Virus record (IMG/VR): IMGVR_UViG_3300042402_003952
DNA length: 64,000 nt
Source of the DNA: a virus
Lineage: Duplodnaviria > Caudoviricetes
Strand: one strand, 5' to 3'
Shown here: one piece after another, positions 1 to 64,000 of the stretch
Position numbering within the stretch: the stretch's first letter is position 1
Layout of the letters: each line of letters begins with the position of its first letter
The notes under the pieces: generated by a model
The model's database searches: none
What the model saw: the letters and a program-made list of their open reading frames with translations, nothing else
What the model was told of the DNA's origin: nothing
Position numbers and translations under genes: made by a program

Positions 1-114
1 AAACTAAAAGATAAACTTCATAAAGATCATATTAGACCTGAAATGGATATGAAAGGACTTGCTCATAAATATCTGAATGAAGTTCTTGATATAATAGATG
101 AGTACAGATATTGA
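1..114 (+). CDS. 3' end of a hypothetical protein (partial)
   Basis: Frame 1 is open from base 1 (KLKDKLHKDHIRPEMDMKGLAHKYLNEVLDIIDEYRY) to TGA at 112-114. Confidence 0.6.
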   Translation, partial: KLKDKLHKDHIRPEMDMKGLAHKYLNEVLDIIDEYRY

Positions 115-541
115 CTATGAAAATCCTTGGATTTATAATGGAGTGCCTTTTACTTCCTCTAATATTCAAGATTATTTTGGTTTTGTTTATCTTATCCAGA
201 ATAATCTTACTGGCAAAAAATATATTGGAAGAAAATATCTTTGGCAGTTCCGTACTCCAAAGGGTAAAAAAAGAAAAGTAAAATCAGAATCAAATTGGAA
301 GGAATACTATGGGTCTTGTCCGGAACTTAAAGAAGACATTGACAAATTGGGCAGAGAAAATTTTAGTCGAACTATCTTATCATTACATAAAACAAAGGGC
401 AAAACAAACTTTGGAGAGACCAGCCAACTTTTCAAAAACGATGTCCTCACGGAGTCCCTTGACGACGGAGAACCCGCCTTCTATAATAGCAACATCCTTG
501 GAAGGTTTTACCGAAAAGACTATTATGACCGCAACGACTGA
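98..541 (+). CDS. GIY-YIG-family nuclease-like protein (conserved cyanomyovirus type)
   Basis: FGFVYLIQNNLTGKKYIGRK bipartite GIY-YIG-like motif, plus YYGS. Confidence 0.75.
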   Translation: MSTDIDYENPWIYNGVPFTSSNIQDYFGFVYLIQNNLTGKKYIGRKYLWQFRTPKGKKRKVKSESNWKEYYGSCPELKEDIDKLGRENFSRTILSLHKTKGKTNFGETSQLFKNDVLTESLDDGEPAFYNSNILGRFYRKDYYDRND

Positions 542-698
542 AGATATCGTGGCGCATGTGAGAACTTGGTCTCTTGATCGTGCTGCTGATATGAGTATTC
601 ATAAAGAGGATGCCCGCGCAATTCTTGCTGAGTTCTATGAGTGGATTGAACCAGAAAGTGATGAACTGGAAATTGTCTCTCTAGAACCAGAAGATTGA
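525..698 (+). CDS. small hypothetical protein (57 aa)
   Basis: ATG at 525 overlaps the upstream stop region; acidic protein MTATTEDIVAHVRTWSLDRAAD...; C-terminal part of track ORF 309..698. Confidence 0.65.
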   Translation: MTATTEDIVAHVRTWSLDRAADMSIHKEDARAILAEFYEWIEPESDELEIVSLEPED

Positions 699-777
699 CA
701 ATCCATAAATACTCACTTATAATGTTAAGATTCACAACTATGTGAATCTTTTTTATTATGAGACTTTGATTTTAATT

Positions 778-843
778 TAGAGCCGTGGAAGATGCCCTTT
801 GAGAAAAGGGTGGACCCCTCTTCTATACGGATGTAGAGTTCTA
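778..843 (+). ncRNA. candidate structured cis-regulatory RNA in the rlpA leader
   Basis: Nested pairings TAGAG/TTCTA, CCGT/ACGG, GAAGA/TCTTC and CCCTTT-GAGA-AAAGGG (GNRA loop), ending 9 nt before the ATG at 853. Confidence 0.45.
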
Positions 844-852
844 TTAATTTTA

Positions 853-1215
853 ATGCTTTTTAAAACACTTTCGATTTTAGCCCTTGCCACTGCAGGACTA
901 GCACCCCTTCAAGCAAAGGCAGCGAGCGGATGTTCACTCGCATCACACTATGGAGTTGGTGATGGGTATCACGGGCAGATAACTGCCAATGGAGAAAGAT
1001 ACAATGCTTATGGAAATTCGGTAGCACATAAAACACTTCCCTTTGGAACTAGATTGCGCGTAACCAATCAATCAAATGGAAGATCAGTAATTGTGCGTGT
1101 AAATGATCGCGGTCCTTATATCGCGGGTAGAGACCTTGACTTGTCTTATGGTGCATTCTCTACTATTGCTTCACCTAGTCAAGGTGTAGCTAGAATTTGC
1201 TACTCGCGTGTATGA
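853..1215 (+). CDS. rlpA: RlpA-like (double-psi beta-barrel) lytic transglycosylase with signal peptide
   Basis: ASHYG...TANGERYN...AHKTLPFGTRLRVTN..NGRSVIVRVNDRGPY...DLDLSYGAF is the RlpA/DPBB signature; hydrophobic N-terminus. Confidence 0.9.
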   Translation: MLFKTLSILALATAGLAPLQAKAASGCSLASHYGVGDGYHGQITANGERYNAYGNSVAHKTLPFGTRLRVTNQSNGRSVIVRVNDRGPYIAGRDLDLSYGAFSTIASPSQGVARICYSRV

Positions 1216-1240
1216 TTGAATGAAAACCGAATAATAAATA

Positions 1241-1270
1241 GAGGGGAGCGGTTGCTACTCCTCTTTTTTT
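1241..1270 (+). terminator. intrinsic terminator
   Basis: GAGGGGAGC-GGTT-GCTACTCCTC hairpin followed by a T run. Confidence 0.7.
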
Positions 1271-1675
1271 ATGTTTAATTTTAACTTCGGAAAGAAGAAA
1301 TCAGACAAGAAGCAGATAATCCTCATAAGCGTAATACTCAGTGGTATCGTAGCAACCCTCTCACAATGCTCTGGAGTCTCCTCAGAGCGTCTCTGGGACC
1401 TTCTAGACGAGGTACAGAGGTCTCTGTTCCCTCAGACCATAATCAACGATGTTTTGCTCCAAGATCCTGGTGTGGTGGAGAGGAGAGTCGAAAGAGATGT
1501 AGATAAAGCAATCAGAGAATATGAACGCTTGACAAGACACTCAGAACCACCTAGAGTACCTTTGCCCAGGTTGATAAAGAAATCTCTAGATAATTCTAAG
1601 TGTTATAGTAAAGAATGTAAGTCTTTAGGTGGAGAAATAAGACTTTGTGCTCCTTGGAAAGAGGATTGTGTTTAA
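1271..1675 (+). CDS. hypothetical membrane-anchored protein
   Basis: 134-aa ORF with an N-terminal hydrophobic segment (IILISVILSGIVATL) and a Cys-containing C-terminus. Confidence 0.7.
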   Translation: MFNFNFGKKKSDKKQIILISVILSGIVATLSQCSGVSSERLWDLLDEVQRSLFPQTIINDVLLQDPGVVERRVERDVDKAIREYERLTRHSEPPRVPLPRLIKKSLDNSKCYSKECKSLGGEIRLCAPWKEDCV

Positions 1676-1717
1676 AATGTATAAATAACTTATCCTTATA
1701 TTTACTTAAAGGTTATT

Positions 1718-1906
1718 ATGTCAGTATCACAAGAACTCTTAAATGCTGTTGAAGTGTGGAAAGTAGAAGATGAAAAATTTACTACAGGAAACAATTCTGC
1801 AGGAACTCGCGCTCGTAAAGCACTTCAAGAAATTGCTAAATTAGTTAAATCCCGTAGAGCAGAAATTGCAGAGGAAAAAAATTCCCGTAAAGAAGCAAAG
1901 GGTTGA
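1718..1906 (+). CDS. small basic protein, histone H1-like (Hc1-type) family resemblance
   Basis: GNNSAGTRARKALQEIAKLVKSRRAEI resembles the NKAAGTRARK-type motif; AAGG-type RBS and TATAAATA upstream. Confidence 0.55.
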   Translation: MSVSQELLNAVEVWKVEDEKFTTGNNSAGTRARKALQEIAKLVKSRRAEIAEEKNSRKEAKG

Positions 1907-1954
1907 AAATTTATAAGAAAACTCTTATAAATAAACATACTTAGGTCGAAAACA

Positions 1955-2056
1955 ATGTCTTATCCAATGCCCACCAAACAGTTTAGTATTCTCGATTGCC
2001 GCTATTGGCATATTGAGGGTGCTCCCCTGTTTGCGGATATGGAAAGACATATGTAA
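1955..2056 (+). CDS. 33-aa small ORF with its own late promoter and terminator
   Basis: TATAAATA at ~1926, ATG 1955, MSYPMPTKQFSILDCRYWHIEGAPLFADMERHM, TAA 2054-2056, terminator at ~2082-2114. Confidence 0.5.
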   Translation: MSYPMPTKQFSILDCRYWHIEGAPLFADMERHM

Positions 2057-2122
2057 GATGTAATCCATAAAGCAAAATACAGGGGAGAGAAACCAAAAGT
2101 TTCCTCCCTTTTTTTATGCTTT

Positions 2123-2280
2123 GTGCCACTTGTTCAACTGGTCGTATCATTTGCCATTGGGGTCCAAACCCTGGTATATTACTTGAGTTGGTGGGGGAAC
2201 GAGACCCCAAGTGCCTAGGACCACTTCTGGAACTGGCACAAACCACTTGATTCCCAACGGGTTCTGTGGTATTCTTAAGG
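2123..2280 (+). promoter_or_regulatory. tandem sigma70-type promoters upstream of the tRNA array, each preceded by a 16-bp dyad CCACTT-N4-AACTGG
   Basis: TTGCCA-N18-TATATT and TTGATT-N17-TATTCT; dyads CCACTTGTTCAACTGG and CCACTTCTGGAACTGG. Confidence 0.5.
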
Positions 2281-2325
2281 AGTGGTTGAGAGACCACCAG
2301 CACCTTGACAATCTAAACCTTTAAT

Positions 2326-2398
2326 GGGTCTGTTGCATAGCGGCTAATGCACCTGGCTTTTAACCAGTATATCGTGGGTTCGAGTCCCACCAGACCCA
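2326..2398 (+). tRNA. tRNA-Lys(UUU)
   Basis: Acceptor GGGTCTG/CAGACCC; anticodon loop CT-TTT-AA; TTCGAGT T-loop. Confidence 0.95.
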
Positions 2399-2436
2399 TT
2401 GACCGCTACAGTTCGGTCATTAAACATAAACTGTTC

Positions 2437-2518
2437 GGGTAGGTGTCCGAGTGGTTAATGGAGGAGGTCTGTAAAACCTCTGGCTCTGCCTACGGGGGTT
2501 CAAATCCCTCCCTGCCCA
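2437..2518 (+). tRNA. tRNA-Tyr(GUA)
   Basis: GAGGT-CTGTAAA-ACCTC anticodon arm; long variable arm; TTCAAAT T-loop. Confidence 0.95.
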
Positions 2519-2522
2519 CCTT

Positions 2523-2596
2523 GACCCATTAGTGTAGCGGTTTATCACGCCACCCTGTCACGGTGGAGATCACGGGTTCAAATCCCGTATGGGTCG
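2523..2596 (+). tRNA. tRNA-Asp(GUC)
   Basis: CCACC-CTGTCAC-GGTGG; acceptor GACCCAT/ATGGGTC. Confidence 0.95.
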
Positions 2597-2644
2597 TTGC
2601 TACGCTGCCTGTGGAGTATTCCTCCTTGGTGGTTGTAGCATCAT

Positions 2645-2716
2645 GGTCCTATCGTCTAGTGGTGAGGACATCACTCTTTCACAGTGAAGACACGGGTTCA
2701 AATCCCGTTAGGACTA
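2645..2716 (+). tRNA. tRNA-Glu(UUC)
   Basis: TCACT-CTTTCAC-AGTGA; acceptor GGTCCTA/TAGGACT. Confidence 0.95.
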
Positions 2717-2719
2717 CCA

Positions 2720-2796
2720 CGGAATGTAGCGCAGTTTGGTAGCGCATCTGTTTTGGGAACAGAGGGTCGCAGGTTCGAATCCTGTCATTCCGACCA
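2720..2796 (+). tRNA. tRNA-Pro(UGG), CCA encoded
   Basis: TCTGT-TTTGGGA-ACAGA; acceptor CGGAATG/CATTCCG followed by ACCA. Confidence 0.95.
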
Positions 2797-2869
2797 GGAA
2801 ACATAGCTTAGTTGGTAAAGCATTCGACTGATAATCGAAAGAGCACTGGTTCGAGTCCAGTTGTTTCCA
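2797..2869 (+). tRNA. tRNA-Ile(GAU)
   Basis: TTCGA-CTGATAA-TCGAA; acceptor GGAAACA/TGTTTCC. Confidence 0.95.
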
Positions 2870-2892
2870 TTGTTGCCTTAAGGCAACATTAA

Positions 2893-2982
2893 GGAAGTGT
2901 GGCAGAGAGGTCTAATGCAGTGGATTGCTAATCCGCCGATGTTCTTTAAGGGCATCCGTTGGTTCGAATCCAACCACTTCCG
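2893..2982 (+). tRNA. tRNA-Ser(GCU)
   Basis: GTGGA-TTGCTAA-TCCGC; long variable arm; acceptor GGAAGTG/CACTTCC; G73. Confidence 0.95.
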
Positions 2983-2984
2983 TA

Positions 2985-3064
2985 GGACTCCAGCAAGGTG
3001 CTTGCTAGGATATAAAAGACTGACGCCTCCCTCTTCAGAAAGAGTAACCAGCAGGTCAGCGTCC
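2985..3064 (+). ncRNA. unidentified structured RNA within the tRNA array
   Basis: GGAC/GTCC ends, AGCAAG-GTG-CTTGCT hairpin, CTGAC/GTCAG stem enclosing a CTCTT-CAG-AAAGAG hairpin; no tRNA T-loop. Confidence 0.4.
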
Positions 3065-3069
3065 ACTTT

Positions 3070-3141
3070 GGCAGTGTAGTTCAGTGGTAGAACAAGAGAT
3101 TCATACCCTCTATGTCGGTAGTTCAATTCTACCCACTGCCT
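3070..3141 (+). tRNA. tRNA with CAU anticodon (Met or Ile2)
   Basis: AGAGA-TTCATAC-CCTCT (A31-C39 mismatch); acceptor GGCAGTG/CACTGCC. Confidence 0.85.
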
Positions 3142-3142
3142 T

Positions 3143-3214
3143 GTGTCGTTAGCCTAGTGGTTAAGGCAGTAGTTTGTGGAACTACCTAGATGGGTTCAAT
3201 TCCCATACGACACC
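3143..3214 (+). tRNA. tRNA-His(GUG); G-1 not encoded
   Basis: GTAGT-TTGTGGA-ACTAC; acceptor GTGTCGT/ACGACAC; C73; base -1 is T. Confidence 0.9.
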
Positions 3215-3216
3215 CC

Positions 3217-3288
3217 GCCCTTATAGCTCAGTGGTAGAGCAACTCACTAGTAATGAGTAGGTCGTTGGTTCAAATCCGACTGAGGGCT
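3217..3288 (+). tRNA. tRNA-Thr(AGU), A34 anticodon
   Basis: ACTCA-CTAGTAA-TGAGT; acceptor GCCCTTA/TGAGGGC; U73. Confidence 0.9.
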
Positions 3289-3323
3289 CTCAACTATCTG
3301 AAATTTCCAGATAGTTCATACAA

Positions 3324-3395
3324 TCCAGAATCGACTAACTGGCAGGTCAGCACCCTTTGAAGGTGTACGTCTAGGTTCGAATCCTAGTTCTGGAA
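3324..3395 (+). tRNA. tRNA-Gln(UUG)
   Basis: GCACC-CTTTGAA-GGTGT; acceptor TCCAGAA/TTCTGGA. Confidence 0.95.
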
Positions 3396-3413
3396 TTGCC
3401 CCTAATGGGGCAA

Positions 3414-3590
3414 CAATCTGTCCAACACTGGGGTTCGACTCCCCACATCTCCACTCTTGGGGATGAACTGGCATTCGACTGGGCAGAGGGTTCTGAGAAT
3501 AAATCTCAACAACATCGTATCTTTCCGCAGAACTGCTGTTGCCGTTTGAGCAATAGCACTTTGAGCGAACTGGGGAGTAATCCCTTTTTC
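3414..3590 (+). ncRNA. ssrA: circularly permuted (two-piece) tmRNA
   Basis: T-arm TGGGG-TTCGACT-CCCCA and acceptor 3' strand CATCTCC-A (3429-3453) come before the 5' strand GGGGATG (3459-3465, G3.U70) and ..ATTCGAC; helix TCTGTCCA/TGGGCAGA; tag ORF 3505-3549 LNNIVSFRRTAVAV* resembles cyanobacterial ANNIVSF... tags. Confidence 0.9.
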
Positions 3591-3591
3591 T

Positions 3592-3666
3592 GTTGGGTTG
3601 GTGCAATTGGTAGCATCTCGGTCTCCAAAACCGAAGATCAGAGTTCAAGTCTCTGGCCCTTCGCCA
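3592..3666 (+). tRNA. tRNA-Trp(CCA), with two U-U mismatches in the acceptor stem
   Basis: TCGG-TCTCCAAAA-CCGA anticodon arm (loop CT-CCA-AA); G73 plus CCA; acceptor GTTGGGT/GCCCTTC. Confidence 0.8.
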
Positions 3667-3667
3667 T

Positions 3668-3744
3668 ACCCTCTTAACTCAGTGGACCAGAGTGCTTGGC
3701 TACGAACCAAGAAGTCGCAAGTTCGAATCTTGCAGAGGGTGCCA
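3668..3744 (+). tRNA. tRNA-Arg(ACG), CCA encoded
   Basis: CTTGG-CTACGAA-CCAAG; acceptor ACCCTCT/AGAGGGT. Confidence 0.95.
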
Positions 3745-3781
3745 TTTAAATCTAAATAGCAACAAGAGGTGTGATAGGAAA

Positions 3782-4252
3782 ATGGAATTAGTAGAACCAC
3801 ACTCAACTATACTAGTTTTGAATAGTTCTTACGAGCCACTACACTTCACTAATTGGAAACGTGCAATAGTTTTACTTTTCAAACAGAAAGCAAAACTTAT
3901 CTCCAAGAGAATTATTCGTTTGGTGAATTATGTGAAAATTCCATTTTCCTATGGAAGATCAGATTACCCGACGAGAGCACTCATCTATAAACGGGATGAT
4001 TATGAGTGTCAGTATTGTGAGTCTAAAAATGACCTTACAATTGACCACATAATTCCCCGCTCAAAAGGTGGTAAAGATACTTGGGATAATTTAGTTGCTT
4101 GTTGCACATCTTGTAATCTCAAAAAAGGAAATAAACTTCTTAAAGAGACTAATATGATCTTAAAGAGTATTCCGCAAGCACCAATTAGTAGAGTAATACT
4201 TGATATTCAGAAAACAAAAGTTTCTGAATGGAAGGACTATTTGTTTCAGTGA
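3782..4252 (+). CDS. HNH endonuclease (McrA/HNH_5-like) inside the tRNA array
   Basis: LVLNSSYEPL...RDDYECQYC...LTIDHIIPRSKGGKDTWDNLVACCTSCNLKKG; AGGA-type RBS before ATG 3782. Confidence 0.9.
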   Translation: MELVEPHSTILVLNSSYEPLHFTNWKRAIVLLFKQKAKLISKRIIRLVNYVKIPFSYGRSDYPTRALIYKRDDYECQYCESKNDLTIDHIIPRSKGGKDTWDNLVACCTSCNLKKGNKLLKETNMILKSIPQAPISRVILDIQKTKVSEWKDYLFQ

Positions 4253-4347
4253 GAGATTGACAAATTTTTGAAAATACCCTAATATATAAAGACAGAGGTT
4301 AAGTCCCTGTTACATCCTTATGAGGTGTATCACACTTAATCCATCAT

Positions 4348-4422
4348 CGTGGGGAAGTGTAATGGTTGCACAGAAGTCTCATAAGCTTCAGGTAGGTGGT
4401 TCAACTCCATCCCCCGCCTCCA
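4348..4422 (+). tRNA. tRNA-Met(CAU), initiator-like (C1 mismatch), CCA encoded
   Basis: C1:C72 mismatch; GAAGT-CTCATAA-GCTTC; lacks the three G-C anticodon-stem pairs typical of fMet. Confidence 0.8.
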
Positions 4423-4495
4423 GCCCTTGTATTCCAATGGTAGAGAAGGTGGACTTAGAATCCATACAGTGTAAGTTCGAATCTTACCAGGGGCA
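4423..4495 (+). tRNA. tRNA-Leu(UAG) with a short variable loop
   Basis: GTGGA-CTTAGAA-TCCAT; 5-nt variable region ACAGT; A73. Confidence 0.9.
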
Positions 4496-4535
4496 CTTGA
4501 CAATCAAACTTAAATAGTTTATAATTGTCTTATAA

Positions 4536-4607
4536 GCGGAGTTAGTTCAGCGGTAGAACGCTATCCTTCCAAGTTAGATGTCGTCGGTTCGATTCCGATA
4601 CTCCGCT
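4536..4607 (+). tRNA. tRNA-Gly(UCC)
   Basis: CTATC-CTTCCAA-GTTAG; acceptor GCGGAGT/ACTCCGC; U73. Confidence 0.9.
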
Positions 4608-4659
4608 CTGAACCTTCGGGTTCTATAAACACACAAACACACTTCATAGGAGAATACTT

Positions 4660-4857
4660 ATGACGCCTTATCAACTTAGATTTGAAGTTTTTAAGCAAGC
4701 TTATGCGATGCTTTCGGATAATTATCATGTAGAGTTTGCAAAAGCAGAATGCTCTAATGGTGGCAAATTGCCGGATGGATTTGATTTAAAATATCCAACT
4801 CTTTCTGATGTTCTTGGGCACGCAGAAACGATTAATGATTTTGTAAGTTCTAAGTAA
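4660..4857 (+). CDS. hypothetical protein (65 aa)
   Basis: AGGAGA RBS; MTPYQLRFEVFKQAY...YPTLSDVLGHAETINDFVSSK. Confidence 0.7.
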   Translation: MTPYQLRFEVFKQAYAMLSDNYHVEFAKAECSNGGKLPDGFDLKYPTLSDVLGHAETINDFVSSK

Positions 4858-4865
4858 TAGAACAT

Positions 4866-4937
4866 TCCCCTGTGGCGCAGCGGTAGCGCGAGAAACTGTT
4901 AATTTCCAGGTCACAAGTTCGAATCTTGTCGGGGGAG
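4866..4937 (+). tRNA. tRNA-Asn(GUU)
   Basis: Loop CT-GTT-AA; acceptor TCCCCTG/CGGGGGA; G73. Confidence 0.9.
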
Positions 4938-4956
4938 TTGCTATCAGTAGCAAACT

Positions 4957-5034
4957 GTAGGTGCCAAATACCCCTTCTGGTTAATGCTGGAAGAAGTAAA
5001 GAGTGTGGACATAGGTAAAGTCCACAACACCTAC
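4957..5034 (+). ncRNA. unidentified three-way-junction RNA between tRNAs
   Basis: GTAGGTG/CACCTAC closing stem with inner hairpins CTTCTGG/CTGGAAG and GTGGAC/GTCCAC. Confidence 0.4.
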
Positions 5035-5039
5035 CACAA

Positions 5040-5111
5040 CCTCTGGTAGTCTATTGGTAAGGACGGGCGGATAACGCACTTGGAAACTAGGTTCGATTCC
5101 TAGACAGAGGT
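5040..5111 (+). ncRNA. tRNA-like RNA with a non-canonical anticodon arm
   Basis: Acceptor CCTCTG/CAGAGG, D-arm GTC/GAC with TGG, T-arm CTAGG-TTCGATT-CCTAG; the anticodon region GGGCGGATAACGCAC gives only a ~5-nt loop. Confidence 0.6.
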
Positions 5112-5114
5112 AAC

Positions 5115-5187
5115 GGGAGCATAGCTCAGCGGTAGCAGCGTCTGCTTTACACGCAGAATGTCGGGGGTTCGAATCCCTCTGCTCCCA
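5115..5187 (+). tRNA. tRNA-Val(UAC)
   Basis: TCTGC-TTTACAC-GCAGA; acceptor GGGAGCA/TGCTCCC. Confidence 0.95.
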
Positions 5188-5214
5188 CTTGCATAAATAT
5201 TGAAAAAGAGTATA

Positions 5215-5649
5215 ATGGAAAAACTGTTTAAACTTTTAAGTGATGCTCAGTCATCACTTTTTGTTTTATTTCATAAAACTTGGGCATTTCATTGGAATGT
5301 AGTTGGTGAAGATTTCACACAACTACATCAACTCTTTGGTGGACAGTATGAGACTATGTTTGAAGAGATTGATCGTCTTTCTGAACATATGAGATACTTA
5401 AATGTAAAACCATTAAGTTCTCTTTCAAGAATGCTTGAAGTGACTCAAATCAAAGAGTCTGCAAGTTCAACTGGAGCAAAAGAAATGCTTCAGGAACTTC
5501 TGGATAATAACACCAAGTTTTGTGAGTTAATGGCAGAGATTTCGGAAGAAGCAGAAGAACAAAAGTCTTATGCAACTGCCAATCTAGTTCAAGACTTAAT
5601 GGAATCTCATGGTAAATTTGTATGGATGTTGAGATCACATTTACAGTGA
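5215..5649 (+). CDS. dps: Dps / ferritin-like DNA-protecting protein
   Basis: HKTWAFHWNVVGEDFTQLHQLF...QYETMFEEIDRLSEH and ESHGKFVWML are Dps-family motifs. Confidence 0.9.
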   Translation: MEKLFKLLSDAQSSLFVLFHKTWAFHWNVVGEDFTQLHQLFGGQYETMFEEIDRLSEHMRYLNVKPLSSLSRMLEVTQIKESASSTGAKEMLQELLDNNTKFCELMAEISEEAEEQKSYATANLVQDLMESHGKFVWMLRSHLQ

Positions 5650-5664
5650 TAAGGATGAAGAAAA

Positions 5665-5916
5665 ATGATTTCAATAAGATGTAAAGATTGCAATAAAGAA
5701 TTAACAGGACACCCATCAAAAACAGTTACTTGTGGGTGTCCTAATATGGCAACAATTCGTGGAGACAAGATTTCGGCACTTGACTTATCTCGAATTGTCA
5801 TGCTAAACTCTCTAAAAGAAAATCAAAACAAAAGTGTGCTTACTTCTCAAGACATTGCTTGGCAAGAAGCACGTCGTCAACGTAAAGTAAGACGACTTGA
5901 TTTTGAAGTCCGTTGA
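5665..5916 (+). CDS. hypothetical Zn-ribbon-like protein
   Basis: CKDC...CGCPN cysteine pattern. Confidence 0.7.
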   Translation: MISIRCKDCNKELTGHPSKTVTCGCPNMATIRGDKISALDLSRIVMLNSLKENQNKSVLTSQDIAWQEARRQRKVRRLDFEVR

Positions 5917-5927
5917 GGACTTAATTT

Positions 5928-6014
5928 GGAAGGTCAATCCGATTGGCGACGGAACCGCTCTTGAAAAGCGTTGAGGTGTTAAAGCCCTTGGGAGTTCGAC
6001 TCTCCCACCTTCCG
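5928..6014 (+). tRNA. tRNA-Ser(UGA)
   Basis: CGCT-CTTGAAA-AGCG; long variable arm; acceptor GGAAGGT/ACCTTCC; G73. Confidence 0.95.
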
Positions 6015-6127
6015 TTTAGAAAAGTTACAAATTTAACAATTTCTTCAACAGTGTTAAGATATCAACACAAAAAGTTGACTGCGAAATACCTGTGATTAGT
6101 ATATAGTAGTATCACGGGGACGAACCG

Positions 6128-6277
6128 ATGGATCAACATACTTACGAAAATTGGGTGAAAATCAAAGAAACATTTGAAACTTCTGGTAATATTGATAATA
6201 TGTTTTACAAAAGAGCCGTTCAAATTGTTAAAACAAGAGTCGATCCTCTTGCAAAGTTTTTGGGAGATGAGAAGTGA
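6128..6277 (+). CDS. small hypothetical protein (49 aa)
   Basis: MDQHTYENWVKIKETFETSGNIDNMFYKRAVQIVKTRVDPLAKFLGDEK; GGGGA RBS; TGATG coupling to the next ORF. Confidence 0.65.
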   Translation: MDQHTYENWVKIKETFETSGNIDNMFYKRAVQIVKTRVDPLAKFLGDEK

Positions 6278-6444
6278 TGGAACCTGGGGATGAATTTATT
6301 AGTAGGTCTGAAGTGCAGGAGATGATCGACCAAGCTATTGACAAACACAATAAAACTGCTACAATAATATCAGCAGCAATCGGTTCGGTTCTGCTCTTCT
6401 TCTATGCCCACGGCGTCATTGCTATTATAGATAGAGTACAATGA
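6277..6444 (+). CDS. small membrane protein (55 aa)
   Basis: MEPGDEFISRSEVQEMIDQAIDKHNKTATIISAAIGSVLLFFYAHGVIAIIDRVQ; one C-terminal TM segment. Confidence 0.65.
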   Translation: MEPGDEFISRSEVQEMIDQAIDKHNKTATIISAAIGSVLLFFYAHGVIAIIDRVQ

Positions 6445-6560
6445 GACACTTTGCTCATTTAATTTTGGATAATCAGGTTTCGCTTTTTATCCTTTGCTAC
6501 CTCTTGACAATGGTTCCAATCATGGGTATAATGATTATACACCAAACAAAAGAAAAATAA
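6441..6560 (+). CDS. small membrane protein (39 aa)
   Basis: ATGA overlap; MRHFAHLILDNQVSLFILCYLLTMVPIMGIMIIHQTKEK. Confidence 0.55.
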   Translation: MRHFAHLILDNQVSLFILCYLLTMVPIMGIMIIHQTKEK

Positions 6561-6636
6561 CGGAGTATCGCCTAACTTGGTCATGGCACCTGCTTTGGGA
6601 GCAGGAATAATTTCGGTTCAAATCCGAATACTCCGA
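6561..6636 (+). tRNA. tRNA-Pro(UGG), second copy
   Basis: CCTGC-TTTGGGA-GCAGG; acceptor CGGAGTA/TACTCCG. Confidence 0.9.
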
Positions 6637-6652
6637 TCATAAAAATAACTTT

Positions 6653-6880
6653 ATGAAAATGCAAGAACTAGAAGAACTTCAATCCTTTACAGTCGAAGAG
6701 TTTCAATCTGATTTTGACAATCTAATACAAAGAGTAGAAAACGGTGAATCATTTATCATACGAGATGGAAATAATAGCGCAGTGATAGTTCCTTACAACG
6801 AAACCATAAAGTACGCAATAGAATCAACTGTGGATGACGAACTGATACGTCTTCACACAGACCACGAAGAAGGTTCTTGA
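6653..6880 (+). CDS. Phd/YefM antitoxin-like protein (orphan)
   Basis: SFTVEEFQSDFDNLIQRVENGESFIIRDGNNSAVIVPY fits the Phd/YefM N-terminal pattern; acidic tail; no adjacent toxin seen. Confidence 0.5.
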   Translation: MKMQELEELQSFTVEEFQSDFDNLIQRVENGESFIIRDGNNSAVIVPYNETIKYAIESTVDDELIRLHTDHEEGS

Positions 6881-6905
6881 CACAGAGTTCCAGATCCTCT
6901 ATAAT
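6877..6905 (+). promoter_or_regulatory. consensus sigma70 promoter for the Ile(UAU)/CAU tRNA pair
   Basis: TTGACA-N17-TATAAT exact. Confidence 0.85.
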
Positions 6906-6919
6906 AGATTCAGATTCAA

Positions 6920-7007
6920 GCGAGTGAGACTTGGTAGTCAGAGGGCACTTATAACGCCTTTCCGCCAGATTAGCGGCTTTGACCTGGTTCGAATCCAGGC
7001 ACTCGTA
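6920..7007 (+). tRNA. atypical tRNA, UAU anticodon (Ile) with a long variable arm
   Basis: Acceptor GCGAGTG/CACTCGT; small D-arm GAC-TTGGTA-GTC; loop CT-TAT-AA; variable stem CCGC/GCGG; T-arm CCTGG-TTCGAAT-CCAGG. Confidence 0.75.
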
Positions 7008-7036
7008 TTGTTATTCGTGATTTGCGAATAGCGAAT

Positions 7037-7109
7037 GCCCGTTTGGCCCTCTGGTGAAGGCAATCTGCTCATAACAGATAGAAGGTCGGATCGTAACCGA
7101 CAACGGGCA
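7037..7109 (+). tRNA. tRNA with CAU anticodon (Met or Ile2), non-canonical T-loop
   Basis: ATCTG-CTCATAA-CAGAT; T-arm GTCGG-ATCGTAA-CCGAC (A54 instead of T54). Confidence 0.8.
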
Positions 7110-7157
7110 TTTTTTAATAAAACTCATATAAATAAATAGGACTGTCCTATTATAAGT

Positions 7158-7778
7158 ATGAGTTGTAAAAAGCAAGGTTTATTTGATAAACATCATATTG
7201 TCCCAAGATATATGGGTGGGACAGATAACTTTGATAATTTGGTTACAGTATCGAGGACTTGCCATACGATGTTTCATTATTGTAACTGGAATCTATGGAA
7301 CAACAAAGAAGATTATATTGCGTATAAAGGATTGTCTTCTCAAATAACAAAACAAGATATAATTAAAGAGACTGCTAGTATTGCTGGTAAAAAATCTTAC
7401 AAAAATGGAACTGGGTTATTTTCTCTAACAAAAGAAGAAAAGAAAAAAGCATCTTCAAAGGGAGGTAAAAAAGCAGGGAAATATATGTCACAATCTATGT
7501 GGATAAATGATGGAACACAAAATAGAAGAATATTAAAAATCGAAATATTACCTGATGGTTGGGTAGCAGGTAAAGTTAAAAAGAAAAAAAGAAAAAGATA
7601 TGGAAGAAGTTGGGACGAATATATGGATACATTTAAAGAGGAATATCAAAGTAGAATTGAATACTTAAATGGAGTTGACTTGACAAAATGGGGTATTAAG
7701 ACTAAAATTGCTAATGACTGGGGCATTTCAAGAACACAAGTAAATAGATTTCTTGAAAAACACTATTTACCAGCATAG
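7158..7778 (+). CDS. free-standing HNH homing endonuclease
   Basis: KHHIVPRYMGGTDNFDNLVTVSRTCHTMFH; C-terminal HTH-like WGISRTQVNRFL; late promoter upstream; homologous to the psbA intron-1 ORF. Confidence 0.8.
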   Translation: MSCKKQGLFDKHHIVPRYMGGTDNFDNLVTVSRTCHTMFHYCNWNLWNNKEDYIAYKGLSSQITKQDIIKETASIAGKKSYKNGTGLFSLTKEEKKKASSKGGKKAGKYMSQSMWINDGTQNRRILKIEILPDGWVAGKVKKKKRKRYGRSWDEYMDTFKEEYQSRIEYLNGVDLTKWGIKTKIANDWGISRTQVNRFLEKHYLPA

Positions 7779-7851
7779 GACACTCATCCAAGTGTCTCAC
7801 TTGACTTCTCCAAGTCAAACCCTTATAATACTAAGGTCAACATTCAAAACA

Positions 7852-8067
7852 ATGACTCTCACAGCAAAATTCAAGAAAGACGTTCAAACCCTTCGTGGTG
7901 CAGCAAATGGCGATTTCTACCTTGATGTAAAGAATCCAAAACTTTACAAAAAGGTTCGTCGATACTATGAAAACGAAGGTGTAGTATTTTCTGGTGATCC
8001 TTTGGATGATTATGAAATGCTTATGGAATATGTTCTTTCTGACCTTGAATCTGTCGAGGTTGCCTGA
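7852..8067 (+). CDS. conserved cyanophage hypothetical protein
   Basis: TTGACT-N17-TATAAT promoter at 7801-7829; MTLTAKFKKDVQTLRGAANGDFYLDVKNPKLYKKVRRYY. Confidence 0.7.
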   Translation: MTLTAKFKKDVQTLRGAANGDFYLDVKNPKLYKKVRRYYENEGVVFSGDPLDDYEMLMEYVLSDLESVEVA

Positions 8068-8103
8068 GTAAATAGTCACGGAGAGACTTTAAAAGTACTG
8101 GTC

Positions 8104-8346
8104 GTGAGCAAACCCCTTATGTCTAGATCTGATTTACTTCGGTGGATTGGAAACATTCTCCTCATAATAGGATATCAAATCATGTTATGGGGGGATTTCA
8201 AATACGGTTTAATGATAAAAGTTGTTGGAGGACTACTCACAATACCTTTTGCTATTAAACTTAAACTTTGGGATGTTCTATTTTTATGTGCATTCTTTGG
8301 TATTACCGAGATATCAAAGTTAACCCAACTTTTCTTAGTTTCTTAA
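8104..8346 (+). CDS. hypothetical multi-TM membrane protein
   Basis: Three hydrophobic segments. Confidence 0.65.
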   Translation: MSKPLMSRSDLLRWIGNILLIIGYQIMLWGDFKYGLMIKVVGGLLTIPFAIKLKLWDVLFLCAFFGITEISKLTQLFLVS

Positions 8347-8351
8347 AACTA

Positions 8352-8475
8352 AGTGGTGGAGCCTCAGAAAGGACCCTCTAGGGTTTATTGCTTCCTTTAA
8401 AGAGCAATTGGTGCGGATGGGGATCTCTCCTGCCTGGTTTCCAATTTCCAGTCAAAGAATTGGTGGCGAGACTGA
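8352..8475 (+). ncRNA. structured RNA upstream of the NAD-dependent epimerase (wcaG/manA-type cyanophage motif)
   Basis: Two tandem modules GGTTT-[stem]-TTCC-N3/4-AAAGA-[stem]-TGG with compensating stems ATTGC/GCAAT and CCAAT/ATTGG; TGGYG motifs; upstream of a WcaG-family gene. Confidence 0.6.
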
Positions 8476-8484
8476 GTTTACCTA

Positions 8485-8512
8485 GAGGAGTTGCATAAAC
8501 TCCTCTTTTTTT
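8485..8512 (+). terminator. intrinsic terminator
   Basis: GAGGAGTT-GCATA-AACTCCTC followed by a T run. Confidence 0.8.
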
Positions 8513-8545
8513 GTATAATATATACTAAGAGAATTTTATTAATCT

Positions 8546-9613
8546 ATGAGTGATTATAAAAAAACAGCACTTGTTCTTGGTGCTGGTGGCTTTATTGGAA
8601 GTCATATGGTAAAAAGACTGCGATCCGAAGGGTATTGGGTTCGTGGTGTAGACCTTAAGTATCCAGAATATTCAGATACTGAAGCAAATGAATTTATTGT
8701 TGGAGACCTGAGAGATGCTGCTTTTGTTGAGAGAGTAATTAACTTTAAAGGATACCTAGGTAATTTTTATCATTTTGTTCCTTCAAAGCATGTTGATACC
8801 TTTGATGAAATCTATCAGTTTGCTGCTGATATGGGTGGCGCAGGATTTGTATTCACTGGTGAGAATGATGCAGATATTATGCACAACTCTGCAACCATTA
8901 ATCTGAATGTTCTTGAAGCGCAAAGACAATTAAATGATTTTAAAGGTGTAAACAAAACAAAAATTTTCTATTCTGGATCGGCATGTATGTATCCAGAATA
9001 TAATCAACTAGATCCAGATAATCCCGATTGCCGTGAAGAATCCGCATATCCCGCAGCACCAGATTCTGAATATGGTTGGGAGAAACTGTTCTCAGAGCGG
9101 TTGTTTTTCGCTTATCATCGTAATTATGGGATCCCTGTTCGGGTTGCTAGGTATCATAATATCTTTGGACCAGAAGGAACCTGGGAAGGTGGACGAGAAA
9201 AAGCACCAGCAGCAATCTGTCGTAAAGTAGCATATCTGCAGAAGGAAGGTGGAACAGTTGAAGTATGGGGAGATGGTTTACAAACTCGTTCTTTCTTGTA
9301 CATTGATGAATGTATTGAAGCAACACGAAGGATGATGGATTCTGAATTTATTGGACCAGTCAATATTGGTTCAGAAGAAATGGTTACTATCAATCAACTT
9401 GTAGATACTGCTGCTAAAGTTGCAGGTAAGGTTGTAGAAAAGAATCATATTGACGGACCTCTTGGAGTTCGTGGTCGTAATTCAAATAACGATCTTATTC
9501 GCGAAAAACTTGGTTGGGACTATTCTCAAACACTTGAAGAGGGAATTCATAAGACTTATAATTGGATTTCTGAACAAATTAACAAAAAACATATTGCACA
9601 TCATCCTGTATAA
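8546..9613 (+). CDS. NAD-dependent epimerase/dehydratase (GDP-mannose 3,5-epimerase-like, WcaG family)
   Basis: LVLGAGGFIGSH, AADMGG, YGWEK catalytic YxxxK, GREKAPAA. Confidence 0.9.
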   Translation: MSDYKKTALVLGAGGFIGSHMVKRLRSEGYWVRGVDLKYPEYSDTEANEFIVGDLRDAAFVERVINFKGYLGNFYHFVPSKHVDTFDEIYQFAADMGGAGFVFTGENDADIMHNSATINLNVLEAQRQLNDFKGVNKTKIFYSGSACMYPEYNQLDPDNPDCREESAYPAAPDSEYGWEKLFSERLFFAYHRNYGIPVRVARYHNIFGPEGTWEGGREKAPAAICRKVAYLQKEGGTVEVWGDGLQTRSFLYIDECIEATRRMMDSEFIGPVNIGSEEMVTINQLVDTAAKVAGKVVEKNHIDGPLGVRGRNSNNDLIREKLGWDYSQTLEEGIHKTYNWISEQINKKHIAHHPV

Positions 9614-9615
9614 AA

Positions 9616-10275
9616 ATGGCAAAACTACAAAACGCAATTCACCTTCGTCCTACATTTGAAGACTTTGGTATTCAACATTATGTTGAAACTGGAACTGGTG
9701 GAATTTTAGATTCATATGGTCAGAATTCTCTCCTCCAAGTTTCACAACTTCAAAAATCTGATTTGACTATGCATTCGATTGAAATTCTTGATCGAATTTA
9801 TAGCGAAGCGGTTGATTATTTCAAAGATAATTCAAAAGTTTGTATGCATCTTGGCAATAGCCACGATGAACTTCCTAAAGTTCTTGATGAACTTGATGAG
9901 AATCCTGCTCTATTTTTCCTTGATGCTCATTTTCCAGATTCATATCGTGATGAGTTTAATCGTGAAGTTATTCGTGATGATCCTGATTACATTAAAATTC
10001 CACTCGAAGGAGAACTTAGAATTCTATGCCAGAAACGTGATGTAAGTAAGGATATTATTGTTATTGATGATATTCGAATTTATAAAGAAGGTCCTTATCA
10101 AAATGGAAACTTTGAAAATAAAGCTCTCCATGGTGGAGAAAGTCTAGACTTTGTTTATGAACTTCTTGATGAAACGCATGTTATTGTTGAATCTTACTTG
10201 CAAGAAGGTTATTTGATTTGTTTTCCAATTAGTACCAAAGAAGATTCTCTTCGCAAATATATTGTTGGTGCATAA
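9616..10275 (+). CDS. hypothetical SAM-methyltransferase-like protein
   Basis: YVETGT...SIEI...GNS...FFLDAH...IIVIDDIR pattern. Confidence 0.55.
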   Translation: MAKLQNAIHLRPTFEDFGIQHYVETGTGGILDSYGQNSLLQVSQLQKSDLTMHSIEILDRIYSEAVDYFKDNSKVCMHLGNSHDELPKVLDELDENPALFFLDAHFPDSYRDEFNREVIRDDPDYIKIPLEGELRILCQKRDVSKDIIVIDDIRIYKEGPYQNGNFENKALHGGESLDFVYELLDETHVIVESYLQEGYLICFPISTKEDSLRKYIVGA

Positions 10276-11117
10276 TGAAATTACAGAATTGTAAATATAC
10301 CTCTGCATCGGGTGGATGTGATCTTCTAGGACATCCAGAAATGAATGTCCTAGACTGTCTCTGGAATTGTGGATTTTATTCTAATCAGTTTCAGATTTTT
10401 TGTTCACTTCTAATTTTAATGAGACATGGGATTGTTCCTGATAAAATTGATTATTCAATGGGATTCAAACATTTTAAAAAAGATCCTAATCAGGACATTT
10501 ATCCGTTATTTCATCAGATAGATAAGAATCAACCAGTAGACCTTTTTGCAGATATTGATATTCCTGATGCAAATAAGTTTCAAAAAAATCTTTACAATTT
10601 TGAAATTTACAATCAAATCACAAAGAGATTCTTTAATCCAAGTGATATTATTAATGATAGAAAAAAATATTTGCTAGAGAAGTATCAGATAGATACTTCA
10701 AAAACAATTTCAGTTTTGTATAGAGGAACTGATAAGGGAACCGAATTAAAACTTGCTAATCCAGAGCAGTATATGGTAGTTACTAAAAGTCTTCTTAGTC
10801 AAAATAGTGACTTTAAAGTTTTGCTTCAAACTGATCAAACTCAAGTGATTCATTATTTTCACGAAGAATTGAGAGATAGATTAGTTATATTTGAAGAGAC
10901 TCCATCTACAACATCTAATCGTGTTATATGGAGTCTCATGGAGCAGAATGGTGCAGATTCAATTGATTGGTCTCAGTGGTTTGATGCTGCACTTAGGTGT
11001 GTTTCTGATTGTAAATATGTTGTAAATCATACTGGAAATGTTGGTATGTTTATGAATTTGTATAGAGGAAATTTGGAAGGAGTATATCAATTTAATGAAA
11101 GTGGAGATTTGGGATGA
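10275..11117 (+). CDS. NodZ/alpha-1,2-fucosyltransferase-like glycosyltransferase
   Basis: ISVLYRGTDK motif and VLLQTD. Confidence 0.6.
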   Translation: MKLQNCKYTSASGGCDLLGHPEMNVLDCLWNCGFYSNQFQIFCSLLILMRHGIVPDKIDYSMGFKHFKKDPNQDIYPLFHQIDKNQPVDLFADIDIPDANKFQKNLYNFEIYNQITKRFFNPSDIINDRKKYLLEKYQIDTSKTISVLYRGTDKGTELKLANPEQYMVVTKSLLSQNSDFKVLLQTDQTQVIHYFHEELRDRLVIFEETPSTTSNRVIWSLMEQNGADSIDWSQWFDAALRCVSDCKYVVNHTGNVGMFMNLYRGNLEGVYQFNESGDLG

Positions 11118-11692
11118 AAAACATAAACGCAGAAATAGAATACATTGAAAATTTACCATCCTTTAGTTGGCCAGCAGATTACTTTGAAAATGTTATTTCT
11201 TATGTAAAAAACGAAGGATTGTGGTTAGAATTTGGTGTTTGTTCTGGAAACACAATAAACATAATCTCTTCAAAAACGAAAAACACTGTTTATGGTTTTG
11301 ATAGTTTTTTAGGTCTTCCTGAAGATTGGGGAGATCATCAACCAAAAGGAGCATATAGTAGAAATGGAAATCTTCCATCTATTAATAATAATGTAGAGTT
11401 AGTTGTAGGATTATTTCAAGATACTTTGGATGATTTTCTAAAAGAACATAAAGAACCAGTAGCATATTTGCACTTAGATGCGGATCTATATTCATCAACT
11501 AAATTTGTTCTAGACAAACTTAAAAAAAGAATTGTTTCTGGAACTGTTATTTCATTTGATGAAATTAGAAACTATCCAGAATATAGAGATCATGAAATTA
11601 AAGCATGGTTAGAATTTTCTAGTAAAACAAAAATATCATATGAATGGATTAGTAGAACTGATTATGAACAAGCCACATGTATAGTAAAATGA
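11114..11692 (+). CDS. TylF/MycF-type class I SAM methyltransferase
   Basis: LEFGVCSG, VYGFDSFLGLPEDW, GLFQDTL, LHLDADLYSST, ISFDE. Confidence 0.8.
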   Translation: MKNINAEIEYIENLPSFSWPADYFENVISYVKNEGLWLEFGVCSGNTINIISSKTKNTVYGFDSFLGLPEDWGDHQPKGAYSRNGNLPSINNNVELVVGLFQDTLDDFLKEHKEPVAYLHLDADLYSSTKFVLDKLKKRIVSGTVISFDEIRNYPEYRDHEIKAWLEFSSKTKISYEWISRTDYEQATCIVK

Positions 11693-12483
11693 ATAAAGTT
11701 TCTGATTTAGTTTTTCATCATCATACATCTTTAGGTGATAATTTTATTTGCAATGGAATTGTTCATAATTATGCAGAACAACTTTGCGAAAGACTCCATA
11801 TTCCTTGTCATCATAGGTATTATGAAACTGTAAGTTGCCTTTATCAAGATTTTGAGAATATTATTGTGCATCCTTTTAATGATGACTGGGCAACTTTGGA
11901 GCAAGAAATGTTTCCTTGGGCACAAGAGAAAGGGTGGCCTGTAACAAGAATTGGATTTGAAAAAGTTTATTATCGCCGCCTTCAAAGAGAAAATTCCCCA
12001 CCAGAATTTTTTGCTGTCAACTTTGATAGGCAATTTTATGAGCAAGCAGGAATTCTTTTTAAGGAAAGGTATGAAAAGTTTACCCTACCAAAACAAATCC
12101 CTGGAGTAGATGAAGTTTATGATAAGTTGACAGAAGGTGAAAATGATTATATCTTAGTGCATAAGAATTCCAGTGCAGAAGAAGATTATCCAATCGATCT
12201 TTGGACTTGGAGAAGAAATCAAATAGGTGCAATTCCTGATACTAAAATTATAAAAATTCAAATGGGACAGACAACGAATATGTTGTCATATATGAAACTC
12301 ATTGAAAATGCAAAAGAGATTCATTGCATAAACAGTAGTTTCTTTTGTCTGGTTGATAGTGTTGCTAAGAGACTTAAACCAAAACTTTTTTACCATGATA
12401 TTCGCATGAATAATATTACTCAAACAAATTGTGAAGCGAATGGTAATCGTTGGACTGTTGTTGATTATCCTTTTAAGAAATGA
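11689..12483 (+). CDS. hypothetical glycosyltransferase-like protein
   Basis: HHHTSLGDNFICNG and AKEIHCINSSF motifs; located in the polysaccharide operon. Confidence 0.55.
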   Translation: MNKVSDLVFHHHTSLGDNFICNGIVHNYAEQLCERLHIPCHHRYYETVSCLYQDFENIIVHPFNDDWATLEQEMFPWAQEKGWPVTRIGFEKVYYRRLQRENSPPEFFAVNFDRQFYEQAGILFKERYEKFTLPKQIPGVDEVYDKLTEGENDYILVHKNSSAEEDYPIDLWTWRRNQIGAIPDTKIIKIQMGQTTNMLSYMKLIENAKEIHCINSSFFCLVDSVAKRLKPKLFYHDIRMNNITQTNCEANGNRWTVVDYPFKK

Positions 12484-13358
12484 AAAAAATAGCAGTTTCT
12501 ACTTGGTGTACTGATGATTATGCCGTACATTTAAGACCAGATAAGTTACAGAAACTTATTAATCACTTTCATCCGGAAATTGATTTTCATATTTTTGGTA
12601 CAGAAGATACTAAAAATATAACTAAAGATCATCCTTGGATTGGCAAAGAAAATGTTAGATTTTCTGATTGGATGATGGTAGTTACATGTCTTCCTTTAGT
12701 TGAAGACTATGATATGGTTATTCATATAGACGCAGATTCTTTTTGTATCGGTAGTCTTGATCATGTTATTAATTCTGATGCTGAACTAATTGGTGTTAGG
12801 AATAATAATTTCTTTGGAAAAGCAGGTGCAGCACAACCATGCGTAAGTCCTTTTTATGAACCGTATGGTGATGGTGGAATGATTGGTGTTGATCAATTCC
12901 TTAATGCCGGATTCATCGCTTCAAATGATAAACAATTCTGGTATGAATGGAGAGACTTTAATAAGTTTGTTGCTGAGCAAAGTGATGGACAAACATTCAC
13001 TTATAGACCTTGGCCATTAATTCGCAATGAACAAGATACTTGGAATCATATTTTCCATGCAAAAAATAAGTACACTACTGAAATTGTTGATAAAGAAGGT
13101 AGTGGTGTAACATATGGAATAGTTAATCAGTGGGGAGAAAAAGATCATTGTGAGAGTTGGAAAAATTTATATGTAAAAGATAATTCGGTTTACATTGATC
13201 ATCCAATTACAGGAGAACCTTTGAGGACAAGTGTTCTTCATGCTGCTGGAGTTGGAACAATGGAAACTATTAAAGAATATGGTGACCATTATAACTGGTT
13301 GTATGGTATAATTAAACCAGAGGTAAAAGATTACATTCAAACAATTTTAGGAGAATAA
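12480..13358 (+). CDS. GT-A fold glycosyltransferase (GT8-like)
   Basis: IHIDADS DxD motif, FLNAGFI, NEQDTWN. Confidence 0.6.
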   Translation: MKKIAVSTWCTDDYAVHLRPDKLQKLINHFHPEIDFHIFGTEDTKNITKDHPWIGKENVRFSDWMMVVTCLPLVEDYDMVIHIDADSFCIGSLDHVINSDAELIGVRNNNFFGKAGAAQPCVSPFYEPYGDGGMIGVDQFLNAGFIASNDKQFWYEWRDFNKFVAEQSDGQTFTYRPWPLIRNEQDTWNHIFHAKNKYTTEIVDKEGSGVTYGIVNQWGEKDHCESWKNLYVKDNSVYIDHPITGEPLRTSVLHAAGVGTMETIKEYGDHYNWLYGIIKPEVKDYIQTILGE

Positions 13359-13359
13359 A

Positions 13360-14070
13360 ATGACTGTTATTTTGAAAACGATTAAAGATCTTAAAACATA
13401 TGATCTTTCTAAATCTGAAAAATTTTTAGAGCATCATAATACACCGCACTCAAAAACAACTGCAATTCTTGAGCAATTTGAGAATGGATTCTATTCCTTT
13501 CTTGATGAAAATGAAGAAGTCGTAATGGTTGATCTTGGTGCAAACATCGGACTTTTCTCTCTCTATATGAGTTCTATCTGCAAAGAAGTTTATGCAGTTG
13601 AACCAACACCTTCTCATATTGAGATCATGAAAGATCTTTTTAAAAATCTTGGTGTAAAAAATATCTTTCCGCATCAAGTTGCAATTCACACAAAAAATGG
13701 TGAAGAAGAATTTCAATTAAACAGTAGTAACTCTACAATGAATTCTTTCCTTCGTCATGGTATTGATCCTGGTGGAACTGACAGTGTTATGGTTCCAACT
13801 ACAACTCTTGCAGATTTTATTAAAAATAATGTGAAGAAAAGAGTTAATTTTGTTAAGATGGACATTGAAGGTTTTGAAAATGTGATCGTTCATGATCCAT
13901 CATTTGAAGATGCAATCAAAGAGATTGATGCCATTTATGTTGAAGTTCATGACTTTGAAGGTGTTGGAAAGATGGAAGAGAACGTAAACAAAGTTATTGA
14001 ACGACTTGAATCACTAGGCAAGAAAACCGTAAAACTTACTTATGATGGAGTTCTTGGTTATGACGGATGA
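13360..14070 (+). CDS. FkbM-family methyltransferase
   Basis: VDLGANIGLFS, VYAVEP, FVKMDIEGFE. Confidence 0.9.
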   Translation: MTVILKTIKDLKTYDLSKSEKFLEHHNTPHSKTTAILEQFENGFYSFLDENEEVVMVDLGANIGLFSLYMSSICKEVYAVEPTPSHIEIMKDLFKNLGVKNIFPHQVAIHTKNGEEEFQLNSSNSTMNSFLRHGIDPGGTDSVMVPTTTLADFIKNNVKKRVNFVKMDIEGFENVIVHDPSFEDAIKEIDAIYVEVHDFEGVGKMEENVNKVIERLESLGKKTVKLTYDGVLGYDG

Positions 14071-14683
14071 AAAACTAGAACGTAGACTTCTTGATATTTG
14101 CTACAATAAAAAACTCCATCACTTGGGAAGTTATTTTTCTTGTTTACATCTCATTGATAAAATCTACGGTGAGATGCAAGATGATGATATTTTCATCCTC
14201 TCAAATGGACATGCTGTAGTTTCTCTCTATGTTGTTCTTGAAAAATATTTTGGATTTGATGCAGAAGAACTTCTTGAAAAATATGGAGAGCATCCAAAAA
14301 GAAATGAAGATGTAAAAATTCATTGCTCAACTGGAAGTCTTGGTATGGGATTAACAGTTGCTGTTGGAAGAGCACTAGCAAATCCTGATCGTAATGTTTA
14401 TTGTATGATCTCTGATGGTGAGTGTGCAGAAGGATCTATTTGGGAAGCATTAAGGTTTGCATATGAAAAAAATGTTCACAATCTTAAGATTTATGTGAAT
14501 GCAAATGGATGGGCTGCTTATGATGCTGTAGATTTAGATTACCTTGAGGATAGAATTAAAGCATTTAATCCTTATGTGAACTTTGTAAGAACTACAGTTG
14601 AGCATCATGGACTTGAAGGACTACATGCTCACTATACTAATTTTACAGAAGAACAATATAAATCTGCCTTGGAGGTTCTATGA
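14060..14683 (+). CDS. transketolase, N-terminal TPP-binding subunit
   Basis: HLGS, FILSNGH, TGSLGMGL, GDGECAEGSIWEA-type TPP motif (SDGECAEG). Confidence 0.85.
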   Translation: MTDEKLERRLLDICYNKKLHHLGSYFSCLHLIDKIYGEMQDDDIFILSNGHAVVSLYVVLEKYFGFDAEELLEKYGEHPKRNEDVKIHCSTGSLGMGLTVAVGRALANPDRNVYCMISDGECAEGSIWEALRFAYEKNVHNLKIYVNANGWAAYDAVDLDYLEDRIKAFNPYVNFVRTTVEHHGLEGLHAHYTNFTEEQYKSALEVL

Positions 14684-15150
14684 GAAGGACATTTAGAGAT
14701 CAATTAACTATTGAGATGAGAGAGAATCCTAAAATTTCTCTTTTAGTTGGTGATGTTGGATATGGATTGTTTGATGATCTTAGAAAAGAGTTTCCTCATA
14801 GAGTTATTAATCCTGGAGCATCTGAGCAATTGATGATCGGAATGGCAGTCGGAATGGCAATGGAAGAAATTATTCCAGTTGTTTACTCTATTACTCCTTT
14901 TGTTCTATATCGTCCATTTGAGTTTATTCGTAATTATGTAAATCACGAAAACATTCCAGTAAAACTTGTTGGAAGTGGAAGAAATGATGACTACGGTGTT
15001 TGTGGATTTTCTCATTATGCTTGCGAAGACATGCAAGTATTATCAATCTTTCCAAACATCAAAACTTTCATTCCAAATACAAAGAATGATGTGAATGTAA
15101 AAGAATTCTTATATAACTCTTCCCCATCTTATATGAATTTGAGTAGATGA
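14680..15150 (+). CDS. transketolase, pyrimidine-binding subunit (no C-terminal domain)
   Basis: GDVGYG, NPGASEQLMIGMAVGMA, RPFEFIR, SH; only 156 aa. Confidence 0.85.
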   Translation: MRRTFRDQLTIEMRENPKISLLVGDVGYGLFDDLRKEFPHRVINPGASEQLMIGMAVGMAMEEIIPVVYSITPFVLYRPFEFIRNYVNHENIPVKLVGSGRNDDYGVCGFSHYACEDMQVLSIFPNIKTFIPNTKNDVNVKEFLYNSSPSYMNLSR

Positions 15151-15965
15151 ATATTTTATTTACAGGACATAGAGGATTTCTTGGAAGAGAATTAATTCCA
15201 TATCTTTCTGAAAATCATAATGTTTACTATCCAGAAATTGATTATACTAAGAAAGATCAGATTGATTTATTTCTGGGCGAAAAAAAAATTGATTTCATTC
15301 TTCATGCTGCTATCAAAGGTGGACGTAGAGTAAGGCAAGATATATCAGATGATTTCTACATCAATATGATGATGTTTGAAAATCTTGCTTCTCTAGAAAT
15401 ACCGATGATTAATTTTTGTAGTGGCGCTGCTTTTGGTAGACAAAAAGATATTTTTCTATCGGAAGAAATAAAAGTTGGTAATAGAATTCCTGAAGACTTT
15501 TATGGATTCGCTAAGTGTTTAATCACACAAAGATGTCGTCAATTAGAACATGTTTATAATCTGAGATTTTTTAATGTATTCGGACCAAAAACTCCTAACA
15601 ATATGTTCACCACAGTCAACATAAAAAATTACATTCATAAAAGAGAGATTGTAATTTTTAAAGATAAGTTTATGGACTTCTTTGGAATTGAAGATACTAA
15701 AAAAGTTTTAGATCTTTACCTGAGTAATAATGATCTTCCAAAAGAAGTTAATCTGGTATATGAAAATAAAACAAAATTATCAGATGTTGCAAACTTAATC
15801 AATAATCTTTCTACTCATAAAGTTAATATTGATGTATTGGAAAGTGGAAATGATAATTCGTATTGTGGTTCTGGATTGATCTTAAAATCACTTGGATTAA
15901 ATCTTAATGGGTTAGATAAAGAAATTAGAAATTGTTATGAAAATTTTTGTCAACGGAACATTTGA
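15147..15965 (+). CDS. NAD-dependent epimerase/dehydratase
   Basis: ILFTGHRGFLG, YGFAK, LRFFNVFGP. Confidence 0.85.
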   Translation: MNILFTGHRGFLGRELIPYLSENHNVYYPEIDYTKKDQIDLFLGEKKIDFILHAAIKGGRRVRQDISDDFYINMMMFENLASLEIPMINFCSGAAFGRQKDIFLSEEIKVGNRIPEDFYGFAKCLITQRCRQLEHVYNLRFFNVFGPKTPNNMFTTVNIKNYIHKREIVIFKDKFMDFFGIEDTKKVLDLYLSNNDLPKEVNLVYENKTKLSDVANLINNLSTHKVNIDVLESGNDNSYCGSGLILKSLGLNLNGLDKEIRNCYENFCQRNI

Positions 15966-16335
15966 TATTCTTCATCGTGGACATCTTGAACTTTTGAATT
16001 ATGCAAAAAGTCTTGGTGACTATTTGTGTGTTGGTATTGATACTGATGATAGAGTAAAGGAAAAGAAGGGTCCAACAAGACCTATACATAATCAAGATGA
16101 AAGAAAATTTTTTCTAGAAAATTTAAAGGCAGTTGATGAGGTAAAACTTTTTTCTAGCGATGAGGAACTTGAGGGTTTGGTAAAATCTTTTAAACCTAAT
16201 ATAATGGTTGTTGGTTCTGACTGGAAAGATAAGTCTGTAATAGGCTCTTATTATGCTGCTGAATTAATATTCTTTGATAGGATAGGAGATTATGCCACAA
16301 CAAAAACCATACAGGATATTATTGATCGGGGATAG
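15937..16335 (+). CDS. RfaE/HldE domain II-like nucleotidyltransferase
   Basis: NGTFDILHRGH (HIGH motif), KGPTRPI, VGSDW. Confidence 0.9.
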   Translation: MKIFVNGTFDILHRGHLELLNYAKSLGDYLCVGIDTDDRVKEKKGPTRPIHNQDERKFFLENLKAVDEVKLFSSDEELEGLVKSFKPNIMVVGSDWKDKSVIGSYYAAELIFFDRIGDYATTKTIQDIIDRG

Positions 16336-17041
16336 TTGCGTCGATGAATACGTCTATGGAACTTGCGAGAGACTAAACCCAGAAGCACCTGTACCAATTC
16401 TTAAGTTTCATAGAAAAGAAAGTAAGAATGGAATGGCGTGGAATGTAAGAGACAATCTGCAAGCATTTGGTATGGAAGTTTATATGTTAACTAATAAAGA
16501 GAAGATTTATAAAACACGATATATTGATGAAAGGTATAATCATCAAATCTTGAGAGTAGATATTGAGGGTGTTTTATCTCCAATGGAATATGAAATACCA
16601 AATGAAAAATTTGATGCATTGGTTATTTCTGATTATGACAAGGGATTTGTCACGCAAAACAGATTATTTGAAATAGTTTTTAACTCTAGAATTCCTGTTT
16701 TTGTTGATAGTAAAAAAACAATCTTACCAGAATCAAATTGTTTTATTAAAATCAATGATAATGAATCAAAACTATTAAAAAGTAGGCACGACAATCTAAT
16801 CGTAACAAGGGGTTCATGTGGGGCAGAATATAATGGTATAACTTATCCTGGAGAAAAGGTAAGTGTATTTGATGTTTGTGGGGCAGGAGATACCTTTTTA
16901 TCTGCGTTAGTTTACTTTTATCTAGAGTATGGTACAATAGAAAGAGCAATACCTTACGCTAATAAAGCAGCTGCAATAGCAGTTCAAAACTTTGGGACTT
17001 ATGTTTTAACTGGAGATGATATTGATGAAATACGTCATTGA
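16292..17041 (+). CDS. RfaE/HldE domain I-like PfkB sugar kinase
   Basis: IGDSCVDEYVYGTCERLNPEAPVP, ISDYDKG, DVCGAGDTF. Confidence 0.9.
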   Translation: MPQQKPYRILLIGDSCVDEYVYGTCERLNPEAPVPILKFHRKESKNGMAWNVRDNLQAFGMEVYMLTNKEKIYKTRYIDERYNHQILRVDIEGVLSPMEYEIPNEKFDALVISDYDKGFVTQNRLFEIVFNSRIPVFVDSKKTILPESNCFIKINDNESKLLKSRHDNLIVTRGSCGAEYNGITYPGEKVSVFDVCGAGDTFLSALVYFYLEYGTIERAIPYANKAAAIAVQNFGTYVLTGDDIDEIRH

Positions 17042-17348
17042 TATTGATGGAACTATTTGTGATAAAGATGAAGGTAAAACTTATTCATCTTCCTCGCCAA
17101 AAAGAGATAGAATAAAACTAATCAATCAACTTTATGATGAAGGTCATTATGTTGTATATCTTACCGCAAGAGGTATGGGTAGATATGATAATGATGCAAA
17201 ACTAGCAGAAGCAGATTTGAGATATATAACAGAATTGCAACTCAAAGAATGGGGTTGTAAATATCATAAATTGTTTATGGGTAAACCTGCCGGTGATGTC
17301 TACATAGATGACAAAGGAATTAATGCAAATGACTTCTTCGGAAATTAA
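17025..17348 (+). CDS. HAD-family phosphatase (capsule-biosynthesis type)
   Basis: VIDIDGTIC, YLTARG, GKPAGDVYIDDK. Confidence 0.85.
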   Translation: MKYVIDIDGTICDKDEGKTYSSSSPKRDRIKLINQLYDEGHYVVYLTARGMGRYDNDAKLAEADLRYITELQLKEWGCKYHKLFMGKPAGDVYIDDKGINANDFFGN

Positions 17349-17685
17349 ATTTGTCCCTAAAGGATGGGGATTTGAAAAGTGGATTGTAAACTCTGAAGAA
17401 TACTGTGGAAAACTTCTTTATTTTGTAAAAGGAAAAAAATGCTCTTGGCATTTTCACAAACTTAAAGATGAAGTTTTCTATTTACAATCTGGGAAAATTT
17501 TGTTAAAATATTATGATGAAGATGATATTGCTTTAGCAAATGAACTAATCTTGAATAAAGGAGATAAGTTTCATGTTTATCGCGGATTAAGACATCAAAT
17601 GATTGCTCTTGAAGATACTGAGCTTTTTGAATTTTCAACACAACATTTTGATGAAGATAGTTATCGTGTAATTAAAGGAGATTGA
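17329..17685 (+). CDS. cupin-fold sugar isomerase-like protein
   Basis: VPKGWGFE, SWHFHKLKDEVF, RHQM. Confidence 0.75.
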   Translation: MTSSEIKFVPKGWGFEKWIVNSEEYCGKLLYFVKGKKCSWHFHKLKDEVFYLQSGKILLKYYDEDDIALANELILNKGDKFHVYRGLRHQMIALEDTELFEFSTQHFDEDSYRVIKGD

Positions 17686-17686
17686 A

Positions 17687-19234
17687 ATGAGTTTTGGGAT
17701 TAAGTTAGTTGAGGGAATGCATCGTGGATTTCTCTCGAACTATCTTACTATTTTGACAAGTTTTAGAACACTTGAAAATAAAGGAGTAGATCTTAATCAA
17801 GTCTGCGTTTCTCCATCAATGTTTATGTTGTATGGAACTCCAGATCATTGGTTCGATCCTTCTCGCGTATCTGATGATGCCAGTAAAGTTTTTAATGCAC
17901 AAGATGGATGGGATTGTGATTATCCTTGGGCATCTTTTAGGGATTTTGATTTGGATAAGTATCGTAAATACTTACCTTATAATGAAAGAATGCAATCAAA
18001 AATTGATAACATTCCTAGAGATAAGTATAAAAATGCCCTAGGTGTTCATTATCGTGGAACTGATGGAGTTGGGCATACAGAATTTGTTGCTATTGAAAAG
18101 TATATTAAGGTAACAGAAGAAGAATTTAATTCTGGCGGATATGATTGCATTTTTCTTACTACAGATCAGACTAATGTAATTGATGAATTTAAAAATTATT
18201 TTCCAAACATAATGATTCATCATTATGATCATCAGCGTACTATGAGTACTGCTGGTCTTCATTACTCTATTCAGGCAGAACCTAATAGTTCTGAAAGGAT
18301 TCTTGCGGGCGATGAAGTTTTGATTGATGCAACTACGCTATCAATGTGTAAAACTATCATTGGCAAGTCTTCGAATATTACCAACTATGCACGTATTTTG
18401 AGTCCTTATGTTGAAATTCTTTATCAAGATTTGAATACTAGTAATGATCATGGAGATCATGCAGATCTTAATAGTAGAGGTTATCTGGAAAGATTTCCTC
18501 AAATTAGAGTAAAAGATATTCAACCATTTATTTTTAACTGGAATCGTCAGTTTGAAAAAACTTGTGCTATTGAGGATGCACTGAAAGAAGTATTTGATGA
18601 AGTTACAGTCATCAACAGCGACGATAACAATACTAGAGAGGGTTGGATTGACCTTGGAGATTCTGCTTACTTTACTTCTCAATTTACTAAGGCACTAGAA
18701 CTTTTTAAAGATAATAAAAAAGTTCTTCTTCATATTCAAGGAGATACTGAATATGATAATTGGAAACAACTCGTTGATGATGCAAGAAAGTATTATAATC
18801 TTTATGAGTGGGGTGTTTATGCTCCAGATGTAACTAATGTTTGGTATACTCCAGACCAAACTGATATTGATGGATTGCAATCAGAAGATCCTAATATTAA
18901 AATGGTTGCTTGTACTGATGAAACTGTATGGTTTATTCATAGAGATATTATTTCTGATTTTTATAATAGAAATCTTTCTGAAGTTATGACACCAGAAACA
19001 ATGAAAATGGGATGGGGTTGGGATCTTGTAATGAATGCAATTTCTTTTATTATGCAGAGACCCGTAATTAGAGATTATGGTCATCAAATTCAACATGCGC
19101 AGGGAACCAACTATAATAAAGAAACTGCAGGTCAAGAAATGGCAAATCTATGGAACAGTCTTCCTAGTGACCTAAAAGAATGTATTGCCTATATTAAAGG
19201 GGATAGAGAAAAAATCGTTAAGTATTTTGAGTGA
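17687..19234 (+). CDS. two-domain glycosyltransferase (NodZ-like plus GT-A)
   Basis: GVHYRGTD and IFLTTD in the N-half; LHIQGD and GWGWD in the C-half. Confidence 0.6.
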   Translation: MSFGIKLVEGMHRGFLSNYLTILTSFRTLENKGVDLNQVCVSPSMFMLYGTPDHWFDPSRVSDDASKVFNAQDGWDCDYPWASFRDFDLDKYRKYLPYNERMQSKIDNIPRDKYKNALGVHYRGTDGVGHTEFVAIEKYIKVTEEEFNSGGYDCIFLTTDQTNVIDEFKNYFPNIMIHHYDHQRTMSTAGLHYSIQAEPNSSERILAGDEVLIDATTLSMCKTIIGKSSNITNYARILSPYVEILYQDLNTSNDHGDHADLNSRGYLERFPQIRVKDIQPFIFNWNRQFEKTCAIEDALKEVFDEVTVINSDDNNTREGWIDLGDSAYFTSQFTKALELFKDNKKVLLHIQGDTEYDNWKQLVDDARKYYNLYEWGVYAPDVTNVWYTPDQTDIDGLQSEDPNIKMVACTDETVWFIHRDIISDFYNRNLSEVMTPETMKMGWGWDLVMNAISFIMQRPVIRDYGHQIQHAQGTNYNKETAGQEMANLWNSLPSDLKECIAYIKGDREKIVKYFE

Positions 19235-20034
19235 TGGACAAAAACAAATCAGTATTCAAACTCAAAGGTCTTCCGCAGATCTATTGGTTAAATCTAGATG
19301 CAGATACTCATCGTCGTGAGTATATGGAATCTCAATTTAAATATTGGGAGATTGAAAATCATACACGTATTTCTGGATATGATGGGAGAGTTGATGATGT
19401 ATCTTCCCATTTGAAAGGAAGAATTCCTGATAATGTATCTCAAAATGAATTGGGATGTTGTATGTCTCATCTTAAAGCAATTCGCCATTTTTATGAAAAT
19501 ACAAACGATGAGTATTGTTTGATTCTGGAAGATGATGTAAACCTTGACATTGCCAAATACTGGAACTTCACTTGGAAAGAGTTTTTCTCACTTCTTCCAT
19601 ATGATTGGGACTGTGTGCAGCTTACTACTATTTGCACGGGAGATATTCATGTTAAATTGCATTTAAAGTTTATCAATGATTTTTCTGCAGCAATCTACTT
19701 AATCAGTAGACATCATGCTGCAAAACTTATGAAACATCATATACGTGGTGAAAAATATAAACTTGATAACGGGGTAAAACCAAGGGCAGTTTCTGAAGAT
19801 ACTATTTTGGAGACTGGAAAAACGTATACGATTCCGTTGTTTTTATATAACTTAGATATGGGGTCTGCCATTCATACAGATCATCTTAGTATCTTTCATA
19901 AAGGTCCTCACGATGCACTACTAAACTGGTGGCAACAGTCTGGTGCAGGTGTTGATATTAGAGAGTATATGAATTATGATCCATATTTGGGTCGAATAAC
20001 TGAAAACTCTTCTACTCAATCTCAAAACGCTTGA
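19231..20034 (+). CDS. glycosyltransferase family 25
   Basis: YWLNLD...RR, GCCMSH, LILEDD. Confidence 0.85.
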   Translation: MMDKNKSVFKLKGLPQIYWLNLDADTHRREYMESQFKYWEIENHTRISGYDGRVDDVSSHLKGRIPDNVSQNELGCCMSHLKAIRHFYENTNDEYCLILEDDVNLDIAKYWNFTWKEFFSLLPYDWDCVQLTTICTGDIHVKLHLKFINDFSAAIYLISRHHAAKLMKHHIRGEKYKLDNGVKPRAVSEDTILETGKTYTIPLFLYNLDMGSAIHTDHLSIFHKGPHDALLNWWQQSGAGVDIREYMNYDPYLGRITENSSTQSQNA

Positions 20035-20127
20035 CACTCTTTTAGTTTCCCTCTATACTAAATAAGTACTTAAGAATTCTGTTGTAATTCTTAATCTTTG
20101 TCCTATAGTACAAACAAAAACAAATCT

Positions 20128-21594
20128 ATGAAATTCTTTCAACAACTGATGCTTGCACCTGTTGCTCTGGGAATGGTTGCTCCTGCTGCGACTGCGGCAG
20201 ACCTTAATATGAATGGGGTCAACCAATATTCCGCCGATCAGGTTACAAGCGTCACTCAATTTTCTGATGTACGTCCTACTGATTGGGCATATCAGGCACT
20301 CAGCAACCTCGTAGAGCGTTATGGTTGCGTTGCTGGTTACCCTAACGGAACCTTTGGTGGTGGTAAAGCGATGACTCGTTATGAGGCAGCAGCACTTCTG
20401 AATGCTTGCCTTGATCGTGTGACTGAAGTTACCGATGAACTGAAGCGTCTTCAGGTAGAATTTGCACAAGAACTTGCTGTTCTTCGTGGTCGTGTAGATA
20501 AACTGGAAGCACAAGTTACTACTCTTGAAGCACAACAGTTCTCCACTACAACCAAACTGCGTGGTGAAGCAAACTTTGTAATTGGTAATGTAGATAATTA
20601 TCAAACTAAGGCTGGTGATGTAACTCACGCCGCATTCAACTATGATCTGCGTCTGAACCTGGACACTTCGTTCACTGGTAAGGATCTGCTTCGCACTCGT
20701 CTGCGTTCTTCCAACTTCAGTGCAGATCCTTTTGGTTCCAGTTCATCTATCTTTAAACTGGATAAGGCAGACAACACTACAGGTGAGAATGGTAACAATG
20801 TAGTTATCGATCGTCTGTACTATCAGTTCCCTGCGTTCAATAACACCACCACATTTACTGCTGGTGCTCTAGTTCGTAACACTGAAATTGCTTGGCTGCC
20901 TACTGCTTATAGTTCCAAGATCCTTGACTTCTTCCAAGTTGCTGGTGCTCCTGGTGTTTATAACAAAGCAGTTGGTTCTGGTTTCGGTGTCCAGTATGGT
21001 AACAAGGGTCTTGTTGCTGGTGTAAACTATGTTGCCCAAAATGGTAGCGATAGTGCTACTGGTGAATTTGACCGCTCTGGTGCTCTGAACACTCTGGCAC
21101 AGATCGGTTATCGTGGTGACAACTATGGTATCGCATTTGGTTATCGTTATGGTACTGAAGGCACCCGTGTTCGCACCTACAACGGTCTGAATGGTGCTTC
21201 AGGTACTCTGGTTCCTGGTCAAACCTCTAACGGTTATGCGATCAACGCTTACTGGCAGCCCACTCAATCTGGTTGGGTTCCCTCCATCTCTGGTGGTTAC
21301 GGTTGGAACACTGTAAGTGGCACTCCTAGTGCTGCTACCAACAGTCAATCTTGGTTTGCTGGTCTTCAGTGGGAAGATGTGTTTGTTGATGGAAACACTG
21401 CTGGTGTTGCTATCGGTCAAGCTCCTACTGGTTCTAACCTTGAGAAGTCCACGATGCTTGAGATCTTCTACAAGTATCAAGTGTCTGATAACATCAGCGT
21501 CACTCCTGCTATCATCTATGGTAGTGACAATCAGCGTCTTGCTGGTAACTCCTCAAATTGGGGAGGAATTTTACAAACAACCTTTAAGTTCTAA
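20128..21594 (+). CDS. cyanobacterial-type outer-membrane porin (SLH domain plus OprB/Som beta-barrel)
   Basis: Signal peptide; FSDVRPTDWAYQAL...GYPNGTF...TRYEAAA SLH motif; QQFSTTTKLRG; C-terminal TTFKF. Confidence 0.95.
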   Translation: MKFFQQLMLAPVALGMVAPAATAADLNMNGVNQYSADQVTSVTQFSDVRPTDWAYQALSNLVERYGCVAGYPNGTFGGGKAMTRYEAAALLNACLDRVTEVTDELKRLQVEFAQELAVLRGRVDKLEAQVTTLEAQQFSTTTKLRGEANFVIGNVDNYQTKAGDVTHAAFNYDLRLNLDTSFTGKDLLRTRLRSSNFSADPFGSSSSIFKLDKADNTTGENGNNVVIDRLYYQFPAFNNTTTFTAGALVRNTEIAWLPTAYSSKILDFFQVAGAPGVYNKAVGSGFGVQYGNKGLVAGVNYVAQNGSDSATGEFDRSGALNTLAQIGYRGDNYGIAFGYRYGTEGTRVRTYNGLNGASGTLVPGQTSNGYAINAYWQPTQSGWVPSISGGYGWNTVSGTPSAATNSQSWFAGLQWEDVFVDGNTAGVAIGQAPTGSNLEKSTMLEIFYKYQVSDNISVTPAIIYGSDNQRLAGNSSNWGGILQTTFKF

Positions 21595-21612
21595 GGTATA
21601 AATAATAATGCC

Positions 21613-21703
21613 TTAATTGGTTCGCATCTTTAAGGTAGAGATTGGAGGGCAGAAATGCCCTCTTTTCTTTTATAAATAGTATTGCGAACCAATTTAAGAG
21701 CAG
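21613..21703 (+). promoter_or_regulatory. terminator and late promoter enclosed by an inverted repeat, upstream of a homing endonuclease
   Basis: AATTGGTTCGCA ... GAGGGC-AGAAAT-GCCCTC-T run-TATAAATA ... TGCGAACCAATT. Confidence 0.65.
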
Positions 21704-22333
21704 ATGAAAAACACTAATATGTTTTATACTTACGCATACTTGCGTGAAGATGGAACTCCTTACTATATTGGTAAAGGAGTTAAAGGTAGAATTTACTCTT
21801 CTAATAGAAAAATAAAAAAACCAAAAGATAAATCTAAAATTATATTTCTTAAACAAAATCTGACAGAAGAGGAAGCATTCAATCACGAAGAGTATATGAT
21901 TTCAGTTCTTGGTAGAAAAGATTTAGGAACTGGAATGTTGAGAAATAGGACTAATGGTGGTGAGGGTGCTTCTGGCTCTTTGAAAAGTGAAGAATTCAAA
22001 AGAAGACATAGTGAAAGAATGAAAGGGAAAAATAATCCTAGTTATGGTAGGAAACAATCAGAGGAACATAGAAGAAAAAATAGTGAGGCAAATAGAGGAG
22101 AAAATAATCATTTTTATGGTAAATCTCATTCGGAAGAAACCAAGAAAAAAATTAGTATGAAGAAGAAAGGAAAACCACTTTCTACAGAGACCAAAAGAAA
22201 ATTAAGTGAGATACATAAGGGAAAATGTGGAGAAAATCATTCTCATTATGGAAAGAAGTGGTGGAACGACGGTAAAGGTAATACTACACTATCACTAGAT
22301 TGTCCTGGTGAAAATTGGGTTCTTGGTAGATAA
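21704..22333 (+). CDS. GIY-YIG-like homing endonuclease with NUMOD3 repeats
   Basis: YTYAYLREDGTPYYIGKG, NRTNGGEG, repeated HSEETKKKIS / YGKSHS motifs. Confidence 0.85.
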   Translation: MKNTNMFYTYAYLREDGTPYYIGKGVKGRIYSSNRKIKKPKDKSKIIFLKQNLTEEEAFNHEEYMISVLGRKDLGTGMLRNRTNGGEGASGSLKSEEFKRRHSERMKGKNNPSYGRKQSEEHRRKNSEANRGENNHFYGKSHSEETKKKISMKKKGKPLSTETKRKLSEIHKGKCGENHSHYGKKWWNDGKGNTTLSLDCPGENWVLGR

Positions 22334-22368
22334 CTTACTTTAATAAATAACTAAAAAGTATTTGTAAG

Positions 22369-22875
22369 ATGGACGCACAAGAACTTCGCAATCTTCAAGA
22401 AGCATATATGGAAGTTGTTGAAAATCAGCAACTTGATGAAGCATCTGGTGGTATTATTGGTGGGAAAACTTTTCCTTCTAAAAATGTTCCTGAAAAATCA
22501 AAATCAAATAAACCATCAAAGATTGGAAGAGGTATAAGAAAATCAATACAATCTGCTTCTTTTGGATTTAGTCAGGAAAACCCGAAAGATATTGTTTCCA
22601 GACATAAAAAATATAGTGATAAAGAACTTGATACAGTTTCCAGAGGAAAGGACGAACCAAAACCAGGAAAAGGAAGAAGTAGAAGTGCTAGGGAGTTTCA
22701 GTTGAAGGTTATTGAAAGGGAGAAAAGAAGGAGACAAAAAGCAAACGAAGAAGTAGATATTTACGACATCATCCTCTCACACTTACTTGATGAAGGGTAT
22801 GCTGAAACCCCAGAAGCAGCAGAAGCAATTATGGTGAATATGAGTGAAGAGTGGAGAGATAGTATTATCGGATGA
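22369..22875 (+). CDS. hypothetical protein with a cyanophage C-terminal repeat-type domain
   Basis: MDAQELRNLQEAYMEV N-terminus; VDIYDIILSHLLDEGYAETPEAAEAIMVNMSEEW C-terminus; basic middle. Confidence 0.65.
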   Translation: MDAQELRNLQEAYMEVVENQQLDEASGGIIGGKTFPSKNVPEKSKSNKPSKIGRGIRKSIQSASFGFSQENPKDIVSRHKKYSDKELDTVSRGKDEPKPGKGRSRSAREFQLKVIEREKRRRQKANEEVDIYDIILSHLLDEGYAETPEAAEAIMVNMSEEWRDSIIG

Positions 22876-22911
22876 TAAGTTAGCAAAACCGAATAAAACC
22901 TTAAGGGATGC

Positions 22912-22940
22912 TTGACACCCTTTTCTTTTTCCTATATAAT
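22912..22940 (+). promoter_or_regulatory. consensus sigma70 promoter of the hli-petF operon
   Basis: TTGACA-N17-TATAAT. Confidence 0.85.
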
Positions 22941-22967
22941 TGTGTAACAATTCGTAATAAAACAAAA

Positions 22968-23177
22968 ATGACTATAACTAAAAATGAGTTCGGGCAAATG
23001 AATATGTTTGCTAAAGAACCATCGATGTATATGACCAAGGAAGACCTTGATCGTTATGGCATCGAACCTTATGCCGAGAAGGCGGAGAAAATGAATGGAC
23101 GCACTGCAATGGTCGGGTTTATTGCTGGTCTTATTTCTTATGCTTTCACTGGCAAACTCTTTTTCGGGGTCTTCTGA
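22968..23177 (+). CDS. hli: high-light-inducible protein
   Basis: AEKMNGRTAMVGF chlorophyll-binding ExxNGRxAMxG motif followed by a TM helix. Confidence 0.9.
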   Translation: MTITKNEFGQMNMFAKEPSMYMTKEDLDRYGIEPYAEKAEKMNGRTAMVGFIAGLISYAFTGKLFFGVF

Positions 23178-23186
23178 GGGTTGACA

Positions 23187-23273
23187 ATGACTTCACTCTT
23201 GTTTACAATGACCTCAGTTGCCTTCTTCGTTTTGTTGGCAGCATCTGTAGAAAAACTTTGTGAGACTTACTAA
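23187..23273 (+). CDS. 28-aa hydrophobic peptide
   Basis: [28 protein letters not shown]; TAATG coupling to petF. Confidence 0.5.
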
Positions 23274-23566
23274 TGACCGTTTTTAATGTCACTCTTCAAT
23301 CTCCTGATGGAACTGAAACCACTATCGAATGTGCTGATGACCAATACATTCTCGAAGCAGCAGAAGAGGCAGGCGTTGACCTTCCTTCATCGTGTAAGGC
23401 AGGCGCTTGTTCCGCTTGTGCAGGCAAACTCATCTCTGGCACCGTTGACAACGAAGAACAATCGTTCCTTGATGACGATCAACAAGCAGAAGGTTGGGTT
23501 CTCACTTGCGTTGCTTATCCCACAAGTGATTGTGTAATTCTTACTGAACAGGAAGAGAATCTGTGA
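23273..23566 (+). CDS. petF: plant-type [2Fe-2S] ferredoxin
   Basis: [13 protein letters not shown]...[12 protein letters not shown]. Confidence 0.97.
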
Positions 23567-23877
23567 TTGGTAACCTTGAACCAGAGGAGAACGTTATGAG
23601 CAATCCTGGAATGCTAGGACAATTTGCTATTGCTCTACAAGAACTTGGATGGGATAAAGACGATGATGTCTCAGTTGAAATTGGTGGAGTAGCGGTCACA
23701 GGAACTGCTACTAGTCCAAATGCAAACCCAAAATGGGCAAAACCATTTGGAACAGTGTCCTATCAAAACGATGCCTTCATCGTAATTAAAAACAAATCAA
23801 GGAATCCAGTTGTTCCTTCACAACCAAATCCTGAACTCAAACAACAACACCCTTATAATGGAACACTCTCTAGTTGA
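23563..23877 (+). CDS. conserved cyanophage hypothetical protein
   Basis: GTG start overlapping the petF stop; 104-aa ORF. Confidence 0.65.
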
Positions 23878-24043
23878 ATTGCTGACTTACTATGTGATTG
23901 TTGCTGCTCTCTTTATTGGAGCACCAGCAGTATTCTTCACAATTGTCTTTATGCCTGCACTTATGAATACTAAGGGTGCAGTTGTTGGTTACAAAATTCA
24001 CCGTGATTATGGTGAAACATCTATCTATTCTAAAGTAAACTAA
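23858..24043 (+). CDS. small membrane protein
   Basis: [35 protein letters not shown]... hydrophobic stretch. Confidence 0.6.
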   Translation: MEHSLVELLTYYVIVAALFIGAPAVFFTIVFMPALMNTKGAVVGYKIHRDYGETSIYSKVN

Positions 24044-24055
24044 AGGAGAAAAACA

Positions 24056-24163
24056 ATGAACGAACGCGCAGAACGTATTAATGGTTGGGCAGCAATGATC
24101 GGTATTGTTGCCGCAATGGGTTCCTATGCCCTCACCGGACAGATTATTCCGGGTATTTGGTGA
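24056..24163 (+). CDS. hli: high-light-inducible protein (35 aa)
   Basis: AAGGAG RBS; MNERAERINGWAAMIGIVAAMGSYALTGQIIPGIW. Confidence 0.9.
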   Translation: MNERAERINGWAAMIGIVAAMGSYALTGQIIPGIW

Positions 24164-24212
24164 ATTGATGTTTAATATTTTTAAGAAAAAGAAAAATATT
24201 ATGGAGGTTAAA

Positions 24213-24740
24213 ATGCGTAAAGAACAATATGAAGTTCCCCAAGTTGAATTTGTATTTCGTGAGAATGGGGAATTTGTAACTCGTACTACTTCAGAACTCT
24301 TCGATGGAAAGCGTGTGGTCTTGTTTAGTCTGCCTGGTGCTTTCACTCCTACTTGCAGTGCCTATCAGCTTCCTGGATTCGAAGAGAGATACGACGACTT
24401 TATTGGTAGTGGCATCGACGCTATTTACTGCATCTCTGTTAATGATGGGTTTGTAATGAATGCTTGGCAACAAGATCAGAACATCAAGAATGTACAACTC
24501 ATTCCAGACGGCAATGCATATTTCACACGTTCTATGGGTATGCTCGTCAATAAGTCTAACCTTGGTTTCGGTGATCGCTCTTGGCGTTATGCTATGGTCG
24601 TGGATAACGGAATCATTGAAAAACTATTCGTTGAGGCAGGTCAGCGAGACAATGCAGACAGTGACCCTTACGAAGCAACTACTCCAGAGAATGTTCTGGA
24701 CTATGTAAAATCTACAGTGCGAGAAACTGCAACTGTTTGA
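24213..24740 (+). CDS. peroxiredoxin (Prx5/type II family)
   Basis: LPGAFTPTCS, SVNDGFVM, GDRSWRYAM; GGAGGT RBS. Confidence 0.9.
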   Translation: MRKEQYEVPQVEFVFRENGEFVTRTTSELFDGKRVVLFSLPGAFTPTCSAYQLPGFEERYDDFIGSGIDAIYCISVNDGFVMNAWQQDQNIKNVQLIPDGNAYFTRSMGMLVNKSNLGFGDRSWRYAMVVDNGIIEKLFVEAGQRDNADSDPYEATTPENVLDYVKSTVRETATV

Positions 24741-24805
24741 AGAATACTCAAAGCGCCCCAAAAGGGCGCTTTTTTAATAAATAGAATATCGAATGGATAA
24801 GGACA

Positions 24806-25495
24806 ATGAGAGTAGATCTTCATAACTTTTTTCAGTATTATGATCCAAAGAATCCTAAACATGTTGCAGCAGTCGAACAACTAGAAGTTGACTTAAAGGA
24901 TTCTCCTCTACTTGACGATAGTTCTAATTGGGTCAAAATTTATAGAACAAAACCAACTGTTCCGGGAGTCCTACCCGTTCCTTTTTATCCACAGACAGAT
25001 AATTATAGAGATGCGCAAAGAACCTGCAATTCATCTGCTTGTGCAATGTGCCTAGAGTATTTCAAACCAGGCACTCTCCAAGGAGCAAAGGGTGATGATA
25101 CCTATATTCAAAAAGTATTTGCAATTGGTGATACAACTGATCACACCGTACAGACAAAAGTTCTGGAAGGTTATGGTATTAAGTCACGATTTAGTTACAA
25201 TCTTGGGTTTGCTGATCTTGATCGTGAGTTATCCGCTGGGAGACCTGTTGTTATTGGTATCCTTCACAGGGGCACTCTATCTGCACCTACTGGTGGGCAC
25301 ATGGTTGTAGTGATTGGGAAGAGAGGTGAGGATTATGTTGTGAACGATCCTTACGGTTCTCTGAATGATGGATATACTGGACCAGTCACAAACGGTAAAG
25401 GTGCGGTGTATAAGAAATCTGATCTGAACTTCCGTTGGTTAGAAAAAGGTAAAGATAAGACTGGTTGGGGGCGTATTTTTGACGCAAAAAAGTAG
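24806..25495 (+). CDS. C39-like cysteine peptidase domain protein; 0-frame product of a probable -1 frameshift locus
   Basis: YPQTDN...RTCNSSACAMCL...GGHMVVVIG...VNDPYG (Q-C-H-D arrangement); ends GAC GCA AAA AAG TAG. Confidence 0.8.
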   Translation: MRVDLHNFFQYYDPKNPKHVAAVEQLEVDLKDSPLLDDSSNWVKIYRTKPTVPGVLPVPFYPQTDNYRDAQRTCNSSACAMCLEYFKPGTLQGAKGDDTYIQKVFAIGDTTDHTVQTKVLEGYGIKSRFSYNLGFADLDRELSAGRPVVIGILHRGTLSAPTGGHMVVVIGKRGEDYVVNDPYGSLNDGYTGPVTNGKGAVYKKSDLNFRWLEKGKDKTGWGRIFDAKK

Positions 25496-25986
25496 AAAGT
25501 TCTACTCCTGATTCGAGTAAAAGTGATATATCCATAAAAGGAGTAGAACTTATAAAAGAATTTGAAGGATGTCACTTAAATGCTTATCCAGACCCTTTAA
25601 CAAAAGGACCACCGATTACAATTGGTTGGGGAAGCACTAGAGACTTTGACGGAACGCCATTTAAAATAGGTAGAGTGATTACTCAAAAGTATGCAGACAC
25701 TCTACTTGAGTTTGATTTAAAGAATAGATTTTTACCATCACTTCAAAGAATACCTTACTGGAATGAAATGAATGAAAATCAACAAGGAGCTCTTCTATCT
25801 TTTGCTTATAATCTTGGTGCTGGTTTTTACGGGTCTTCCAATTTTAATACCATAACCAGAGTTCTTAAGAATAAAGAGTGGTCTAAAGTTCCTGATGCTT
25901 TATATCTTTACCGCAATCCTGGAACAAGTGTGGAAGCGGGTTTGAAAAGAAGAAGAGTTGCAGAAGGTAAACTCTGGTCTTCTTAA
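25492..25986 (+). CDS. GH24 (T4/lambda-superfamily) lysozyme domain, probably translated by -1 frameshift from the upstream ORF
   Basis: Frame open 25483-25986: GVELIKEFEGCHLNAYPD...TIGWGST...QQGALLSFAYNLG...GLKRRRVAEGKLW; the catalytic E-x8-D-x8-T region lies upstream of the first GTG (25675) and no ATG/GTG/TTG precedes it. Confidence 0.85.
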   Translation, partial: VESSTPDSSKSDISIKGVELIKEFEGCHLNAYPDPLTKGPPITIGWGSTRDFDGTPFKIGRVITQKYADTLLEFDLKNRFLPSLQRIPYWNEMNENQQGALLSFAYNLGAGFYGSSNFNTITRVLKNKEWSKVPDALYLYRNPGTSVEAGLKRRRVAEGKLWSS

Positions 25987-26219
25987 TCATCCATCTTTGC
26001 TTTTAATCCAAGCAACGCAGTAAACAAAGTAAACAACGCACTATATCCTTTGTCTATAGAGTTTTCGCACTTTATAGATGGGGGATTTTTTAATTCTCCT
26101 TTTGCATTGGCACTTTCAATAGATCCAGGGATCATAAAGTTGCAGTTGGTAAATGTAATACCAACATACCCTACAGTGCAAACTACAATAATAATGATTA
26201 ATTTGTCTAGTATTTTCAT
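25983..26219 (-). CDS. small two-TM membrane protein
   Basis: LIIIIVVCTVGYVGITF and ALFTLFTALLGL hydrophobic segments. Confidence 0.6.
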   Translation of the reverse strand: MKILDKLIIIIVVCTVGYVGITFTNCNFMIPGSIESANAKGELKNPPSIKCENSIDKGYSALFTLFTALLGLKAKMDD

Positions 26220-26407
26220 CTTCCTTCTTGTTTATGAATCCAAGTTTTTAACTCATGTAAATATTGCCTGAGTTGATCTGCTTTCTGAAGATGCCACAAA
26301 TCACCACTCTTGAAATACTCTTGAGTGTGATTGTCTATTGCTTTTAAAATATTATGGATGGGAGCGTTCCAAGGTTCACGCTTTGGTGTATTCCACTCTC
26401 GTGGCAT
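26216..26407 (-). CDS. hypothetical protein (63 aa)
   Basis: MPREWNTPKREPWNAPIHNILKAIDNH...; overlaps the next gene's start. Confidence 0.65.
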   Translation of the reverse strand: MPREWNTPKREPWNAPIHNILKAIDNHTQEYFKSGDLWHLQKADQLRQYLHELKTWIHKQEGR

Positions 26408-26413
26408 ATGCCC

Positions 26414-26527
26414 TCACTTTTTCTTGCCACCGTTTTTTGCTTTTTTCGCAGTTGCATTGCCTTGATTTTGCTTGGGTTGCTTGCCACCAGCAGAACCCTT
26501 CTTACCTTTGTTTGCAGACTTTGCCAC
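26414..26527 (-). CDS. 37-aa Lys/Gly-rich basic peptide
   Basis: GTG start; MAKSANKGKKGSAGGKQPKQNQGNATAKKAKNGGKKK*; stop 6 nt before the next ATG. Confidence 0.6.
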   Translation of the reverse strand: MAKSANKGKKGSAGGKQPKQNQGNATAKKAKNGGKKK

Positions 26528-26584
26528 TGCACCGTCCCAGATGATACAATGATATTTAGGGAAAACGGTTCTTATTTATACTGT

Positions 26585-26660
26585 GCCACCTGAGCAATTG
26601 GACCTATTGACAGCGTTTCCTAACGGTGCTATGATAAATAGGTAAACAAATGTTACGAGT
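26585..26660 (+). promoter_or_regulatory. psbA promoter region: 16-bp dyad, sigma70 promoter, late promoter and HLR1-like repeat
   Basis: CCACCTGAGCAATTGG; TTGACA-N17-TATGAT; ATAAATA; GTAAACAAAT-GTTACGA. Confidence 0.6.
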
Positions 26661-26689
26661 CTCTCATAACTCTTAACATTGTTAAACAC

Positions 26690-26760
26690 CCATTAACCGA
26701 GACCTATGGGGTGTATAAATTACGTCTCTCATATCTTCTCTAGGGGTGAGAAGAAATATT
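26690..26760 (+). ncRNA. structured psbA 5' leader (PhotoRC-II-like)
   Basis: GAGAC...GTCTC pairing and TTCTC-TAGGGGT-GAGAA hairpin upstream of psbA; family assignment from recall of cyanophage psbA leaders. Confidence 0.5.
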
Positions 26761-26806
26761 GAACCCTGTTCGTCCCCACGAACTCTTACTTAACCCTTTT
26801 TCAAAT

Positions 26807-29180
26807 ATGACTGCTTCAATCGCTTCACGCCGTTCTGGCGAAAACCTCTGGGAACAATTCTGTTCCTGGGTAACTTCAACCGATAATAGACTGTATGTTG
26901 GTTGGTTCGGAGTCCTTATGATTCCTTGCCTTCTTGCTGCTACAACTTGTTTTATTATCGCTTTCATCGGTGCTCCCCCTGTAGACATAGACGGTATCCG
27001 TGAACCCGTTGCTGGTTCACTAATGTATGGAAACAACATCATCTCTGGTGCTGTTATTCCAAGTTCTAATGCCATTGGATTGCATTTTTACAGCATCTGG
27101 GATGCTGCTTCTCTTGATGAGTGGCTTTATAAATAATATTGGGTCACTTTAAATCGGGTGAACTGCTGGAAAGCTAAGTTCTTTATGAAACACAAACATC
27201 ACCTTACTCCAAAATATCTTGGTGGTTCTAACGAATCCCAAAATCTTGTAGAAGTTTCTACAACTCAACACGCTATGTTTCATTATTGTAACTGGCGTCT
27301 TTGGGGAAACGAAGAAGATAAGATTGCTTGGAAAGCACTTGCAGGATACTCTAAAAAAGAGGAAATAATTCATCAAGTTATTTCTCTTGCAGGTAAAAGA
27401 GGTGGTAAGGTTGCAAAAGAAAGCGGACAACTTCGGTCTGCTGCTCTTAAACAACCAAGAAGTGTAAGGCAAAAGATTGGTAAAAATCTTATCAACTATG
27501 CCTACAAAAATCCAAAGAATGCAACACAAGAAACTCTTACTAATAGAAAATACAGTAAAGTATTTCACATTTATGAAAAACTAACTGAAAGGACTATTGG
27601 TAATCATCTTGGGGATGTAGTTTTTAATCCAGAAGAAGATAAAACACTCAAAACTGTTTGTTCTATTATTCTGGAAAAATATGGGGTAAAAGTTTATCCT
27701 TCACATCTTAATAGTGTTGCTAATGGAAATAGACTTTTAACAAGTGGTATTTCTTGTAGTTGGATTTTAGAGAATATGCCAATCAGCATCCAAGCCACAG
27801 ACGATACTTCTGTGGAAGGTTCAGAGACTACTGGGTTCAACAAGCGTGTTGAGTAATACCAGATTAGCGCCCGACATCTTATAAAAAATAAGATGAAGAT
27901 ATAGTCCAGTCCATATGGAAACATATGGTTCCCCCGACTGCTATAATGGGGGTCCTTTCCAACTTGTTGTCTTCCACTTCCTCATCGGCATCTACTGCTA
28001 TATGGGTCGTGAATGGGAACTCTCTTACCGTCTAGGTATGCGCCCTTGGATTATGGTTGCTTATAGCGCACCTGTTGCTGCTGCGAGTGCTGTATTCCTG
28101 GTCTATCCTTTCGGTCAAGGTTCTTTCTCTGATGCGATGCCTCTTGGTATCTCTGGTACATTCAACTACATGCTTGTATTCCAGGCAGAGCACAACATCC
28201 TGATGCACCCCTTCCACATGCTTGGAGTTGCTGGTGTCTTCGGTGGTTCTCTTTTCTCTGCTATGCACGGATCTCTTGTCACCTCTAGTCTTGTACGTGA
28301 GACTACAGAAAATGAGTCACAGAACTACGGATACAAGTTCGGACAAGAAGAAGAAACCTACAACATTGTAGCTGCTCATGGTTATTTTGGTCGCCTTATC
28401 TTCCAATATGCTTCCTTCAATAACTCACGTTCACTTCACTTCTTCCTTGCTGCTTGGCCCGTTGTAGGCATCTGGTTCACTGCTCTTGGTGTTTCTACAA
28501 TGGCTTTTAACCTCAATCGTCGGGGTCCCGTCTTAGCAATTTGACGGTAAACATCGGGTGAACTGCTGGAAGCCCTCCATAAATGGGTAATCAGCATCCA
28601 AGTCCAAAGTACACTTTGGAAAGGTTCAGAGACTACCTGAGGAGTTCAGTCTCCTTAATAACAGGAATAAGTGCCCGACATCCTAAATGGATGAAGATAT
28701 AGTCCACTCCTTAAAGATGGTAAATTTAAGGGTTCAGTGCAACGGTTTTAATTTCAATCAGTCCATCATTGACTCACAAGGTCGTGTCCTTAATACTTGG
28801 GCAGATGTACTGAATCGTGCAGGTCTCGGAATGGAGGTCATGCATGAACGGAACGCTAGATTTGTTGGTGTTCTTGCTTAGGAATAAGCATTAGTAAAAT
28901 CGGGTTAAACGGGGAAACTCTCTATGAGACAATCCCGTACCAAGTCAGAAAGGGTTTAAGTTTTCTGAAAGGTCTAACGACTAGATGGTGAGTCCCAACA
29001 ATAATCCATCCACGAATGCCCGACATCCAGAACGGATGAAGAGATAGTCTGAACTTACTAGTGATAGTAAGAAGTAGAGGATAAAGAACCACTACGATAA
29101 CAAAATTGCACAACTTCCCACTTGACCTTGCCGCAGCAGAAGCAACACCAGTTGCTCTTACTGCTCCCGCAATCGGTTGA
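26807..29180 (+). CDS. psbA: photosystem II D1 protein in four exons (26807-27126, 27941-28513, 28740-28857, 29109-29180)
   Basis: Joined exons total 1083 nt = 360 aa plus stop; junctions restore EWL|YNGG, AFNL|NGFN and ERNA|HNFPLDLA. Confidence 0.97.
27127..27940 (+). mobile_element. group I intron 1 in psbA, encoding an HNH endonuclease
   Basis: 5' exon ends in U with P1 GTGGCT/GGTCAC; terminal G at 27940; core motifs AATCGGGTGAACTGCTGGAA, AATCAGCATCCAAG, GGTTCAGAGACTA, AGATATAGTCC. Confidence 0.92.
27185..27856 (+). CDS. intron-encoded HNH homing endonuclease
   Basis: [30 protein letters not shown]; the 3' end reads through intron core motifs. Confidence 0.85.
   Translation: MKHKHHLTPKYLGGSNESQNLVEVSTTQHAMFHYCNWRLWGNEEDKIAWKALAGYSKKEEIIHQVISLAGKRGGKVAKESGQLRSAALKQPRSVRQKIGKNLINYAYKNPKNATQETLTNRKYSKVFHIYEKLTERTIGNHLGDVVFNPEEDKTLKTVCSIILEKYGVKVYPSHLNSVANGNRLLTSGISCSWILENMPISIQATDDTSVEGSETTGFNKRVE
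28514..28739 (+). mobile_element. group I intron 2 in psbA (ORF-less, 226 nt)
   Basis: Core motifs ATCGGGTGAACTGCTGGAA, AATCAGCATCCAAG, GGTTCAGAGACTA, AGATATAGTCC; terminal G at 28739; removal restores CT|C AAC GGT. Confidence 0.92.
28858..29108 (+). mobile_element. group I intron 3 in psbA (ORF-less, 251 nt) near codon 334-336
   Basis: P1 GAACGCT/GGTGTTC; motifs AAATCGGGTTAAACGGGGAA, CAATCCCGTACCAAG, GGTCTAACGACTAG, AGATAGTCT; terminal G at 29108. Confidence 0.92.
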
Positions 29181-29186
29181 TATAAT

Positions 29187-29215
29187 GAGAGACCCTTTAC
29201 GGGTCTCTTTTTTTA
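29187..29215 (+). terminator. psbA terminator
   Basis: GAGAGACCC-TTTAC-GGGTCTCT followed by a T run. Confidence 0.85.
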
Positions 29216-29267
29216 TGCTATAATGGAGTTTAAGATTTTATAAATAGTTAAAAGATTAAACACCATA

Positions 29268-29789
29268 ATGAGAACCACGAAGATTTGTAGAACCTGCACA
29301 CAAGAACTTCCTATCTCTGATTTTAGAGAAGGTCGTAGAAGATGTATTAGGTGTGAAGAAAAAACCTATGCAGAAAATTGGGCAAGTAAAACTCACATTA
29401 CTTGCAACAAGTGTGGTTTAGAAAAACTTATTTCTGAATATTATAAAGGTCATAAGAGGTGTAAGGATTGTTACAGTAAAGACTATAAAGACAAAAAACC
29501 TTCTTATGATGATAAGAAAGACTATATGTTAAAGTATACTTATGGGCAGGATTTTGGATTAACTGAATATCAAAATCTTTTGCAGGAACAGAATGAAGTA
29601 TGTGCTATTTGTTTAAATCCAAATACTAATGGTAGGAAGGATAGTAATAATCTTTATGTAGACCACGATCATAATACTGGAAAGGTTCGTGGATTGTTGT
29701 GTAGTAACTGCAATAGAATGCTTGGACTAGTAGGAGATAATATCGGCACACTAACTAATGCAGTTAAATACTTACAAAAGCACCAATAA
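29268..29789 (+). CDS. free-standing endonuclease VII-type HNH homing endonuclease (F-CphI-like)
   Basis: QNEVCAIC...YVDHDHNTGKVRGLLCSNCNRMLG EndoVII signature; N-terminal Cys repeats; between psbA and psbD as for S-PM2 F-CphI. Confidence 0.88.
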   Translation: MRTTKICRTCTQELPISDFREGRRRCIRCEEKTYAENWASKTHITCNKCGLEKLISEYYKGHKRCKDCYSKDYKDKKPSYDDKKDYMLKYTYGQDFGLTEYQNLLQEQNEVCAICLNPNTNGRKDSNNLYVDHDHNTGKVRGLLCSNCNRMLGLVGDNIGTLTNAVKYLQKHQ

Positions 29790-29790
29790 T

Positions 29791-29913
29791 ATGTCTCATA
29801 ATAATCAACATCATCCTATGGAACCCTGGGTCATTTGGGCAGGTGTAGCTATGATGGTATTCACAGTTCTTGTGTTTGTTTTATTCACTCTTGGGCAGAT
29901 TTATTGGGGATGA
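29791..29913 (+). CDS. 40-aa single-TM peptide
   Basis: MSHNNQHHPMEPWVIWAGVAMMVFTVLVFVLFTLGQIYWG*. Confidence 0.55.
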   Translation: MSHNNQHHPMEPWVIWAGVAMMVFTVLVFVLFTLGQIYWG

Positions 29914-29980
29914 GAATTAATACTCATTGACCTCTTTGTTAACATATGTTAACATAAATATGAGAAATCACTAGGAGGTT

Positions 29981-31042
29981 ATGACTTCTTCAACACTTTC
30001 GCAACCTATTTCACAACGAGGATGGTTTGATGTCCTGGATGACTGGCTTAAACGAGATCGCTTTGTATTTGTGGGTTGGTCTGGACTATTACTTTTTCCC
30101 ACTGCTTATCTTGCTCTTGGTGGTTGGCTTACTGGGACGACTTTCGTTACGAGTTGGTATACTCACGGGTTGGCAAGTTCCTATCTTGAGGGTGCAAACT
30201 TTCTTACTGCAGCAGTTAGTACTCCAGCAGATGCTATGGGTCATTCTCTTCTTCTACTTTGGGGTCCTGAGTCTCAAGGGGATATCATCAGGTGGTTCCA
30301 ACTTGGGGGACTCTGGACTTTTGTGGCGCTCCACGGATCTTTCGCTCTGATTGGATTTATGCTTCGCCAGTTTGAGATTGCACGACTGGTCGGTATTCGT
30401 CCTTATAACGCAATCGCATTCTCTGGTCCTATTGCAGTATTCGTTTCTGTATTCCTTATGTATCCACTGGGACAATCCAGTTGGTTCTTTGCACCATCTT
30501 TTGGTGTTGCTGCTATCTTCAGGTTCCTTCTGTTTCTGCAAGGTTTCCACAACTGGACCCTCAACCCTTTTCATATGATGGGAGTTGCTGGTATACTAGG
30601 AGGTGCTCTGCTATGTGCTATTCATGGTGCAACGGTTGAAAACACCCTCTACGAAGACGGAGACAAAGCAAACACTTTCAAAGGTTTTGAACCCACCCAA
30701 GAAGAAGAAACTTATTCAATGGTTACAGCGAATAGGTACTGGTCTCAAATTTTTGGTATCGCTTTTAGTAATAAGCGTTGGCTCCATTTCTTTATGTTGT
30801 TTGTACCTGTTATGGGTCTCTGGACATCTAGTATTGGAATTATTGGACTCGCTCTTAACCTTAGAGCATACGATTTCGTATCACAGGAAGTTCGTGCAGC
30901 AGAAGATCCAGAGTTTGAGACTTTCTACACAAAAAACATCCTTCTAAATGAAGGACTACGTGCTTGGATGGCACCAGTAGACCAACCTCATGAGAACTTT
31001 GTATTTCCAGAAGAAGTTCTCCCTCGCGGAAATGCCCTTTAA
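29981..31042 (+). CDS. psbD: photosystem II D2 protein
   Basis: [16 protein letters not shown]...[10 protein letters not shown]; AGGAGG RBS. Confidence 0.99.
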
Positions 31043-31079
31043 AAATAAATAGAGGAGTTCCACAAGAACTCCTTTTTTT

Positions 31080-31154
31080 ATGCTTCTTATACTTACACTA
31101 TTCATAGCATTCGGTTTCTTTATGTTTATAATGTCTGTAATACAAGACATTTAA
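31080..31154 (+). CDS. 24-aa hydrophobic peptide
   Basis: MLLILTLFIAFGFFMFIMSVIQDI*, immediately after the psbD terminator. Confidence 0.4.
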   Translation: MLLILTLFIAFGFFMFIMSVIQDI

Positions 31155-31187
31155 TATTCCTACATAAAGATGTGTTGCTTTTTAAGA

Positions 31188-31349
31188 ATGAAAACTTTAA
31201 CACTTACTGAAAATCAAATTAAACTCTTGGCAGATGCTGTATGGGTGCGCCAGCGTCGTTTTATTGCAGGAGATAAAAGATTCAAAGAATATGGAGAAAT
31301 ATTAAATAATATTCTTGAAGATATGGAATATACTCCATCAAGATTTTGA
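31188..31349 (+). CDS. small hypothetical protein (53 aa)
   Basis: MKTLTLTENQIKLLADAVWVRQRRFIAGDKRFKEYGEIL... Confidence 0.55.
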   Translation: MKTLTLTENQIKLLADAVWVRQRRFIAGDKRFKEYGEILNNILEDMEYTPSRF

Positions 31350-31470
31350 TTATGAATACTGATGGAATATATTGTTTGGAAAAAATATTAAAATAATATC
31401 TTCAATTCATAACAAAATCTAACACATTAACAAGAACTCATTATAATTAGAAATGAGTTCTTGCTTTTTT

Positions 31471-32133
31471 ATGAAGATCTTTTTAGACACAGCAGATGTT
31501 TCAATGATTAGTTCAGCATATGACACTGGACTATTGGATGGAGTCACTACAAATCCCACTTTAATTCTTAAAAGTGGCAGACAACTATTAGAAGTTATTG
31601 AAGAAATAACAAAGTCTTTTTCAAAACTAGAAAGTATTTCAGCAGAGGTTGTTGCTGATACTGCAGAAGAAATGCTTTCACGAGCACATCAATATTACAC
31701 AATCGCACCTGCAGTCACCATTAAGGTTCCCTGCACGGTAGAAGGACTTAAGGCTTGTAAGTTTCTTTCCGATAAAGGAATTCAAGTCAATGTAACCCTT
31801 GTGTTTTCTGTAGCACAGGCAATTCTTGCATCCAAAGCAGGTGCAACATTCATCTCACCATTCGTTGGTCGTTGGATGGACAATTCTATTGATGGAATTG
31901 AACTCATCAAGAACATCCGTAAGGCATTTGATTACTCAGGAACATCTACACAAATTCTTGCAGCATCTCTTCGTGATGTGAGGCAAGTAGAACAATCTGC
32001 TCTTGCTGGTGCAAATGTCGTTACAATCCCTCCAGTTGTATTTTGGTCGATGTATAAGAACATTATGACTGATAAGGGTCTAGAACTCTTTCAGAAAGAT
32101 TGGGATGATGTTATTAAATCCGCAGGAAAATGA
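31471..32133 (+). CDS. talC: transaldolase (TalC/FSA family)
   Basis: IFLDTAD, GVTTNPTL, IKVP, NVTLVFS, ISPFVGR, ILAASLR. Confidence 0.97.
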   Translation: MKIFLDTADVSMISSAYDTGLLDGVTTNPTLILKSGRQLLEVIEEITKSFSKLESISAEVVADTAEEMLSRAHQYYTIAPAVTIKVPCTVEGLKACKFLSDKGIQVNVTLVFSVAQAILASKAGATFISPFVGRWMDNSIDGIELIKNIRKAFDYSGTSTQILAASLRDVRQVEQSALAGANVVTIPPVVFWSMYKNIMTDKGLELFQKDWDDVIKSAGK

Positions 32134-32336
32134 AGAAAGAGCATCAATGTTGGCATTTTGTAATGTCATCTTTTGCTAGAATTTATGGAGTACCAAAAAT
32201 TAGAAGTGATGAAAGAATACATGCATTTGCATTAGAATGGTGTGATGAACATAATTATACTTGTGATGTTCATTTGGATGATTTGAGAAAAGTTGATACT
32301 TATTTTAGACAACAGTACGAATCTTGGGAGGGTTAA
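32130..32336 (+). CDS. hypothetical protein
   Basis: ATGA-coupled 68-aa ORF. Confidence 0.65.
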   Translation: MKKEHQCWHFVMSSFARIYGVPKIRSDERIHAFALEWCDEHNYTCDVHLDDLRKVDTYFRQQYESWEG

Positions 32337-33359
32337 ATGAAAGTAGGACTAATAGGACTAGGAAGGATGGGAGAAGGAATGTCTCGTCGTATGATGAAGG
32401 CAGGAATAGAAGTCTGGGGTTATCGAAGAAATTATGAAAAGGCACAAGAAGCATTTGAAAATGGATATGTTAATGGTATTGCAGATACTATACAAATCCT
32501 TGTTCAAGTAGTTAAGAATGAAAATAAACCAGGCATTTTTCAAATGGTTGTGCCTGCTGAAACTGTAGAGGAGACGATTAATGAATTACTACGATATTGT
32601 GGTGAAGGAGATATTATTATTGATCATGGCAACAGCAATTTTAAAGACAGTCGGAAGAGAGCAGAACGTCTGGCAAAGATGGGTATCCAATATATTGATT
32701 GTGGCACTAGCGGTGGTGTTTATGGTTTGGATCGTGGATACTGTCTTATGGTTGGAGGTGGAGATACTGCAGTCGCCACTTGTGCAAAGATATTTTCCGC
32801 CCTCTCCCCAGACATTCACTCCTGCCATAGAACGGATCCAACATCTGATGTAACTTCTGCTGAATATGGATGGTTGCATTGTGGTGGTCCAGGTGCAGGA
32901 CATTTTGTAAAGATGGTGCATAATGGTATTGAGTATGGTATTATGCAAGCATATGCTGAAGGTTTTAATATTTTAAAGAACGCTAACGCAGGTTCTCGGT
33001 ATGTTAAAGAAGGAGATGCTGAGGTTGCTCCAATGGCAGACCCAGAAAGTTATTGCTATGATATTGATGTTGCTGAAGTGGCTGAGCTATGGCGTCGTGG
33101 TAGCGTGGTTGGTAGTTGGTTACTCGATCTTACTGCTGATGTGTTACGCAGGGATGGTAGCCTTAAACAGTTCTCTGGAGGCGTATCCGACAGCGGTGAG
33201 GGTCGTTGGACTGTTTCTGCCGCTGTGGACTTGGGGGTTCCCGCTCCTGTTATTACTACTGCCCTATTTGAAAGATTTAACTCACGCAATCTCGGATCAT
33301 TCGGAGCAAAGATCTTAAATGGAATGCGTTATATGTTTGGGGGTCATTTAACAAGATAA
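32337..33359 (+). CDS. gnd: 6-phosphogluconate dehydrogenase (short type)
   Basis: GLIGLGRMG, IDHGNS, DCGTSGG, GHFVKMVHNGIEYG, DSGEGRWT. Confidence 0.97.
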   Translation: MKVGLIGLGRMGEGMSRRMMKAGIEVWGYRRNYEKAQEAFENGYVNGIADTIQILVQVVKNENKPGIFQMVVPAETVEETINELLRYCGEGDIIIDHGNSNFKDSRKRAERLAKMGIQYIDCGTSGGVYGLDRGYCLMVGGGDTAVATCAKIFSALSPDIHSCHRTDPTSDVTSAEYGWLHCGGPGAGHFVKMVHNGIEYGIMQAYAEGFNILKNANAGSRYVKEGDAEVAPMADPESYCYDIDVAEVAELWRRGSVVGSWLLDLTADVLRRDGSLKQFSGGVSDSGEGRWTVSAAVDLGVPAPVITTALFERFNSRNLGSFGAKILNGMRYMFGGHLTR

Positions 33360-33360
33360 T

Positions 33361-33483
33361 ATGATTAATCCTGAAACACCTTATAAACTTGCAGAGATCA
33401 TTCGTGATACTTGGCCAGGTCTTTACAGACCATCAAAAGAAACTTATAATACAAAAAACAATAAGAAGAAAAAGAATGTATGA
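33361..33483 (+). CDS. small hypothetical protein (40 aa)
   Basis: MINPETPYKLAEIIRDTWPGLYRPSKETYNTKNNKKKKNV*. Confidence 0.5.
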   Translation: MINPETPYKLAEIIRDTWPGLYRPSKETYNTKNNKKKKNV

Positions 33484-33760
33484 TTATTGGGTGGTGATAG
33501 ATAAAACCACAGGTAGAGTAATTGCTCATTGTGGTGAAGAAAATGATGCGCTTGCAATGATTGGTTTTGATCCAGACAAAAGAATTTATCGAAAGCAAAA
33601 GTTCATTATGGATCAAGTAATTACAGTTACATCAACAACAGATAAACAACTTCCTGGACAACAAGGATTGCCTGCTGCAAAAGAAGAACTGCCTCCAATA
33701 GAACTTCAACAGCAAGTGTGGCTTCCTGAAGGACAAGGAATTCCAGTAAACGCTAAATAA
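33476..33760 (+). CDS. hypothetical protein
   Basis: MYDYWVVIDKTTGRVIAHCGEENDA... Confidence 0.65.
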   Translation: MYDYWVVIDKTTGRVIAHCGEENDALAMIGFDPDKRIYRKQKFIMDQVITVTSTTDKQLPGQQGLPAAKEELPPIELQQQVWLPEGQGIPVNAK

Positions 33761-33780
33761 CTTTCAGTTTTATAAGAATT

Positions 33781-34017
33781 ATGAAGTTTACAGTTTATTC
33801 AAAAGACGGTTGCCCATATTGCACAAAAGTTCAACAAGTGCTAGAGTTGACGAAACTACAGCATGTAGTTTATAAATTGGACACTGATTTTACAAGAGAA
33901 GAATTCTATGCAGAGTTTGGACAAGGATCTACTTTTCCTCAAGTGATTGTAAATGACCAACATATCGGAGGGTGTACCGATACAGTTCAATATCTAAAGG
34001 AGCAAAATTTAGTTTAA
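33781..34017 (+). CDS. nrdC: glutaredoxin
   Basis: YSKDGCPYC, TFPQV, IGGCTD. Confidence 0.92.
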   Translation: MKFTVYSKDGCPYCTKVQQVLELTKLQHVVYKLDTDFTREEFYAEFGQGSTFPQVIVNDQHIGGCTDTVQYLKEQNLV

Positions 34018-34376
34018 TGAGCAGCACATTTCACGAAGTCTATGGCGATGTAGAAAAAGCTATTGACTATGCTTTTCAAGGACAGTTTGTCTTAAAATTT
34101 TATGATTACTTAAAAATTCGTGGAGCTAAAAAAGTAGAAGTTGAAGAATTTATTGAGAGTAATACAGCTAACGAAATCAGCAATTTAGTAATAGATTTGG
34201 ATGATTATCTTGAGGGTGGATCTGATGAAATTCATAGACAACTTCGTGAAGGGTATGGACATATTCCAAAACCACAAGCAAGAAAGATAAGAAATTATCT
34301 TTCTAATATACTTGAAGATGCTTGGAAGTATAAACATGACAAGAGGCCAGGAAGACGAAAAAAGGAAACTAAATAA
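34017..34376 (+). CDS. conserved cyanophage hypothetical protein
   Basis: TAATG-coupled; REGYGHIPKPQARKIRNYL. Confidence 0.7.
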   Translation: MSSTFHEVYGDVEKAIDYAFQGQFVLKFYDYLKIRGAKKVEVEEFIESNTANEISNLVIDLDDYLEGGSDEIHRQLREGYGHIPKPQARKIRNYLSNILEDAWKYKHDKRPGRRKKETK

Positions 34377-34560
34377 ATCAGAACCTCAAATTAATCGAGG
34401 TGTTGAGTTACTACTTAGGAATAGGAGGAGAAGATCAGAAAAACCAAAAACTTTTCAAGTGAAGTTTGGTAAGATGATCTCTCTTTTCCGTAGAGAGTTT
34501 CATTTCTTTATAGAATTTCACTTTGATGTCAGAAGAAAATAAACTCTCTGGAGAAAACAA

Positions 34561-34791
34561 ATGGAAACAGCATATGTAATTACATTCTCTGTAATGTTCA
34601 CGTTGCTCTTTTTTATGGTTGGAAGTATAATAGGTTGGTTAACCTATAGGCACTTAGAAGAATCAAAACCTCCGTATTTACATCCAGAGTTTTTTGATGA
34701 AAATGGTCAGGTAATTCCTGACGAAATAGTATCAGTAAGATTTGAAAACGAAAACTATTATGACTATGACGACGAGGAAGAAGACAGCTGA
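34561..34791 (+). CDS. small membrane protein
   Basis: N-terminal TM segment; HPEFFDENG motif; acidic tail. Confidence 0.7.
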   Translation: METAYVITFSVMFTLLFFMVGSIIGWLTYRHLEESKPPYLHPEFFDENGQVIPDEIVSVRFENENYYDYDDEEEDS

Positions 34792-35332
34792 AAAACCAAT
34801 TGAAACTCTTCCGACAAATCCTTTTGTATTTGAAGTTCTAGAACTTGCTTCAAAACAAAAAAGTAATGCAAAAAAAGTAGAAGTTCTAAAGACTTATGAG
34901 CATGACTCACTAAAAACAATTTTTATTTGGAACTTTGATGAAAGTGTAATTTCTCTTCTTCCTGAAGGAGATGTTCCTTATGCAAGCACTGGAGAACAAA
35001 CATCTTATAGTGGAACTCTTAGTGAAAAAATTGAAGATGCTGTTTCTAAAATGAGCGAATTGGATTCAAAATCTCTTGGTTCTATGGATCAGGGAAAATC
35101 ATCAATTAGAAGAGAATATACTATGTTTTTTAATTTTGTAAAAGGTGGCAATAATTCATTGAGTTCTCTTCGTAGAGAAACAATGTTTATTAACATTCTT
35201 CAAGGACTTCATCCTCTTGAAGCAGAAATTGTCTGTTTGGTTAAAGATAAAAAACTTACGAATAAATATAAAATATCTTTTGATATTGTGAAAGAGGCTT
35301 ATCCAGATATTGTTTGGGGGGGACGCTCATGA
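34760..35332 (+). CDS. conserved T4-like hypothetical protein
   Basis: LPEGDVPY, RRETMFINILQGLHPLEAEI. Confidence 0.75.
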   Translation: MTMTTRKKTAEKPIETLPTNPFVFEVLELASKQKSNAKKVEVLKTYEHDSLKTIFIWNFDESVISLLPEGDVPYASTGEQTSYSGTLSEKIEDAVSKMSELDSKSLGSMDQGKSSIRREYTMFFNFVKGGNNSLSSLRRETMFINILQGLHPLEAEIVCLVKDKKLTNKYKISFDIVKEAYPDIVWGGRS

Positions 35333-35667
35333 CAGTAGTTGCAGAGGAAAAAAAGAAAATGGCAGAATATTCAAAAAAAGAAAAAAAAGTTCTGCCCCAT
35401 GAATATGGATGCGAGGTCCTTTTAGAAAAGACTACGATTGACAAAGCAAAAGATACTTCTTATCCTAATGATGCTTATTTGATCTGGTATAATGTTGATG
35501 ATGAAGAACATCTTGATCTTGTAAGAGGATCAAGAGTTCGCATTTTTGATATGTACTATGACAAATTTGGTCCAAAATCAATTCAAAAAATTGATTTTGG
35601 ATACGGAAGAGCAAATCCTAAACTGTGGGGATTGAAACAACCTGAAAAGAAAAAGAAAGGAAGATGA
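35329..35667 (+). CDS. conserved cyanophage hypothetical protein
   Basis: IFDMYYDK, FGYGRANPKLWG. Confidence 0.7.
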   Translation: MTVVAEEKKKMAEYSKKEKKVLPHEYGCEVLLEKTTIDKAKDTSYPNDAYLIWYNVDDEEHLDLVRGSRVRIFDMYYDKFGPKSIQKIDFGYGRANPKLWGLKQPEKKKKGR

Positions 35668-35849
35668 GTGAAGGTTTTAGTGAAGAAAAGATTGAAGTAG
35701 CAATCAATAAAGATGAAGTAAAAAAACTTCTAAAAAAATATAAAAAAGTTAAAAAGTATATGAAATCTCCTCTATTTGCAGTTAAGACTATGGATGGAAC
35801 TGAGACCTATGTGAGTGAACTATTAAAACAATCTGAGGGGAATGGGTAA
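35664..35849 (+). CDS. hypothetical protein
   Basis: ATGA-coupled 61-aa ORF. Confidence 0.65.
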   Translation: MSEGFSEEKIEVAINKDEVKKLLKKYKKVKKYMKSPLFAVKTMDGTETYVSELLKQSEGNG

Positions 35850-36168
35850 GCATTATCTTTTAAATTTGTATGGATGTTCATTTGTTCTTTTGGACGATGA
35901 ACGTTGTCTTATTGACTTATTAGAAAACGCAGCAGTTGCTAGTGGTGCTACTGTGGTTCAAACTATCTCAAAGAAGTTTGAACCACAGGGATGCACTATT
36001 ATATCTCTACTTTCAGAAAGTCATATCAGTATTCATACATGGCCTGAGGAAGGTAAAGCAGCAGTAGATGTTTATACCTGTGGAGATTGCAATCCAAAGA
36101 TTGGTTGTGATATAATAATAGCACAATTATATCCACAAAGATATAAGTTAGAATTTATAGAAAGATAA
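35842..36168 (+). CDS. speD: S-adenosylmethionine decarboxylase proenzyme
   Basis: FEPQGCT...LLSESHISIHTWPE...DVYTCG (E-S self-cleavage motif). Confidence 0.95.
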   Translation: MGKHYLLNLYGCSFVLLDDERCLIDLLENAAVASGATVVQTISKKFEPQGCTIISLLSESHISIHTWPEEGKAAVDVYTCGDCNPKIGCDIIIAQLYPQRYKLEFIER

Positions 36169-36231
36169 GTTTTGTATCTTATTTTACAAAAAAATTTGCA
36201 TATATAGATCGATGGGTCTATAATGACCTTA

Positions 36232-36326
36232 CGTTCATCCCAATGGGACGGAAGTAAGCCGACGCGGAACGGATCGTTCATTCGCTATTCGCAAATAGCG
36301 AACGCAAACGCCGACTGAAGGAACGC
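36232..36326 (+). ncRNA. glutamine riboswitch (glnA/Downstream-peptide class), apparently tandem
   Basis: Two CGTTCA...GAACG units with GGAAGTAAG and CCGAC-N-GAAGGAACG motifs; sigma70 promoter TTGCAT-N17-TATAAT just upstream; upstream of a DUF4278-like peptide. Confidence 0.8.
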
Positions 36327-36358
36327 TCTTTAACTTAAAAAACTAAGGAGAAAACCTA

Positions 36359-36496
36359 ATGTCTAAAGTAGTATATCGCGGTATTGAGTATGATACTCAA
36401 AAGCGCCTGGAGTATCAACAGCAAATGATGCAGCAACCCCAACAATACAACGAAACCTATCGTGGTGTTAAGTTTGTAAAGGAGGGACATAAGTGA
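36359..36496 (+). CDS. DUF4278-like (YRG-motif) Gln-rich peptide
   Basis: AAGGAG RBS; MSKVVYRGIEYDTQKRLEYQQQMMQQPQQYNETYRGVKFVKEGHK with two YRG motifs. Confidence 0.8.
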   Translation: MSKVVYRGIEYDTQKRLEYQQQMMQQPQQYNETYRGVKFVKEGHK

Positions 36497-36597
36497 TGAA
36501 TACTTACTTCGTTCGTTATCTTAAGAGAAAAGCAAAGAAAGAAAAACTTCTTTATATTGCTCAAATTAATATGGCAAAGCAACCACAAGTTGCTTGA
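36496..36597 (+). CDS. 33-aa basic peptide
   Basis: TGATG coupling; MNTYFVRYLKRKAKKEKLLYIAQINMAKQPQVA*; terminator follows. Confidence 0.5.
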   Translation: MNTYFVRYLKRKAKKEKLLYIAQINMAKQPQVA

Positions 36598-36662
36598 TAT
36601 GAGAGGGGACTTGACTCCCCTCTTTTTTTTGACTATAATTACCTTTGTGAGGTTTAATCAAG

Positions 36663-36902
36663 ATGGATAAAGAAAAGCTTAAGTTAATCATCAGAAACCT
36701 TGAATCTCTTGTTGAATGTCTTAAATCAGAAGTATATTCTGATGTAGATGCATATAAACCAGAGATTCAGTATGAAGAAATAGCACCTTACATTGATGAT
36801 TATGATGAGGTGTTCTATGATGAGAGTGATGAACTAGCAGATTTAATGAGAGTGAATCAAAAGTACAAACTTACAAACGATGATGATGGAGATGGACTGT
36901 GA
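36663..36902 (+). CDS. conserved cyanophage hypothetical protein
   Basis: MDKEKLKLIIRNLESLVECLKSEVYSD; acidic tail. Confidence 0.75.
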   Translation: MDKEKLKLIIRNLESLVECLKSEVYSDVDAYKPEIQYEEIAPYIDDYDEVFYDESDELADLMRVNQKYKLTNDDDGDGL

Positions 36903-37651
36903 AACCTATTAAAGCAAAAGACCTTCTTGAGAGGGATAAAAATCTTGAAGTAGTAATGCTTCAGTGCTATCCACTTCCGGAACAAGTAATTTATCAAGCA
37001 GGAAAATGTGACTATTCAGAAACACCAATTCACAGTCAAAAAATTCCTAAACCAAGTGAATGTGGAGAGTGGGTTGTTGAACGTCTTTTAAGCAACGAGA
37101 AAGGACACTGGGGACCTCTAGAACATCCTTCAATTACTTTTTCGGTATCTGGGTATGTTCACAACGTTGCAATGCAAGCAAGGACTCATAGAGTAGGTGT
37201 TAGTTTTGATGTTCAATCGCAACGATACACTGGAAAAAGAGTCATTAAGGTTGCTAATGGAGAACTAAAACCAGAAGATGTATTTTATGTTCGTCCACCA
37301 GGATTTTATACTAATCGTTATGGTAAAAAGTATGATTGGACAGAAGATGATTATGTAGATGAACTCAACTGGATTGTAGAAGGATGTAAGCGTTATGCAG
37401 TAAAATATGAAAAAGGAATGTGTGAAGAACATATTCGTGACTATCTTGCACAGGCAATTCGTCAAAACTTTGTAGTTTCTTTTAATCTTCGTTCAGTTTT
37501 ACATCTTTTGGATTTGAGAGCAAAAATGGATGCTCAATTAGAAATTCAAGCACTTTGTGAACAAATTGCACCTCAACTTGAAAAGTGGTCTCCACATGTG
37601 TGGAAATATTATGAAGAGAAACGTCTTCATAAAGCAAGACTTTCTCCCTGA
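36899..37651 (+). CDS. thyX: flavin-dependent thymidylate synthase
   Basis: GHWGPLEH, QARTHRVGVSFDVQSQRY (RHR-x7-S-like), NLRSVLH, RAKMDAQLEI. Confidence 0.92.
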   Translation: MKPIKAKDLLERDKNLEVVMLQCYPLPEQVIYQAGKCDYSETPIHSQKIPKPSECGEWVVERLLSNEKGHWGPLEHPSITFSVSGYVHNVAMQARTHRVGVSFDVQSQRYTGKRVIKVANGELKPEDVFYVRPPGFYTNRYGKKYDWTEDDYVDELNWIVEGCKRYAVKYEKGMCEEHIRDYLAQAIRQNFVVSFNLRSVLHLLDLRAKMDAQLEIQALCEQIAPQLEKWSPHVWKYYEEKRLHKARLSP

Positions 37652-37657
37652 GGTTTT

Positions 37658-37816
37658 ATGAAGAGTTGGTGTGTAAAAGACCATCTTACAAGACATGTAT
37701 TTAAAGTCTTATTATCGGAAGAAGATTTTCAAAAGTTTCTTAAAGAAAATCCAGATATGGATGAATGTATTGATTGTGTAGAGTGCGATGATGCACCATC
37801 TATTACCATTGAATAA
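37658..37816 (+). CDS. small hypothetical protein (52 aa)
   Basis: GAGG RBS; CIDCVEC motif. Confidence 0.55.
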   Translation: MKSWCVKDHLTRHVFKVLLSEEDFQKFLKENPDMDECIDCVECDDAPSITIE

Positions 37817-37845
37817 ATACTCTCATATAAAATGGAGGAAACAAT

Positions 37846-38094
37846 TTGGCAACATATCCTGTTTATAATAAAGTAACTGGCGAACAAAAAGAAGTTACGA
37901 TGAGTGTTCATGATTGGGACCAGTGGAAAAAAGATAATTCAGAATGGGATAGAGATTGGAGTGATCCTTCAACGTGTCCTAATTCTGGAGAAGTTGGAGA
38001 AATCTATGATAGACTTAAGAAGTCTCATCCAGGGTGGAATGATGTTCTTCACAAAGCATCAAAAGCACCAGGTTCAAAAGTAAAACCAATCTGA
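37846..38094 (+). CDS. conserved cyanophage hypothetical protein
   Basis: TTG start with GGAGG RBS; ATYPVYNKVTGEQKE...GWNDVLHK. Confidence 0.75.
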   Translation: MATYPVYNKVTGEQKEVTMSVHDWDQWKKDNSEWDRDWSDPSTCPNSGEVGEIYDRLKKSHPGWNDVLHKASKAPGSKVKPI

Positions 38095-38100
38095 TTTTAT

Positions 38101-38853
38101 ATGGCAAGAAAAAGAACGAACGATCAACCAATTGGTGTTGGACTTACTGCTAAACAAATGAAGCGTAAGAAACCAATCAGTGCTGATTTAATGAGAGACA
38201 TTGATCCTCTCACTGATAATCAAAAACTACTTTACACGGCATACGAAGATCATAAAAATATTGTTGCTTATGGTGCTGCTGGTACAGGTAAAACCTTTAT
38301 CACACTCTACAATGCTCTTCAAGATGTTTTAGATGAAAGAAGTCCTTACGAAAAAATCTATATCGTTAGGTCTCTTGTTGCTACTCGTGAAATTGGATTT
38401 CTTCCTGGTGATCACGAAGACAAGTCCTCACTTTATCAAATTCCTTACAAGAATATGGTAAAGTATATGTTCCAAATGCCAGATGATGCATCTTTTGAAA
38501 TGCTCTATGGTAATTTGAAACTACAAGGAACAATTAGTTTTTGGAGCACTTCTTTTATTCGTGGTACAACTCTGGACAATGCAATCATTATCGTTGATGA
38601 ATTCCAGAACCTAAATTTCCACGAACTTGATTCTATCATTACTCGTGTTGGTGAAAATAGTAAGATTATGTTCTGCGGTGATGCTACTCAAAGTGATCTA
38701 ATTAAGACCAATGAGAAGAATGGCATTATTGACTTCATGAAGATTCTACGTGTGATGCCTTCTTTTGATGTAATTGAATTTGGTATTGATGATATTGTTC
38801 GTTCAGGATTAGTTAAAGAGTATATCATTGCGAAGACGGAACTAAATCTATGA
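38101..38853 (+). CDS. phoH: PhoH-family ATPase
   Basis: GAAGTGKT, IGFLPG, FIRGTT, IVDEFQN, GDATQSD, DIVRSGL. Confidence 0.97.
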   Translation: MARKRTNDQPIGVGLTAKQMKRKKPISADLMRDIDPLTDNQKLLYTAYEDHKNIVAYGAAGTGKTFITLYNALQDVLDERSPYEKIYIVRSLVATREIGFLPGDHEDKSSLYQIPYKNMVKYMFQMPDDASFEMLYGNLKLQGTISFWSTSFIRGTTLDNAIIIVDEFQNLNFHELDSIITRVGENSKIMFCGDATQSDLIKTNEKNGIIDFMKILRVMPSFDVIEFGIDDIVRSGLVKEYIIAKTELNL

Positions 38854-39530
38854 CATTCATTCATCATAATTACCTAGGTGATCTTGAATTAGAAAAAAAA
38901 GAAAAAAATGGCATCCGTCTCTATAACCTACCAAGTGGAGCATGGGTGCCATCCATCACATCAGTGACTTCTTTTTATAATCGTGAGATCTTTGTTAAGT
39001 GGAGAAAGAGAGTTGGACTTGAAGAAGCAAATCGTATTACTAAAAAGGCAACAGCAAGAGGTACTGATTTCCACCAAGTTTGTCAGGACTATCTTGAAAA
39101 CAAAGAAATGAACTGGGATGATTATCAACCACTAACAAAGTTCATGTTTCATCATGCTAAACCTTATCTTGACAAGATAAATAATATTCATGCAATTGAA
39201 AGAACACTTTACTCTGAGTATCTTGGACTCGCTGGAAGAGTAGACTGTATTGCAGAGTATGAAGGAGAACTAGCAGTCATTGATTTCAAGACATCAGAAA
39301 AAATTAAACCAGAGGAATGGATTGAAAACTATTTTGTTCAAGAGATGTTTTATGCTGCTGCATATTACGAACTCACTGACATTCCTCCAGTCAAATTGAT
39401 TACACTAATGGTCACTCCTGGAGGTGAGGTCAAAGTATTTGACAAAAGAAACAAATCAGACTATATTAAACTATTAGTTCGTTATATTAAAGAATTTGTA
39501 TCTCACAATACTAGGCCAGATGGAGAATGA
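38850..39530 (+). CDS. PD-(D/E)XK exonuclease (cyanophage ExoA-type)
   Basis: PSITSV, ATARGTDFH, AGRVDCI, IDFKTS. Confidence 0.85.
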   Translation: MTFIHHNYLGDLELEKKEKNGIRLYNLPSGAWVPSITSVTSFYNREIFVKWRKRVGLEEANRITKKATARGTDFHQVCQDYLENKEMNWDDYQPLTKFMFHHAKPYLDKINNIHAIERTLYSEYLGLAGRVDCIAEYEGELAVIDFKTSEKIKPEEWIENYFVQEMFYAAAYYELTDIPPVKLITLMVTPGGEVKVFDKRNKSDYIKLLVRYIKEFVSHNTRPDGE

Positions 39531-39777
39531 ATTAGAGAAAGTACTAGAAAGTAAATTTTTCTGTCCATCACGATTTGCACAAGAAATTGAACATCTTGTG
39601 CAAATAAATGTGGAGATGAATTATATTGACGCGATTATTCATTTCTGCGAACAAAACAATATTGATTTGGAATCAGTTCCTAAATTGATTTCCAAACCAT
39701 TGAAAGAAAAACTTAAGTATGAAGCAATGGAACTTAACTTTTTAAAGAGGAGTTCCAGAGCGAAACTACCCCTTTGA
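39520..39777 (+). CDS. 33: late-promoter transcription coactivator gp33
   Basis: NYIDAIIHFCEQNNIDLESVPKLISKPLKEKLKYEAMELNFL; position upstream of gp59. Confidence 0.85.
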   Translation: MENELEKVLESKFFCPSRFAQEIEHLVQINVEMNYIDAIIHFCEQNNIDLESVPKLISKPLKEKLKYEAMELNFLKRSSRAKLPL

Positions 39778-39837
39778 TAAATGATGCCGTTTGATTAACT
39801 CCTGTATAAATATTATTAGATTTATTTTAGTTTAATA

Positions 39838-40332
39838 ATGTATTACTGCTATGCTTATTTGCGTGAAGATGGAACTCCATATTATATTGGAAAAGGAAGA
39901 GGGCAAAGAGCCTATTTAAAACATCCTCGCGCAAATGGATTAGATTTGCGTCCGAAAGATAAAAATAGAATAGTTATTCTTAAAGAATTTGAAGATGAGA
40001 TTTCTGCTTATCAGTATGAAATGGAAATGATAGAAAAATATGGACGCAAATGTGATGGAACTGGCATATTGAGAAATATGACTATTGGTGGTGAAGGAAA
40101 TAAGTCTATTTTTAAAACTTATGAGCAAAGAAAACAAGCAGAAATTGAAAGAAAACGTAAATGGTATTATGATAATCAGGAACGTTTAAGGCAAAAAGCA
40201 GCAAAAATACTTGATGAAAACCGTGATGAAATTAATCGCAAACGCAGGGAACGACGCAACACAGAACCATATCGTTCAGAATATCTTGCTCGGCAACGTG
40301 AGAGGAGAAATAAGAAAAGTGGTTCCATTTGA
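39838..40332 (+). CDS. GIY-YIG-like homing endonuclease inserted at the 5' end of gene 59
   Basis: YYCYAYLREDGTPYYIGKG, NMTIGGEG; TATAAATA upstream; overlaps the gp59 start. Confidence 0.85.
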   Translation: MYYCYAYLREDGTPYYIGKGRGQRAYLKHPRANGLDLRPKDKNRIVILKEFEDEISAYQYEMEMIEKYGRKCDGTGILRNMTIGGEGNKSIFKTYEQRKQAEIERKRKWYYDNQERLRQKAAKILDENRDEINRKRRERRNTEPYRSEYLARQRERRNKKSGSI

Positions 40333-40915
40333 TTCTTATAAAACTTATCTGTCCTTGAAGAATCATTTCACCAAGGACAGTTATGATTATTTCAAATATT
40401 GTGGAAAGAGCCGCGCAACACTCCAATCTTTCTACAAACGTAAAGACAGGATGTGGTTCGAAAAAGTCTCCAGACAAAAGACAGATCAAGAGGTTATAGA
40501 TTTTTTTGTTTCTAACTTCGTATCTTGTAATGATCCAGAGACTCTTTGGATTGGTGAAATGATCAAAGAAGGAGAAGCAAGATATCAAAACTGGCAAAAG
40601 AAAATTCAATCACTTTCCTATATCTTCAAAGAAGAATCACAAAGTCTCTTTGAAGAAAATAAATTTGAGGATGTCTTTAAGTGTTCTAAAGGACATCCTA
40701 TTCTTCTTAAAAAATTCCTGAATGGTAAAATTAGCTTAGAAACACTAGTCATCTACGATAGAATTTTCCTGTTCGGGAATAAGTTTGATAAGAAACTTCA
40801 AGACCCGGTGTGGCAAACCGTCAGTCGTAGGATTAAAAAATATAATCCTTTTCTAAATATTGATGTATTTCGTTTTCGTAAAATCTTGAAAGAGATTGTT
40901 CTGGAGGATTCATGA
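40319..40915 (+). CDS. 59: helicase loader gp59
   Basis: GTG start with GAGGAG RBS; PFDSYKTYLSLKNHFTKDSYDYFKY..K...FYKRKDR. Confidence 0.9.
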   Translation: MVPFDSYKTYLSLKNHFTKDSYDYFKYCGKSRATLQSFYKRKDRMWFEKVSRQKTDQEVIDFFVSNFVSCNDPETLWIGEMIKEGEARYQNWQKKIQSLSYIFKEESQSLFEENKFEDVFKCSKGHPILLKKFLNGKISLETLVIYDRIFLFGNKFDKKLQDPVWQTVSRRIKKYNPFLNIDVFRFRKILKEIVLEDS

Positions 40916-41256
40916 GTTTCTTTAATTCTGAGGTTGTCCGTGCAGAGATGACCGAGATTGCAGAATTGCAAGAAGATGTTTATTCAAATGTCTTTAAGTT
41001 TCCTGCGATGTCAAAAGAACAGAAACTTCAACATGTAGAACTTTTGGAAAAACTTCTTGATAAACAAAAAGTTCTTTATACAAGAGTGAGTTTGTCGGAT
41101 GATCCAGAAGCAATTGAAATGAAAGAACGAATTATGCAATCTGCTATTATGATGGGAATGCCTCCTGGCACTGACATGAATATCATTCTCAATAACATGT
41201 CTCAGATGCTTGAGGTGATGAAGCAGCAGATTGACAAAACAGGTTCAGACCTGTAG
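40912..41256 (+). CDS. conserved cyanophage hypothetical protein (DUF1825-like)
   Basis: MSFFNSEVVRAEM...QKVLYTRVSLSDDPEA. Confidence 0.75.
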   Translation: MSFFNSEVVRAEMTEIAELQEDVYSNVFKFPAMSKEQKLQHVELLEKLLDKQKVLYTRVSLSDDPEAIEMKERIMQSAIMMGMPPGTDMNIILNNMSQMLEVMKQQIDKTGSDL

Positions 41257-41305
41257 AATAACGAGGTACACAAAAGCCAAATCCTAATTAATCCGAGGTA
41301 ATCTA

Positions 41306-42247
41306 ATGTCTTTTTCAGATCTTAAAAAGCAATCTAAACTTGGTTCTCTCACTTCCAAACTTGTAAAGGAAGTTGAGAAGATGAGCAACACTTCTGGTGG
41401 CGCTGATGAGCGTCTCTGGAAACCTGAGATGGATAAAACTGGAAACGGTTTTGCTGTTATTCGTTTCTTGCCCGCTCCCGAAGGAGAAGATGTTCCTTGG
41501 GCAAAGATGTATTCTCACGGTTTTCAAGGTCCTGGTGGTTGGTATATTGAAAACTCTCTGACCACTATGGGTCAGAAAGATCCTGTATCCGAACACAATC
41601 GCAAACTGTGGAACAGTGGTAGCGATAAGGATAAAGAAACTGTTCGCAAGCAAAAGCGTAAACTGTCTTATTACAGCAATATCTACGTTGTAAAAGATCC
41701 TACAAATCCACAAAACGAAGGTAAAGTCTTCCTCTTCAAATATGGTAAGAAGATCTTTGATAAGATCATGGAAGCAATGCAACCTGAGTTTGAAGATGAA
41801 ACTCCTATTAATCCTTTTGACTTCTGGCAGGGTGCTAATTTCAAACTCAAAATCGTAAAGAAAGATGGGTATTGGAACTACGACAAGTCAGAATTTGGTT
41901 CTGTTGAACCACTACTGGATGATGACGATGCTCTGGAAGCCATCTGGAAGAAAGAGTATTCTCTGGCAGCAGTAATTGCTCCTGATCAATTCAAGTCCTA
42001 TGAAGAACTTGATGCACGTCTGAATGCTGTTCTTGGTCTTCAGACTCCTACTCGCTCTCGTGCTGTAGTTGAACAGGAAGACGATTTGGAGGAGTATACA
42101 CAAACTCCTACCGCTCAGGATCGTGTGGTAGAAGAACTGGAGCAATCTTATGCTCGCTCTAAGTCTCCTTCACTGCCTACTATCAATTCTTCTGATGAAG
42201 ATGAAGACGATGCGCTTTCGTATTTTCAACGCTTGGCAGAAGATTGA
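41306..42247 (+). CDS. 32: single-stranded DNA-binding protein gp32
   Basis: DERLWKP..DKTGNGFAVIRFLPAP, WYIENSLTT, GANFKLKI, NYDKSEF; acidic C-terminus. Confidence 0.97.
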   Translation: MSFSDLKKQSKLGSLTSKLVKEVEKMSNTSGGADERLWKPEMDKTGNGFAVIRFLPAPEGEDVPWAKMYSHGFQGPGGWYIENSLTTMGQKDPVSEHNRKLWNSGSDKDKETVRKQKRKLSYYSNIYVVKDPTNPQNEGKVFLFKYGKKIFDKIMEAMQPEFEDETPINPFDFWQGANFKLKIVKKDGYWNYDKSEFGSVEPLLDDDDALEAIWKKEYSLAAVIAPDQFKSYEELDARLNAVLGLQTPTRSRAVVEQEDDLEEYTQTPTAQDRVVEELEQSYARSKSPSLPTINSSDEDEDDALSYFQRLAED

Positions 42248-42916
42248 TTAGGTATATAACCTAATATTATCTCCTTTCTTAAGGTTCTCGGAAACATATT
42301 GCTGAGAACCTTTTTTATATGGCATAATCTCTTCCATATCATTAAACACTACGTTTAGATATGTTGGTTTCAATATAAAAATATTTCTCTTATCATCTTG
42401 TAATTTCTGTTCATACTCAAAGTTAGTAACTGCTCTAGTGAAGTTTCTTTGAGTTACTTGTCTTCCTAAAATATCATCATAATAAGTTGTTGTGAAGTTT
42501 GATGGAACTTGTAGACCAGCAGGAATAATTAAGATTCCATTCGTATTTTTAATTTCATTCGTTTCATAATGATGAACTGCATAGATCTGATCATAGGATC
42601 CATACTTTTCTAAAAGGAAATTATCAAATCCTTGTTGACTTAATGGCCATTCGGTTTGAACATTAAGAATGTTATTTGAGAGAAGTACAACCCAATCTAG
42701 AGTTTCGTCATCATAAACTTTGTATGCAACATTATCTGGTCTCTCGTTTCCAATGATTTTATATTTTGTGAAGAACTGTAGATTTCCAAAAATATCTTCA
42801 CGTAGTTTTCCGCGCTTGAATAAATTCTTTACGGTAATATAATCAGATATACTTTGTGAATTTGGTAATCTGCTGACGTACTGAAAATCTGGAACTTGAC
42901 GGAAGTAACTTGCCAT
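42248..42916 (-). CDS. 53: baseplate wedge gp53
   Basis: YFRQVPDFQY, ERPDNVAYKVY...WVVLLSNNI...WPL. Confidence 0.9.
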   Translation of the reverse strand: MASYFRQVPDFQYVSRLPNSQSISDYITVKNLFKRGKLREDIFGNLQFFTKYKIIGNERPDNVAYKVYDDETLDWVVLLSNNILNVQTEWPLSQQGFDNFLLEKYGSYDQIYAVHHYETNEIKNTNGILIIPAGLQVPSNFTTTYYDDILGRQVTQRNFTRAVTNFEYEQKLQDDKRNIFILKPTYLNVVFNDMEEIMPYKKGSQQYVSENLKKGDNIRLYT

Positions 42917-42917
42917 A

Positions 42918-44336
42918 TTAGAAACCTATATCTCCTTTGTTTAATCCTGAATTGAAGTAATCGTCCTCATAGATTGGTTCAAGTTCGCCAAATCTTAGAG
43001 TTAGTTGATATGATGTCATTGTTTTTCCACTATCATTGAATGTCATATAAGTTCCATCTGGCGTATAATCAACATCACATCCAAGAAGAGCACAATCTTT
43101 AATTCTATTTAATGACGGATGATCCTTTGAACCAGAAATGTATTTTATTTGAAAGATGTTCGGTGCCTTTAAAAATACTGTAGTATTAGAAGTTTTGACC
43201 GACATTCCCTGTTTAAAAAACCTAATAATTTTTTTTACATTTTCTGCTTCTTTAGCACTTCTTGGTGAAAGTCTAAATGTAAAATTAAAATTTCTTAATG
43301 TTGGTCCATTAAAAAGTAATTCTAAATTTGGGTTTAAAATTGCTCCAGTTGTTCTTGATAATAATCCTTGAATACCGACTGCCTCTTGTGCTAAATATAA
43401 TTTAAAAGCATTTTGCAAATCTTTATTATTTTTTAGTTCTTTTAAATTTTGAGAAACTTTTCCGAATATATCAGATGCCAAATCTGCTACACTACCATTT
43501 TCGTCCATAGCACCTCTTGCTATGGATGCTGCATATGCTTGAATTGGATTAAGTGGTGTTCCTCCCCATTCCACTCCATTACTATCACTAATAGAAGGTT
43601 GAATAGGTAGCGTAACTGTTCCTACTATTTCTGTCCCTCTTCTTGTAGTGGCACCGGGACCCGAAATTTTTGTATTTCCAATTGTTTCTTCTGATATTGC
43701 GCCTAGACTTCTGCCTACATATCTAAACATCTTAAATTGAATACAATCTTGTGTATCTAAATTTAATTTGAAAGGATATCTTAAATCATCAATGCTTCCA
43801 TAATTAGTTTCTATTTTTTCAGTATTATCTGATAGCTCTTTATTTCCATCATTTATTTCTAAATTTGCTGGATTGACGTTATCGAGATTAACCGATTCTT
43901 TAGTTGTAGTTCCTAGTGGTTCAGGTTGGTTTGGATCAGATCCTATAGGAGCTTTATTAGGTGCAACTTGTAAGATTTGTGTGGCTTGTTGTTTAGTTAC
44001 TCCAGCAGATTTACTTAGTGCATTTGTTGTTGCATCATCTAAAGAAGTGGTTAAACTACTTGGACTATTTTCAATAAGTGCTTTTTGAAATCCAGTTCCA
44101 GCAGCAGGCGTAAAAATCCAATTATTTTTATTTGTTACATCTCTTTCTCCTAAATTAGTCCAATTCGTTAAAGGAGTAAAAGGTTCTGGTCTATATTGAA
44201 CAGTGTATCTAATTGGTGCTGTCGTACTTAAAGTTCCCTGAACTCCAAGTCCGGTTTGATATTCAGTTGCTGTTCTAACCTGATATTTTTTTCCTTCTAT
44301 GGTTATTATTTTTTCTCCACTAAAAGCTGATGCCAT
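42918..44336 (-). CDS. 48: baseplate tail-tube cap gp48
   Basis: LRYP, NPNLELLFNGPTLRNFNFTF, VDYTPDG, LRFGELEP. Confidence 0.85.
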   Translation of the reverse strand: MASAFSGEKIITIEGKKYQVRTATEYQTGLGVQGTLSTTAPIRYTVQYRPEPFTPLTNWTNLGERDVTNKNNWIFTPAAGTGFQKALIENSPSSLTTSLDDATTNALSKSAGVTKQQATQILQVAPNKAPIGSDPNQPEPLGTTTKESVNLDNVNPANLEINDGNKELSDNTEKIETNYGSIDDLRYPFKLNLDTQDCIQFKMFRYVGRSLGAISEETIGNTKISGPGATTRRGTEIVGTVTLPIQPSISDSNGVEWGGTPLNPIQAYAASIARGAMDENGSVADLASDIFGKVSQNLKELKNNKDLQNAFKLYLAQEAVGIQGLLSRTTGAILNPNLELLFNGPTLRNFNFTFRLSPRSAKEAENVKKIIRFFKQGMSVKTSNTTVFLKAPNIFQIKYISGSKDHPSLNRIKDCALLGCDVDYTPDGTYMTFNDSGKTMTSYQLTLRFGELEPIYEDDYFNSGLNKGDIGF

Positions 44337-44415
44337 CAGAAATCTCTCCCGTTTACAAGGTGAGCCAGTATCTCAAGTTTTTGTAAAGTAAGAGACATTT
44401 ATAGATGTTTTTTAT

Positions 44416-44802
44416 TTATTTAGTTCTGAATTTTGCATATTGAAGAGAACGAAAATAATCAATTTCATTTGGTTTGATTTCTAATAGTCTACTATTAACT
44501 TCAAACCAGGTGTAGTTTCTAACTGTTCCCCAATGAAAATTAAGACCACGAAATCCCCACTTTTCGATGGAAAGAGTTGCAATTAGTGGAAATTCGTCAT
44601 ATCTTAATCCTTTTGTTTTTGCTGAGTATATGAAGGTATAATATTTTCCAACGTCAGGAACAAAGTCTCCTTCACGAAAGACTTCCATGATAGTCATCAT
44701 AATATCATCAGGTTTGGTATATTTGTATTTCTTTAGTTTCGCTTTTAGTTCATTAACTCTTTTTGAACTTGATTCAATATATTGACCGAAACCTTTTGCC
44801 AT
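44416..44802 (-). CDS. 2: DNA end protector gp2-like
   Basis: YYTFIYSAKT...YDEFPLI...GLNFHW. Confidence 0.75.
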   Translation of the reverse strand: MAKGFGQYIESSSKRVNELKAKLKKYKYTKPDDIMMTIMEVFREGDFVPDVGKYYTFIYSAKTKGLRYDEFPLIATLSIEKWGFRGLNFHWGTVRNYTWFEVNSRLLEIKPNEIDYFRSLQYAKFRTK

Positions 44803-45245
44803 TACTTAATACCTAGATTATCTTCTGTGATAATTTTGAATCCTATCATTCTATCAGCACAAAATTCTTTTGCTGCCTCCCACTTTGCTTGATTGACTGC
44901 ATAAGTTTTTGCTTCGTGTATGTATGATTTTGTCACTCTTGATTTTTTCTGTGGAGGAACAGTTTGTTTCTTTGGTTTTACTTCAATCACATAAGTTTTA
45001 ATTTCGCCAGTTTGCTCTTTAACTTTGATAATAAAGTCTGGAAAATACTTATGAACTCTATTATCAATTGGTGATATGTAAGGAATGTAAAATTCTTCAC
45101 TGCCCCAAGAAATTATATGCTCACTTAAATCGCACCAACGACAAAACTTTCGTTCCCAACTACTTCTACAAATAATATTGTTGGGATTCCCTTTGTATTT
45201 TTGAGGATACTCTGGTTTGTATTTGCTCTTAATACTTTCTGCCAT
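44802..45245 (-). CDS. 4: head completion nuclease gp4
   Basis: KYKPEYPQKYKG, RSSWERKF, WGSEE, YFPDF, IEVKP. Confidence 0.92.
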   Translation of the reverse strand: MAESIKSKYKPEYPQKYKGNPNNIICRSSWERKFCRWCDLSEHIISWGSEEFYIPYISPIDNRVHKYFPDFIIKVKEQTGEIKTYVIEVKPKKQTVPPQKKSRVTKSYIHEAKTYAVNQAKWEAAKEFCADRMIGFKIITEDNLGIK

Positions 45246-45288
45246 TATCCAGACTACATAATATATCAGTAGAAATATTTATAGATAG

Positions 45289-46143
45289 ATGCCTTCGCCA
45301 TCACCAAGACCTAGAACAGTATCTGAGTTAAAGTCATCTATATTAAATCCCGCATTAACTTCTCACTTTGAGTGCTCTTTTAATCCGCCGCAACCTGTAA
45401 GAGATTGGGTTAATTTGCATAGAAACAATGCGGGACTTGGAAATGGTTATGGATTTGAAATTAGTGGATCGTCTGCAGAGTTCTTTAACCTATCTTGTTC
45501 CGATGCATCATTACCTGGTTCTTCATTAGCAACTCATGAAATTAATAATGACTTCACCGGAGTAACTGAAAGGCACGTATACAGAAGACAGTATGATGAT
45601 AGAGCAGACTTTACTTTCTATGTTGATCATGATTATAATATAATTTTCTTTTTTGAGAATTGGATGTCTTACATTGTAAACGAACAGTATACTAATGTTG
45701 CGACTGGAGTTCCAAATGCAGGAATAGAATTGCCTAATTTTAATTACAGAGTTAATTTTCCTGGATTAGGAGATGGTGATGGATATAAAACAACAATATA
45801 TCTTAAAAAATTTGAGAGAGACTACACCGGAAGAGTATTGCAGTATAGATTTTTGAATGCATATCCAATTAGTATTAATTCAATGCCAGTTTCTTATGAT
45901 TCATCTCAATTACTAAAATGCACTGTCTCCTTTAATTATTCAAGATATATTGTTGGTGGTGGTGATATTCTTGTTCCACCAAAACAAGAGCAAACTCCAA
46001 CACAACAAGCTGAACAGCAAGCAGTACAACAAGCACCTGCTTCTTCTCCAGGAAATCCAGTAGTTCCTGATGAATTAGTTGAGTATGGAGTATGGCCTAG
46101 ACCGTTGACAAATTATGCTGGGCAACGTCTATTTCCAGACTAA
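45289..46143 (+). CDS. tail-tube initiator / gp54-gp19-like protein
   Basis: ASLPG, TFYVD, AYPISI, VSFNY tube-fold motifs. Confidence 0.75.
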   Translation: MPSPSPRPRTVSELKSSILNPALTSHFECSFNPPQPVRDWVNLHRNNAGLGNGYGFEISGSSAEFFNLSCSDASLPGSSLATHEINNDFTGVTERHVYRRQYDDRADFTFYVDHDYNIIFFFENWMSYIVNEQYTNVATGVPNAGIELPNFNYRVNFPGLGDGDGYKTTIYLKKFERDYTGRVLQYRFLNAYPISINSMPVSYDSSQLLKCTVSFNYSRYIVGGGDILVPPKQEQTPTQQAEQQAVQQAPASSPGNPVVPDELVEYGVWPRPLTNYAGQRLFPD

Positions 46144-46173
46144 ATAATCATACTGAAACTTCTATAGGTTATT

Positions 46174-46893
46174 ATGCCTTTACCAAAGATCTCTACGCCA
46201 ACACATGAGTTGGAACTACCTTCTACTGGGCAAACGATTCAGTATCGCCCTTTTCTTGTGCGAGAAGAAAAACTTCTTGTATTAGCACTTGAAAGTGAGA
46301 ATACCAAAGAAATTACAACAGCAATTAAGAACGTTATTAAGAATTGTATTCAAACAAAAGGAGTAAAGGTAGAATCGCTACCTACTTTTGATATTGAGTA
46401 TCTTTTCCTTAATATTCGCGGTAAATCTGTTGGAGAAGAGATTGAAGTTAATATTGTTTGTCCAGATGATGGAGAAACTTATGTTCCAGTGAAGATTGAT
46501 ATTGATGAAATTAAAGTGCAAAAAAATGAAGAGCATACAACTAAAATTCAAGTAGATCAATCTATCGTGATGGAAATGAAGTATCCGTCATTGGATCAAT
46601 TCATTAAAAATAACTTTGATTTTAATGAAAACAATTCAATGGATCAGTCATTTGATCTAGTTGCTTCTTGTGTAGACAAGATTTATAATGAAGAAGAAGT
46701 CTGGTCTGCTGCTGATGTAACAAAGAAAGAACTGATTGAGTTTTTGGATCAAATGAACTCATCTCAATTCAAACAGATTGAAAAGTTCTTTGAAACAATG
46801 CCAAAACTTTCTCATACTGTTAAAGTCAAGAATCCAAATACTGAAGTTGAAAGTGAAGTTGTGTTGGAGGGTTTGTCCAGTTTTTTCGCATAG
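46174..46893 (+). CDS. 26: baseplate hub assembly protein gp26
   Basis: MPLPKI, YRPFLVREEKLL, DIEYLFLNIRGKSVGE, FFETMPKL; ends AGT TTT TTC GCA TAG. Confidence 0.92.
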   Translation: MPLPKISTPTHELELPSTGQTIQYRPFLVREEKLLVLALESENTKEITTAIKNVIKNCIQTKGVKVESLPTFDIEYLFLNIRGKSVGEEIEVNIVCPDDGETYVPVKIDIDEIKVQKNEEHTTKIQVDQSIVMEMKYPSLDQFIKNNFDFNENNSMDQSFDLVASCVDKIYNEEEVWSAADVTKKELIEFLDQMNSSQFKQIEKFFETMPKLSHTVKVKNPNTEVESEVVLEGLSSFFA

Positions 46894-47066
46894 GACTTTG
46901 TTATATAGATTTGGAAAATTATTACAAACTTAATTTTTCATTGATGCAATACCATAAATGGAGTTTATGGGAAATTGAAGGACTGATGCCTTGGGAAAGA
47001 GATGTTTATGTTTCTTTATTAAAAAATTACTTGGAAGAAGAAAAAGCAAAACAACAGCAACAATAG
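46884..47066 (+). CDS. 51: gp51-like baseplate hub assembly chaperone segment in the -1 frame of gp26
   Basis: IGLCYIDLENYYKLNFSLMQYHKWSLWEIEGLMPWERDVYVSLL...; the first possible starts are TTG 46911 and ATG 46944. Confidence 0.8.
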   Translation, partial: FRIGLCYIDLENYYKLNFSLMQYHKWSLWEIEGLMPWERDVYVSLLKNYLEEEKAKQQQQ

Positions 47067-47081
47067 TAATAATAATTTAAA

Positions 47082-47741
47082 TTAATTAATTTGAATTCTA
47101 TTTGCAGGATCAATTCCTCTTTTTTTCTGGTATCTTGTTAATGGTCCCGCAGTGCTTATGAAATTACTTATGGTGCATTTATATTTTTTGCTATTTGTTA
47201 TATTTGCACCTTTTATTCCGTCTTCTCTCATTTGTTCTTTTGTTCTATCAAAATATCCAATTTTTAGATCTTTTACTTTATAACCACCACTTCTTCCATC
47301 TAATATTTTTTGGTTTTTATTTCTAGCAAAAATTCCTTTTTTTAATTTTTTTACTTTTTCTCCGGATTTTTTTCTTGCTTTTTGTTTTTCTTCTTCAGTT
47401 ATTCCGTATATTCCTTTTTTTAAATTTAGACTATTAAATCCATTCTTTCTTTTTGTATCTAGTGAAAAATTTCCACCGCATCCTTCATTCAAACACCAAG
47501 GATCATTAAGAACTGGTTTTATCAATCTATCCTCTACCTTTCTACATTTTTCATAACCCTCATCAGAGTAATCAAATATCTCTAATATCTGTTTCTTTGG
47601 AGTATAAAGTTCCCAACCCCATTTGTTTGTTTTAGGTGAACCCCAGTACTCTTGATTATAATATTTTTCTTTTTTACTTCCATAGTAATAATACGGAACT
47701 TCTTCAAAGGTAATCTTATACGTATAGATACATGGTTTCAT
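47082..47741 (-). CDS. GIY-YIG-like homing endonuclease, opposite orientation
   Basis: IYTYKITF...YYYYGS, YWGS, CLNEGCGG; AT-rich; flanked by a duplicated gp51 3' end. Confidence 0.75.
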   Translation of the reverse strand: MKPCIYTYKITFEEVPYYYYGSKKEKYYNQEYWGSPKTNKWGWELYTPKKQILEIFDYSDEGYEKCRKVEDRLIKPVLNDPWCLNEGCGGNFSLDTKRKNGFNSLNLKKGIYGITEEEKQKARKKSGEKVKKLKKGIFARNKNQKILDGRSGGYKVKDLKIGYFDRTKEQMREDGIKGANITNSKKYKCTISNFISTAGPLTRYQKKRGIDPANRIQIN

Positions 47742-47887
47742 AATTCTACTCTAGATGTCTGCATTTATATTTATAAAATAGAGGGAATTTCACCCTCTTC
47801 CTGAAGTTTGCAGACATCCAGGTATCGTTATTTATGCTGTTGATAAATATAATTATCTAGAAGAAGAAAAAGAAAAGCAGCAACAAA

Positions 47888-49969
47888 ATGGGACCTGACG
47901 AACTAGACGATCTACTGGCAAGTATTAGAGCGGAATCTAAAAGAGAATCCGCTTCAACTTTGTATGAAGGAACTGCAGAAGAGGATCTTGTAAACGAAGA
48001 AGTAGATGAAAGAGTTTTAACTTTACTTGGTCTTAATGAAGTTTTTGATATTGATTATGGAACTTATATCTCTCTTTTAAAAGAAAAATTAGTTGCGTCT
48101 AGAAATTTTGATAAAAAACTTTCCACTGAAGAAGATGAGTTATTAGTTGGAGAGTTTAAAAGAGTAAAAGGAAAAGTAGGTAAATTCAAATTAAAAAGAA
48201 AGAAAGTTACTTCGGATAATATTGGAGTAACTGGTCCTATTCGTGTATCATCAGACAAGTTTTTATTGACTGGAAAGGCAATAGTTCCAGAAACTGCTCC
48301 AGCAGAAACTTCTAGTGACATCGTAGATATTCAGAAAGCATTAGATAATATTCTAAAAAATCTTTCACTCCAAAATAAAGAAAAGAAAAAGGCGAGTGAA
48401 GATGAGAGAAAGAAGAGTGAAGATAGAAGAAGAAAAAAAAGAGAAGGTGATTTAGAAAAACCGCTTACACAACTAAAGGCACTTGCAAAGAAAATCATTG
48501 CACCCGCTCAAGGTATTCTTGATCGTATTTTCAGGTTTATTAAATTCACTTTACTTGGTTATGCTTTTAATCAGTTAATAAAATGGTTTAATGATCCTAA
48601 AAATGCTGACAAAATAAAAGTACTTGGTAGGTTTTTAAAGGATTGGTGGCCTTCATTACTTTCTGCTTATGTATTATTTGCAACTCCATTTGGTAAGTTC
48701 ATACGTGGAACTCTTAAAATGTTAAGAGGATTTATTCCTCAAATTGCAAGATTCATTGCGGCAAATCCAGTTTTGGTAGCAACTGCGGCAGCAGGAGTAG
48801 GTGCTTATGTAATATCTCAAAAAAATGAGTCATATAGAGAGGAACTTAAAAAAACCCAACCGTCTATTGTCACTCCAAAGGAAACTAAAGAAACTGGAAA
48901 GACGCCTGGAGTTCCTCAACTACAGCAAGAACAAGTGTTCCAAAGAGGATTGGGTGGAGCATTTAAAGGTGGAGGTATTGTTCCTAGAATTAGAAAGTCT
49001 TTCTTTGGTGGTGGTTTAATCCAAAGAGAAATAGATGCAAGAGATATTGCATTTGAAGGTGGTGGTGGAATTAGTGATGATACAGGTGTAAGAATTAAAG
49101 GTGCAGGTGTTGATACGCAACTGATTGCTGCAAGACCTGGTGAAGTCGTAATGTCAAAAGAAGCAGTTGACAAATATGGTGCAAACTTCTTCTTGGATCT
49201 AAACAAAAAAGGTGGTGGAACTGGTGTTCCAAGAATGGTAAACAATATTCAACTTGCTGCTGGAGGTGGATTAATTAAGAGAACAATTAAGTCCTATCAA
49301 GGTGGTGGAATGATTGGTTCTCTTGGTAGAGTTCTTCCTGGAACAGGAAGTGTTATGGCACCTAGAGGTATGAATCTTGGATATCAAAATAAGTTTTTAG
49401 GAATGAATGTTGGTGGAGTAAAAAATCTACCACTCAATCAAACATATTCCCCAGATGCGGTCAAGAGATATAATGCAAATTCAAGTGCTCCAAGTTCTTT
49501 AGTTAAATTTGGAACTGGACCCCTTGCAGAAAGATCTGTAAGTATTCCAAAATCATCTTCATCTAAAAACTCTTTTGCAATACCACCAAGTAGTGTTTCT
49601 AGACCACCAATGTCAAAACCACCGACTGGTCTTAATTTGAATCTGAAGCAAAATATTCAAACCATTCGTGATGCTTCAAACAGACAAGAAAAGATGATGA
49701 GAGAACTTGGTGTTGAACCTGATGGATATGTAAATCTCCGTGGACAACCTCTTAATCTTGGTCCACAAAGTCGCTCTATGGCACCTCCAGGACCTCCTGT
49801 AATCTATACAAAGACAACTTATACAGTTCTTCCACCAATTAAAGCACCAACTAAGACGCCTGCAATTGCAAGAGGTTCTAAAATTCCAGAATTTTCAGTT
49901 TCAAGTGTCAATGATACACGCTCAAAAAATGCTTCAATTTTAGGAATTGCTGATCTTATAGGAGCATAA
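47888..49969 (+). CDS. baseplate hub / tape-measure-like protein (gp29-like)
   Basis: Coiled-coil N-terminus, hydrophobic middle, DTQLIAARPGEVVM motif, Gly/Pro-rich tail; follows gp26/51. Confidence 0.55.
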   Translation: MGPDELDDLLASIRAESKRESASTLYEGTAEEDLVNEEVDERVLTLLGLNEVFDIDYGTYISLLKEKLVASRNFDKKLSTEEDELLVGEFKRVKGKVGKFKLKRKKVTSDNIGVTGPIRVSSDKFLLTGKAIVPETAPAETSSDIVDIQKALDNILKNLSLQNKEKKKASEDERKKSEDRRRKKREGDLEKPLTQLKALAKKIIAPAQGILDRIFRFIKFTLLGYAFNQLIKWFNDPKNADKIKVLGRFLKDWWPSLLSAYVLFATPFGKFIRGTLKMLRGFIPQIARFIAANPVLVATAAAGVGAYVISQKNESYREELKKTQPSIVTPKETKETGKTPGVPQLQQEQVFQRGLGGAFKGGGIVPRIRKSFFGGGLIQREIDARDIAFEGGGGISDDTGVRIKGAGVDTQLIAARPGEVVMSKEAVDKYGANFFLDLNKKGGGTGVPRMVNNIQLAAGGGLIKRTIKSYQGGGMIGSLGRVLPGTGSVMAPRGMNLGYQNKFLGMNVGGVKNLPLNQTYSPDAVKRYNANSSAPSSLVKFGTGPLAERSVSIPKSSSSKNSFAIPPSSVSRPPMSKPPTGLNLNLKQNIQTIRDASNRQEKMMRELGVEPDGYVNLRGQPLNLGPQSRSMAPPGPPVIYTKTTYTVLPPIKAPTKTPAIARGSKIPEFSVSSVNDTRSKNASILGIADLIGA

Positions 49970-49973
49970 TAAG

Positions 49974-52900
49974 ATGGCAACGATAGATTCTAGAAAACTA
50001 TTACCATCAAGCACTAAAGGTAGTGCGATTGATAAACCAAAGTTTCTTGTTCCTATTAAAAATATTTCCACTAAAAAAATTAGTGGATCTGATTTAAAAC
50101 CAATTGATAAAAAAACAGAAACTTCTGGATCTCTTGTTGTTTTAAAGAAAAAGATTATCAAACTTGATAGTCTAATTCAAAATAATCTACTGATAGACCA
50201 AAAAGAAAGAACAAGAAAAAGAAAAGAAGAGGAAAGATCAAAGGTAGAAAAAAGAGAAGCAGATCTTGAAAAAGGAGTAAAGAAAAATAATGTAAGAATA
50301 AATTTAATTTCATCTATTCCTGGACAAAGTATTCTTGATAAAATTAATCGTTTTATTGGATTTACTTTACTTGGTTATTTGTTCAACAAGTATGGAGAAC
50401 TTCTTCCAAAACTTATGGAGTTTGGAAAGGTTCTAAAACCAGTTGCAGAGTTTGTTGAAAGTTTTGCTAAAAATCTTCTTAAAGGTGTAATTGATTTTGT
50501 TGAATTTGGTTATAAGGCATACGATAAGACAAGAGATTTTGTTAAACAGATAGGCGGAGAAGGAGCACAAAAAACATTTGATGAGTTTTCAAAGCAGTTA
50601 AATCTTCTTTTGAATGGAGCTATAGCAGCTTCAATGTTGATTGCAAGTAGTAAACCCAAACCTACATCTACTGGTAGTGGTTCTTTCGGTGCAGGATACG
50701 CTTCAGGATATGCTGCTGGACTTTCTGCTAGTCGTGGAGGTAGACCTGGAGCTGGATTTAGAGATCCATCAAGATATCGTTCTCCTGGACAAGCAAGATC
50801 TGGCGGATTTGATCTGGAACAAACTAGAAGAATAAACACTCAAGCAAATAGTGCAGCACCAACTGGCCCAAAAGGACCTTTAGATAGGATTAGTCGTGGT
50901 ATTAGAGGAGCGGGAGCACAACTTGAAACTGGAACTTTATTTAAAAGAGGTGCAGGACTTCAAAAATCTTTATATAATGCTCCAGGAAAAATAAAAAGTA
51001 TATCATCAAAACTTGGTGGATTTGGTGGAAAGATATTTGGCAGAATTCCAATTATTGGTGGATTAATTAATTTTGCAATTAGTCTTGCTTTAGGTGAAGA
51101 TCCCGGAAGAGCAGCGGCTAAAGCGGTTGGTTCTACTGCTGGCGCTGCCTTGGGGACATTTATTCCTGTTCCTGGTGTTGGAACTATTCTTGGTGGTATT
51201 CTTGGTGATATTGCCGGTGGAGCATTATATGATACTCTAATTGGCAATAAACAAAAACCACAAGGTCGGGCAGAAGGTGGACAAGTAACTAGAGGCGGTC
51301 AATCGACAGTAGCACCTTCAAGAAGGATAAAAAAACCGGTAAGAAAAGCACCACCAAGAATTCAACCACAAAAAACACAACCAGGAAAAGATGTTGGTGG
51401 CAAATTAAAGATTGAAGAACTTTATGGTAAGGACGAACCAGGAAAGAGAAGTGCATTAAGAGCACTCCGAAAGAGTTCTGATGATGTTAAGAGGATGAAA
51501 TCCATTAACGGACTTGCTGGTTCAATGTTTGGTGCTGGTATTGATATGGCACTTGGACAAAAGCCAGATAAAAATCTTTCAAAAAATCTTGGAAATATTT
51601 TTGGATCTGTGATTGCTTCTGCAGTTGATATGGAACTTAATAACTCTCTTGGTGATATTTCTAAAACTATTGCGATGGCAAATGGTGGCGTAGTTCCTTC
51701 ACGAGAGATTGGAAAGAGTTTGAGTATTGGTGAAAGAATAGGTAGTTTTATTTCAAGAGCACTTGCAGTTTCTATTGAGAGTTCCGCTTCAAAGATACTT
51801 CAGAATTTACGTAATGAAATGAATTTGGAAGGTGGTGCTCCTGGCACAACACCTTCCGACGGTGGACCTGGTGGTGGCGGTGGAGAAATTCCAGGCGATG
51901 CTCCACCAGAAGTTAAGGCAATGCTTGAAGCAATTTCTGCTGGGGAAGGAAGTTGGGATTCTGTAAATCCATCAACAACAGTACCTGGATTAAGTAATAT
52001 GACAATTGCTGATGCTCGTAAGGCTGCAATAGCAAAAGGTGTGGATCAACTTGGCGGATCTGGTGCGATGGGTAAGTGGCAGCAAATGCCGGCATTTATT
52101 CTTGAAAGAGCAAGAGATGTGGGGTTAGATCCAAATAAAGATAAATTTAATCCAGAAAATCAAACCAAAATTGCTAGAATGTTGATGGCATCCGTTTATC
52201 CCGGAGGAGAATCACAATTAGTTAAAGATGCTCAGAGAGATCCAATGTCTGCTGCAGCAAAGTTGAGAGGAACATGGCCTTCTTTGCCTGGAGGAAGTCA
52301 AGCAAATACTAAAGAGAAGAAATTTAGAGAAAATTTTGCAAAAGCTTTGCAATCATACAAGTCTCCAAGTGCAGTTCTAACAAAAGGTTCTTTTGCATCA
52401 GTTCTTCCAAGAGGAAATCCACAATTTACTAGTGGTTTTGGTTCTAGATGGGGAAGAAACCATCAAGGTATTGATATTGGTGTTGATGCAAATTCTCCAG
52501 TTACTGCTCTACAGGATGGAAAGGTAGTTGCAATTTATAAAAACTTTGGAGGACATGGAGTAGGAATTGTTGTTCAGCATTCTGATGGAACTAAAATCGT
52601 TTATGGACACGTAAATGCAAATGTAAGAGAGGGAGATACAGTTAAAAAGGGACAAACAATAGCAACAGTTAAAGGTTGGTTTAACGCATATGGAAATAAA
52701 GATAATACGCACTTGCACCTAGAAAGATATGTTGGTGGAGCTGCTACAGATCCAACAGGATATTTAAATTCACTATCTAAATCACAACCAGATACTCGTC
52801 CAGCATCCTCACCACCTTCTCAGGTTAGAACTAAATTAACTAGAAGTAATCAGTGGGACCCTTCTAAGTCTGGACTTAAGTTTAATGAAAAAACTGGAAT

Positions 52901-53042
52901 GTATGAAAAAGCATCACTTGCACCATCACAATCCTCATCAGTTGCCTCTTTAAATAAATCTGGCATTTTAAAGGAGGATACATCCACAATGATTTACAAT
53001 AATAATGCAGTTGCTATTCTTCCAATTGAAGTTACTGCGTAA
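49974..53042 (+). CDS. tape-measure-like virion protein with lambda-type muramidase and M23 peptidase domains
   Basis: MLEAISAGEG...GKWQ...TWPSLPG (lambda R-like); NHQGIDIG...HLHLE (M23 HxxxD / HxH). Confidence 0.75.
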   Translation: MATIDSRKLLPSSTKGSAIDKPKFLVPIKNISTKKISGSDLKPIDKKTETSGSLVVLKKKIIKLDSLIQNNLLIDQKERTRKRKEEERSKVEKREADLEKGVKKNNVRINLISSIPGQSILDKINRFIGFTLLGYLFNKYGELLPKLMEFGKVLKPVAEFVESFAKNLLKGVIDFVEFGYKAYDKTRDFVKQIGGEGAQKTFDEFSKQLNLLLNGAIAASMLIASSKPKPTSTGSGSFGAGYASGYAAGLSASRGGRPGAGFRDPSRYRSPGQARSGGFDLEQTRRINTQANSAAPTGPKGPLDRISRGIRGAGAQLETGTLFKRGAGLQKSLYNAPGKIKSISSKLGGFGGKIFGRIPIIGGLINFAISLALGEDPGRAAAKAVGSTAGAALGTFIPVPGVGTILGGILGDIAGGALYDTLIGNKQKPQGRAEGGQVTRGGQSTVAPSRRIKKPVRKAPPRIQPQKTQPGKDVGGKLKIEELYGKDEPGKRSALRALRKSSDDVKRMKSINGLAGSMFGAGIDMALGQKPDKNLSKNLGNIFGSVIASAVDMELNNSLGDISKTIAMANGGVVPSREIGKSLSIGERIGSFISRALAVSIESSASKILQNLRNEMNLEGGAPGTTPSDGGPGGGGGEIPGDAPPEVKAMLEAISAGEGSWDSVNPSTTVPGLSNMTIADARKAAIAKGVDQLGGSGAMGKWQQMPAFILERARDVGLDPNKDKFNPENQTKIARMLMASVYPGGESQLVKDAQRDPMSAAAKLRGTWPSLPGGSQANTKEKKFRENFAKALQSYKSPSAVLTKGSFASVLPRGNPQFTSGFGSRWGRNHQGIDIGVDANSPVTALQDGKVVAIYKNFGGHGVGIVVQHSDGTKIVYGHVNANVREGDTVKKGQTIATVKGWFNAYGNKDNTHLHLERYVGGAATDPTGYLNSLSKSQPDTRPASSPPSQVRTKLTRSNQWDPSKSGLKFNEKTGMYEKASLAPSQSSSVASLNKSGILKEDTSTMIYNNNAVAILPIEVTA

Positions 53043-53066
53043 ATAGTAATACGGTAAATAAAAATT

Positions 53067-54347
53067 ATGTCAGGAAGTAAGGAAGCAGCAACAGCAAATC
53101 TATTTGAAATAATTTCTAACTCTGGTGGATCATCTTTTGACGTAAGATCTGGTTCTCCAAGAATTGAGTACCGCGAGAGTATGATTGATGATACGATCAG
53201 ACTTTCTGTTGCGATTGTTGATACTGGACAATCTGGATTTTCTGCTGCAGAAGCATTGAAACTTCAAGGTGGAGAGAAAGTCAAATTTAAATATACTGAT
53301 GGTTCTGGAAACTCTTTAGACTTTTCTAATGGAGAATGGTTGCGTTTATCTCATAAAACTTTTGAAGTTAGATCTTTCAAATCTTCTAGTTTTATAGCGC
53401 AGATTGTAGCAAAAGAATTTTTAGATAATAAACTTTCGAAAAATAATGTTTTAAGATGTTATAAAGGAAAAATATCAGAGGCTGTTGAAAGTATTTTAAA
53501 GTATGATTTAAAAACTGATAAAAATTTATATATTAGTGAAACTGTAAACACTATTTCTGATTGGGGATTAAGATTAAAACCATACGAAGTTATATTAGAA
53601 CTTCAGCAAATTTCAATTCCAACGGTCAAAGGATCAAATGGAAAAACAGCAGGATTTTTCTTCTGGCAAACTGCAAAGGGATTTCATTTTAAGTCTGCTG
53701 ATGAAATCTTTAATGGAAAACCAACTAAGAAATACATTTACAACTTTAAAGTAGACGATCAAATGCCAGTAGGTTATACTAATAAACTATTAGATTTCAA
53801 AGCAAAAAGAGTTATTGATGTGGAAAAGCAACTTGATTATGGTACATATAGTACTGTTTCTGAATCTTTTAATCCAGCATCTCAAGAATATAAAAAAGAT
53901 TCTCCTTTGGTCGCTGATGTTGATTCTAAAATTTGGTCAGGAAAAGAACCACCAAATTATGGCGAATATTTTCAAAAACCATCTTCATATTTTGCAATGC
54001 CTGAATCAATAGGAAATGCATATGTAAATCCATCTGAAATAAATAACTTGCTTGAAAAATCAAAAGATCAAAACTTTAATGTAATGCAAACAATTCCGCA
54101 GGCAACGCAGAATTATAGGCAAAGATTGAACTTTATGTATGAGGCTATAATACCGGGAGACTTTAGTTTGCACGCAGGTGATATTATTCAGTGTGATGTT
54201 CCTGAATTGTCTGATAAAACTACGCCAGTAAGAAGTCCCAAAGATAGTGGTATATATATGATATTAGAGTTATGTCATTACATATCTCCAACACAAACTT
54301 ACACTGGATTAGTTTTAGTTAAAGATTCTTTTGGTGTAAAAGTTTAA
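53067..54347 (+). CDS. baseplate hub-like structural protein
   Basis: 426-aa ORF in the tail cluster; FFFWQTAKGFHFKS, IPGDFSLHAGD, SGIYMILELCH. Confidence 0.55.
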   Translation: MSGSKEAATANLFEIISNSGGSSFDVRSGSPRIEYRESMIDDTIRLSVAIVDTGQSGFSAAEALKLQGGEKVKFKYTDGSGNSLDFSNGEWLRLSHKTFEVRSFKSSSFIAQIVAKEFLDNKLSKNNVLRCYKGKISEAVESILKYDLKTDKNLYISETVNTISDWGLRLKPYEVILELQQISIPTVKGSNGKTAGFFFWQTAKGFHFKSADEIFNGKPTKKYIYNFKVDDQMPVGYTNKLLDFKAKRVIDVEKQLDYGTYSTVSESFNPASQEYKKDSPLVADVDSKIWSGKEPPNYGEYFQKPSSYFAMPESIGNAYVNPSEINNLLEKSKDQNFNVMQTIPQATQNYRQRLNFMYEAIIPGDFSLHAGDIIQCDVPELSDKTTPVRSPKDSGIYMILELCHYISPTQTYTGLVLVKDSFGVKV

Positions 54348-54358
54348 GGTAAACAACT

Positions 54359-54574
54359 ATGGAAAAATCACTCCAGCAACACATTAATGACGATCGTGAT
54401 GAACTTGATAATCCAAATACAGGTAGTCAGCGCCGCCGTCATTTAGAAGATGAACTTGGTGCATTAGAGCAATATCAAGTAAATCATCCAGACGATGATC
54501 ACGATCCGACATCATTAGAACTATATTGCGATACGCATCCAGATGCTCTTGAATGTAGAGTCTACGAAGATTAA
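54359..54574 (+). CDS. cp12: Calvin-cycle inhibitor CP12
   Basis: C-terminal LELYCDTHPDALECRVYED CP12 motif. Confidence 0.9.
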   Translation: MEKSLQQHINDDRDELDNPNTGSQRRRHLEDELGALEQYQVNHPDDDHDPTSLELYCDTHPDALECRVYED

Positions 54575-54576
54575 TA

Positions 54577-56904
54577 ATGACAAATTATTTGTATGAAAAT
54601 TATAGTTCCCAATCAATATTCATTGGTATTGGACAAATATCGGAAAAAACTTACAAAGATTTTGTTCCGAAAAACCAAGGGGATGAAAAGGGTAAGGAAC
54701 CTAAAGGATGGTCTTCAAGATATCCAGTCCGTCTTTGTTTTAGGATGGATCCAAAAGAAAAAGATGAATTAGTTGCTTTATATGAAGGATCTTTTCCTTC
54801 GGGTCATGCTGGCATACAAATTTCGTTTCCACTTGCACCGAATACTTTTGTAAATGTTTTTTGTAAAGCTTATAATGATCCAGCTGGACAACTTAAACCA
54901 ATTCCTGGAGCATATTTCATTGGAAGTGTAATTGGAAATACTCTATGTGCATTTTCTGATAGTAAAAATGCAGCTGAAGGGTGTGCTCCAAAATCTGGAT
55001 TTATACCTGGCATTGGAGCACTTGGTTCGGTTCCTGCAAGTCACATATCAAAGGATGGTAAAGTAGCAAATGAAGCAGGTGCAGGAGCACCTTGTAAAAT
55101 ATCTCAGGCAGATGAAGATCTTCAGAAGTTAAATGAATATATTAATGTTCCGTCTGCTTGTAAACCATTTGATTCAAATGCAATTAATAATTCTCTAAAG
55201 AATTTAAAGAAAGATATTGAAGGTTTAAGGAGTCAATTAAGTGGTCCTAATAGTGCTCTTTCAAATGCAGAGAATTTTTTAAATCAAGCAAAAGAAAAAA
55301 TAAGTGGAGTTGCTGATAAGATAACTGGATTTGTGAAATGGTTAATTAATTTTATTAAAGAAAAGGTGCAGAGAGGCGTAAACTTCATCACGAATAAAGC
55401 AAAAGCCGCATTATATCTGAATCAAAGATTTCAACTACAAGAAAAAAAATCTACTGCACTTGATCTAATTCTTTGTTTGTTTAATAAAATACTGGATAAT
55501 TTGAGTGGATTGGTAGATCAATTTTTAAACTCTATTATTAATCGTTATGTAAATATGGCAACCTGTGCCGTTGAAAAATTTCTTACAGAGTTGGTTGGAC
55601 AAATCATCGGACAAATATTATCTGCAGTAAATGGAATTCTAAATGCTGTTTTAGGAACGATTGCTGGAATCAAAGGATTGATCGATTCTGTTCTTGATGC
55701 AATTAGTTCCTTACTTGATTTTCTATCTTGTGATGTAAAAGCAGAATGTCCTGATGTCACTGAATGGAACTTTATTGAAGGTGCTGCTCCTCCAGCTAAA
55801 ATTCTAGATGTGAGTGGTATTATTAATTCAGCAAAGTCAATTATTTCCTCTGCAAAATCTATTGCAGATCCAAATAATTTCAAATTCAGTCTAGACATCA
55901 ATTCAATGATTGCTGGCGTTGGTGATTCTTGTAATGTCGGTCCTATTTTATGTGGTCCTCCAAAGATTTCTTTCTGGGGAGGCGGCGGATCAGGTGCAAC
56001 TGGAAACGCAGTTGTCAGTGCCGCAGGTGATATTCTTGGAATTGATATTACTTCAACGGGATTTGGATATACTAAAGCACCATTTGTAACTATTGAGGAT
56101 GCTTGTGGTAAAGGTAAAGGAGCACAAGCGGTTGCTGTCATAGGAAAGGTTCCTTATGTTCCACCTCCAGGAACTAGCACAGGTACTGCAACTGGTACTG
56201 CAACTGGTACTGGAACTGGTGGTGGAACTGGTACAGGCACTGGAACTGGAATTGGTCCAAAACCAGGAGATCTTGTGGATGGAATATCTAAAATTATTGT
56301 ACTTGATAGTGGTGGTGGATACTTATCTACTCCTGATGGAAGTCAAGGTGGTGATGGAAGAACTTGGGCTGATAGATGCCAATCCACCATTAGAAGAGCA
56401 GATGGAAATTGGGATTATCCATACAGTCCTGGTGAAGTTATGGACATTAAGGTTGGAGATCTTGTTCAACTTGCTGGAGAATCATCTTTCGTTGCCATTC
56501 AAGATGAAACAACGACAGCACCTCAGTGTCCACCAGAATCTCAACAAGGACAATATCCTTCAAACTCCGATGGAACTTATCCAGTAATTGTAGAGTTGAT
56601 TGATACTGAAATCGTAGATCCTGGATTTAACTATCAGGACGGAGATAAGATCGTGATTACTCCAGATAATGGAGCAATATTAACTCCGAAGTTTGGATAC
56701 AATGGACAGTTGATTGGTATTACTGTTGATAGAACTGGTCTTGGATTTAATGAGAACCCAGAAATTGGTATAGATAGTAATACTGGATATAATGCAGTTA
56801 TTAAGCCAGTGTTTAGAACAATAAAAGACCCCAAACTAATTACGGACAGAGATTCTGCAACATCTGTCTTACAAGTTGTTGATTGTGTTGGTAAACCATT
56901 ATGA
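54577..56904 (+). CDS. gp5-like baseplate hub / tail spike protein
   Basis: N-terminal OB-fold-like region (GWSSRYPVR...FIGSVIG), coiled-coil middle, Gly/Thr linker. Confidence 0.6.
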   Translation: MTNYLYENYSSQSIFIGIGQISEKTYKDFVPKNQGDEKGKEPKGWSSRYPVRLCFRMDPKEKDELVALYEGSFPSGHAGIQISFPLAPNTFVNVFCKAYNDPAGQLKPIPGAYFIGSVIGNTLCAFSDSKNAAEGCAPKSGFIPGIGALGSVPASHISKDGKVANEAGAGAPCKISQADEDLQKLNEYINVPSACKPFDSNAINNSLKNLKKDIEGLRSQLSGPNSALSNAENFLNQAKEKISGVADKITGFVKWLINFIKEKVQRGVNFITNKAKAALYLNQRFQLQEKKSTALDLILCLFNKILDNLSGLVDQFLNSIINRYVNMATCAVEKFLTELVGQIIGQILSAVNGILNAVLGTIAGIKGLIDSVLDAISSLLDFLSCDVKAECPDVTEWNFIEGAAPPAKILDVSGIINSAKSIISSAKSIADPNNFKFSLDINSMIAGVGDSCNVGPILCGPPKISFWGGGGSGATGNAVVSAAGDILGIDITSTGFGYTKAPFVTIEDACGKGKGAQAVAVIGKVPYVPPPGTSTGTATGTATGTGTGGGTGTGTGTGIGPKPGDLVDGISKIIVLDSGGGYLSTPDGSQGGDGRTWADRCQSTIRRADGNWDYPYSPGEVMDIKVGDLVQLAGESSFVAIQDETTTAPQCPPESQQGQYPSNSDGTYPVIVELIDTEIVDPGFNYQDGDKIVITPDNGAILTPKFGYNGQLIGITVDRTGLGFNENPEIGIDSNTGYNAVIKPVFRTIKDPKLITDRDSATSVLQVVDCVGKPL
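56170..56255 (+). repeat. ACTGG(T/A)-type degenerate hexamer repeats encoding a (GT)n linker
   Basis: GTSTGTATGTATGTGTGGGTGTGTGTG. Confidence 0.75.
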
Positions 56905-57515
56905 GTGATAATTTAAAAACTAGTTGGGATTATTCTCGCCTTGGTACAACTCAAGGCGAATTGAAGTTTGGTGATATTTCTTTAAATAAAACTAGTCTTG
57001 CTGCAATTCTCCGAAATAATAATCCAGGAAAAGCATCTGATCATTTTATGGGATTTGCCAGTTCTGGTAAATTCAATGGATCTACTTGGAATCAGTGTCC
57101 TTCAACATATCAAATTATTTGTGGAGATACTCCTGTTAATGGAGTTGCATTTGTAACTTATGCAAAGAATGGTGATGTTATTATTGGTGCTCCAAGTGGA
57201 AGAATCCGAATGTTTGCAAAGGATATTGATTTAATTGCAAGCGGAACCGATAATAAAACTGGATATGTTAATATTGTAACTAATCAAAATATAGAATTAA
57301 ATGCTGGAGCAGATATTAATGTCCAATCAAAAGCAAATATTAATATTGCTGCAGAAAAACAAGTTCAGGTTACATCTCCTGGAAACTTAAAAATCAGAGG
57401 TCCTGGAAATTGGTTGGAAGATTGCGACTTTGTATTTGGACCTATTAGCGGCGCAGTAACCCCACTGCAGTTTTTAGATGGTTTGAAGAAATTAATTGGT
57501 AGTTTAGGAGGATAA
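56901..57515 (+). CDS. gp5 C-terminal-like beta-helix protein
   Basis: Repeated I-x-I-x-A/S strands (NIELNAGADINVQSKANINIAAEK). Confidence 0.55.
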   Translation: MSDNLKTSWDYSRLGTTQGELKFGDISLNKTSLAAILRNNNPGKASDHFMGFASSGKFNGSTWNQCPSTYQIICGDTPVNGVAFVTYAKNGDVIIGAPSGRIRMFAKDIDLIASGTDNKTGYVNIVTNQNIELNAGADINVQSKANINIAAEKQVQVTSPGNLKIRGPGNWLEDCDFVFGPISGAVTPLQFLDGLKKLIGSLGG

Positions 57516-57516
57516 T

Positions 57517-58545
57517 ATGCCTGATTTAGGAAATCTTTTAGTAGGTGGTCAATTTCAAGTAACAGCAGGTCTTCCTGGTGGTGTTCCTGGACCACCTGCA
57601 ACTGCGTTAGGTGGCGGAGCAGGCACTCCTCCTGTAAACGGTAGTGCTTGGATTGAAGGTCCAATGTTGATTGGATCACCCATCTCATATCCATTACCAA
57701 GACCAGCAGCAACTTTGATGATTGGTAGAACTAAAAACTACCTGGCACCAGAGACATCTGGTTTACCTATCATAATGGTTACGAGTAGAGGATTTGCACC
57801 TACTCCAACGGACTTGTTGATTGGAGATCCAAGTGGACCTGTTGGATTGACTGCAACTCTTGCACCTAAAGTTACTATTAATGTTCTTGGTAAGACGACT
57901 TATACCGCAGTTAAAACAACTGGACTTGGAATTTTGTCTTGGGCTGGTAAAAAAATTACAATTGCAGCAAAAACATCTGTTACAGGAAAAACAACAGTTG
58001 GACCAAAGTTGACTGTTGCTGGTGTACTAAATGTCACTGGTGTAATTAAAAGTCCTACGATTGATTCACTCAAAGCAAAGATAGCAACTAAAAAAAGTAA
58101 ACCATTTGATATGGAACACCCAAATAAAAAAGGGTGGAGATTACGTCACGTTTGCATAGAAGGACCAGAAATTGCTGTTTATTGTAGAGGTAAAGTTCCT
58201 GAAGATGGTGTTATCAATCTTCCATCTTTTTGGGATGGTCTTGTAAATATTGAGGATATGTCCATCAGTTTGACACCTATTGGATGTTGGCAAGAACTCT
58301 TTGTTAAAGAAGTACTCTGGGGAAAGCAAGTTATTGTTCGCAATAATGCAGGTGGTCCTATTAATGCAGATTATTATATTGTAGCCCGCCGTCTTGATGA
58401 TGATTTGGTAGTTGAATATGAAGGAGAATCATATCAAGACTATCCAGGTGGTAATGAAGGATATTCCTTTGATTTTGAGAGTAATTATGTTGAGAGCTTA
58501 ATCAAAGAGACAGTTCGCAATCATATTGATAATAACTTGCAGTAA
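57517..58545 (+). CDS. tail spike-like protein with a C-terminal intramolecular-chaperone-like domain
   Basis: KPFDMEHPNKKGWRLRHVCIEGPE...LTPIG. Confidence 0.6.
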   Translation: MPDLGNLLVGGQFQVTAGLPGGVPGPPATALGGGAGTPPVNGSAWIEGPMLIGSPISYPLPRPAATLMIGRTKNYLAPETSGLPIIMVTSRGFAPTPTDLLIGDPSGPVGLTATLAPKVTINVLGKTTYTAVKTTGLGILSWAGKKITIAAKTSVTGKTTVGPKLTVAGVLNVTGVIKSPTIDSLKAKIATKKSKPFDMEHPNKKGWRLRHVCIEGPEIAVYCRGKVPEDGVINLPSFWDGLVNIEDMSISLTPIGCWQELFVKEVLWGKQVIVRNNAGGPINADYYIVARRLDDDLVVEYEGESYQDYPGGNEGYSFDFESNYVESLIKETVRNHIDNNLQ

Positions 58546-58571
58546 AATAAATATTCAAAAGTATTTTAAAG

Positions 58572-59930
58572 ATGGATCCGAGATATTATAGTGTTCTTAA
58601 TGATGATTTGAGAACAAAATTAGAGCAATCAAATTCTTCAATTGAAGATTCTTCGGAAACAATTATAGAATTGGATGGCAAAAAGGCACCATATGATGAT
58701 ATTATTATTTCTTTAGATAATGATATTTTAACTGAAGTAAATTCTGTTAATACCAAAATTATTGATGTAAGTAATGCTTATCAAGACCGAATTAATGTAG
58801 GTTGTAGGACAGATGTATTTTGGAGAAGAGTTGGTCTTGCAGGAACGGTTCATACTTTAGTTGCAACAAAACTTTCTCTTGCTGGATATGCAGGAACTTT
58901 AACTGATGTTGAGTATTTTGATGGTGTTGGGTTTGTAACATATGATAATTATGATACATTTGGATATACGACAGAGAATGCATATGGAATTAAATATTAT
59001 GATGAACCAGTAACACAGGATATCGGTAATACGTTTGTTACTAGTTTTATTGGAACAATCAGTCCAGGAGAAAATAAACTTACGGTTCTTTCTGTTGTTG
59101 GATCTTCATCAACAACTGGAATTGCAACAGGACAACTAGTAATTTCTTCAAAAGATGGAGTTATTCCTTCTTCATCAAATATTATTGGAATAGGGACGAC
59201 AGCATTATCAAGATCTGTTTTAGGAATTTCGACTGGCTCTATTGTTAGTATTTTGACATTAGATGCAACAGCAACTGGTATTGCATCCGCACCAGAATCT
59301 AATGGATCTTTTGTAACTTTTACAGTCTTAACTTCCATAACTGAATTTGGGTTTGACGATTATGAAATTCAATCTGATAAAGATCCATATTCACCACAAA
59401 CGATTGGTATTATGACCTCGGGTAATATTGCTATCGGTGTTTCTGTAAAATATGATAATTCTGGCAATGAACCAAATGTGATTTCTTGGGACCCTGATTT
59501 ATTTGATGATGAAGATCCGAGTACATTTGAACCAGAAGTTGGTGCAGGAGTTTATTACTTACCAGTCGGATTTACTTCATATCCAGTTTCATTGAGTGGA
59601 CAAAGAGTTGCTGTTGGTTTTGCAACAACAGTCACAGATGCACAATTACCTACTATTCTAACTCTCGCCACATCTTGCCCAACAGAGGAAACAAACTTGA
59701 CAAATGCTATTAACACACTAAATACTGCAAAGTCTGACATCTCTTCTGGTATTAGCACATTAAATTATAAAATTGATGTTGCTAATACTTTTAGAGAGCA
59801 GAGAAAAGAAATTCAATCTGAAATTTGGGGACTATCACAACAGATCGCATCATATCGTGCTGATATTATCACTTATAATAAAGCACTTAATTATCTTGGA
59901 GTATCAACCGTCACGGATACAGTACTATGA
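58572..59930 (+). CDS. structural protein (tail/baseplate associated)
   Basis: GIGTT/GISTG motifs; coiled-coil termini. Confidence 0.6.
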   Translation: MDPRYYSVLNDDLRTKLEQSNSSIEDSSETIIELDGKKAPYDDIIISLDNDILTEVNSVNTKIIDVSNAYQDRINVGCRTDVFWRRVGLAGTVHTLVATKLSLAGYAGTLTDVEYFDGVGFVTYDNYDTFGYTTENAYGIKYYDEPVTQDIGNTFVTSFIGTISPGENKLTVLSVVGSSSTTGIATGQLVISSKDGVIPSSSNIIGIGTTALSRSVLGISTGSIVSILTLDATATGIASAPESNGSFVTFTVLTSITEFGFDDYEIQSDKDPYSPQTIGIMTSGNIAIGVSVKYDNSGNEPNVISWDPDLFDDEDPSTFEPEVGAGVYYLPVGFTSYPVSLSGQRVAVGFATTVTDAQLPTILTLATSCPTEETNLTNAINTLNTAKSDISSGISTLNYKIDVANTFREQRKEIQSEIWGLSQQIASYRADIITYNKALNYLGVSTVTDTVL

Positions 59931-60259
59931 AAATTCAACATCCACTAGATAAAAATTATACACTTAATTATGTCTCACCTTTTGGAGATAAAAATTTAGT
60001 CTTCACTCAAGGAAGACTTACGAATCAAAAATACATTCAACTGCCTGAAGAATGGGAGAAAATCGTTGATCTTCATCATGTATCAGTTCATCTAACACCA
60101 ATTCGTGCCAATCAAAATTTATTTGTAAAAAGAATTGAAGGAACTAAAGTTCTTGTAGAGTCAAATGGTATGCCAATTGACTGCTATTACCTGGTGTTTG
60201 GTGAAAGAATTGATATTCCTCGCCTGGACACGGCACAGACACTTGACAGCGGCACCTGA
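59927..60259 (+). CDS. stand-alone paralog of the 57517..58545 C-terminal domain
   Basis: GRL...IQLPEEW..IVDLHHVSVHLTPI...DCYYLVFGERID aligns by eye with GKV...INLPSFW..LVNIEDMSISLTPI...NADYYIVARRLD. Confidence 0.6.
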   Translation: MKIQHPLDKNYTLNYVSPFGDKNLVFTQGRLTNQKYIQLPEEWEKIVDLHHVSVHLTPIRANQNLFVKRIEGTKVLVESNGMPIDCYYLVFGERIDIPRLDTAQTLDSGT

Positions 60260-60296
60260 CCGTGCTACTATACATAGGTAATCAACGGACGACCGA

Positions 60297-60479
60297 ATGA
60301 AAGACGAGTACCTGACACGATGCGTAGTTGATCCCGTAAAGCGTACAGTGTATCTGTATTCTAATGAAGGATCAGAGAAAGAAGTGTCCTGTGAAACCGT
60401 AGAGGAGTTTATGAGTGTGCTAGACTTTGTTCGTAATACACTTGATGAAAGCACTCTGTCTTATGCAAGTCCACTCTGA
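60297..60479 (+). CDS. conserved cyanophage hypothetical protein
   Basis: TTGACA promoter at ~60243; MKDEYLTRCVVDPVKRTVYLYSNEG. Confidence 0.65.
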   Translation: MKDEYLTRCVVDPVKRTVYLYSNEGSEKEVSCETVEEFMSVLDFVRNTLDESTLSYASPL

Positions 60480-60556
60480 AACCAAAATCGACCTTTAATT
60501 CCATTTAGGTCGAAAAAAATCTCCCGGTAAAATTCTCACACGATACTTTTTTCAAA

Positions 60557-60763
60557 ATGAATCCTTATCGCATTAACTATAAAGCACTGAAACAAGAACC
60601 AGTGAAAACAACACCAGAGAATGTGAAGGAGGCAAATGAAAACCTGTTTTGTGCTCGTTGGAATTTGCCAACTGCTGCAAAGCACTGTGGAATGAGTGAA
60701 AAGGAAATGCGCTTGACATTCTTTGAGTATCTGAAGTATAATGATGTAACTTACAAAGTGTAA
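60557..60763 (+). CDS. hypothetical protein
   Basis: 68-aa ORF; WNLPTAAKHCGMS. Confidence 0.65.
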   Translation: MNPYRINYKALKQEPVKTTPENVKEANENLFCARWNLPTAAKHCGMSEKEMRLTFFEYLKYNDVTYKV

Positions 60764-60771
60764 GTTTTTAT

Positions 60772-61053
60772 GGCGGTCTAGCCCAGCGGAAGAGGCAAAC
60801 GACTTTAACAATTTGAGCACCACAGTTGGAAACTCTGTGCGTGAATCCTATCAAATTCGGGGAAACCTGTGAAATGGCAATCCCGAGCCAAGCAAGAGAA
60901 ATCTTGAAGGTGTAGAGAGCAGTAGGTAGGAACCTAAATCCTTATGGATATGGTTAAGGGGTGCTCCAGACCACAAACAATCTTATGGTTGGTAGTGAAA
61001 ACTATAGTGGTAAGAAAATCGTTCAAGGGTGGGTTCGAATCCCACGACCGCTA
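60772..61053 (+). tRNA. trnL: tRNA-Leu(UAA) split by a group I intron (exons 60772-60805 and 61015-61053)
   Basis: Joined exons give acceptor GGCGGTC/GACCGCT, AACGA-CTTAAAA-TCGTT and GTGGG-TTCGAAT-CCCAC; short variable loop; A73. Confidence 0.9.
60806..61014 (+). mobile_element. group I intron (IC3, cyanobacterial trnL type), 209 nt
   Basis: P1 CTT/GAG; TCAAATTCGGGGAAACC, GGCAATCCCGAGCCAAG, GTAGAGAGCA / TGCTCC (P7), GGTAGTGAAAACT; terminal G at 61014. Confidence 0.9.
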
Positions 61054-61095
61054 TGAGGTTTATCCTCTAAATAAACAAAAGTAAAGGACTATTCT

Positions 61096-61365
61096 ATGAA
61101 ATACAGAATAGATGCCAGATACGTTTGGTACAATCGTGGGACTCAAATTATTCTCCTGTATTTTGTAAATCAAATTCCTTTTACTTTTGATGAACTCGAC
61201 GACGAATCTTTATTCGACTTGGAGTTAATCAAATTAGCAGACAACGAAAGACGCTTTGAACCAGAGGATTTGTACCAATCTTCCTATTATCTTATGTTAG
61301 AAGAATGTCATCCTTTGCTTTATGAGTTAGATCTGGAAAATCCAGAAATGTTGCCTGTTGATTAA
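61096..61365 (+). CDS. hypothetical protein
   Basis: AAGGA RBS; 89-aa acidic ORF. Confidence 0.7.
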   Translation: MKYRIDARYVWYNRGTQIILLYFVNQIPFTFDELDDESLFDLELIKLADNERRFEPEDLYQSSYYLMLEECHPLLYELDLENPEMLPVD

Positions 61366-61370
61366 TTTTT

Positions 61371-61443
61371 GCTCCTAAAGCATTTAGTGGCGATGTACCT
61401 GACTTGTAATCAGGAGAGGATGGTTCAATTCCGTCTGGGAGCT
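61371..61443 (+). tRNA. tRNA-Thr(UGU)
   Basis: CCTGA-CTTGTAA-TCAGG; acceptor GCTCCTA/TGGGAGC; U73. Confidence 0.9.
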
Positions 61444-61463
61444 TGAGTTCTATAAAACTCCAA

Positions 61464-61634
61464 ATGTCATTAATTTCACAAAAAGACAGAAAAGTTGCTG
61501 TTGAAGCACTTGATTTTTACCTATTCAATAAGGGCACAGACTTTTCTCAAGAGAAAAGAATGGAAGTAAATGCTCTCCTTAATTGGATCAAATTAGAGAT
61601 TGCTAAAAATGAAGATATCAATCTGGTACTGTGA
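61464..61634 (+). CDS. small hypothetical protein
   Basis: MSLISQKDRKVAVEALDFY... Confidence 0.6.
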   Translation: MSLISQKDRKVAVEALDFYLFNKGTDFSQEKRMEVNALLNWIKLEIAKNEDINLVL

Positions 61635-61782
61635 GTCTATGAATCAATGGAGGTGGACCCTCTGTGACTCCTCACGTCCTATTCGTAGGCAAGAATCTGG
61701 TCAAAGACCATTTATCCGTGATGCTATGGAAGACATTGCAAACACTATAGAATATATGTTAGAATGCAAACAAAGTGAGTAA
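61609..61782 (+). CDS. small hypothetical protein
   Basis: MKISIWYCESMNQWRWTL...QESGQ. Confidence 0.6.
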   Translation: MKISIWYCESMNQWRWTLCDSSRPIRRQESGQRPFIRDAMEDIANTIEYMLECKQSE

Positions 61783-61791
61783 AAATACTCA

Positions 61792-62445
61792 ATGAAATCA
61801 GATTTTTATATAGATAGAGTAGGTAAGGAAGAAATCAAAGAACTTCTTTATACCTACCATTATCTTAAAGACGAATCAAAGGACTTCAAATCGCATTATA
61901 ACTATGGCCTTTTCAGATCCTCGGTTTCTGATATTTTGCGCGTTGGTGGTTGCTTGGGCAGTTGTATCTTCACTGGTTTACCCGTCCCAGAAATAGCCGT
62001 AGGTGCTTTTGGATTAGAAAGAAATCAACAAGAAGGAATATACGAACTCTCAAGACTTTGTATACATCCAGAAGTCCAGAAAGAAGAGTATAATATCACA
62101 TCTTGGTTCGTCAGTCGTTGTATAAGGAGATTTAGAAAAGATGCCCGCGTTTCTTGTATTCTTAGCTACGCTGATGCTAATCACCACCTTGGAACTATAT
62201 ACAGAGCTTGCAATTTTACTTATCACGGTCTAACAGATAAGAAATCTGACTTTTGGATTAAGCAACCAAATGGATCATTTATCAAACACTCAAGAGGTCC
62301 TATCAAAGGATTAGAAGGTGAGTGGAGAGAAAGAAGTAGAAAACACAGATACTTGATGATATTTGATAAGGAACTAAAGAAAAAGTTGACATGGGAAGAG
62401 CAGAAGTGGTATAATAATCAAGACGATACTGAATCGTTACAGTGA
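61792..62445 (+). CDS. Mom-like DNA modification protein (GNAT fold)
   Basis: YHYL...YGLF...YELSRLC...SWFVSRC...ILSYAD...GTIYRACNFTYHG. Confidence 0.7.
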   Translation: MKSDFYIDRVGKEEIKELLYTYHYLKDESKDFKSHYNYGLFRSSVSDILRVGGCLGSCIFTGLPVPEIAVGAFGLERNQQEGIYELSRLCIHPEVQKEEYNITSWFVSRCIRRFRKDARVSCILSYADANHHLGTIYRACNFTYHGLTDKKSDFWIKQPNGSFIKHSRGPIKGLEGEWRERSRKHRYLMIFDKELKKKLTWEEQKWYNNQDDTESLQ

Positions 62446-62521
62446 CCCAAAAAGTGTGACTTGAGAACCTCCCTTGTGGAGGTTTTCTTGTATGATAAAT
62501 ACCTAAAAAGTATCTGAAAAG

Positions 62522-63796
62522 ATGGGTATTCAAATAAACGGAACTACCGATACTATTTCTGCAACTGATGGTGGTTTGGTTGTTTCTGGACAACAACTGA
62601 CTGGAGTAACCAATCTTCAGATTAGTGGTATTACTACAGTTGGTGCTGGATCAACTAGTGCTCCATCAATAACTCCAACAGGAGACAGTAATACCGGAAT
62701 ATTCTTTCCTACTGCTGATACCATTGCATTTGTTGAAGGTGGCGTAGAGTCCGCAAGGTTTGATAGTAATGGTAGATTTGGCTTGGGAACTTCTGCGCCT
62801 AGCGCAACCTTGGATGTTGTCGCCCCTGCTGGACCTGGTGCCACAAACTTCCGATTTGCTGCTCCAGACAACCACATTCTTAGCTTGCAACGCATTGCTC
62901 CTGCTGCAAGCCCAGGTAATTTAAATTTCCAAGTGTCTACGTTTGGCGCTGGAAATATCAATGCCGATAACACTCTGACACTTCAATCTGGCACTAATAC
63001 TTCGATTGTTTTTAATACCTCTGGAGCAAACGAACGCGCCCGCCTCGACAGCTCCGGCAGATTGTTGGTTGGCGCATCTTCGAGTCGTGCTGTTTCAGAC
63101 TCTTCAGGAAACGGTCCTCAAGGGCACATACAAATCGAATCTGCAAATAGTGGCGCACTAATAAGCATCATCTCGGCTGGCACGGCTGATGCTTTCCGCG
63201 CTGGAACTTTAAGTCTCGGACGACACAGAAACTCCACAGTAGGCGGCACACCAACAGTAGTTCAAAGCGGAGATACTTTGGGCGCTATTTGCTTTGCGGG
63301 CGGAGATGGAACCGACATGCTCGCAAATGGCGCGTCTATTGTTTGCCAGGTAGACGGCACCCCCGGCGCTGACGACATGCCGGGCAGGCTTGTTTTTTCT
63401 ACGACGGCCGACGGAGCAAGTCTTCCTACAGAGCGGATGAGAATCGCTCAAAATGGTGTTATTACTATTCAAAATGGTGCTGTTGCTGTTATTGGTACAT
63501 TGACTGATGGCGCAACAATTACACCAGATTTTGCTGCAGATTGTAATTTCACCGTTACGTTGGGTGGATCACGTACAATTGCTAATCCAACCAACATTAC
63601 CGCCGGACAAAGTGGTAGTATTTTTATTGTCCAAGATGGAACAGGAAGTCGAACGTTGTCTTGGGGTAGTTCCTGGGATTTCCCTGGCGGCACTGCACCA
63701 ACCTTAACGACAACTGCTAATGCTGTAGATCGTGTCGATTATGTTGTTCGCACCTCTACTTCTATCCATACCGTTTTTACTGCAAACTACTCATGA
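62522..63796 (+). CDS. tail fibre protein
   Basis: Repeated E(S/R)(A/M)R(F/L/I)DS.GR units; Gly/Thr-rich; C-terminal TLTTTANAVDRVDY domain. Confidence 0.75.
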   Translation: MGIQINGTTDTISATDGGLVVSGQQLTGVTNLQISGITTVGAGSTSAPSITPTGDSNTGIFFPTADTIAFVEGGVESARFDSNGRFGLGTSAPSATLDVVAPAGPGATNFRFAAPDNHILSLQRIAPAASPGNLNFQVSTFGAGNINADNTLTLQSGTNTSIVFNTSGANERARLDSSGRLLVGASSSRAVSDSSGNGPQGHIQIESANSGALISIISAGTADAFRAGTLSLGRHRNSTVGGTPTVVQSGDTLGAICFAGGDGTDMLANGASIVCQVDGTPGADDMPGRLVFSTTADGASLPTERMRIAQNGVITIQNGAVAVIGTLTDGATITPDFAADCNFTVTLGGSRTIANPTNITAGQSGSIFIVQDGTGSRTLSWGSSWDFPGGTAPTLTTTANAVDRVDYVVRTSTSIHTVFTANYS

Positions 63797-64000
63797 GTAT
63801 CTTTCATAACAACAGTCTTATTGGATCCAGTGGTCAAGGTGGATATACTATTTCTAGAAGCCTGCGGTTCAACTCAGCCGACTCGGCTTTTCTCAGCCGC
63901 ACCCCCGCATCAGCCGGCAACCGCAAGACGTGGACCTGGGCGGGGTGGATGAAGCGGTCCAGCTTTGCCACCTTTCAGATGATTTTCCAGGCTGGAAACG
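63793..64000 (+). CDS. tail-fibre-associated LamG/concanavalin-like protein (5' partial)
   Basis: MSIFHNNSLIGSSGQGGYTISRSLRFNSADSAFLSRTPASAGNRKTWTWAGWMKRS; runs off the window. Confidence 0.7.
   Translation, partial: MSIFHNNSLIGSSGQGGYTISRSLRFNSADSAFLSRTPASAGNRKTWTWAGWMKRSSFATFQMIFQAGN

Follow-up and report, generated by a model that had tools for sequence, protein, structure and literature searches.

The window, that is, the whole 64,000-nt stretch of the viral record IMGVR_UViG_3300042402_003952 that was analysed, contains at positions 3396-3591 an element that is probably a functional two-piece tmRNA gene of miniature size, belonging to a freshwater T4-like cyanophage and transcribed within a tRNA array. 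The element lies between the genes of tRNA-Gln and tRNA-Trp, and has a circularly permuted order: the 3′ acceptor half stands upstream of the 5′ half, with a short spacer between them. Phage two-piece tmRNAs themselves have already been published; what seems to be new is the pseudoknot-free build, the size of about 190 nt and a leucine codon fixed at the resume position. In the literature the miniature CUC form was not found described, and full-text searches for the tag strings gave no match. A first-pass annotation, made from the sequence without database searches, had placed a phage-encoded permuted tmRNA at 3414-3590. The core was correctly located, but the real element is larger, as it also comprises a 5′ hairpin (3396-3413) and ends at 3591.

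Judged from its gene content and its matches, the source of the window is an uncultivated freshwater T4-like cyanophage. This assignment is based on the tRNA set (22 tRNA genes within the first 7 kb, ARAGORN), the cyanophage RNA motifs wcaG and PhotoRC-II (Rfam), a psbA gene interrupted by group I introns, matches to Synechococcus and Prochlorococcus myovirus DNA that occur in patches only, and near-identical sequences in lake/freshwater metagenomes from at least 11 studies. The psbA gene (26674-29100) is apparently split by three group I introns (Rfam hits 27663-27928, 28504-28731 and 28848-29071). The PhotoRC-II RNA (26674-26767) is upstream of the split gene, and a 232-aa ORF (27158-27856), perhaps encoding a homing endonuclease, lies between the first two exon-like psbA frames and extends into the first intron hit. 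The wcaG RNA maps to 8379-8477 and is also found at the related loci L129, L135 and L126. The array includes a tRNA-Thr gene with the anticodon AGU (A34, 3217-3289). The same gene recurs in several related phages (L022 10362-10434, L026 7264-7338, L133 3330-3402), which shows that it is conserved rather than an error. ARAGORN also detected, in the arrays of related phages, a tRNA-Ile with the anticodon UAU, in many cases of unusual length (up to 95 nt): L022 10966-11039, L026 8921-9011, L133 3232-3326, L135 1456-1545 and L137 8840-8927.

All features described below are on the plus strand. The gene of tRNA-Gln(UUG) (3324-3395; ARAGORN, Rfam tRNA) abuts the element in the window as in most relatives. 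The acceptor piece begins with a 7-bp hairpin (3396-3413, loop UAAU), which was found in the minimum free energy (MFE) fold and aligns to the first hairpin of the Rfam model RF01851; among the relatives its stem carries compensatory changes, e.g. GCCCC/GGGGC, GCTCC/GGAGC and ACCTC/GAGGT. It is followed by the first strand of the P2 helix (UCUGUCCA, 3417-3424), whose partner UGGGCAGA (3480-3487) belongs to the coding piece. In DNA letters, the two strands are TCTGTCCA and TGGGCAGA. The T-arm (3429-3445) has a 5-bp stem and the 7-nt loop UUCGACU, as obtained from the Rfam alignment, RNAalifold and the MFE fold. Next come the 3′ acceptor strand CAUCUCC (3446-3452) with the discriminator A73 (3453), the 5-nt intervening spacer CUCUU (3454-3458), and the 5′ acceptor strand GGGGAUG (3459-3465), which leads into the D-loop analogue AACUGGCAUUCGAC (3466-3479). 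The acceptor strands are identified by sequence and by the relatives, and the 5′ strand and the D-loop analogue also by both Rfam models. The T-arm with its tRNA-like loop and the D-loop analogue (..GG..UUCGAC) align to both models. The two acceptor strands form a 7-bp stem with G3:U70, and G3:U70 together with A73 is the alanine identity. CCA is not encoded at the 3′ acceptor end. The acceptor strands with their CTCTT spacer, the G3:U70 pair, the helix joining the two pieces and the lack of CCA had all been noticed in the first-pass annotation, and proved to be as described there.

In the coding piece P2 is followed by a 17-nt linker (3488-3504), which takes the place of the distal P2/PK1 region of longer forms (MFE fold, RNAalifold, alignment with long forms). 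The bases U-5 and A-4 of the linker are at 3500 and 3501. The tag reading frame (3505-3549; CUC AAC AAC AUC GUA UCU UUC CGC AGA ACU GCU GUU GCC GUU UGA) consists of 14 codons encoding LNNIVSFRRTAVAV, and a stop codon. The sequence confirmed the earlier reading that TAAAT precedes a frame starting with CTC (3505-3507) and ending at a TGA (3547-3549) in a hairpin loop. This hairpin is the apical stem GCTGTTGC (3535-3542)/GCAATAGC (3550-3557) of an extended helix 5 (3526-3567, outer pairs CGC..GCG; MFE fold, conserved in relatives). A stop codon in or next to the helix 5 loop is the usual tmRNA arrangement (PMC3968760). The element is closed by a 3′ terminal hairpin (GGGGA/UCCCU, 3572-3585) with a U run, which together resemble an intrinsic terminator (3572-3590; MFE fold, terminator scoring, relatives) and align to the last hairpin of RF01851. 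The gene of tRNA-Trp(CCA) follows at 3592-3666 (ARAGORN, Rfam tRNA). Only 17 nt separate P2 from the resume codon, and the hairpin upstream of the tag and the helices after helix 5 of the Rfam model are deleted. Folding, the Rfam alignment and comparison with long forms revealed no PK1, nor an equivalent stable hairpin, in the element. A promoter-like site is located at 2151-2180, ahead of the tRNA array. The terminator-like hairpin is inside the array, where it may partly interrupt transcription; every relative has a hairpin in the same place.

The fold of the element is far beyond chance. The MFE structure of 3396-3591 alone reproduced all helices named above (-71.3 kcal/mol, z = -4.04), and 0/200 shuffled sequences folded as well. 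ARAGORN did not call a tmRNA in the window, and Rfam at gathering thresholds did not report one either. Sub-threshold Rfam matches were visible only under E-value thresholds. With these, RF01851 (cyano_tmRNA) aligned to the element from end to end with 43.9 bits (gathering threshold 70; E = 4e-11 for the stretch searched), and RF04321 (tmRNA_permuted) matched the tRNA-like domain only, with 40.4 bits (gathering threshold 47). The search with tmRNA detectors, suggested in the first-pass annotation, thus gave a covariance-model match, but neither a score above gathering nor an ARAGORN call. In the RF01851 alignment the NNIV codons of the tag fell on the NNIV of the model and CUC on its GCU. Deleted in the element were the distal P2, the hairpin that precedes the tag and the structures that follow helix 5.

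Some miniature relatives scored higher. L126 (60.9 bits), L146 (52.3 bits) and L040 (48.6 bits) passed the gathering threshold of RF04321, and L129 (70.8 bits) that of RF01851; the subgroup of the window, L135, L133, L125 and L132 stayed below gathering. The miniature family thus straddles the Rfam thresholds, and its homology to tmRNA is secure. The end-to-end alignment to RF01851, the kinship with the tmRNAs of phages S-CRM01 and S-SSM7, the series of progressively reduced genes described below and the relatives that pass the thresholds bear out the original identification of a phage-borne, circularly permuted tmRNA homologue. As ARAGORN expects a start with Ala or Gly, it overlooked the gene in the relatives or assigned it a wrong tag. 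Given these misses and mis-calls and the sub-threshold Rfam scores, surveys of phage tmRNAs undercount such genes. The sub-gathering scores, the lack of an ARAGORN call and the lack of PK1 or a stable hairpin are counted against a working tmRNA, as is the junction before the T-arm, which is ACAC in the window vs GGAC in tmRNAs generally and in half of the relatives.

Relatives were collected from IMG/VR by pattern scans, one anchored on the tRNA-like domain and others on the tag start. The miniature family has at least 27 distinct variants, found at 35 loci on contigs of uncultivated viruses. All 35 deviate from the window: the closest ones are 95-97% identical, and the others differ in every helix. 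L289, considered as a tmRNA, was a chance hit. When four miniature variants were compared with 50,697 isolate phage genomes by blastn, no full-length miniature form was found, and the matches were limited to the tRNA-like domain (S-CRM01, S-SSM7, S-SSM6a, S-CAM3 and AG-345-P14).

The structure of the miniature form is under purifying selection. P2 occurs in 11 different versions among the 27 variants, each with 8/8 pairs; for the acceptor stem and the T-stem there are 8 versions each, again paired throughout. When one strand was shifted by 1-3 nt against its partner, pairing fell from 100% to 31-63% in P2 and 40-58% in the acceptor stem. RNAalifold, run on 22 sequences without prior structure, recovered P2, the T-arm and part of the acceptor stem, and double changes occurred in 19 of the 32 pairs that it predicted. 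G3:U70 and A73 were invariant (27/27 variants; G3:U70 also in 22/22 aligned sequences). In all variants helix 5 is extended and has the stop codon within or beside its apical loop, and the element is closed by a terminal hairpin and a U run. The terminal hairpin stems are of unrelated sequence across the variants, and in L040, L126 and L146 an equivalent helix 5 is built from different sequences. Between conserved flanks, the spacer varies freely in sequence (TTAAT, TTCTT, TTCTC, TTATC and others) and has a length of 4-6 nt (64 nt in L146), as would be expected of a segment excised during maturation. In most relatives the element is tightly packed between tRNAs.

These data bear on whether the element could be a decaying, functionless leftover of a tmRNA gene that was captured from a host or a phage. 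Its large deletions relative to host-type genes, the sub-threshold scores and the non-canonical first codon would suit such an origin. Yet 35 loci representing 27 variants keep the frame, and keep every helix by compensatory changes; moreover, the same architecture is found in lineages that differ in their acceptor, T-arm and P2 sequences. This pattern of conservation, as read from the alignments, largely refutes decay, which we consider very improbable. The compensatory changes in every helix, the invariant G3:U70 and the synonymous changes in the tag indicate, at the level of sequence comparison, that the miniature tmRNA is a gene under selection and not a relic.

Some contigs carry a second copy of the module made up of acceptor piece, spacer and GGGGATG: L006 (5638-5760), L086 (a second match to the tRNA-like domain) and L118 (10646). 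In place of a tag, a further T-arm with an acceptor-like end comes after these modules, which may be tmRNA-derived tRNA-like chimeras. Glutamine riboswitch aptamer and abiF RNA motifs are also present on contigs with a miniature tmRNA (L129 1126-1184 and 2556-2592; L126 409-445).

The peptide frame is under purifying selection, too. The miniature variants encode ten distinct tag sequences with the motif L-N-N-I-V-[SRK]-F-[RET]-R-x-x-V-[AL]-[VA]. Outside the positions fixed by the search pattern, synonymous codons are used for Arg9 (AGA/AGG/CGC), Val12 (GTA/GTC/GTT), Phe7 (TTC/TTT) and Val5 (GTA/GTT). This synonymous variation speaks for translation of the frame, and argues against a relic as well as against a pure decoy. 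In the latter case the tRNA-like domain would titrate host SmpB or AlaRS and shut down host trans-translation, as proposed for the RNA of mycobacteriophage DS6A that consists of the tRNA-like domain (TLD) only, and the tag would not be used. A TLD-only phage molecule does exist and a similar one inhibits tmRNA (PMC4131195), and the RNA studied here is heavily reduced and lacks PK1. On the other hand, a pure decoy would have no need for a tag frame, a stop codon in the helix 5 loop and an amino-acid sequence that are conserved through synonymous changes in divergent lineages, and we find this function quite unlikely.

The resume position of the element is occupied by CTC, rather than by an Ala codon (GCN) or a Gly codon. 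The first-pass annotation had pointed out a Leu resume codon, and CTC indeed takes the position of GCN in related genes. Among the sequences collected through the tRNA-like domain, with no constraint on the tag, the first triplet was CTC in 9/9 distinct miniature forms and GCN in 22/22 longer forms, and when the first triplet was left free in the pattern, it was CTC in 34/34 real miniature loci, the single other hit being a chance match; these samples cover only lineages with the GAGAAYAANT context or the GGGGATG acceptor, and other first codons are possible elsewhere. The distance from G1 to the tag is 45-46 nt in miniature forms (46 nt in the window) and 61-92 nt in longer forms. In the alignment CTC shares a column with the GCN of the longer forms and has the same spacing to NNIV, U-5 and A-4. 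In L040 the sequence is UAACU-CUC, vs UAACU-GCU in the Rfam consensus. With the resume codon assigned in this way by alignment, the tag appears to start with leucine instead of alanine. The tag start containing CTC with its context was also searched for in 185,579 species genomes (one each). The 45 hits, none of which had a tRNA-like domain upstream (0/45), were dismissed as chance matches.

It is conceivable that the RNA works as a tmRNA, but translation resumes one codon later (AAC) or earlier. The tag would then lack the leucine start, and CUC would be kept as part of a frame-setting sequence or of a hairpin formed by UGAGA and UCUCA. CUC is fully invariant, with no synonymous CUN or UUR codon, though other codons of the tag vary at third positions; it can pair with a conserved upstream GAG, the frame is open upstream of it, and according to reviews Ala is the rule for resume codons, with Gly found sometimes. 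The alignment described above, including the L040 sequence, speaks against this shift, and so does the fact that AAC as resume codon would lose A-4. A natural non-Ala resume codon is also known: GUA (Val) in the tmRNA of Helicobacter pylori (PMC2862035). All considered, a resume point other than CUC is unlikely.

The putative hairpin would form between UGAGA (3494-3498) and UCUCA (3504-3508), thus including the resume codon, and would leave A-U-A-A-A with U-5 and A-4 in the loop. The pairing can be drawn in most lineages, but is absent in L129 and L133. Because the GAGA/UCUC pairs never vary, the hairpin is beyond the reach of a covariation test. Tagging by E. coli tmRNA needs PK1 or a stable hairpin, and in E. 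coli a small stable hairpin can replace PK1 (literature). That the pairing is the reason for the fixed CUC is, on this model, possible but not supported. If it did the job of PK1, the hairpin would explain the joint occurrence of PK1-region loss and fixed CUC: U-5, A-4, A-3 and A-2 would be shown in the loop, with the first codon in the stem.

Six loci (L008, L026, L122, L135, L136 and L137) have the gene order tRNA-Gln, miniature tmRNA, tRNA-Leu(GAG) (e.g. L026 8054-8395). tRNA-Leu(GAG) is the decoder of CUC. Its gene was found in 10/35 miniature loci vs 0/27 long-form (GCN) loci, the loci being partial and related to each other, and we regard the association as a lead only. In the window ARAGORN detected Leu(UAG) and Leu(UAA) tRNAs; Leu(GAG) is absent there. 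It can be proposed, tentatively and with considerable doubt, that a minimal, pseudoknot-free tmRNA positions its resume codon anew and, with the tRNA-Leu(GAG) adjacent to it in some of the phages, makes up a phage-owned trans-translation module that would write an (A)L...AV tag.

At the other end of the tag the prediction of a non-AA terminus held in so far as the tag of the window ends with AV, but this is not peculiar to the element: 12/21 complete long-form cyanophage tags end with V. Changes in the end of the E. coli tag, e.g. to AAV or ASV, have been used to alter degradation rates. By analogy with these engineered tags, a V end plausibly tunes proteolysis rather than abolishing it. The commonness of V-ending tags suggests that aquatic myoviruses tend to alter the degradation signal, and the valine end and the leucine start may both change the handling of tagged proteins.

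For the working of the tmRNA we infer the following course. Host tRNA-processing enzymes would release the element from the flanking tRNAs: a cut at the 3′ end of tRNA-Gln would free the 5′ end of the acceptor piece, and an RNase P cut at the 5′ end of tRNA-Trp would trim the coding piece. The spacer would be excised by an RNase P cut 5′ of G3459 and by trimming of the 3′ end to A3453, followed by addition of CCA. This would yield two RNAs, the acceptor piece with about 58 nt (plus CCA) and the coding piece with about 130 nt, held together by the 7-bp acceptor stem and the 8-bp P2. For RNase P and 3′ trimming a spacer of 5 nt is very short as a substrate, which is counted against this processing. 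Host AlaRS would recognise G3:U70 and A73 and charge the RNA with alanine. With host SmpB, the RNA would enter stalled ribosomes and donate its Ala, and translation would resume on CUC, probably the first tag codon. The tag (A)LNNIVSFRRTAVAV would be appended, and translation would end at the UGA in the helix 5 loop. A PF01668 (SmpB) search of five contigs carrying the miniature gene (32-52% complete) yielded no match. The benefit for the phage is likely to be an extra or host-independent capacity for ribosome rescue during infection.

A weak hint of transcription comes from metatranscriptomes. The copy of a close relative is covered by contigs from two metatranscriptome studies, in which DNA carry-over is possible. 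One of these contigs (305 nt) runs continuously from tRNA-Gln through the tmRNA of the relative; assembled contigs show no RNA ends.

Two questions about tmRNA are open: its minimum size, and by what means the ribosome, given no start signal, locates the first tag codon. The miniature family is a natural experiment on both. It has about 190 nt, an 8-bp P2, no pseudoknot and 17 nt from P2 to the tag, and selection clearly maintains it all the same in many lineages of phages. That loss of the PK1 region is strictly linked to the change from GCN to CUC offers a directly testable hypothesis of frame setting. The family is also a further indication that aquatic myoviruses bring along, besides large sets of tRNAs, a translation-rescue apparatus of their own.

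Knowledge of phage tmRNAs goes back to the mycobacteriophage Bxz1 group (PMC4131195). Buchholz et al. (2022) found 53 two-piece tmRNAs among 18,146 phage genomes, mostly aquatic, and listed S-CRM01 and S-SSM7 as carriers of permuted tmRNAs (Table S1). A tmRNA database of 2025 contains 79 phage sequences from RefSeq viruses. The closest known systems are those of S-CRM01 (HQ615693, about 88.3-88.5 kb) and S-SSM7 (GU071098, about 20.98-21.29 kb). These are full permuted tmRNA genes, scoring 74-109 bits, which is above gathering. Like the element in the window, they are borne by cyanomyoviruses and have the same permuted order with a spacer of 5-6 nt. The tags are related to that of the window (ANNVVKFRRTAV... 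in S-CRM01). The T-arm and acceptor of S-CRM01 are nearly identical to those of the window (97.5% over 40 nt), and it also has a hairpin directly after the tag and adjoining tRNA genes. In contrast to the window, the tags of both phages start with GCN, and both have kept the distal P2 and the pre-tag region (61-92 nt from G1 to the resume codon vs 46). Both pass Rfam gathering and are called by ARAGORN, unlike the form in the window. Such longer phage genes are in part annotated as hypothetical proteins. In S-SSM7 the tmRNA region is annotated as hypothetical protein SSSM7_025 (L001 580-798 = GU071098 21009-21227), and the match in S-CAM3 (KU686198 183030-183091) is also under a hypothetical protein; the gene of S-CRM01 is unannotated.

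The two-piece tmRNA of marine and freshwater picocyanobacteria (RF01851) shares with the element the permuted gene, the 5′ hairpin, P2, the tRNA-like domain, a tag of the NNIV... type, the stop codon in helix 5 and the terminal hairpin. The RF01851 consensus has 288 positions, vs about 196 nt for the element. The consensus tag ANNIVSFSR...PVAA starts with GCU and ends with AA, whereas that of the element starts with CUC and ends with AV. The hairpin before the tag and the extra structure after helix 5 are absent in the element. Unlike host-type RNAs, it no longer has the distal P2 helix, the PK1 region or any of the pseudoknot structure further downstream; according to the literature, two-piece tmRNAs work with few pseudoknots. 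Alignment A2 arranges these genes in a reduction series. The host-like stage is represented by L079, with a ...PVAA tag and full 3′ structure. At the intermediate stage (S-CRM01, L051) a hairpin comes right after helix 5 and the distal P2 is kept, and at the miniature stage the distal P2 is lost, too. The tag of L051 (ANNIVSFSRTAVAV, GCA start) differs from that of the window only in the first residue and in having Ser8 for Arg8.

More distant systems share single traits. The tmRNA of H. pylori has a natural non-Ala resume codon, but it is a bacterial one-piece RNA of full size with pseudoknots, and the residue is Val, not Leu. The two-piece tmRNAs of marine myophages (Melnitz and pelagimyophages; Buchholz et al. 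2022) are likewise permuted and encoded by aquatic T4-like phages, and were proposed to act early in infection. They differ in being of the alphaproteobacterial type with other tags, some with a glutamine riboswitch, and show no such miniaturisation. The TLD-only tmRNA of mycobacteriophage DS6A (PMC4131195) is also phage-borne and heavily reduced. It is without a tag frame, whereas the element in the window has kept a conserved 14-codon frame with synonymous variation.

Follow-up and report, generated by a model that had tools for sequence, protein, structure and literature searches.

A putative dnaX/IS3-type -1 frameshift signal joining a C39-like peptidase to a GH24 lysozyme in T4-like cyanophages

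Recoding systems and two-product lysin loci

Established cases of recoding in tailed phages concern tail chaperones, capsid proteins and a handful of others. The lambda G/GT tail chaperone and the T7 gene 10A/10B capsid protein each pair a short protein with an extended form, in a set proportion, by conserved -1 recoding; both serve virion assembly, and the added part is no enzyme. In Escherichia coli, dnaX furnishes tau and gamma, two products with a common N-terminus whose ratio is set by RNA, from an A_AAA_AAG heptamer read by tRNA-Lys(UUU), a simple stem-loop a few nucleotides downstream, an upstream Shine-Dalgarno (SD)-like stimulator and a stop near the shift site; shifting leads to the shorter product. 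In the orfA-orfB arrangement of the IS3 family (IS911, IS150, IS3), A_AAA_AAG or A_AAA_AAA closes a short upstream ORF, the downstream -1 ORF lacks an efficient start of its own, the stimulator is a stem-loop or a pseudoknot, and the fusion, a transposase, carries the catalytic domain.

Two polypeptides from one lysin locus are known by another route. The CTP1L, Lys170 and Ms6 LysA endolysin genes each give two products via an internal in-frame start (PMC4777826, PMC7098653, PMC3111421); the long and short polypeptides share the C-terminal wall-binding part and probably act together. The PRFect paper counts 'lysins' as genes 'known to contain a frameshift', with Shearman et al. 1994 as its source; a frameshift in that article is unconfirmed, and a study of lysin genes embedded in frame names it solely among its references. 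We found no established frameshift in a lysin gene in the searchable literature, nor any paper describing the junction reported here.

The locus lies in a 64,000-nucleotide stretch of DNA (hereafter, the window) from a freshwater T4-like cyanophage, and its layout recurs in S-PM2 and in about a hundred uncultured relatives. It has the dnaX heptamer and a simple stem-loop, and two predicted products with a common N-terminus. In contrast to dnaX, the shift would yield the longer product with a whole catalytic domain added, an upstream SD-like stimulator cannot be demonstrated, and the 0-frame stop abuts the heptamer. As in the IS3 family, a downstream -1 ORF without an efficient start would be joined to the upstream ORF, but the products are cell-wall hydrolases of a lytic phage, the frame overlap is only ~3 codons, and the candidate stimulator is a stem-loop with no pseudoknot noted. 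The extension differs from those of lambda and T7 in being a second catalytic domain, that of a lysis-type enzyme, and the two products differ from those of the CTP1L-type genes in sharing their N-terminal part and in arising through recoding where the reading frame of the short form ends.

Anatomy of the lysin locus

All features of the locus lie on the plus strand. The 5' edge of the lysin unit is marked by a hairpin, GCGCCC-CAAAA-GGGCGC followed by T6 (24753..24775, read from the sequence), which a pattern scan also lists on the minus strand and which resembles a terminator for the peroxiredoxin-like gene upstream. The hairpin is followed by AATAAATA (24776-24783, read from the sequence), which matches the T4-type late promoter TATAAATA at 7/8 positions and which we presume, from the T4 late consensus, to be a late promoter. 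A ribosome-binding site, AAGGA (24799-24803), lies 2 nt (24804-24805) before ATG 24806; together with the promoter-like element, it constitutes the sole start signals of the locus. A terminator-like hairpin with a T-run, identified by pattern scan 3' of the lysozyme stop (26045..26086), probably delimits the two-ORF unit at its 3' end.

The 0-frame ORF (24806..25495) encodes 229 residues, with a ~50-residue N-terminal module followed by a Peptidase_C39_2-like cysteine peptidase, and ends ...FDAKK-TAG. It matches the full length of PF13529 (Peptidase_C39_2; E 2.5e-11, 44.8 bits, cut-off 24), positions 1-235 of phrog_3617, and also phrog_10051, 'endolysin'. Two Cys and three His residues of the peptidase part are invariant across the 17 fusions compared. 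The profile evidence qualifies the product as a putative C39_2-like cysteine peptidase; peptidoglycan cleavage is inferred, and the 'endolysin' labels of relatives are annotations only. A sequence search of solved structures with the peptidase half returned chance-level matches only, and in an AlphaFold (AF2) model of a natural in-frame fusion, that of L104, the peptidase half was poor, with pLDDT 36-60 over residues 51-110. Comparison of the N-terminal module of the peptidase with that of lysozymes from relatives whose genes overlap at ATGA gave an hhalign E of 0.003 at a probability of 10%, and BLASTP found no match between the N-terminal modules of the two.

The peptidase ORF of the window ends GAC GCA AAA AAG TAG. 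The slippery heptamer A_AAA_AAG (25486-25492) stands in the X_XXY_YYZ register of this ORF (GC-A AAA AAG), and the TAG (25493..25495), a stop used by only 3/48 long ORFs of the window, abuts it in the 'shifty stop' position. Reading from the sequence, a TGA (25480..25482) closes the -1 frame one codon 5' of the heptamer; from 25483 on, this frame stays open until the stop at 25984-25986. A productive shift is therefore possible only between 25483 and 25495, a narrow overlap common to most related loci. AAAAAAG occurs 24 times inside long ORFs of the window, and the junction is the one copy in slippery register, compared to ~8 expected by chance; such absence elsewhere fits a heptamer that is truly shifty in this system. 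The locus meets the slippery heptamer criterion of a dnaX/IS3-type site.

Four nucleotides after the heptamer begins the proposed stimulator (25497..25551), a perfect 13-bp helix (25497-25509/25539-25551) enclosing a 29-nt loop. This stem is both the minimum free energy (MFE) and the centroid structure at -18.4 kcal/mol (z = -3.4), and none of 200 shuffles was as stable. On the 5' side, a G-rich run, GGTTGGGGG (25463..25471), lies 14 nt before the heptamer. The first-pass annotation had described the ORF end, heptamer, TGA, stem, GTG 25675 and this run, and each statement is confirmed in the sequence, but the SD-like role that it gave to the run is not supported as stated: the run codes for the G-W-G of a conserved GWGR motif, and relatives without any need for a frameshift carry TGGGG to the same extent, which leaves a stimulatory role inseparable from coding constraint and undecided.

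Read on from the slip, the -1 frame (25492..25986; 164 codons and a stop) would encode the linker VESSTPDSSKSDISIKGV and then a complete GH24 lysozyme of the T4/P22 type, for a predicted fusion of 229 + 164 = 393 residues. The lysozyme matches PF00959 (GH24) with E 5.4e-22 and 78.9 bits (cut-off 22.3) and maps to positions 241-405 of phrog_3617, the two ORFs of the window being consecutive halves of this one PHROG profile. Foldseek matches of the L104 model were confined to the lysozyme half and comprised GH24 endolysins (9kbq_A, TM 0.85) as well as the P22 and T4 lysozymes. The catalytic segment EFEG...AYPD...TIGWG (25558..25623), containing the Glu-Asp-Thr of GH24, lies upstream of any possible start; the earliest ATG, GTG or TTG of the -1 frame is GTG 25675, 3' of the EFEG codons (25558-25569). 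The -1 ORF is intact in 92/95 frameshift-type loci, the remaining 3 running off the contig, and the E..D..TxGxG catalytic motif is present in 95/95. The lysozyme part has a dN/dS of 0.19 among relatives, which demonstrates purifying selection. Judged from sequence alone, the downstream ORF qualifies as a conserved, functional-type GH24 domain without an initiation signal of its own.

Conservation of the junction and alternative explanations

In S-PM2, the junction reads GAT GCA AAA AAG TAA, and the -1 frame again holds the lysozyme; the tblastn coordinates of the two halves in a separate S-PM2 record (LN828717) likewise give a -1 offset. The predicted junction peptide is ...FDAKKVTSSTSR...; the S-PM2 annotation has a hypothetical protein, p156, and a 'putative lysin', p157, that is a 72-residue C-terminal fragment. 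Among 159 classified related loci, 105 have the layout of the window, with 70 distinct junctions among them, and the frameshift-type loci cover 66 distinct peptidase sequences in the tree. Because these loci are phylogenetically dependent, the raw counts exaggerate how many independent observations they represent.

NNA AAA AAG is present in all 62 distinct strict junctions and is conserved at synonymous sites. The Lys pair is encoded by AAA-AAG in 62/62, as against 13/79 Lys-Lys dipeptides elsewhere in the same genes. While the amino acid before the Lys pair varies (GCA 31, GTA 27, ACA 3, ATA 1), the third base of its codon is A in 62/62, compared to a background A-ending use of 8-41%. All 62 also have the 0-frame stop within one codon of the heptamer. 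Over 69 distinct AAAAAAG junctions, the stop adjoins the heptamer in 60 and follows one codon later in 9, and it is TAG in 54.

The stem-loop is likewise retained. Folding of 67 distinct junction segments gave a median MFE of -14.6 and a median z of -3.8, with z < -2 in 90%, whereas the same codons in relatives without a frameshift had median z values of -0.45 (fusions) and -1.55 (overlapping starts; Mann-Whitney p = 4e-8). Native stems have a median of -15.6 versus -8.5 for synonymous recodings, and 81% of them fall at or below the 5th percentile of those recodings. Three unrelated helix sequences occupy the one position, GTTCTACTCC/GGAGTAGAAC, TCAACACCAC/GTGGTGTTGA and CGCCAACCAAC/GTTGGTTGGCG (families A, B and C), with 3, 3 and 2 compensatory pairs, respectively. 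In the alignment of the window's family (A1; 3 compensatory pairs), 96.7% of cells are paired versus 31-52% when the alignment is slid; across two stem alignments, the paired fractions are 96.7% and 97.3% versus 22-57%. None of 500 shuffles reached the observed covariation score. S-SRM01 (A_AAA_AAG) and L140 (A_AAA_AAA), whose lysozymes start at their own ATG, retain an A-run resembling the heptamer but have no stem. By these comparisons, the 3' RNA structure is kept by selection.

Contigs of two other lake/freshwater metagenome runs span the junction (25294-26100 and 25368-26100) without a single difference or gap, and an IMG/VR contig 99.6% identical to the window (L006) has the same junction. 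Four metatranscriptome runs have a few words in common with the window; the RNA contigs of the two that were aligned reach only portions of the lysozyme ORF and miss the junction. They are therefore silent on expression and on A7 in transcripts, and do not directly exclude that RNA polymerase adds one A to the A6 run, with ribosomes reading the resulting A7 mRNAs normally. Such transcriptional slippage would yield exactly the in-frame fusion, and the genomes with an A7 run (L104-L108) are in frame at this very place. Known bacterial slippage sites are runs of ~9 or more A or T (Thermus dnaX, Shigella mxiE), a range reportedly described by Baranov and colleagues in 2005; six A is short by comparison, and the run is never longer than A6 in the 105 frameshift-type loci. 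Polymerase slippage, moreover, needs no codon register, G after the run, adjacent stop or helix, yet each of these features is conserved, and the helix shows covariation. We regard this explanation as very unlikely; that ribosomes rather than RNA polymerase shift remains an inference.

Termination-reinitiation, or a non-AUG internal start in the -1 frame, would supply the lysozyme as a free protein without any fusion. Relatives in which the two genes overlap at ATGA or GTGA (S-SRM01, the L012 class, L140, L146, L150) clearly use translational coupling, and reinitiation could also operate in the few loci where a TGA after the heptamer brings a GTG or TTG codon into the -1 frame (L040, L045, L017-19, L116, L150). 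However, no ATG, GTG or TTG of the -1 frame lies within 4 nt of the 0-frame stop in the window, S-PM2 or the 95 strict loci, and the overlapping -1 codon is GTA when the stop is TAG or TAA. A few loci, those of the L009 and L064 groups, do have a GTG or TTG in frame 21-27 nt 5' of the EFEG codons; initiation there would leave just 7-9 codons before the catalytic Glu. The window has an AAGGAG (25538-25543), within the 3' arm of the stem, 8 nt before the Ile codon ATA 25552, but a start at this Ile would remove helix residues before the catalytic Glu, where own-start homologues keep 11 residues. The combination of an internal SD and an Ile start was rejected: AAGGAG is found only in stem family A, where it is locked in the helix, and not in B or C. 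Reinitiation would also leave the conserved NNA AAA AAG unexplained, and the chance that it accounts for the lysozyme seems to us very slim.

Relatives without a frameshift place the two domains in other arrangements. In-frame peptidase-lysozyme fusions occur in ACG-2014f (405 residues) and, via the A7 run, in L104-L108, and S-SRM01 has a stand-alone peptidase. The ACG-2014f fusion (YP_009134422) shares 59-61% amino-acid identity with the window in the peptidase and 64-68% in the lysozyme; a reverse-order fusion in S-CREM1 (UYA57466, 393 residues) shares 71% and 78-82%, respectively. Both belong to the same PHROG families as the window and are single ordinary ORFs that need no recoding. Fusions and separate genes both occur naturally, so each predicted product has an ordinary counterpart elsewhere. 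A dnaX-like polarity is possible in the ACG-2014f clade and L109, with an in-frame fusion read by default and a -1 slip leading to a stop after one codon; this is only a lead.

In-frame fusions in the marine sister clade, and relatives only one base apart from the frameshift form, could also suggest a decaying gene or an assembly artefact, whereby a one-base deletion broke an ancestral in-frame fusion and left the lysozyme as a dead remnant. This is barely credible given the same frame offset in 105 loci (70 distinct junctions) and in S-PM2, the agreement of contigs from two other metagenome runs with the window, the universal catalytic motif and the low dN/dS; a dead gene would not keep a covarying helix and fixed synonymous sites.

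The first-pass annotation had interpreted the junction as a -1 frameshift and had put forward heptamer conservation, stem covariation and a homopolymer error in the A6 run as points on which this could be checked. Its interpretation is supported: homologous loci keep the heptamer at synonymous sites, compensatory changes occur in each of the three stem families, and the error is excluded by identical metagenome contigs and the shared layout of related loci. It had further named in-frame fusions and own-ATG lysozymes among homologues as refuting outcomes. Both do occur, the own-ATG forms without the stem or without the heptamer, yet they are the less common forms and fall within groups of frameshift-type loci in the tree, and the frameshift reading stands.

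A model for lysin expression and its implications

Taken together, dnaX/IS3-type programmed -1 ribosomal frameshifting at the peptidase-lysozyme junction is very probable, as far as sequence evidence can establish it; data from proteins, ribosome profiling or reporters are lacking for every member. In the proposed model, a single late transcription unit would be translated from one start codon, ATG 24806. The majority of ribosomes would terminate at TAG 25493 and release the 229-residue N-module and C39_2-like peptidase. Some, paused by the 13-bp stem-loop and the adjacent stop while Lys-tRNAs occupy AAA-AAG, would slip one base back to AAA-AAA and read on through GUA GAA AGU..., at an efficiency that is likewise inferred. 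These ribosomes would make the 393-residue fusion of N-module, peptidase, linker and GH24 muramidase, and the slip would be the sole route to the lysozyme domain. One mRNA would thereby give two cell-wall enzymes in a ratio set by an RNA signal; both the ratio and the production of the two proteins are inferences. It is a more remote possibility that the short and long forms join via their shared N-terminal module in a mixed lysin complex, its stoichiometry set by the RNA signal.

The phage encodes a tRNA-Lys(UUU) (window 2325-2399), the tRNA that slips on A_AAA_AAG, and no tRNA-Lys(CUU) was found in the window. Decoding of AAG mainly by tRNA-Lys(UUU) underlies the shiftiness of A_AAA_AAG, and Tsuchihashi and Brown reportedly observed in 1992 that this heptamer is much less shifty where tRNA-Lys(CUU) is abundant; a host with such a tRNA would weigh against the frameshift model. 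A tunable rather than a fixed-ratio device is also conceivable, with build-up of the phage tRNA-Lys(UUU) raising slippage late, delaying the muramidase fusion and helping to time lysis; we consider this doubtful, and it presupposes a host tRNA-Lys(CUU) that reads AAG firmly. A genome scan with the ferredoxin of the window returned no picocyanobacterial host genome among its matches. Two filamentous cyanobacterial metagenome-assembled genomes, which are not the host, have tRNA-Lys(UUU), with a ~20-gene tRNA array carrying both UUU and CUU. To our knowledge, no holin has been described for this phage group.

The signal is conserved across a large, mostly uncultured group of cyanomyoviruses and in the model phage S-PM2, in which the p156/p157 annotation can be corrected and a cultured system allows a direct test. 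Annotation and metagenome pipelines miscall these lysozymes as truncated or missing. Lysis by T4-like cyanophages is, as far as we know, poorly understood, and a defined lysis-enzyme pair, its role in lysis being inferred, would benefit studies of cyanobacterial mortality. The phages supply a natural genotype series of frameshift loci, in-frame fusions via A7, separate genes coupled at ATGA and a reverse-order fusion, with which one may ask why a phage wants a peptidase plus a peptidase-muramidase.

A start-less lysozyme frame in a cyanophage lysin unit

The upstream open reading frame of the lysin locus (24806-25495, 229 aa) encodes a Peptidase_C39_2-like product by Pfam match and ends GAC GCA AAA AAG TAG, placing the slippery heptamer A_AAA_AAG (25486-25492) in the X_XXY_YYZ register with the TAG stop directly 3'. 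The -1 frame is closed by a TGA at 25480-25482 and then stays open up to 25986; its translation, VESSTPDSSKSDISIKGVELIKEFEG..., contains a complete Pfam Phage_lysozyme/GH24 domain, and the first possible start in this frame, GTG 25675, lies 3' of the catalytic EFEG...YPD...TIGWG segment. Two perfectly pairing arms (25497-25509 with 25539-25551) form a stem whose fold, at -18.4 kcal/mol (z -3.4), was equalled in stability by none of 200 shuffles. Re-reading the window sequence bore out the first-pass annotation in its ORF end, in-register heptamer, 13-bp stem, -1-frame closure and start-less GH24 domain. The two ORFs match consecutive halves of phrog_3617 (positions 1-235 and 241-405). The lysin unit lies between two hairpins, one followed by a T-run (24753-24775) and one terminator-like (26045-26086); its ATG at 24806 is preceded by an AAGGA ribosome-binding site and by AATAAATA, which resembles a late promoter, and no such signals are present in the window sequence 5' of the lysozyme.

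A homopolymer error in the A6 run, which the first-pass annotation had named as a refutation, can be ruled out. Contigs from two metagenome runs (X7 and X8, separate studies in separate years) match window positions 25294-26100 and 25368-26100 with no differences and no gaps, and an IMG/VR contig whose peptidase is 99.6% identical (L006) has an identical junction. The junction of the cultured phage S-PM2 reads GAT GCA AAA AAG TAA, and its lysozyme, which has no start, occupies the -1 frame; tblastn places the two halves at a -1 offset in another S-PM2 record (LN828717) as well. In NC_006820 (1495-2678), S-PM2 p156 is annotated as hypothetical and the 'putative lysin' p157 is a 72-aa C-terminal fragment begun at an internal ATG. 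The complete GH24 domain starts in the -1 frame, just past the p156 stop, and this model phage looks to have been long mis-annotated.

The window is a piece of a T4-like cyanophage (Kyanoviridae). Genes near the locus include a ferredoxin, a peroxiredoxin-like gene and psbA with an HNH ORF, the closest cultured relatives of the locus are the Synechococcus phages S-PM2 and S-SRM01, and lake and freshwater metagenome runs contain near-identical DNA. The psbA (D1) frame at 26759-27856 is interrupted, with the HNH-type ORF at 27158-27856. Ferredoxins 86-87% identical to that of the phage occur on two short contigs, CAZRFN010000182 and JBEDAP010000264, binned in an 'Acidibacter' and a 'Bacteroidota' MAG, respectively; both are probably mis-binned cyanophage contigs.

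Selection on the heptamer, the stem and the lysozyme frame

We collected 160 related loci from two IMG/VR scans and added the window and five loci of cultured phages; 159 were classifiable. The frameshift layout (a heptamer, a stop in the 0 frame no more than one codon away and a -1-frame lysozyme) accounts for 105 loci and 70 distinct junctions. The remaining layouts are ATGA overlaps without a heptamer (25 loci), in-frame fusions without a heptamer in a marine clade (14), in-frame fusions retaining the heptamer (11) and three others, namely the reverse-order fusion of S-CREM1 and two single cases, including the two separated genes of DSL-LC03. A tree built from 113 distinct peptidase sequences groups the marine fusions in a single clade; in the other (97 sequences) the frameshift type predominates and the remaining layouts are nested within it. 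A start codon overlaps the stop in 10 of the 105 frameshift-layout loci, and the 95 strict loci have none within 4 nt of it.

Within the strict frameshift layout the heptamer is conserved throughout: NNA AAA AAG is found in all 62 distinct strict junctions. The codon 5' of the Lys pair is GCA, GTA, ACA or ATA, so that the amino acid varies while the third base is A in 62/62, and the Lys pair itself is always AAA-AAG, as compared to 13 of 79 Lys-Lys dipeptides elsewhere in those genes. Among 69 distinct AAAAAAG junctions, 60 have the stop immediately 3' of the heptamer and nine have a sense codon in between; the stop is TAG in 54, versus three of the 48 window ORFs of at least 150 aa (TGA 26, TAA 19). 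Only one of the 24 AAAAAAG copies in the window's long ORFs, that at the lysin junction, is in the slippery register, against a chance expectation of about one third, which suggests selection against accidental slippery sites.

The stem shows signs of selection as well. Across 67 distinct junction segments, the median MFE was -14.6 and the median z -3.8 (z < -2 in 90%), and, with two exceptions among the distinct strict junctions, the helix began 0-8 nt past the heptamer; at the same codons in relatives that need no frameshift, the median z was -0.45 (fusions) and -1.55 (overlapping starts; Mann-Whitney p = 4e-8 for frameshift junctions versus relatives needing none). When the same peptides were recoded synonymously, the median fold rose from -15.6 (native) to -8.5, and 81% of the native sequences lay at or below the 5th percentile of the recodings. 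The helices fall into three families of unrelated sequence, different encoded amino acids and nearly identical location, and RNAalifold identified compensatory pairs in each (3, 3 and 2). In the window's family, 96.7% of cells were paired, dropping to 31-52% when the partner was slid, and in the second family 97.3%; the covariation score was reached by 0/500 shuffles in either. S-SRM01 (A_AAA_AAG) and L140 (A_AAA_AAA) keep a heptamer-like A-run, have a lysozyme ATG of their own, and lack the stem.

The best reading of the locus, in the absence of protein or ribosome data, is a programmed -1 ribosomal frameshift by classical tandem Lys-tRNA slippage. The Lys-tRNAs would slip together on A_AAA_AAG, stimulated by the 3' stem-loop and by the adjacent 0-frame stop, a 'shifty stop' in the sense reportedly due to Weiss et al. 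1987. Polymerase slippage, with transcripts altered in the A run, would yield an identical protein and is not excluded by direct data; six As are a short run for such a mechanism, however, and it leaves the codon register, the G, the stop and the covarying helix unexplained. Reinitiation or a non-AUG start for the lysozyme fails, as nearly all strict loci lack a start codon adjoining the stop, and the AAGGAG in the 3' arm that might serve a non-AUG start is confined to one stem family. Since the upstream G-run encodes GWGR and is common to all layout classes, any role in ribosomal frameshifting could not be assessed.

Judged from its sequence, the -1 ORF is still a working gene. Of the 95 strict loci, 92 have it intact and three are cut short by the contig end; all 95 retain the Glu-Asp-Thr motif, and the median dN/dS is 0.19. 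These selection data exclude a dead lysozyme gene.

The window carries 23 tRNA genes (2325-7110 and 61371-61443), 22 of them in a single array. The phage itself thereby encodes the tRNA-Lys(UUU) (2325-2399) that decodes the heptamer; no tRNA-Lys(CUU) is among the 23. In a Leptolyngbya foveolarum MAG (G002:C126; L172, L174, L180), 20 or more tRNA genes are packed into ~3 kb; tRNA-Lys(CUU) and tRNA-Lys(UUU) are both among them, and the array resembles a phage or mobile-element tRNA island.

Natural fusions, mobile modules and novelty

Five contigs in two lineages (L104-L107; L108) carry A7 instead of A6, all at about 2186-2195; each encodes peptidase and lysozyme as an in-frame fusion and still has the stem. 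Frameshift and fusion genotypes are therefore one base apart, and the fusion protein is evidently tolerated. In a model of the L104 fusion, the lysozyme half is confident and matches solved GH24 endolysins. Other in-frame fusions, in the ACG-2014f clade (L003/L086-L089, about 2213-2250) and L109 (about 2204-2225), read A_AAA_AAG TCT GA; as a lead only, a -1 slip there would run into a stop one codon later and yield only the peptidase, a polarity like that of dnaX. A GGAGGG/CCCTCC hairpin lies 5 nt downstream in ACG-2014f, with a weak z of -1.2 to -1.8.

The peptidase and lysozyme modules seem to be separated by a recombination boundary at the heptamer junction. The peptidases of L009/L010 and the window are 95% identical, yet their linker and stem families differ and their lysozymes are just 86-87% identical. 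The stand-alone lysozyme of DSL-LC03 (L005, 2274-2438) starts with its own copy of the peptidase's ~50-aa N-terminal module (48% identity to window 24806-24958, E 2e-14); by sequence similarity, this putative module, which has no Pfam match and whose function is unknown, travels with either enzyme. At the ATGA loci (L012, L022, L039, L043, L071-L078, L119, L124-L136, L148), the peptidase ends GWGR(I/V)F(K/S)-TGA, overlapping the ATG of a lysozyme with an additional conserved ~60-aa N-terminal module, MSIKFIDAVKNHKDLPHQNDAW..., that has no Pfam or PHROG match and bears a weak likeness to the ~50-aa module. This hints that the lysozyme often needs an N-terminal module, which the frameshift supplies via fusion; the idea is not general, because no such module is present in the short S-SRM01-type lysozymes that have their own start.

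Full-text literature searches returned no paper describing frameshifting in S-PM2 or in the lysin of any cyanophage. The PRFect paper, with reference to a 1994 publication on a lactococcal phage, counts lysins as genes 'known to contain a frameshift'. Two-product endolysins known so far rely on internal in-frame starts, whereas the locus described here has a -1 frameshift layout. The signal belongs to a well-known kind, that of dnaX and IS3; what is new to us is the class of gene in which it occurs and its proposed biological use.

Follow-up and report, generated by a model that had tools for sequence, protein, structure and literature searches.

Three group I introns and two homing endonuclease genes in the psbA locus of an uncultured freshwater cyanophage, most likely a mosaic of mobility systems

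The psbA gene of an uncultured freshwater (lake-water) T4-like cyanophage is split by three group I introns, and a free-standing homing endonuclease gene follows directly downstream of it. The locus lies in a 64,000-nucleotide stretch of viral DNA, which we call the window. Most likely, we propose, it combines three mobility systems in a mosaic: an intron that encodes its own HNH endonuclease, a second intron that probably goes with the downstream endonuclease, and a third intron whose usual nuclease partner is absent. We give this explanation as a whole, a functional psbA within a three-system mosaic, somewhat better than even chances. Phage-encoded D1 keeps host photosynthesis going during infection, and in this phage the supply of D1 depends on three ribozyme reactions.

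Four psbA exons were placed on the plus strand by splice reconstruction, the first three also by ungapped matches to D1. They occupy positions 26807-27126 (codons 1-106 and two nucleotides of codon 107), 27941-28513, 28740-28857 and 29109-29180, the last of them ending with the stop codon TGA at 29178-29180. Once the introns (27127-27940, 28514-28739 and 28858-29108) are taken out, the exons join into a 1083-nt open reading frame for a 360-aa D1 with zero internal stops, exactly as a preliminary description of this DNA had claimed for the removal of three inserts. The product aligns without gaps to the D1 of cyanophage S-PM2 (92% identity over residues 1-335 and 96% over residues 335-360). Each intron is preceded by U and has G as its last nucleotide, and the junctions given here are the sole set that satisfies both of these rules together with an open frame. 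Mapping of intron positions across phage psbA genes, a step suggested along with the preliminary description, was carried out on about 190 related viral DNA stretches, with junctions placed by ungapped anchors (ungapped D1 matches). Junctions identical to those of the window recur in dozens of these contigs, and the rule of a preceding U and a terminal G also holds at about 13 intron sites across the relatives. Because psbA genes of the relatives carry up to seven introns, distributed over these sites, the count of three is not unique to the window. When the window DNA was compared with cultured phages, the best matches covered exons only, at 81-85% identity.

All three inserts exceed the curated gathering score of 50 bits for the Rfam group I family RF00028, with 51.8, 80.3 and 67.2 bits for introns 1, 2 and 3, respectively; the first passes barely, because its ORF separates P1-P4 from the remainder. 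In each of them the exon and intron strands can be aligned as a P1 helix whose 5´ splice site is marked by a U.G wobble, pairing GUGGCU with GGGUCAC in intron 1, AACCU with GGGGU in intron 2 and GAACGCU with GGUGUUC in intron 3. The earlier claim of three group I introns that end in G and have U.G P1 helices thus stands, and we are close to certain that the inserts are real group I introns. Their proposed division into two kinds was likewise found: introns 1 and 2 share 71% core identity and the same catalytic motifs, both belonging to an S-PM2-like lineage, and intron 3 clusters apart from them.

Intron 1 (27127-27940, plus strand) is inserted after CDS nt 320 and carries an ORF in its P5 loop, its RF00028 match lying over the 3´ core. 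An ORF-less form of 227-228 nt occupies the same site in L055 and other relatives and aligns to 27130-27186 and 27778-27940 of the window. The ORF (27185-27856, plus strand) encodes a 223-aa HNH homing endonuclease, and its last 26 or so codons run into the ribozyme core. As judged from the homologues, it most likely starts at ATG 27185 rather than at GTG 27158. The protein of the window alone gives no HNH match in Pfam at E <= 0.1, and single-sequence searches of Pfam, NCBIfam and PDB returned nothing useful. Its class, which agrees with the preliminary description, was recognized through the family: 21 of its 24 members match Pfam HNH (PF01844, best E 5.7e-6), and residues 4-35 of the family profile align to the HNH motif of the solved proteins 6me0 (E 0.0021) and 6ghc. 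Further, the ORF matches phrog_655 'homing endonuclease' (1.3e-6) and has the conserved residues H5, H6, G13, G14, N20, H29 and H33. In an AlphaFold2 model, which is too uncertain for fold search (mean pLDDT 48.9), the N-terminus consists of strand 2-6, strand 21-25 and helix 26-40, as expected for a beta-beta-alpha-metal arrangement, with pLDDT of only 58-71.

The second nuclease gene (29268-29789, plus strand) begins 87 nt past the psbA stop and encodes a free-standing homing endonuclease of 173 aa with the Endo VII motif. It matches Pfam Endonuclease_7 at 3.4e-22 (78.6 bits, cut-off 23.6) and phrog_2633 at 1e-31. Over the full length of F-CphI it is 42% identical to that enzyme, which is the free-standing partner of the psbA group I intron in S-PM2 (and S-RSM88), a case of 'collaborative homing' (Zeng et al. 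2009, as summarized in PMC6083498 and PMC5931967). The motif of F-CphI reads CX2-4C ... DHDH ... R ... CX2C-N, with C84, D101, H102, R110 and N118 essential (PMC6083498). All essential residues are matched in the window protein, by C112/C115, D132-H133-D134-H135, R141 and C145/C148/N149, which confirms the F-CphI-like endonuclease of the preliminary description; an extra N-terminal CxxC...CxxC module is present in this protein, which is 31 aa longer than F-CphI. We are confident of the families assigned to both nucleases of the window. More than 30 viral contigs encode orthologues of the 173-aa endonuclease, 84-93% identical over the full length and in every case placed immediately after psbA, and the subfamily has no carrier among the cultured phages in our collection. 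Between psbA and this gene, a consensus scan alone marks two features on the plus strand: a terminator-like hairpin with a T run directly 3´ of psbA (29187-29209; 9 pairs, 5 of them G-C) and a promoter-like site (29196-29224; TTTACG, 17 nt, TATAAT, with TG), the number of promoter-like sites in the region being not above shuffled expectation.

Intron 2 (28514-28739, plus strand) contains no ORF, follows CDS nt 893 within codon 298 and is 79% identical to the S-PM2 psbA intron over 159 nt. Intron 3 (28858-29108, plus strand), also ORF-less, interrupts the gene between codons 337 and 338 (after CDS nt 1011); its type forms a cluster of its own, apart from all other sampled psbA introns, and occurs only at this site. 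According to the preliminary description, intron 3 and the ORF at 29268-29789 repeat the S-PM2 system. We could not uphold this. The window psbA has no intron at the F-CphI-associated site (after CDS nt 1005), the nearest one is intron 3, which lies 6 nt downstream and is of another lineage, the 173-aa endonuclease tracks the 893 intron, and the usual neighbour of intron 3 is missing. The 173-aa protein is therefore a homologue of F-CphI, for which the specificity of F-CphI is not implied.

In relatives, the usual neighbour of intron 3 is an unrelated free-standing ORF of about 200 aa, GIY-YIG-like, which is absent from the window and has no carrier among the cultured phages in our collection. 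Pfam and PHROG gave no matches to it, Foldseek gave nothing at E <= 0.001, and in a wide structural search Z stayed at or below 3.9. Its likeness to GIY-YIG enzymes comes from weak structural matches, among which the nucleases Slx1 and HIGLE recur, from language-model neighbours (0.91-0.92) and from motifs. Intron 3 of the window is probably an orphan in this respect.

Associations between nucleases and introns were counted over 68 distinct psbA 3´ genotypes (L061 and L065 assigned by hand), with loci drawn from metagenome contigs through five different probes. The co-occurrence expected of a trans homing pair is present at site 893 and absent at site 1011. Among the 20 genotypes with the 173-aa endonuclease, 18 have the 893 intron; the other two (L070 and L079) are without it and combine a variant 893 site with a 1005 intron. 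The uninterrupted consensus 893 site was found only in endonuclease-free phages. In a subsample of genotypes with the intron 3 type, the endonuclease accompanies five of six with the 893 intron and none of 11 without it (Fisher p = 0.001). On a tree of 5´ exons (the psbA tree being itself affected by recombination), presence of the endonuclease changes at least 14 times and the 893 intron tracks these changes. In 12 independent contrasts, the intron changes together with the endonuclease in about 9.4 and in the opposite sense never (median p 0.004). Some genotypes have the 893 intron but not the 173-aa endonuclease (L020, L102, L128), and in others the intron is accompanied by different Endo VII-like genes (L107, L108, L124, L135). 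The two other nuclease types go with introns at other sites, the F-CphI type with the 1005 intron (5/5 genotypes) and the ~200-aa ORF with the 1011 intron (20/20). Exon identity profiles were too noisy to place a single recombination breakpoint. From these patterns we lean towards a pairing of the 173-aa endonuclease with intron 2, which is its probable protective partner. With this enzyme assigned to the intron 2 site and intron 3 to the absent ~200-aa ORF, the locus becomes a mosaic and intron 3 its orphan.

The same enzyme could instead target 1005-1011 as F-CphI does, with intron 3 as the protective partner and intron 2 as an unrelated extra. Its homology to F-CphI, its identical position downstream of psbA and the mere 6 nt between intron 3 and the F-CphI-associated site would agree with this. 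So would the relative L065, where the endonuclease gene is directly followed by a second, divergent copy of exon 4 whose first codon is exactly 338; judging from this arrangement, the endonuclease travelled in a single block with intron 3 and exon 4, with a junction at site 1011. However, the intron 3 type accompanies only 5 of the 20 endonuclease genotypes, and 8 of the 20 carry nothing at 1005-1014. The intron-free alleles differ from the exon flanks of intron 3 at about six positions and could be versions of a target there with natural resistance, but the same sequences are found in endonuclease-free phages. Moreover, the long intron 3 type was counted in 24 genotypes, in 18 of which it adjoins the ~200-aa ORF, none of these 18 has the endonuclease, and independent contrasts reveal no association between it and the 1011 intron (p 0.75). 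We thus regard a target at 1005-1011 as quite unlikely. We are doubtful as well that the 173-aa protein is functionally tied to no psbA intron, its target being in some other place (the psbA-psbD spacer, for instance) or its gene being domesticated or decaying, with physical linkage accounting for the association with intron 2. T4-like phages commonly have free-standing endonucleases that mobilize nothing but themselves (PMC3037559, PMC3984707), the 893 intron and the endonuclease gene are only 280-530 nt apart, and in L086-L088 Endo VII-like genes adjoin a fully uninterrupted psbA. Linkage alone, however, should tie the endonuclease at least as closely to the 1005-1014 region, which is nearer, and this is not seen; moreover, the repeated changes in endonuclease presence are followed by the 893 intron. 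Intact catalytic and zinc-binding residues and the conservation of the protein over its full length also speak against it.

A further alternative concerns the gene itself, which might be a decaying pseudogene with inserts that no longer splice. Standard ORF calling on the window psbA gives fragments only, and no joining of exons across introns 2 and 3 was seen; the RNA contigs do not cover exons 3 and 4, which limits the splice evidence to the junction of intron 1 and a circle of the intron 3 type. This evidence consists of contigs, not raw reads, and four RNA runs are without cover of 28676-28883 or past 29092. Contigs from three metatranscriptome studies contain the exact 27126/27941 junction, with intron 1 removed. 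The best of them has about 3 mismatches in 171 nt; all relatives within 10 mismatches of it carry intron 1, and among intron-less alleles even the nearest has 22 or more differences. Another RNA contig joins the terminal G of an intron 3 of the L021 type to intron nucleotide 5, right after AGAU, which is consistent with a circularized excised intron, this being the joint that group I circularization yields. The spliced junction and the circular RNA in environmental samples, the perfect frame over four exons, the close identity of the encoded D1 to that of S-PM2, three intact ribozyme cores and the same junctions kept in many diverged contigs all stand against decay. A pseudogene is hardly credible under these circumstances, and we conclude that psbA of the window is most likely functional.

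Starting from intron anatomy, protein families and co-occurrence patterns, we infer cleavage specificities and homing events of the three-system mosaic as follows. The pre-mRNA would have to shed all three introns before the 360-aa D1 precursor could be made. Intron 1 would be a classical mobile intron: the HNH endonuclease from its P5 loop would cut intron-less psbA of a co-infecting phage near CDS nt 320, and intron 1 would be copied in during repair of the cut. Intron 2 and the 173-aa Endo VII-type endonuclease would act as a collaborative (trans) homing pair at CDS nt 893. The enzyme would cut alleles that are uninterrupted at this site, the site in its own genome being split by intron 2, and the ensuing repair would transfer intron 2, the downstream exons and the endonuclease gene together. 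Intron 3 would be a spliced passenger here, which may shield the phage from the ~200-aa GIY-YIG-like nuclease of its competitors.

More tentatively, and with less than even confidence, we suggest that the 3´ end of psbA in freshwater cyanophages could be a slot over which nucleases compete. Three or more free-standing types, unrelated to one another or diverged, would then occupy it, each with a protective intron at its own site: possibly site 1005 for the F-CphI type, site 893 for the 173-aa Endo VII type and site 1011 for the ~200-aa GIY-YIG/NUMOD3-like ORF. The nucleases would swap by recombination, and introns left behind, such as intron 3, would represent inherited immunity against the nucleases of competitors. 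If this is true, psbA introns would have built up as a record of earlier conflicts in which co-infecting phages used nucleases against each other. Two phage systems are known to use collaborative homing (PMC3984707). Should the site-specific pairings hold, three natural pairs would be found side by side in one gene, among them a specificity new to the F-CphI family and a candidate for a new nuclease family.

There are several known systems to which the locus can be compared. It resembles S-PM2 in the Endo VII-motif endonuclease gene just downstream of psbA, with the same essential residues, in an intron presumed to split the target of the enzyme, and in the lineage shared by introns 1 and 2 with the S-PM2 intron. 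Unlike the window, S-PM2 has one intron, after CDS nt 1005, whereas the diverged enzyme of the window goes by co-occurrence with an intron 112 nt upstream of that site. Splicing of the single S-PM2 intron was reported to be light-responsive (PMC5931967). In phage T4, the free-standing endonuclease mobE mobilizes the neighbouring I-TevIII/nrdB intron, itself immobile, which is another example of trans homing (PMC2790892; reviewed in PMC3984707). Both cases place a free-standing endonuclease beside an intron unable to move alone, but in T4 the enzyme is of the HNH kind and the nrdB intron holds a defunct ORF, and here we deal with an Endo VII-type enzyme, ORF-less introns and several such putative pairs in one gene. 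The chloroplast psbA of Chlamydomonas reinhardtii, as cited in PMC5931967, has four group I introns with light-regulated splicing. There, too, D1 synthesis needs multiple splicing events from one gene; it is an organelle gene and not a phage gene, and the likeness concerns the presence of several introns. The psbA intron of cyanophage S-CBWM1 is cited as containing a 633-bp endonuclease ORF (Xu et al. 2018, in PMC8557907), and by this description it is similar to intron 1 of the window in encoding an endonuclease inside a phage psbA intron.

A full-text literature search for multi-intron phage psbA found none, which is not proof of absence. The freshwater Synechococcus phage S-SRM01 (MW015081) was published with psbA annotated as two partial genes and a single intron suggested, its three-intron structure being unrecognized (PMC8557907); this supports the earlier claim that gene callers mis-call such split genes. 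Because they break them into fragments, as happened in S-SRM01, lake surveys of viral photosynthesis genes will miscount or discard psbA of this kind. S-SRM01 shares with the window three group I introns in psbA, the first of them with an HNH-type ORF, and an Endo VII-type gene downstream. Its introns, however, follow CDS nt 279, 753 and 1005, none of which is a site of the window, its nuclease, of 142 aa, belongs to the F-CphI type, and the intron ORFs of the two phages share only 25% identity. A PhotoRC-II RNA motif lies upstream of psbA in both phages; in the window it is located in the psbA 5´ leader at 26674-26767 on the plus strand (Rfam RF01717, 81.4 bits, gathering score 39).

The psbA gene of the window is reconstructed from four exons (26807-27126, 27941-28513, 28740-28857 and 29109-29180), which join into a 1083-nt frame encoding a 360-aa D1 with no internal stops and 92% identity to D1 of Synechococcus phage S-PM2. 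Introns 1, 2 and 3 (27127-27940, 28514-28739 and 28858-29108, after CDS nt 320, 893 and 1011) all score above the curated threshold of the Rfam group I intron model. Each 5' exon ends in U and each insert in G, and the splice-site U.G wobbles are held in P1 helices of GUGGCU with GGGUCAC (intron 1), AACCU with GGGGU (intron 2) and GAACGCU with GGUGUUC (intron 3). The preliminary description of the gene was correct at every point checked. The psbA leader contains a PhotoRC-II motif (Rfam).

Four metatranscriptome assemblies were compared with the psbA region; exons 3 and 4 were without RNA cover. RNA contigs of three studies join 27126 straight to 27941 and leave out the 814-nt intron 1 to the nucleotide; this is the first junction as predicted. 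The best of them has about 3 mismatches to the window over 171 positions. An unsampled intron-less strain is a possible source of such contigs. However, because all related contigs with at most 10 mismatches over this stretch carry intron 1, and the closest intron-less alleles show at least 22 differences, a spliced psbA transcript is the best explanation. Another RNA contig shows the 3' end of an intron 3 running back into the 5' end. The 21 letters between are the exact 3' end of the intron 3 variant of L021, a related viral locus, including the terminal G, which is linked to intron nucleotide 5, just past AGAU. Such a joint is expected from circularisation of an excised group I intron, in which the last G attacks just past a U close to the intron's own 5' end.

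IMG/VR viral contigs were probed with the intron 1 HNH ORF, the endonuclease downstream of psbA, three junction-specific DNA patterns and a ~200-aa ORF discussed below, which raised the number of loci compared to 197; in each psbA-bearing locus, exons were mapped by anchoring ungapped protein matches and applying the U/G rule at junctions. Intron sites were found after CDS nt 182, 233, 279, 320, 502, 551, 648, 753, 893, ~995, 1005, 1011 and 1014. The maximum in one gene is seven, on the contig of loci L008 and L107 (after about nt 182, 320, 502, 554, 648, 893 and 995). A divergent Endo VII-like gene (32% identity) lies downstream of that psbA, and a further HNH-domain homologue (L028) elsewhere on the same contig. 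The cultured phage S-SRM01 (L002, MW015081, 1469-3871) likewise has three group I introns, after nt 279, 753 and 1005, and its exons splice into a complete D1; it was annotated with two partial D1 (psbA) genes and an endonuclease, and one intron was suggested (PMC8557907). The intron number seen here is a recurring, little-described pattern and no singular event.

Judged from sequence comparison, a mosaic of three mobility systems best accounts for the locus. Intron 1 would be a mobile intron of the classical kind that encodes its HNH enzyme itself, intron 2 would form a collaborative pair with the 173-aa endonuclease encoded downstream of psbA, and intron 3 would be an orphan whose usual partner has been displaced.

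The intron 1 ORF (27185-27856, 223 aa) has a conserved N-terminal HH...GG...N...H...H pattern. As a single query it gave no HNH match at E <= 0.1; at family level, 21 of the 24 proteins hit the Pfam HNH model, and a profile of the family aligns with the HNH motif of proteins of known structure. These matches uphold the intron-encoded HNH noticed earlier. AlphaFold2 modelled the protein poorly (pLDDT 48.9), although the N-terminal strand-strand-helix is as expected. When intron 1 is set against the ORF-less intron of 228 nt found at this site in locus L055, the ORF falls within the P5 loop, and its last ~26 codons pass through the ribozyme core. A second HNH ORF, apparently free-standing (7158-7778, + strand, 206 aa), shares 53% identity with the intron 1 endonuclease in the N-terminal domain (E 9e-23); Rfam detects no group I intron around it.

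The 173-aa endonuclease gene (29268-29789; Pfam Endonuclease_7, 3.4e-22) was rightly described as F-CphI-like. Its product is 42% identical to F-CphI, the free-standing enzyme of S-PM2, over the entire length of the latter, and keeps all residues found essential there by mutagenesis (PMC6083498); it differs in one extra N-terminal CxxC...CxxC module. A terminator-like hairpin and a promoter-like site, both consensus matches only, lie between psbA and this gene. Between the gene and psbD sits a 40-aa ORF (29791-29913, + strand), whose full-length match to phrog_7358 (unknown function; 9e-16) marks it as a conserved small phage protein.

It had further been suggested that intron 3 and this endonuclease repeat the S-PM2 system. 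This part was not supported: the site lies 6 nt downstream, the lineage is different and the endonuclease tends to occur with an intron at site 893. In window numbering, the S-PM2 intron follows CDS nt 1005 (CGT|AAT) and intron 3 follows 1011 (GCT|CAC). Codons are numbered here by the 360-aa protein of the window, presumably one above conventional D1 numbering; in the latter we take the S-PM2 site to be 334/335 and that of intron 3 to be 336/337, presumably adjoining the manganese-cluster ligand His337. In sequence the S-PM2 intron is close to intron 2 (79% over 159 nt), unlike intron 3. Clustering of 117 psbA introns from related loci bears out the proposed split into types: one large lineage unites introns 1 and 2 with the S-PM2 intron and with those at almost every other site, and intron 3 belongs to a separate one (251-258 nt, 259 nt in some loci) confined to site 1011. 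Intron 3 has no match among the cyanophage psbA introns of the large lineage. Among phages of Gram-positive bacteria, Streptococcus phage introns share 80-87% identity with its 3' third, Staphylococcus phage records likewise match, and introns of Clostridium and Bacillus phages align with longer stretches of it at about 70-75%. A short part matches twelve Pseudomonas phage records at 99% or more.

Co-occurrence was counted in the 68 psbA 3' genotypes that remained distinct once identical sequences had been collapsed, each with 700 nt or more of downstream sequence; two were corrected by hand (L061, which starts within the 893 intron, and L065, with the endonuclease between two exon 4 copies). 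Among 20 genotypes with the 173-aa endonuclease, 18 have the 893 intron, 4 the 1005 intron, 5 a 1011 intron of the long, intron 3 type and 3 one of the short type; 8 have no intron at 1005-1014. The five genotypes with an F-CphI type have the 1005 intron in all cases, the 893 intron in one and the 1011 intron in none. An uninterrupted 1005-1014 sequence is identical beside the endonuclease and in endonuclease-free phages; an uninterrupted consensus 893 site occurs only in the latter. In a subsample of intron 3-type genotypes, 5 of 6 with the 893 intron carry the endonuclease, against 0 of 11 without it (p = 0.001). The 5'-exon tree requires at least 14 changes in endonuclease presence; the 893 intron goes the same way in about 9.4 of 12 independent contrasts and the opposite way in 0 (median p 0.004), and the 1011 intron shows no association on this tree (p 0.75). 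Plain linkage might produce such a pairing of intron and gene, but it predicts the tighter association for the nearer site, and the opposite is observed. Loci L086, L087 and L088 also have Endo VII-type genes, at 44-45% identity to the one in the window, downstream of a psbA whose 3' part has no intron; they have either a different specificity or unprotected targets.

Phages that have the intron 3 type but lack an Endo VII gene carry a conserved ~200-aa ORF starting 63-93 nt past psbA, found in more than 20 viral contigs (for example L021:5846-6457, alignment A2). Loci retrieved by this ORF alone comprise 20 distinct genotypes, all with a 1011 intron (18 long, 2 shortened) and one with the 893 intron, none with the 1005 intron; six more loci start exactly at exon 4. 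The shortened introns (L182 and L185) have just 117 or 195 nt versus about 258 and may have decayed by internal deletion. Distant homologues of the ORF (33-36% identity) accompany introns at about nt 995 or of the short 1011 type. Neither Pfam nor PHROGs recognize the ORF, and it was absent from the cultured phages searched; it shows a NUMOD3-like motif, and in the distant homologues NUMOD3, a nuclease-associated DNA-binding motif, exceeds the Pfam threshold. The C-terminal domain has a confident predicted fold (pLDDT 75-94), with GIY-YIG nucleases among weak structural matches (Z 3.4-3.7) and GIY-YIG/T5orf172 clusters as language-model neighbours (0.91-0.92). These predictions make the ORF a candidate GIY-YIG-type free-standing nuclease, possibly of a new homing endonuclease family. 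The window holds no trace of it.

Among the points against the mosaic, two observations stand out. Two genotypes with the 173-aa endonuclease lack the 893 intron; they have a variant 893 site and a 1005 intron. In L065 (the contig of L100, about 2380-3150, psbA orientation) the endonuclease gene lies between two psbA exon 4 copies, the second of which is divergent and begins exactly at codon 338, 7 nt past the endonuclease stop. The arrangement suggests that intron 3, exon 4 and the endonuclease gene entered together at codon 338, as a single block inserted from one side.

The DNA of the window was absent from the cultured phage records searched, and DNA runs labelled lake-water or freshwater metagenome contain 45-96% of its sampled words. 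Its gene content matches a T4-like cyanomyovirus; it also holds a cluster of ~23 tRNA genes (2326-6636) and a wcaG RNA motif (8379-8477, 94.8 bits).
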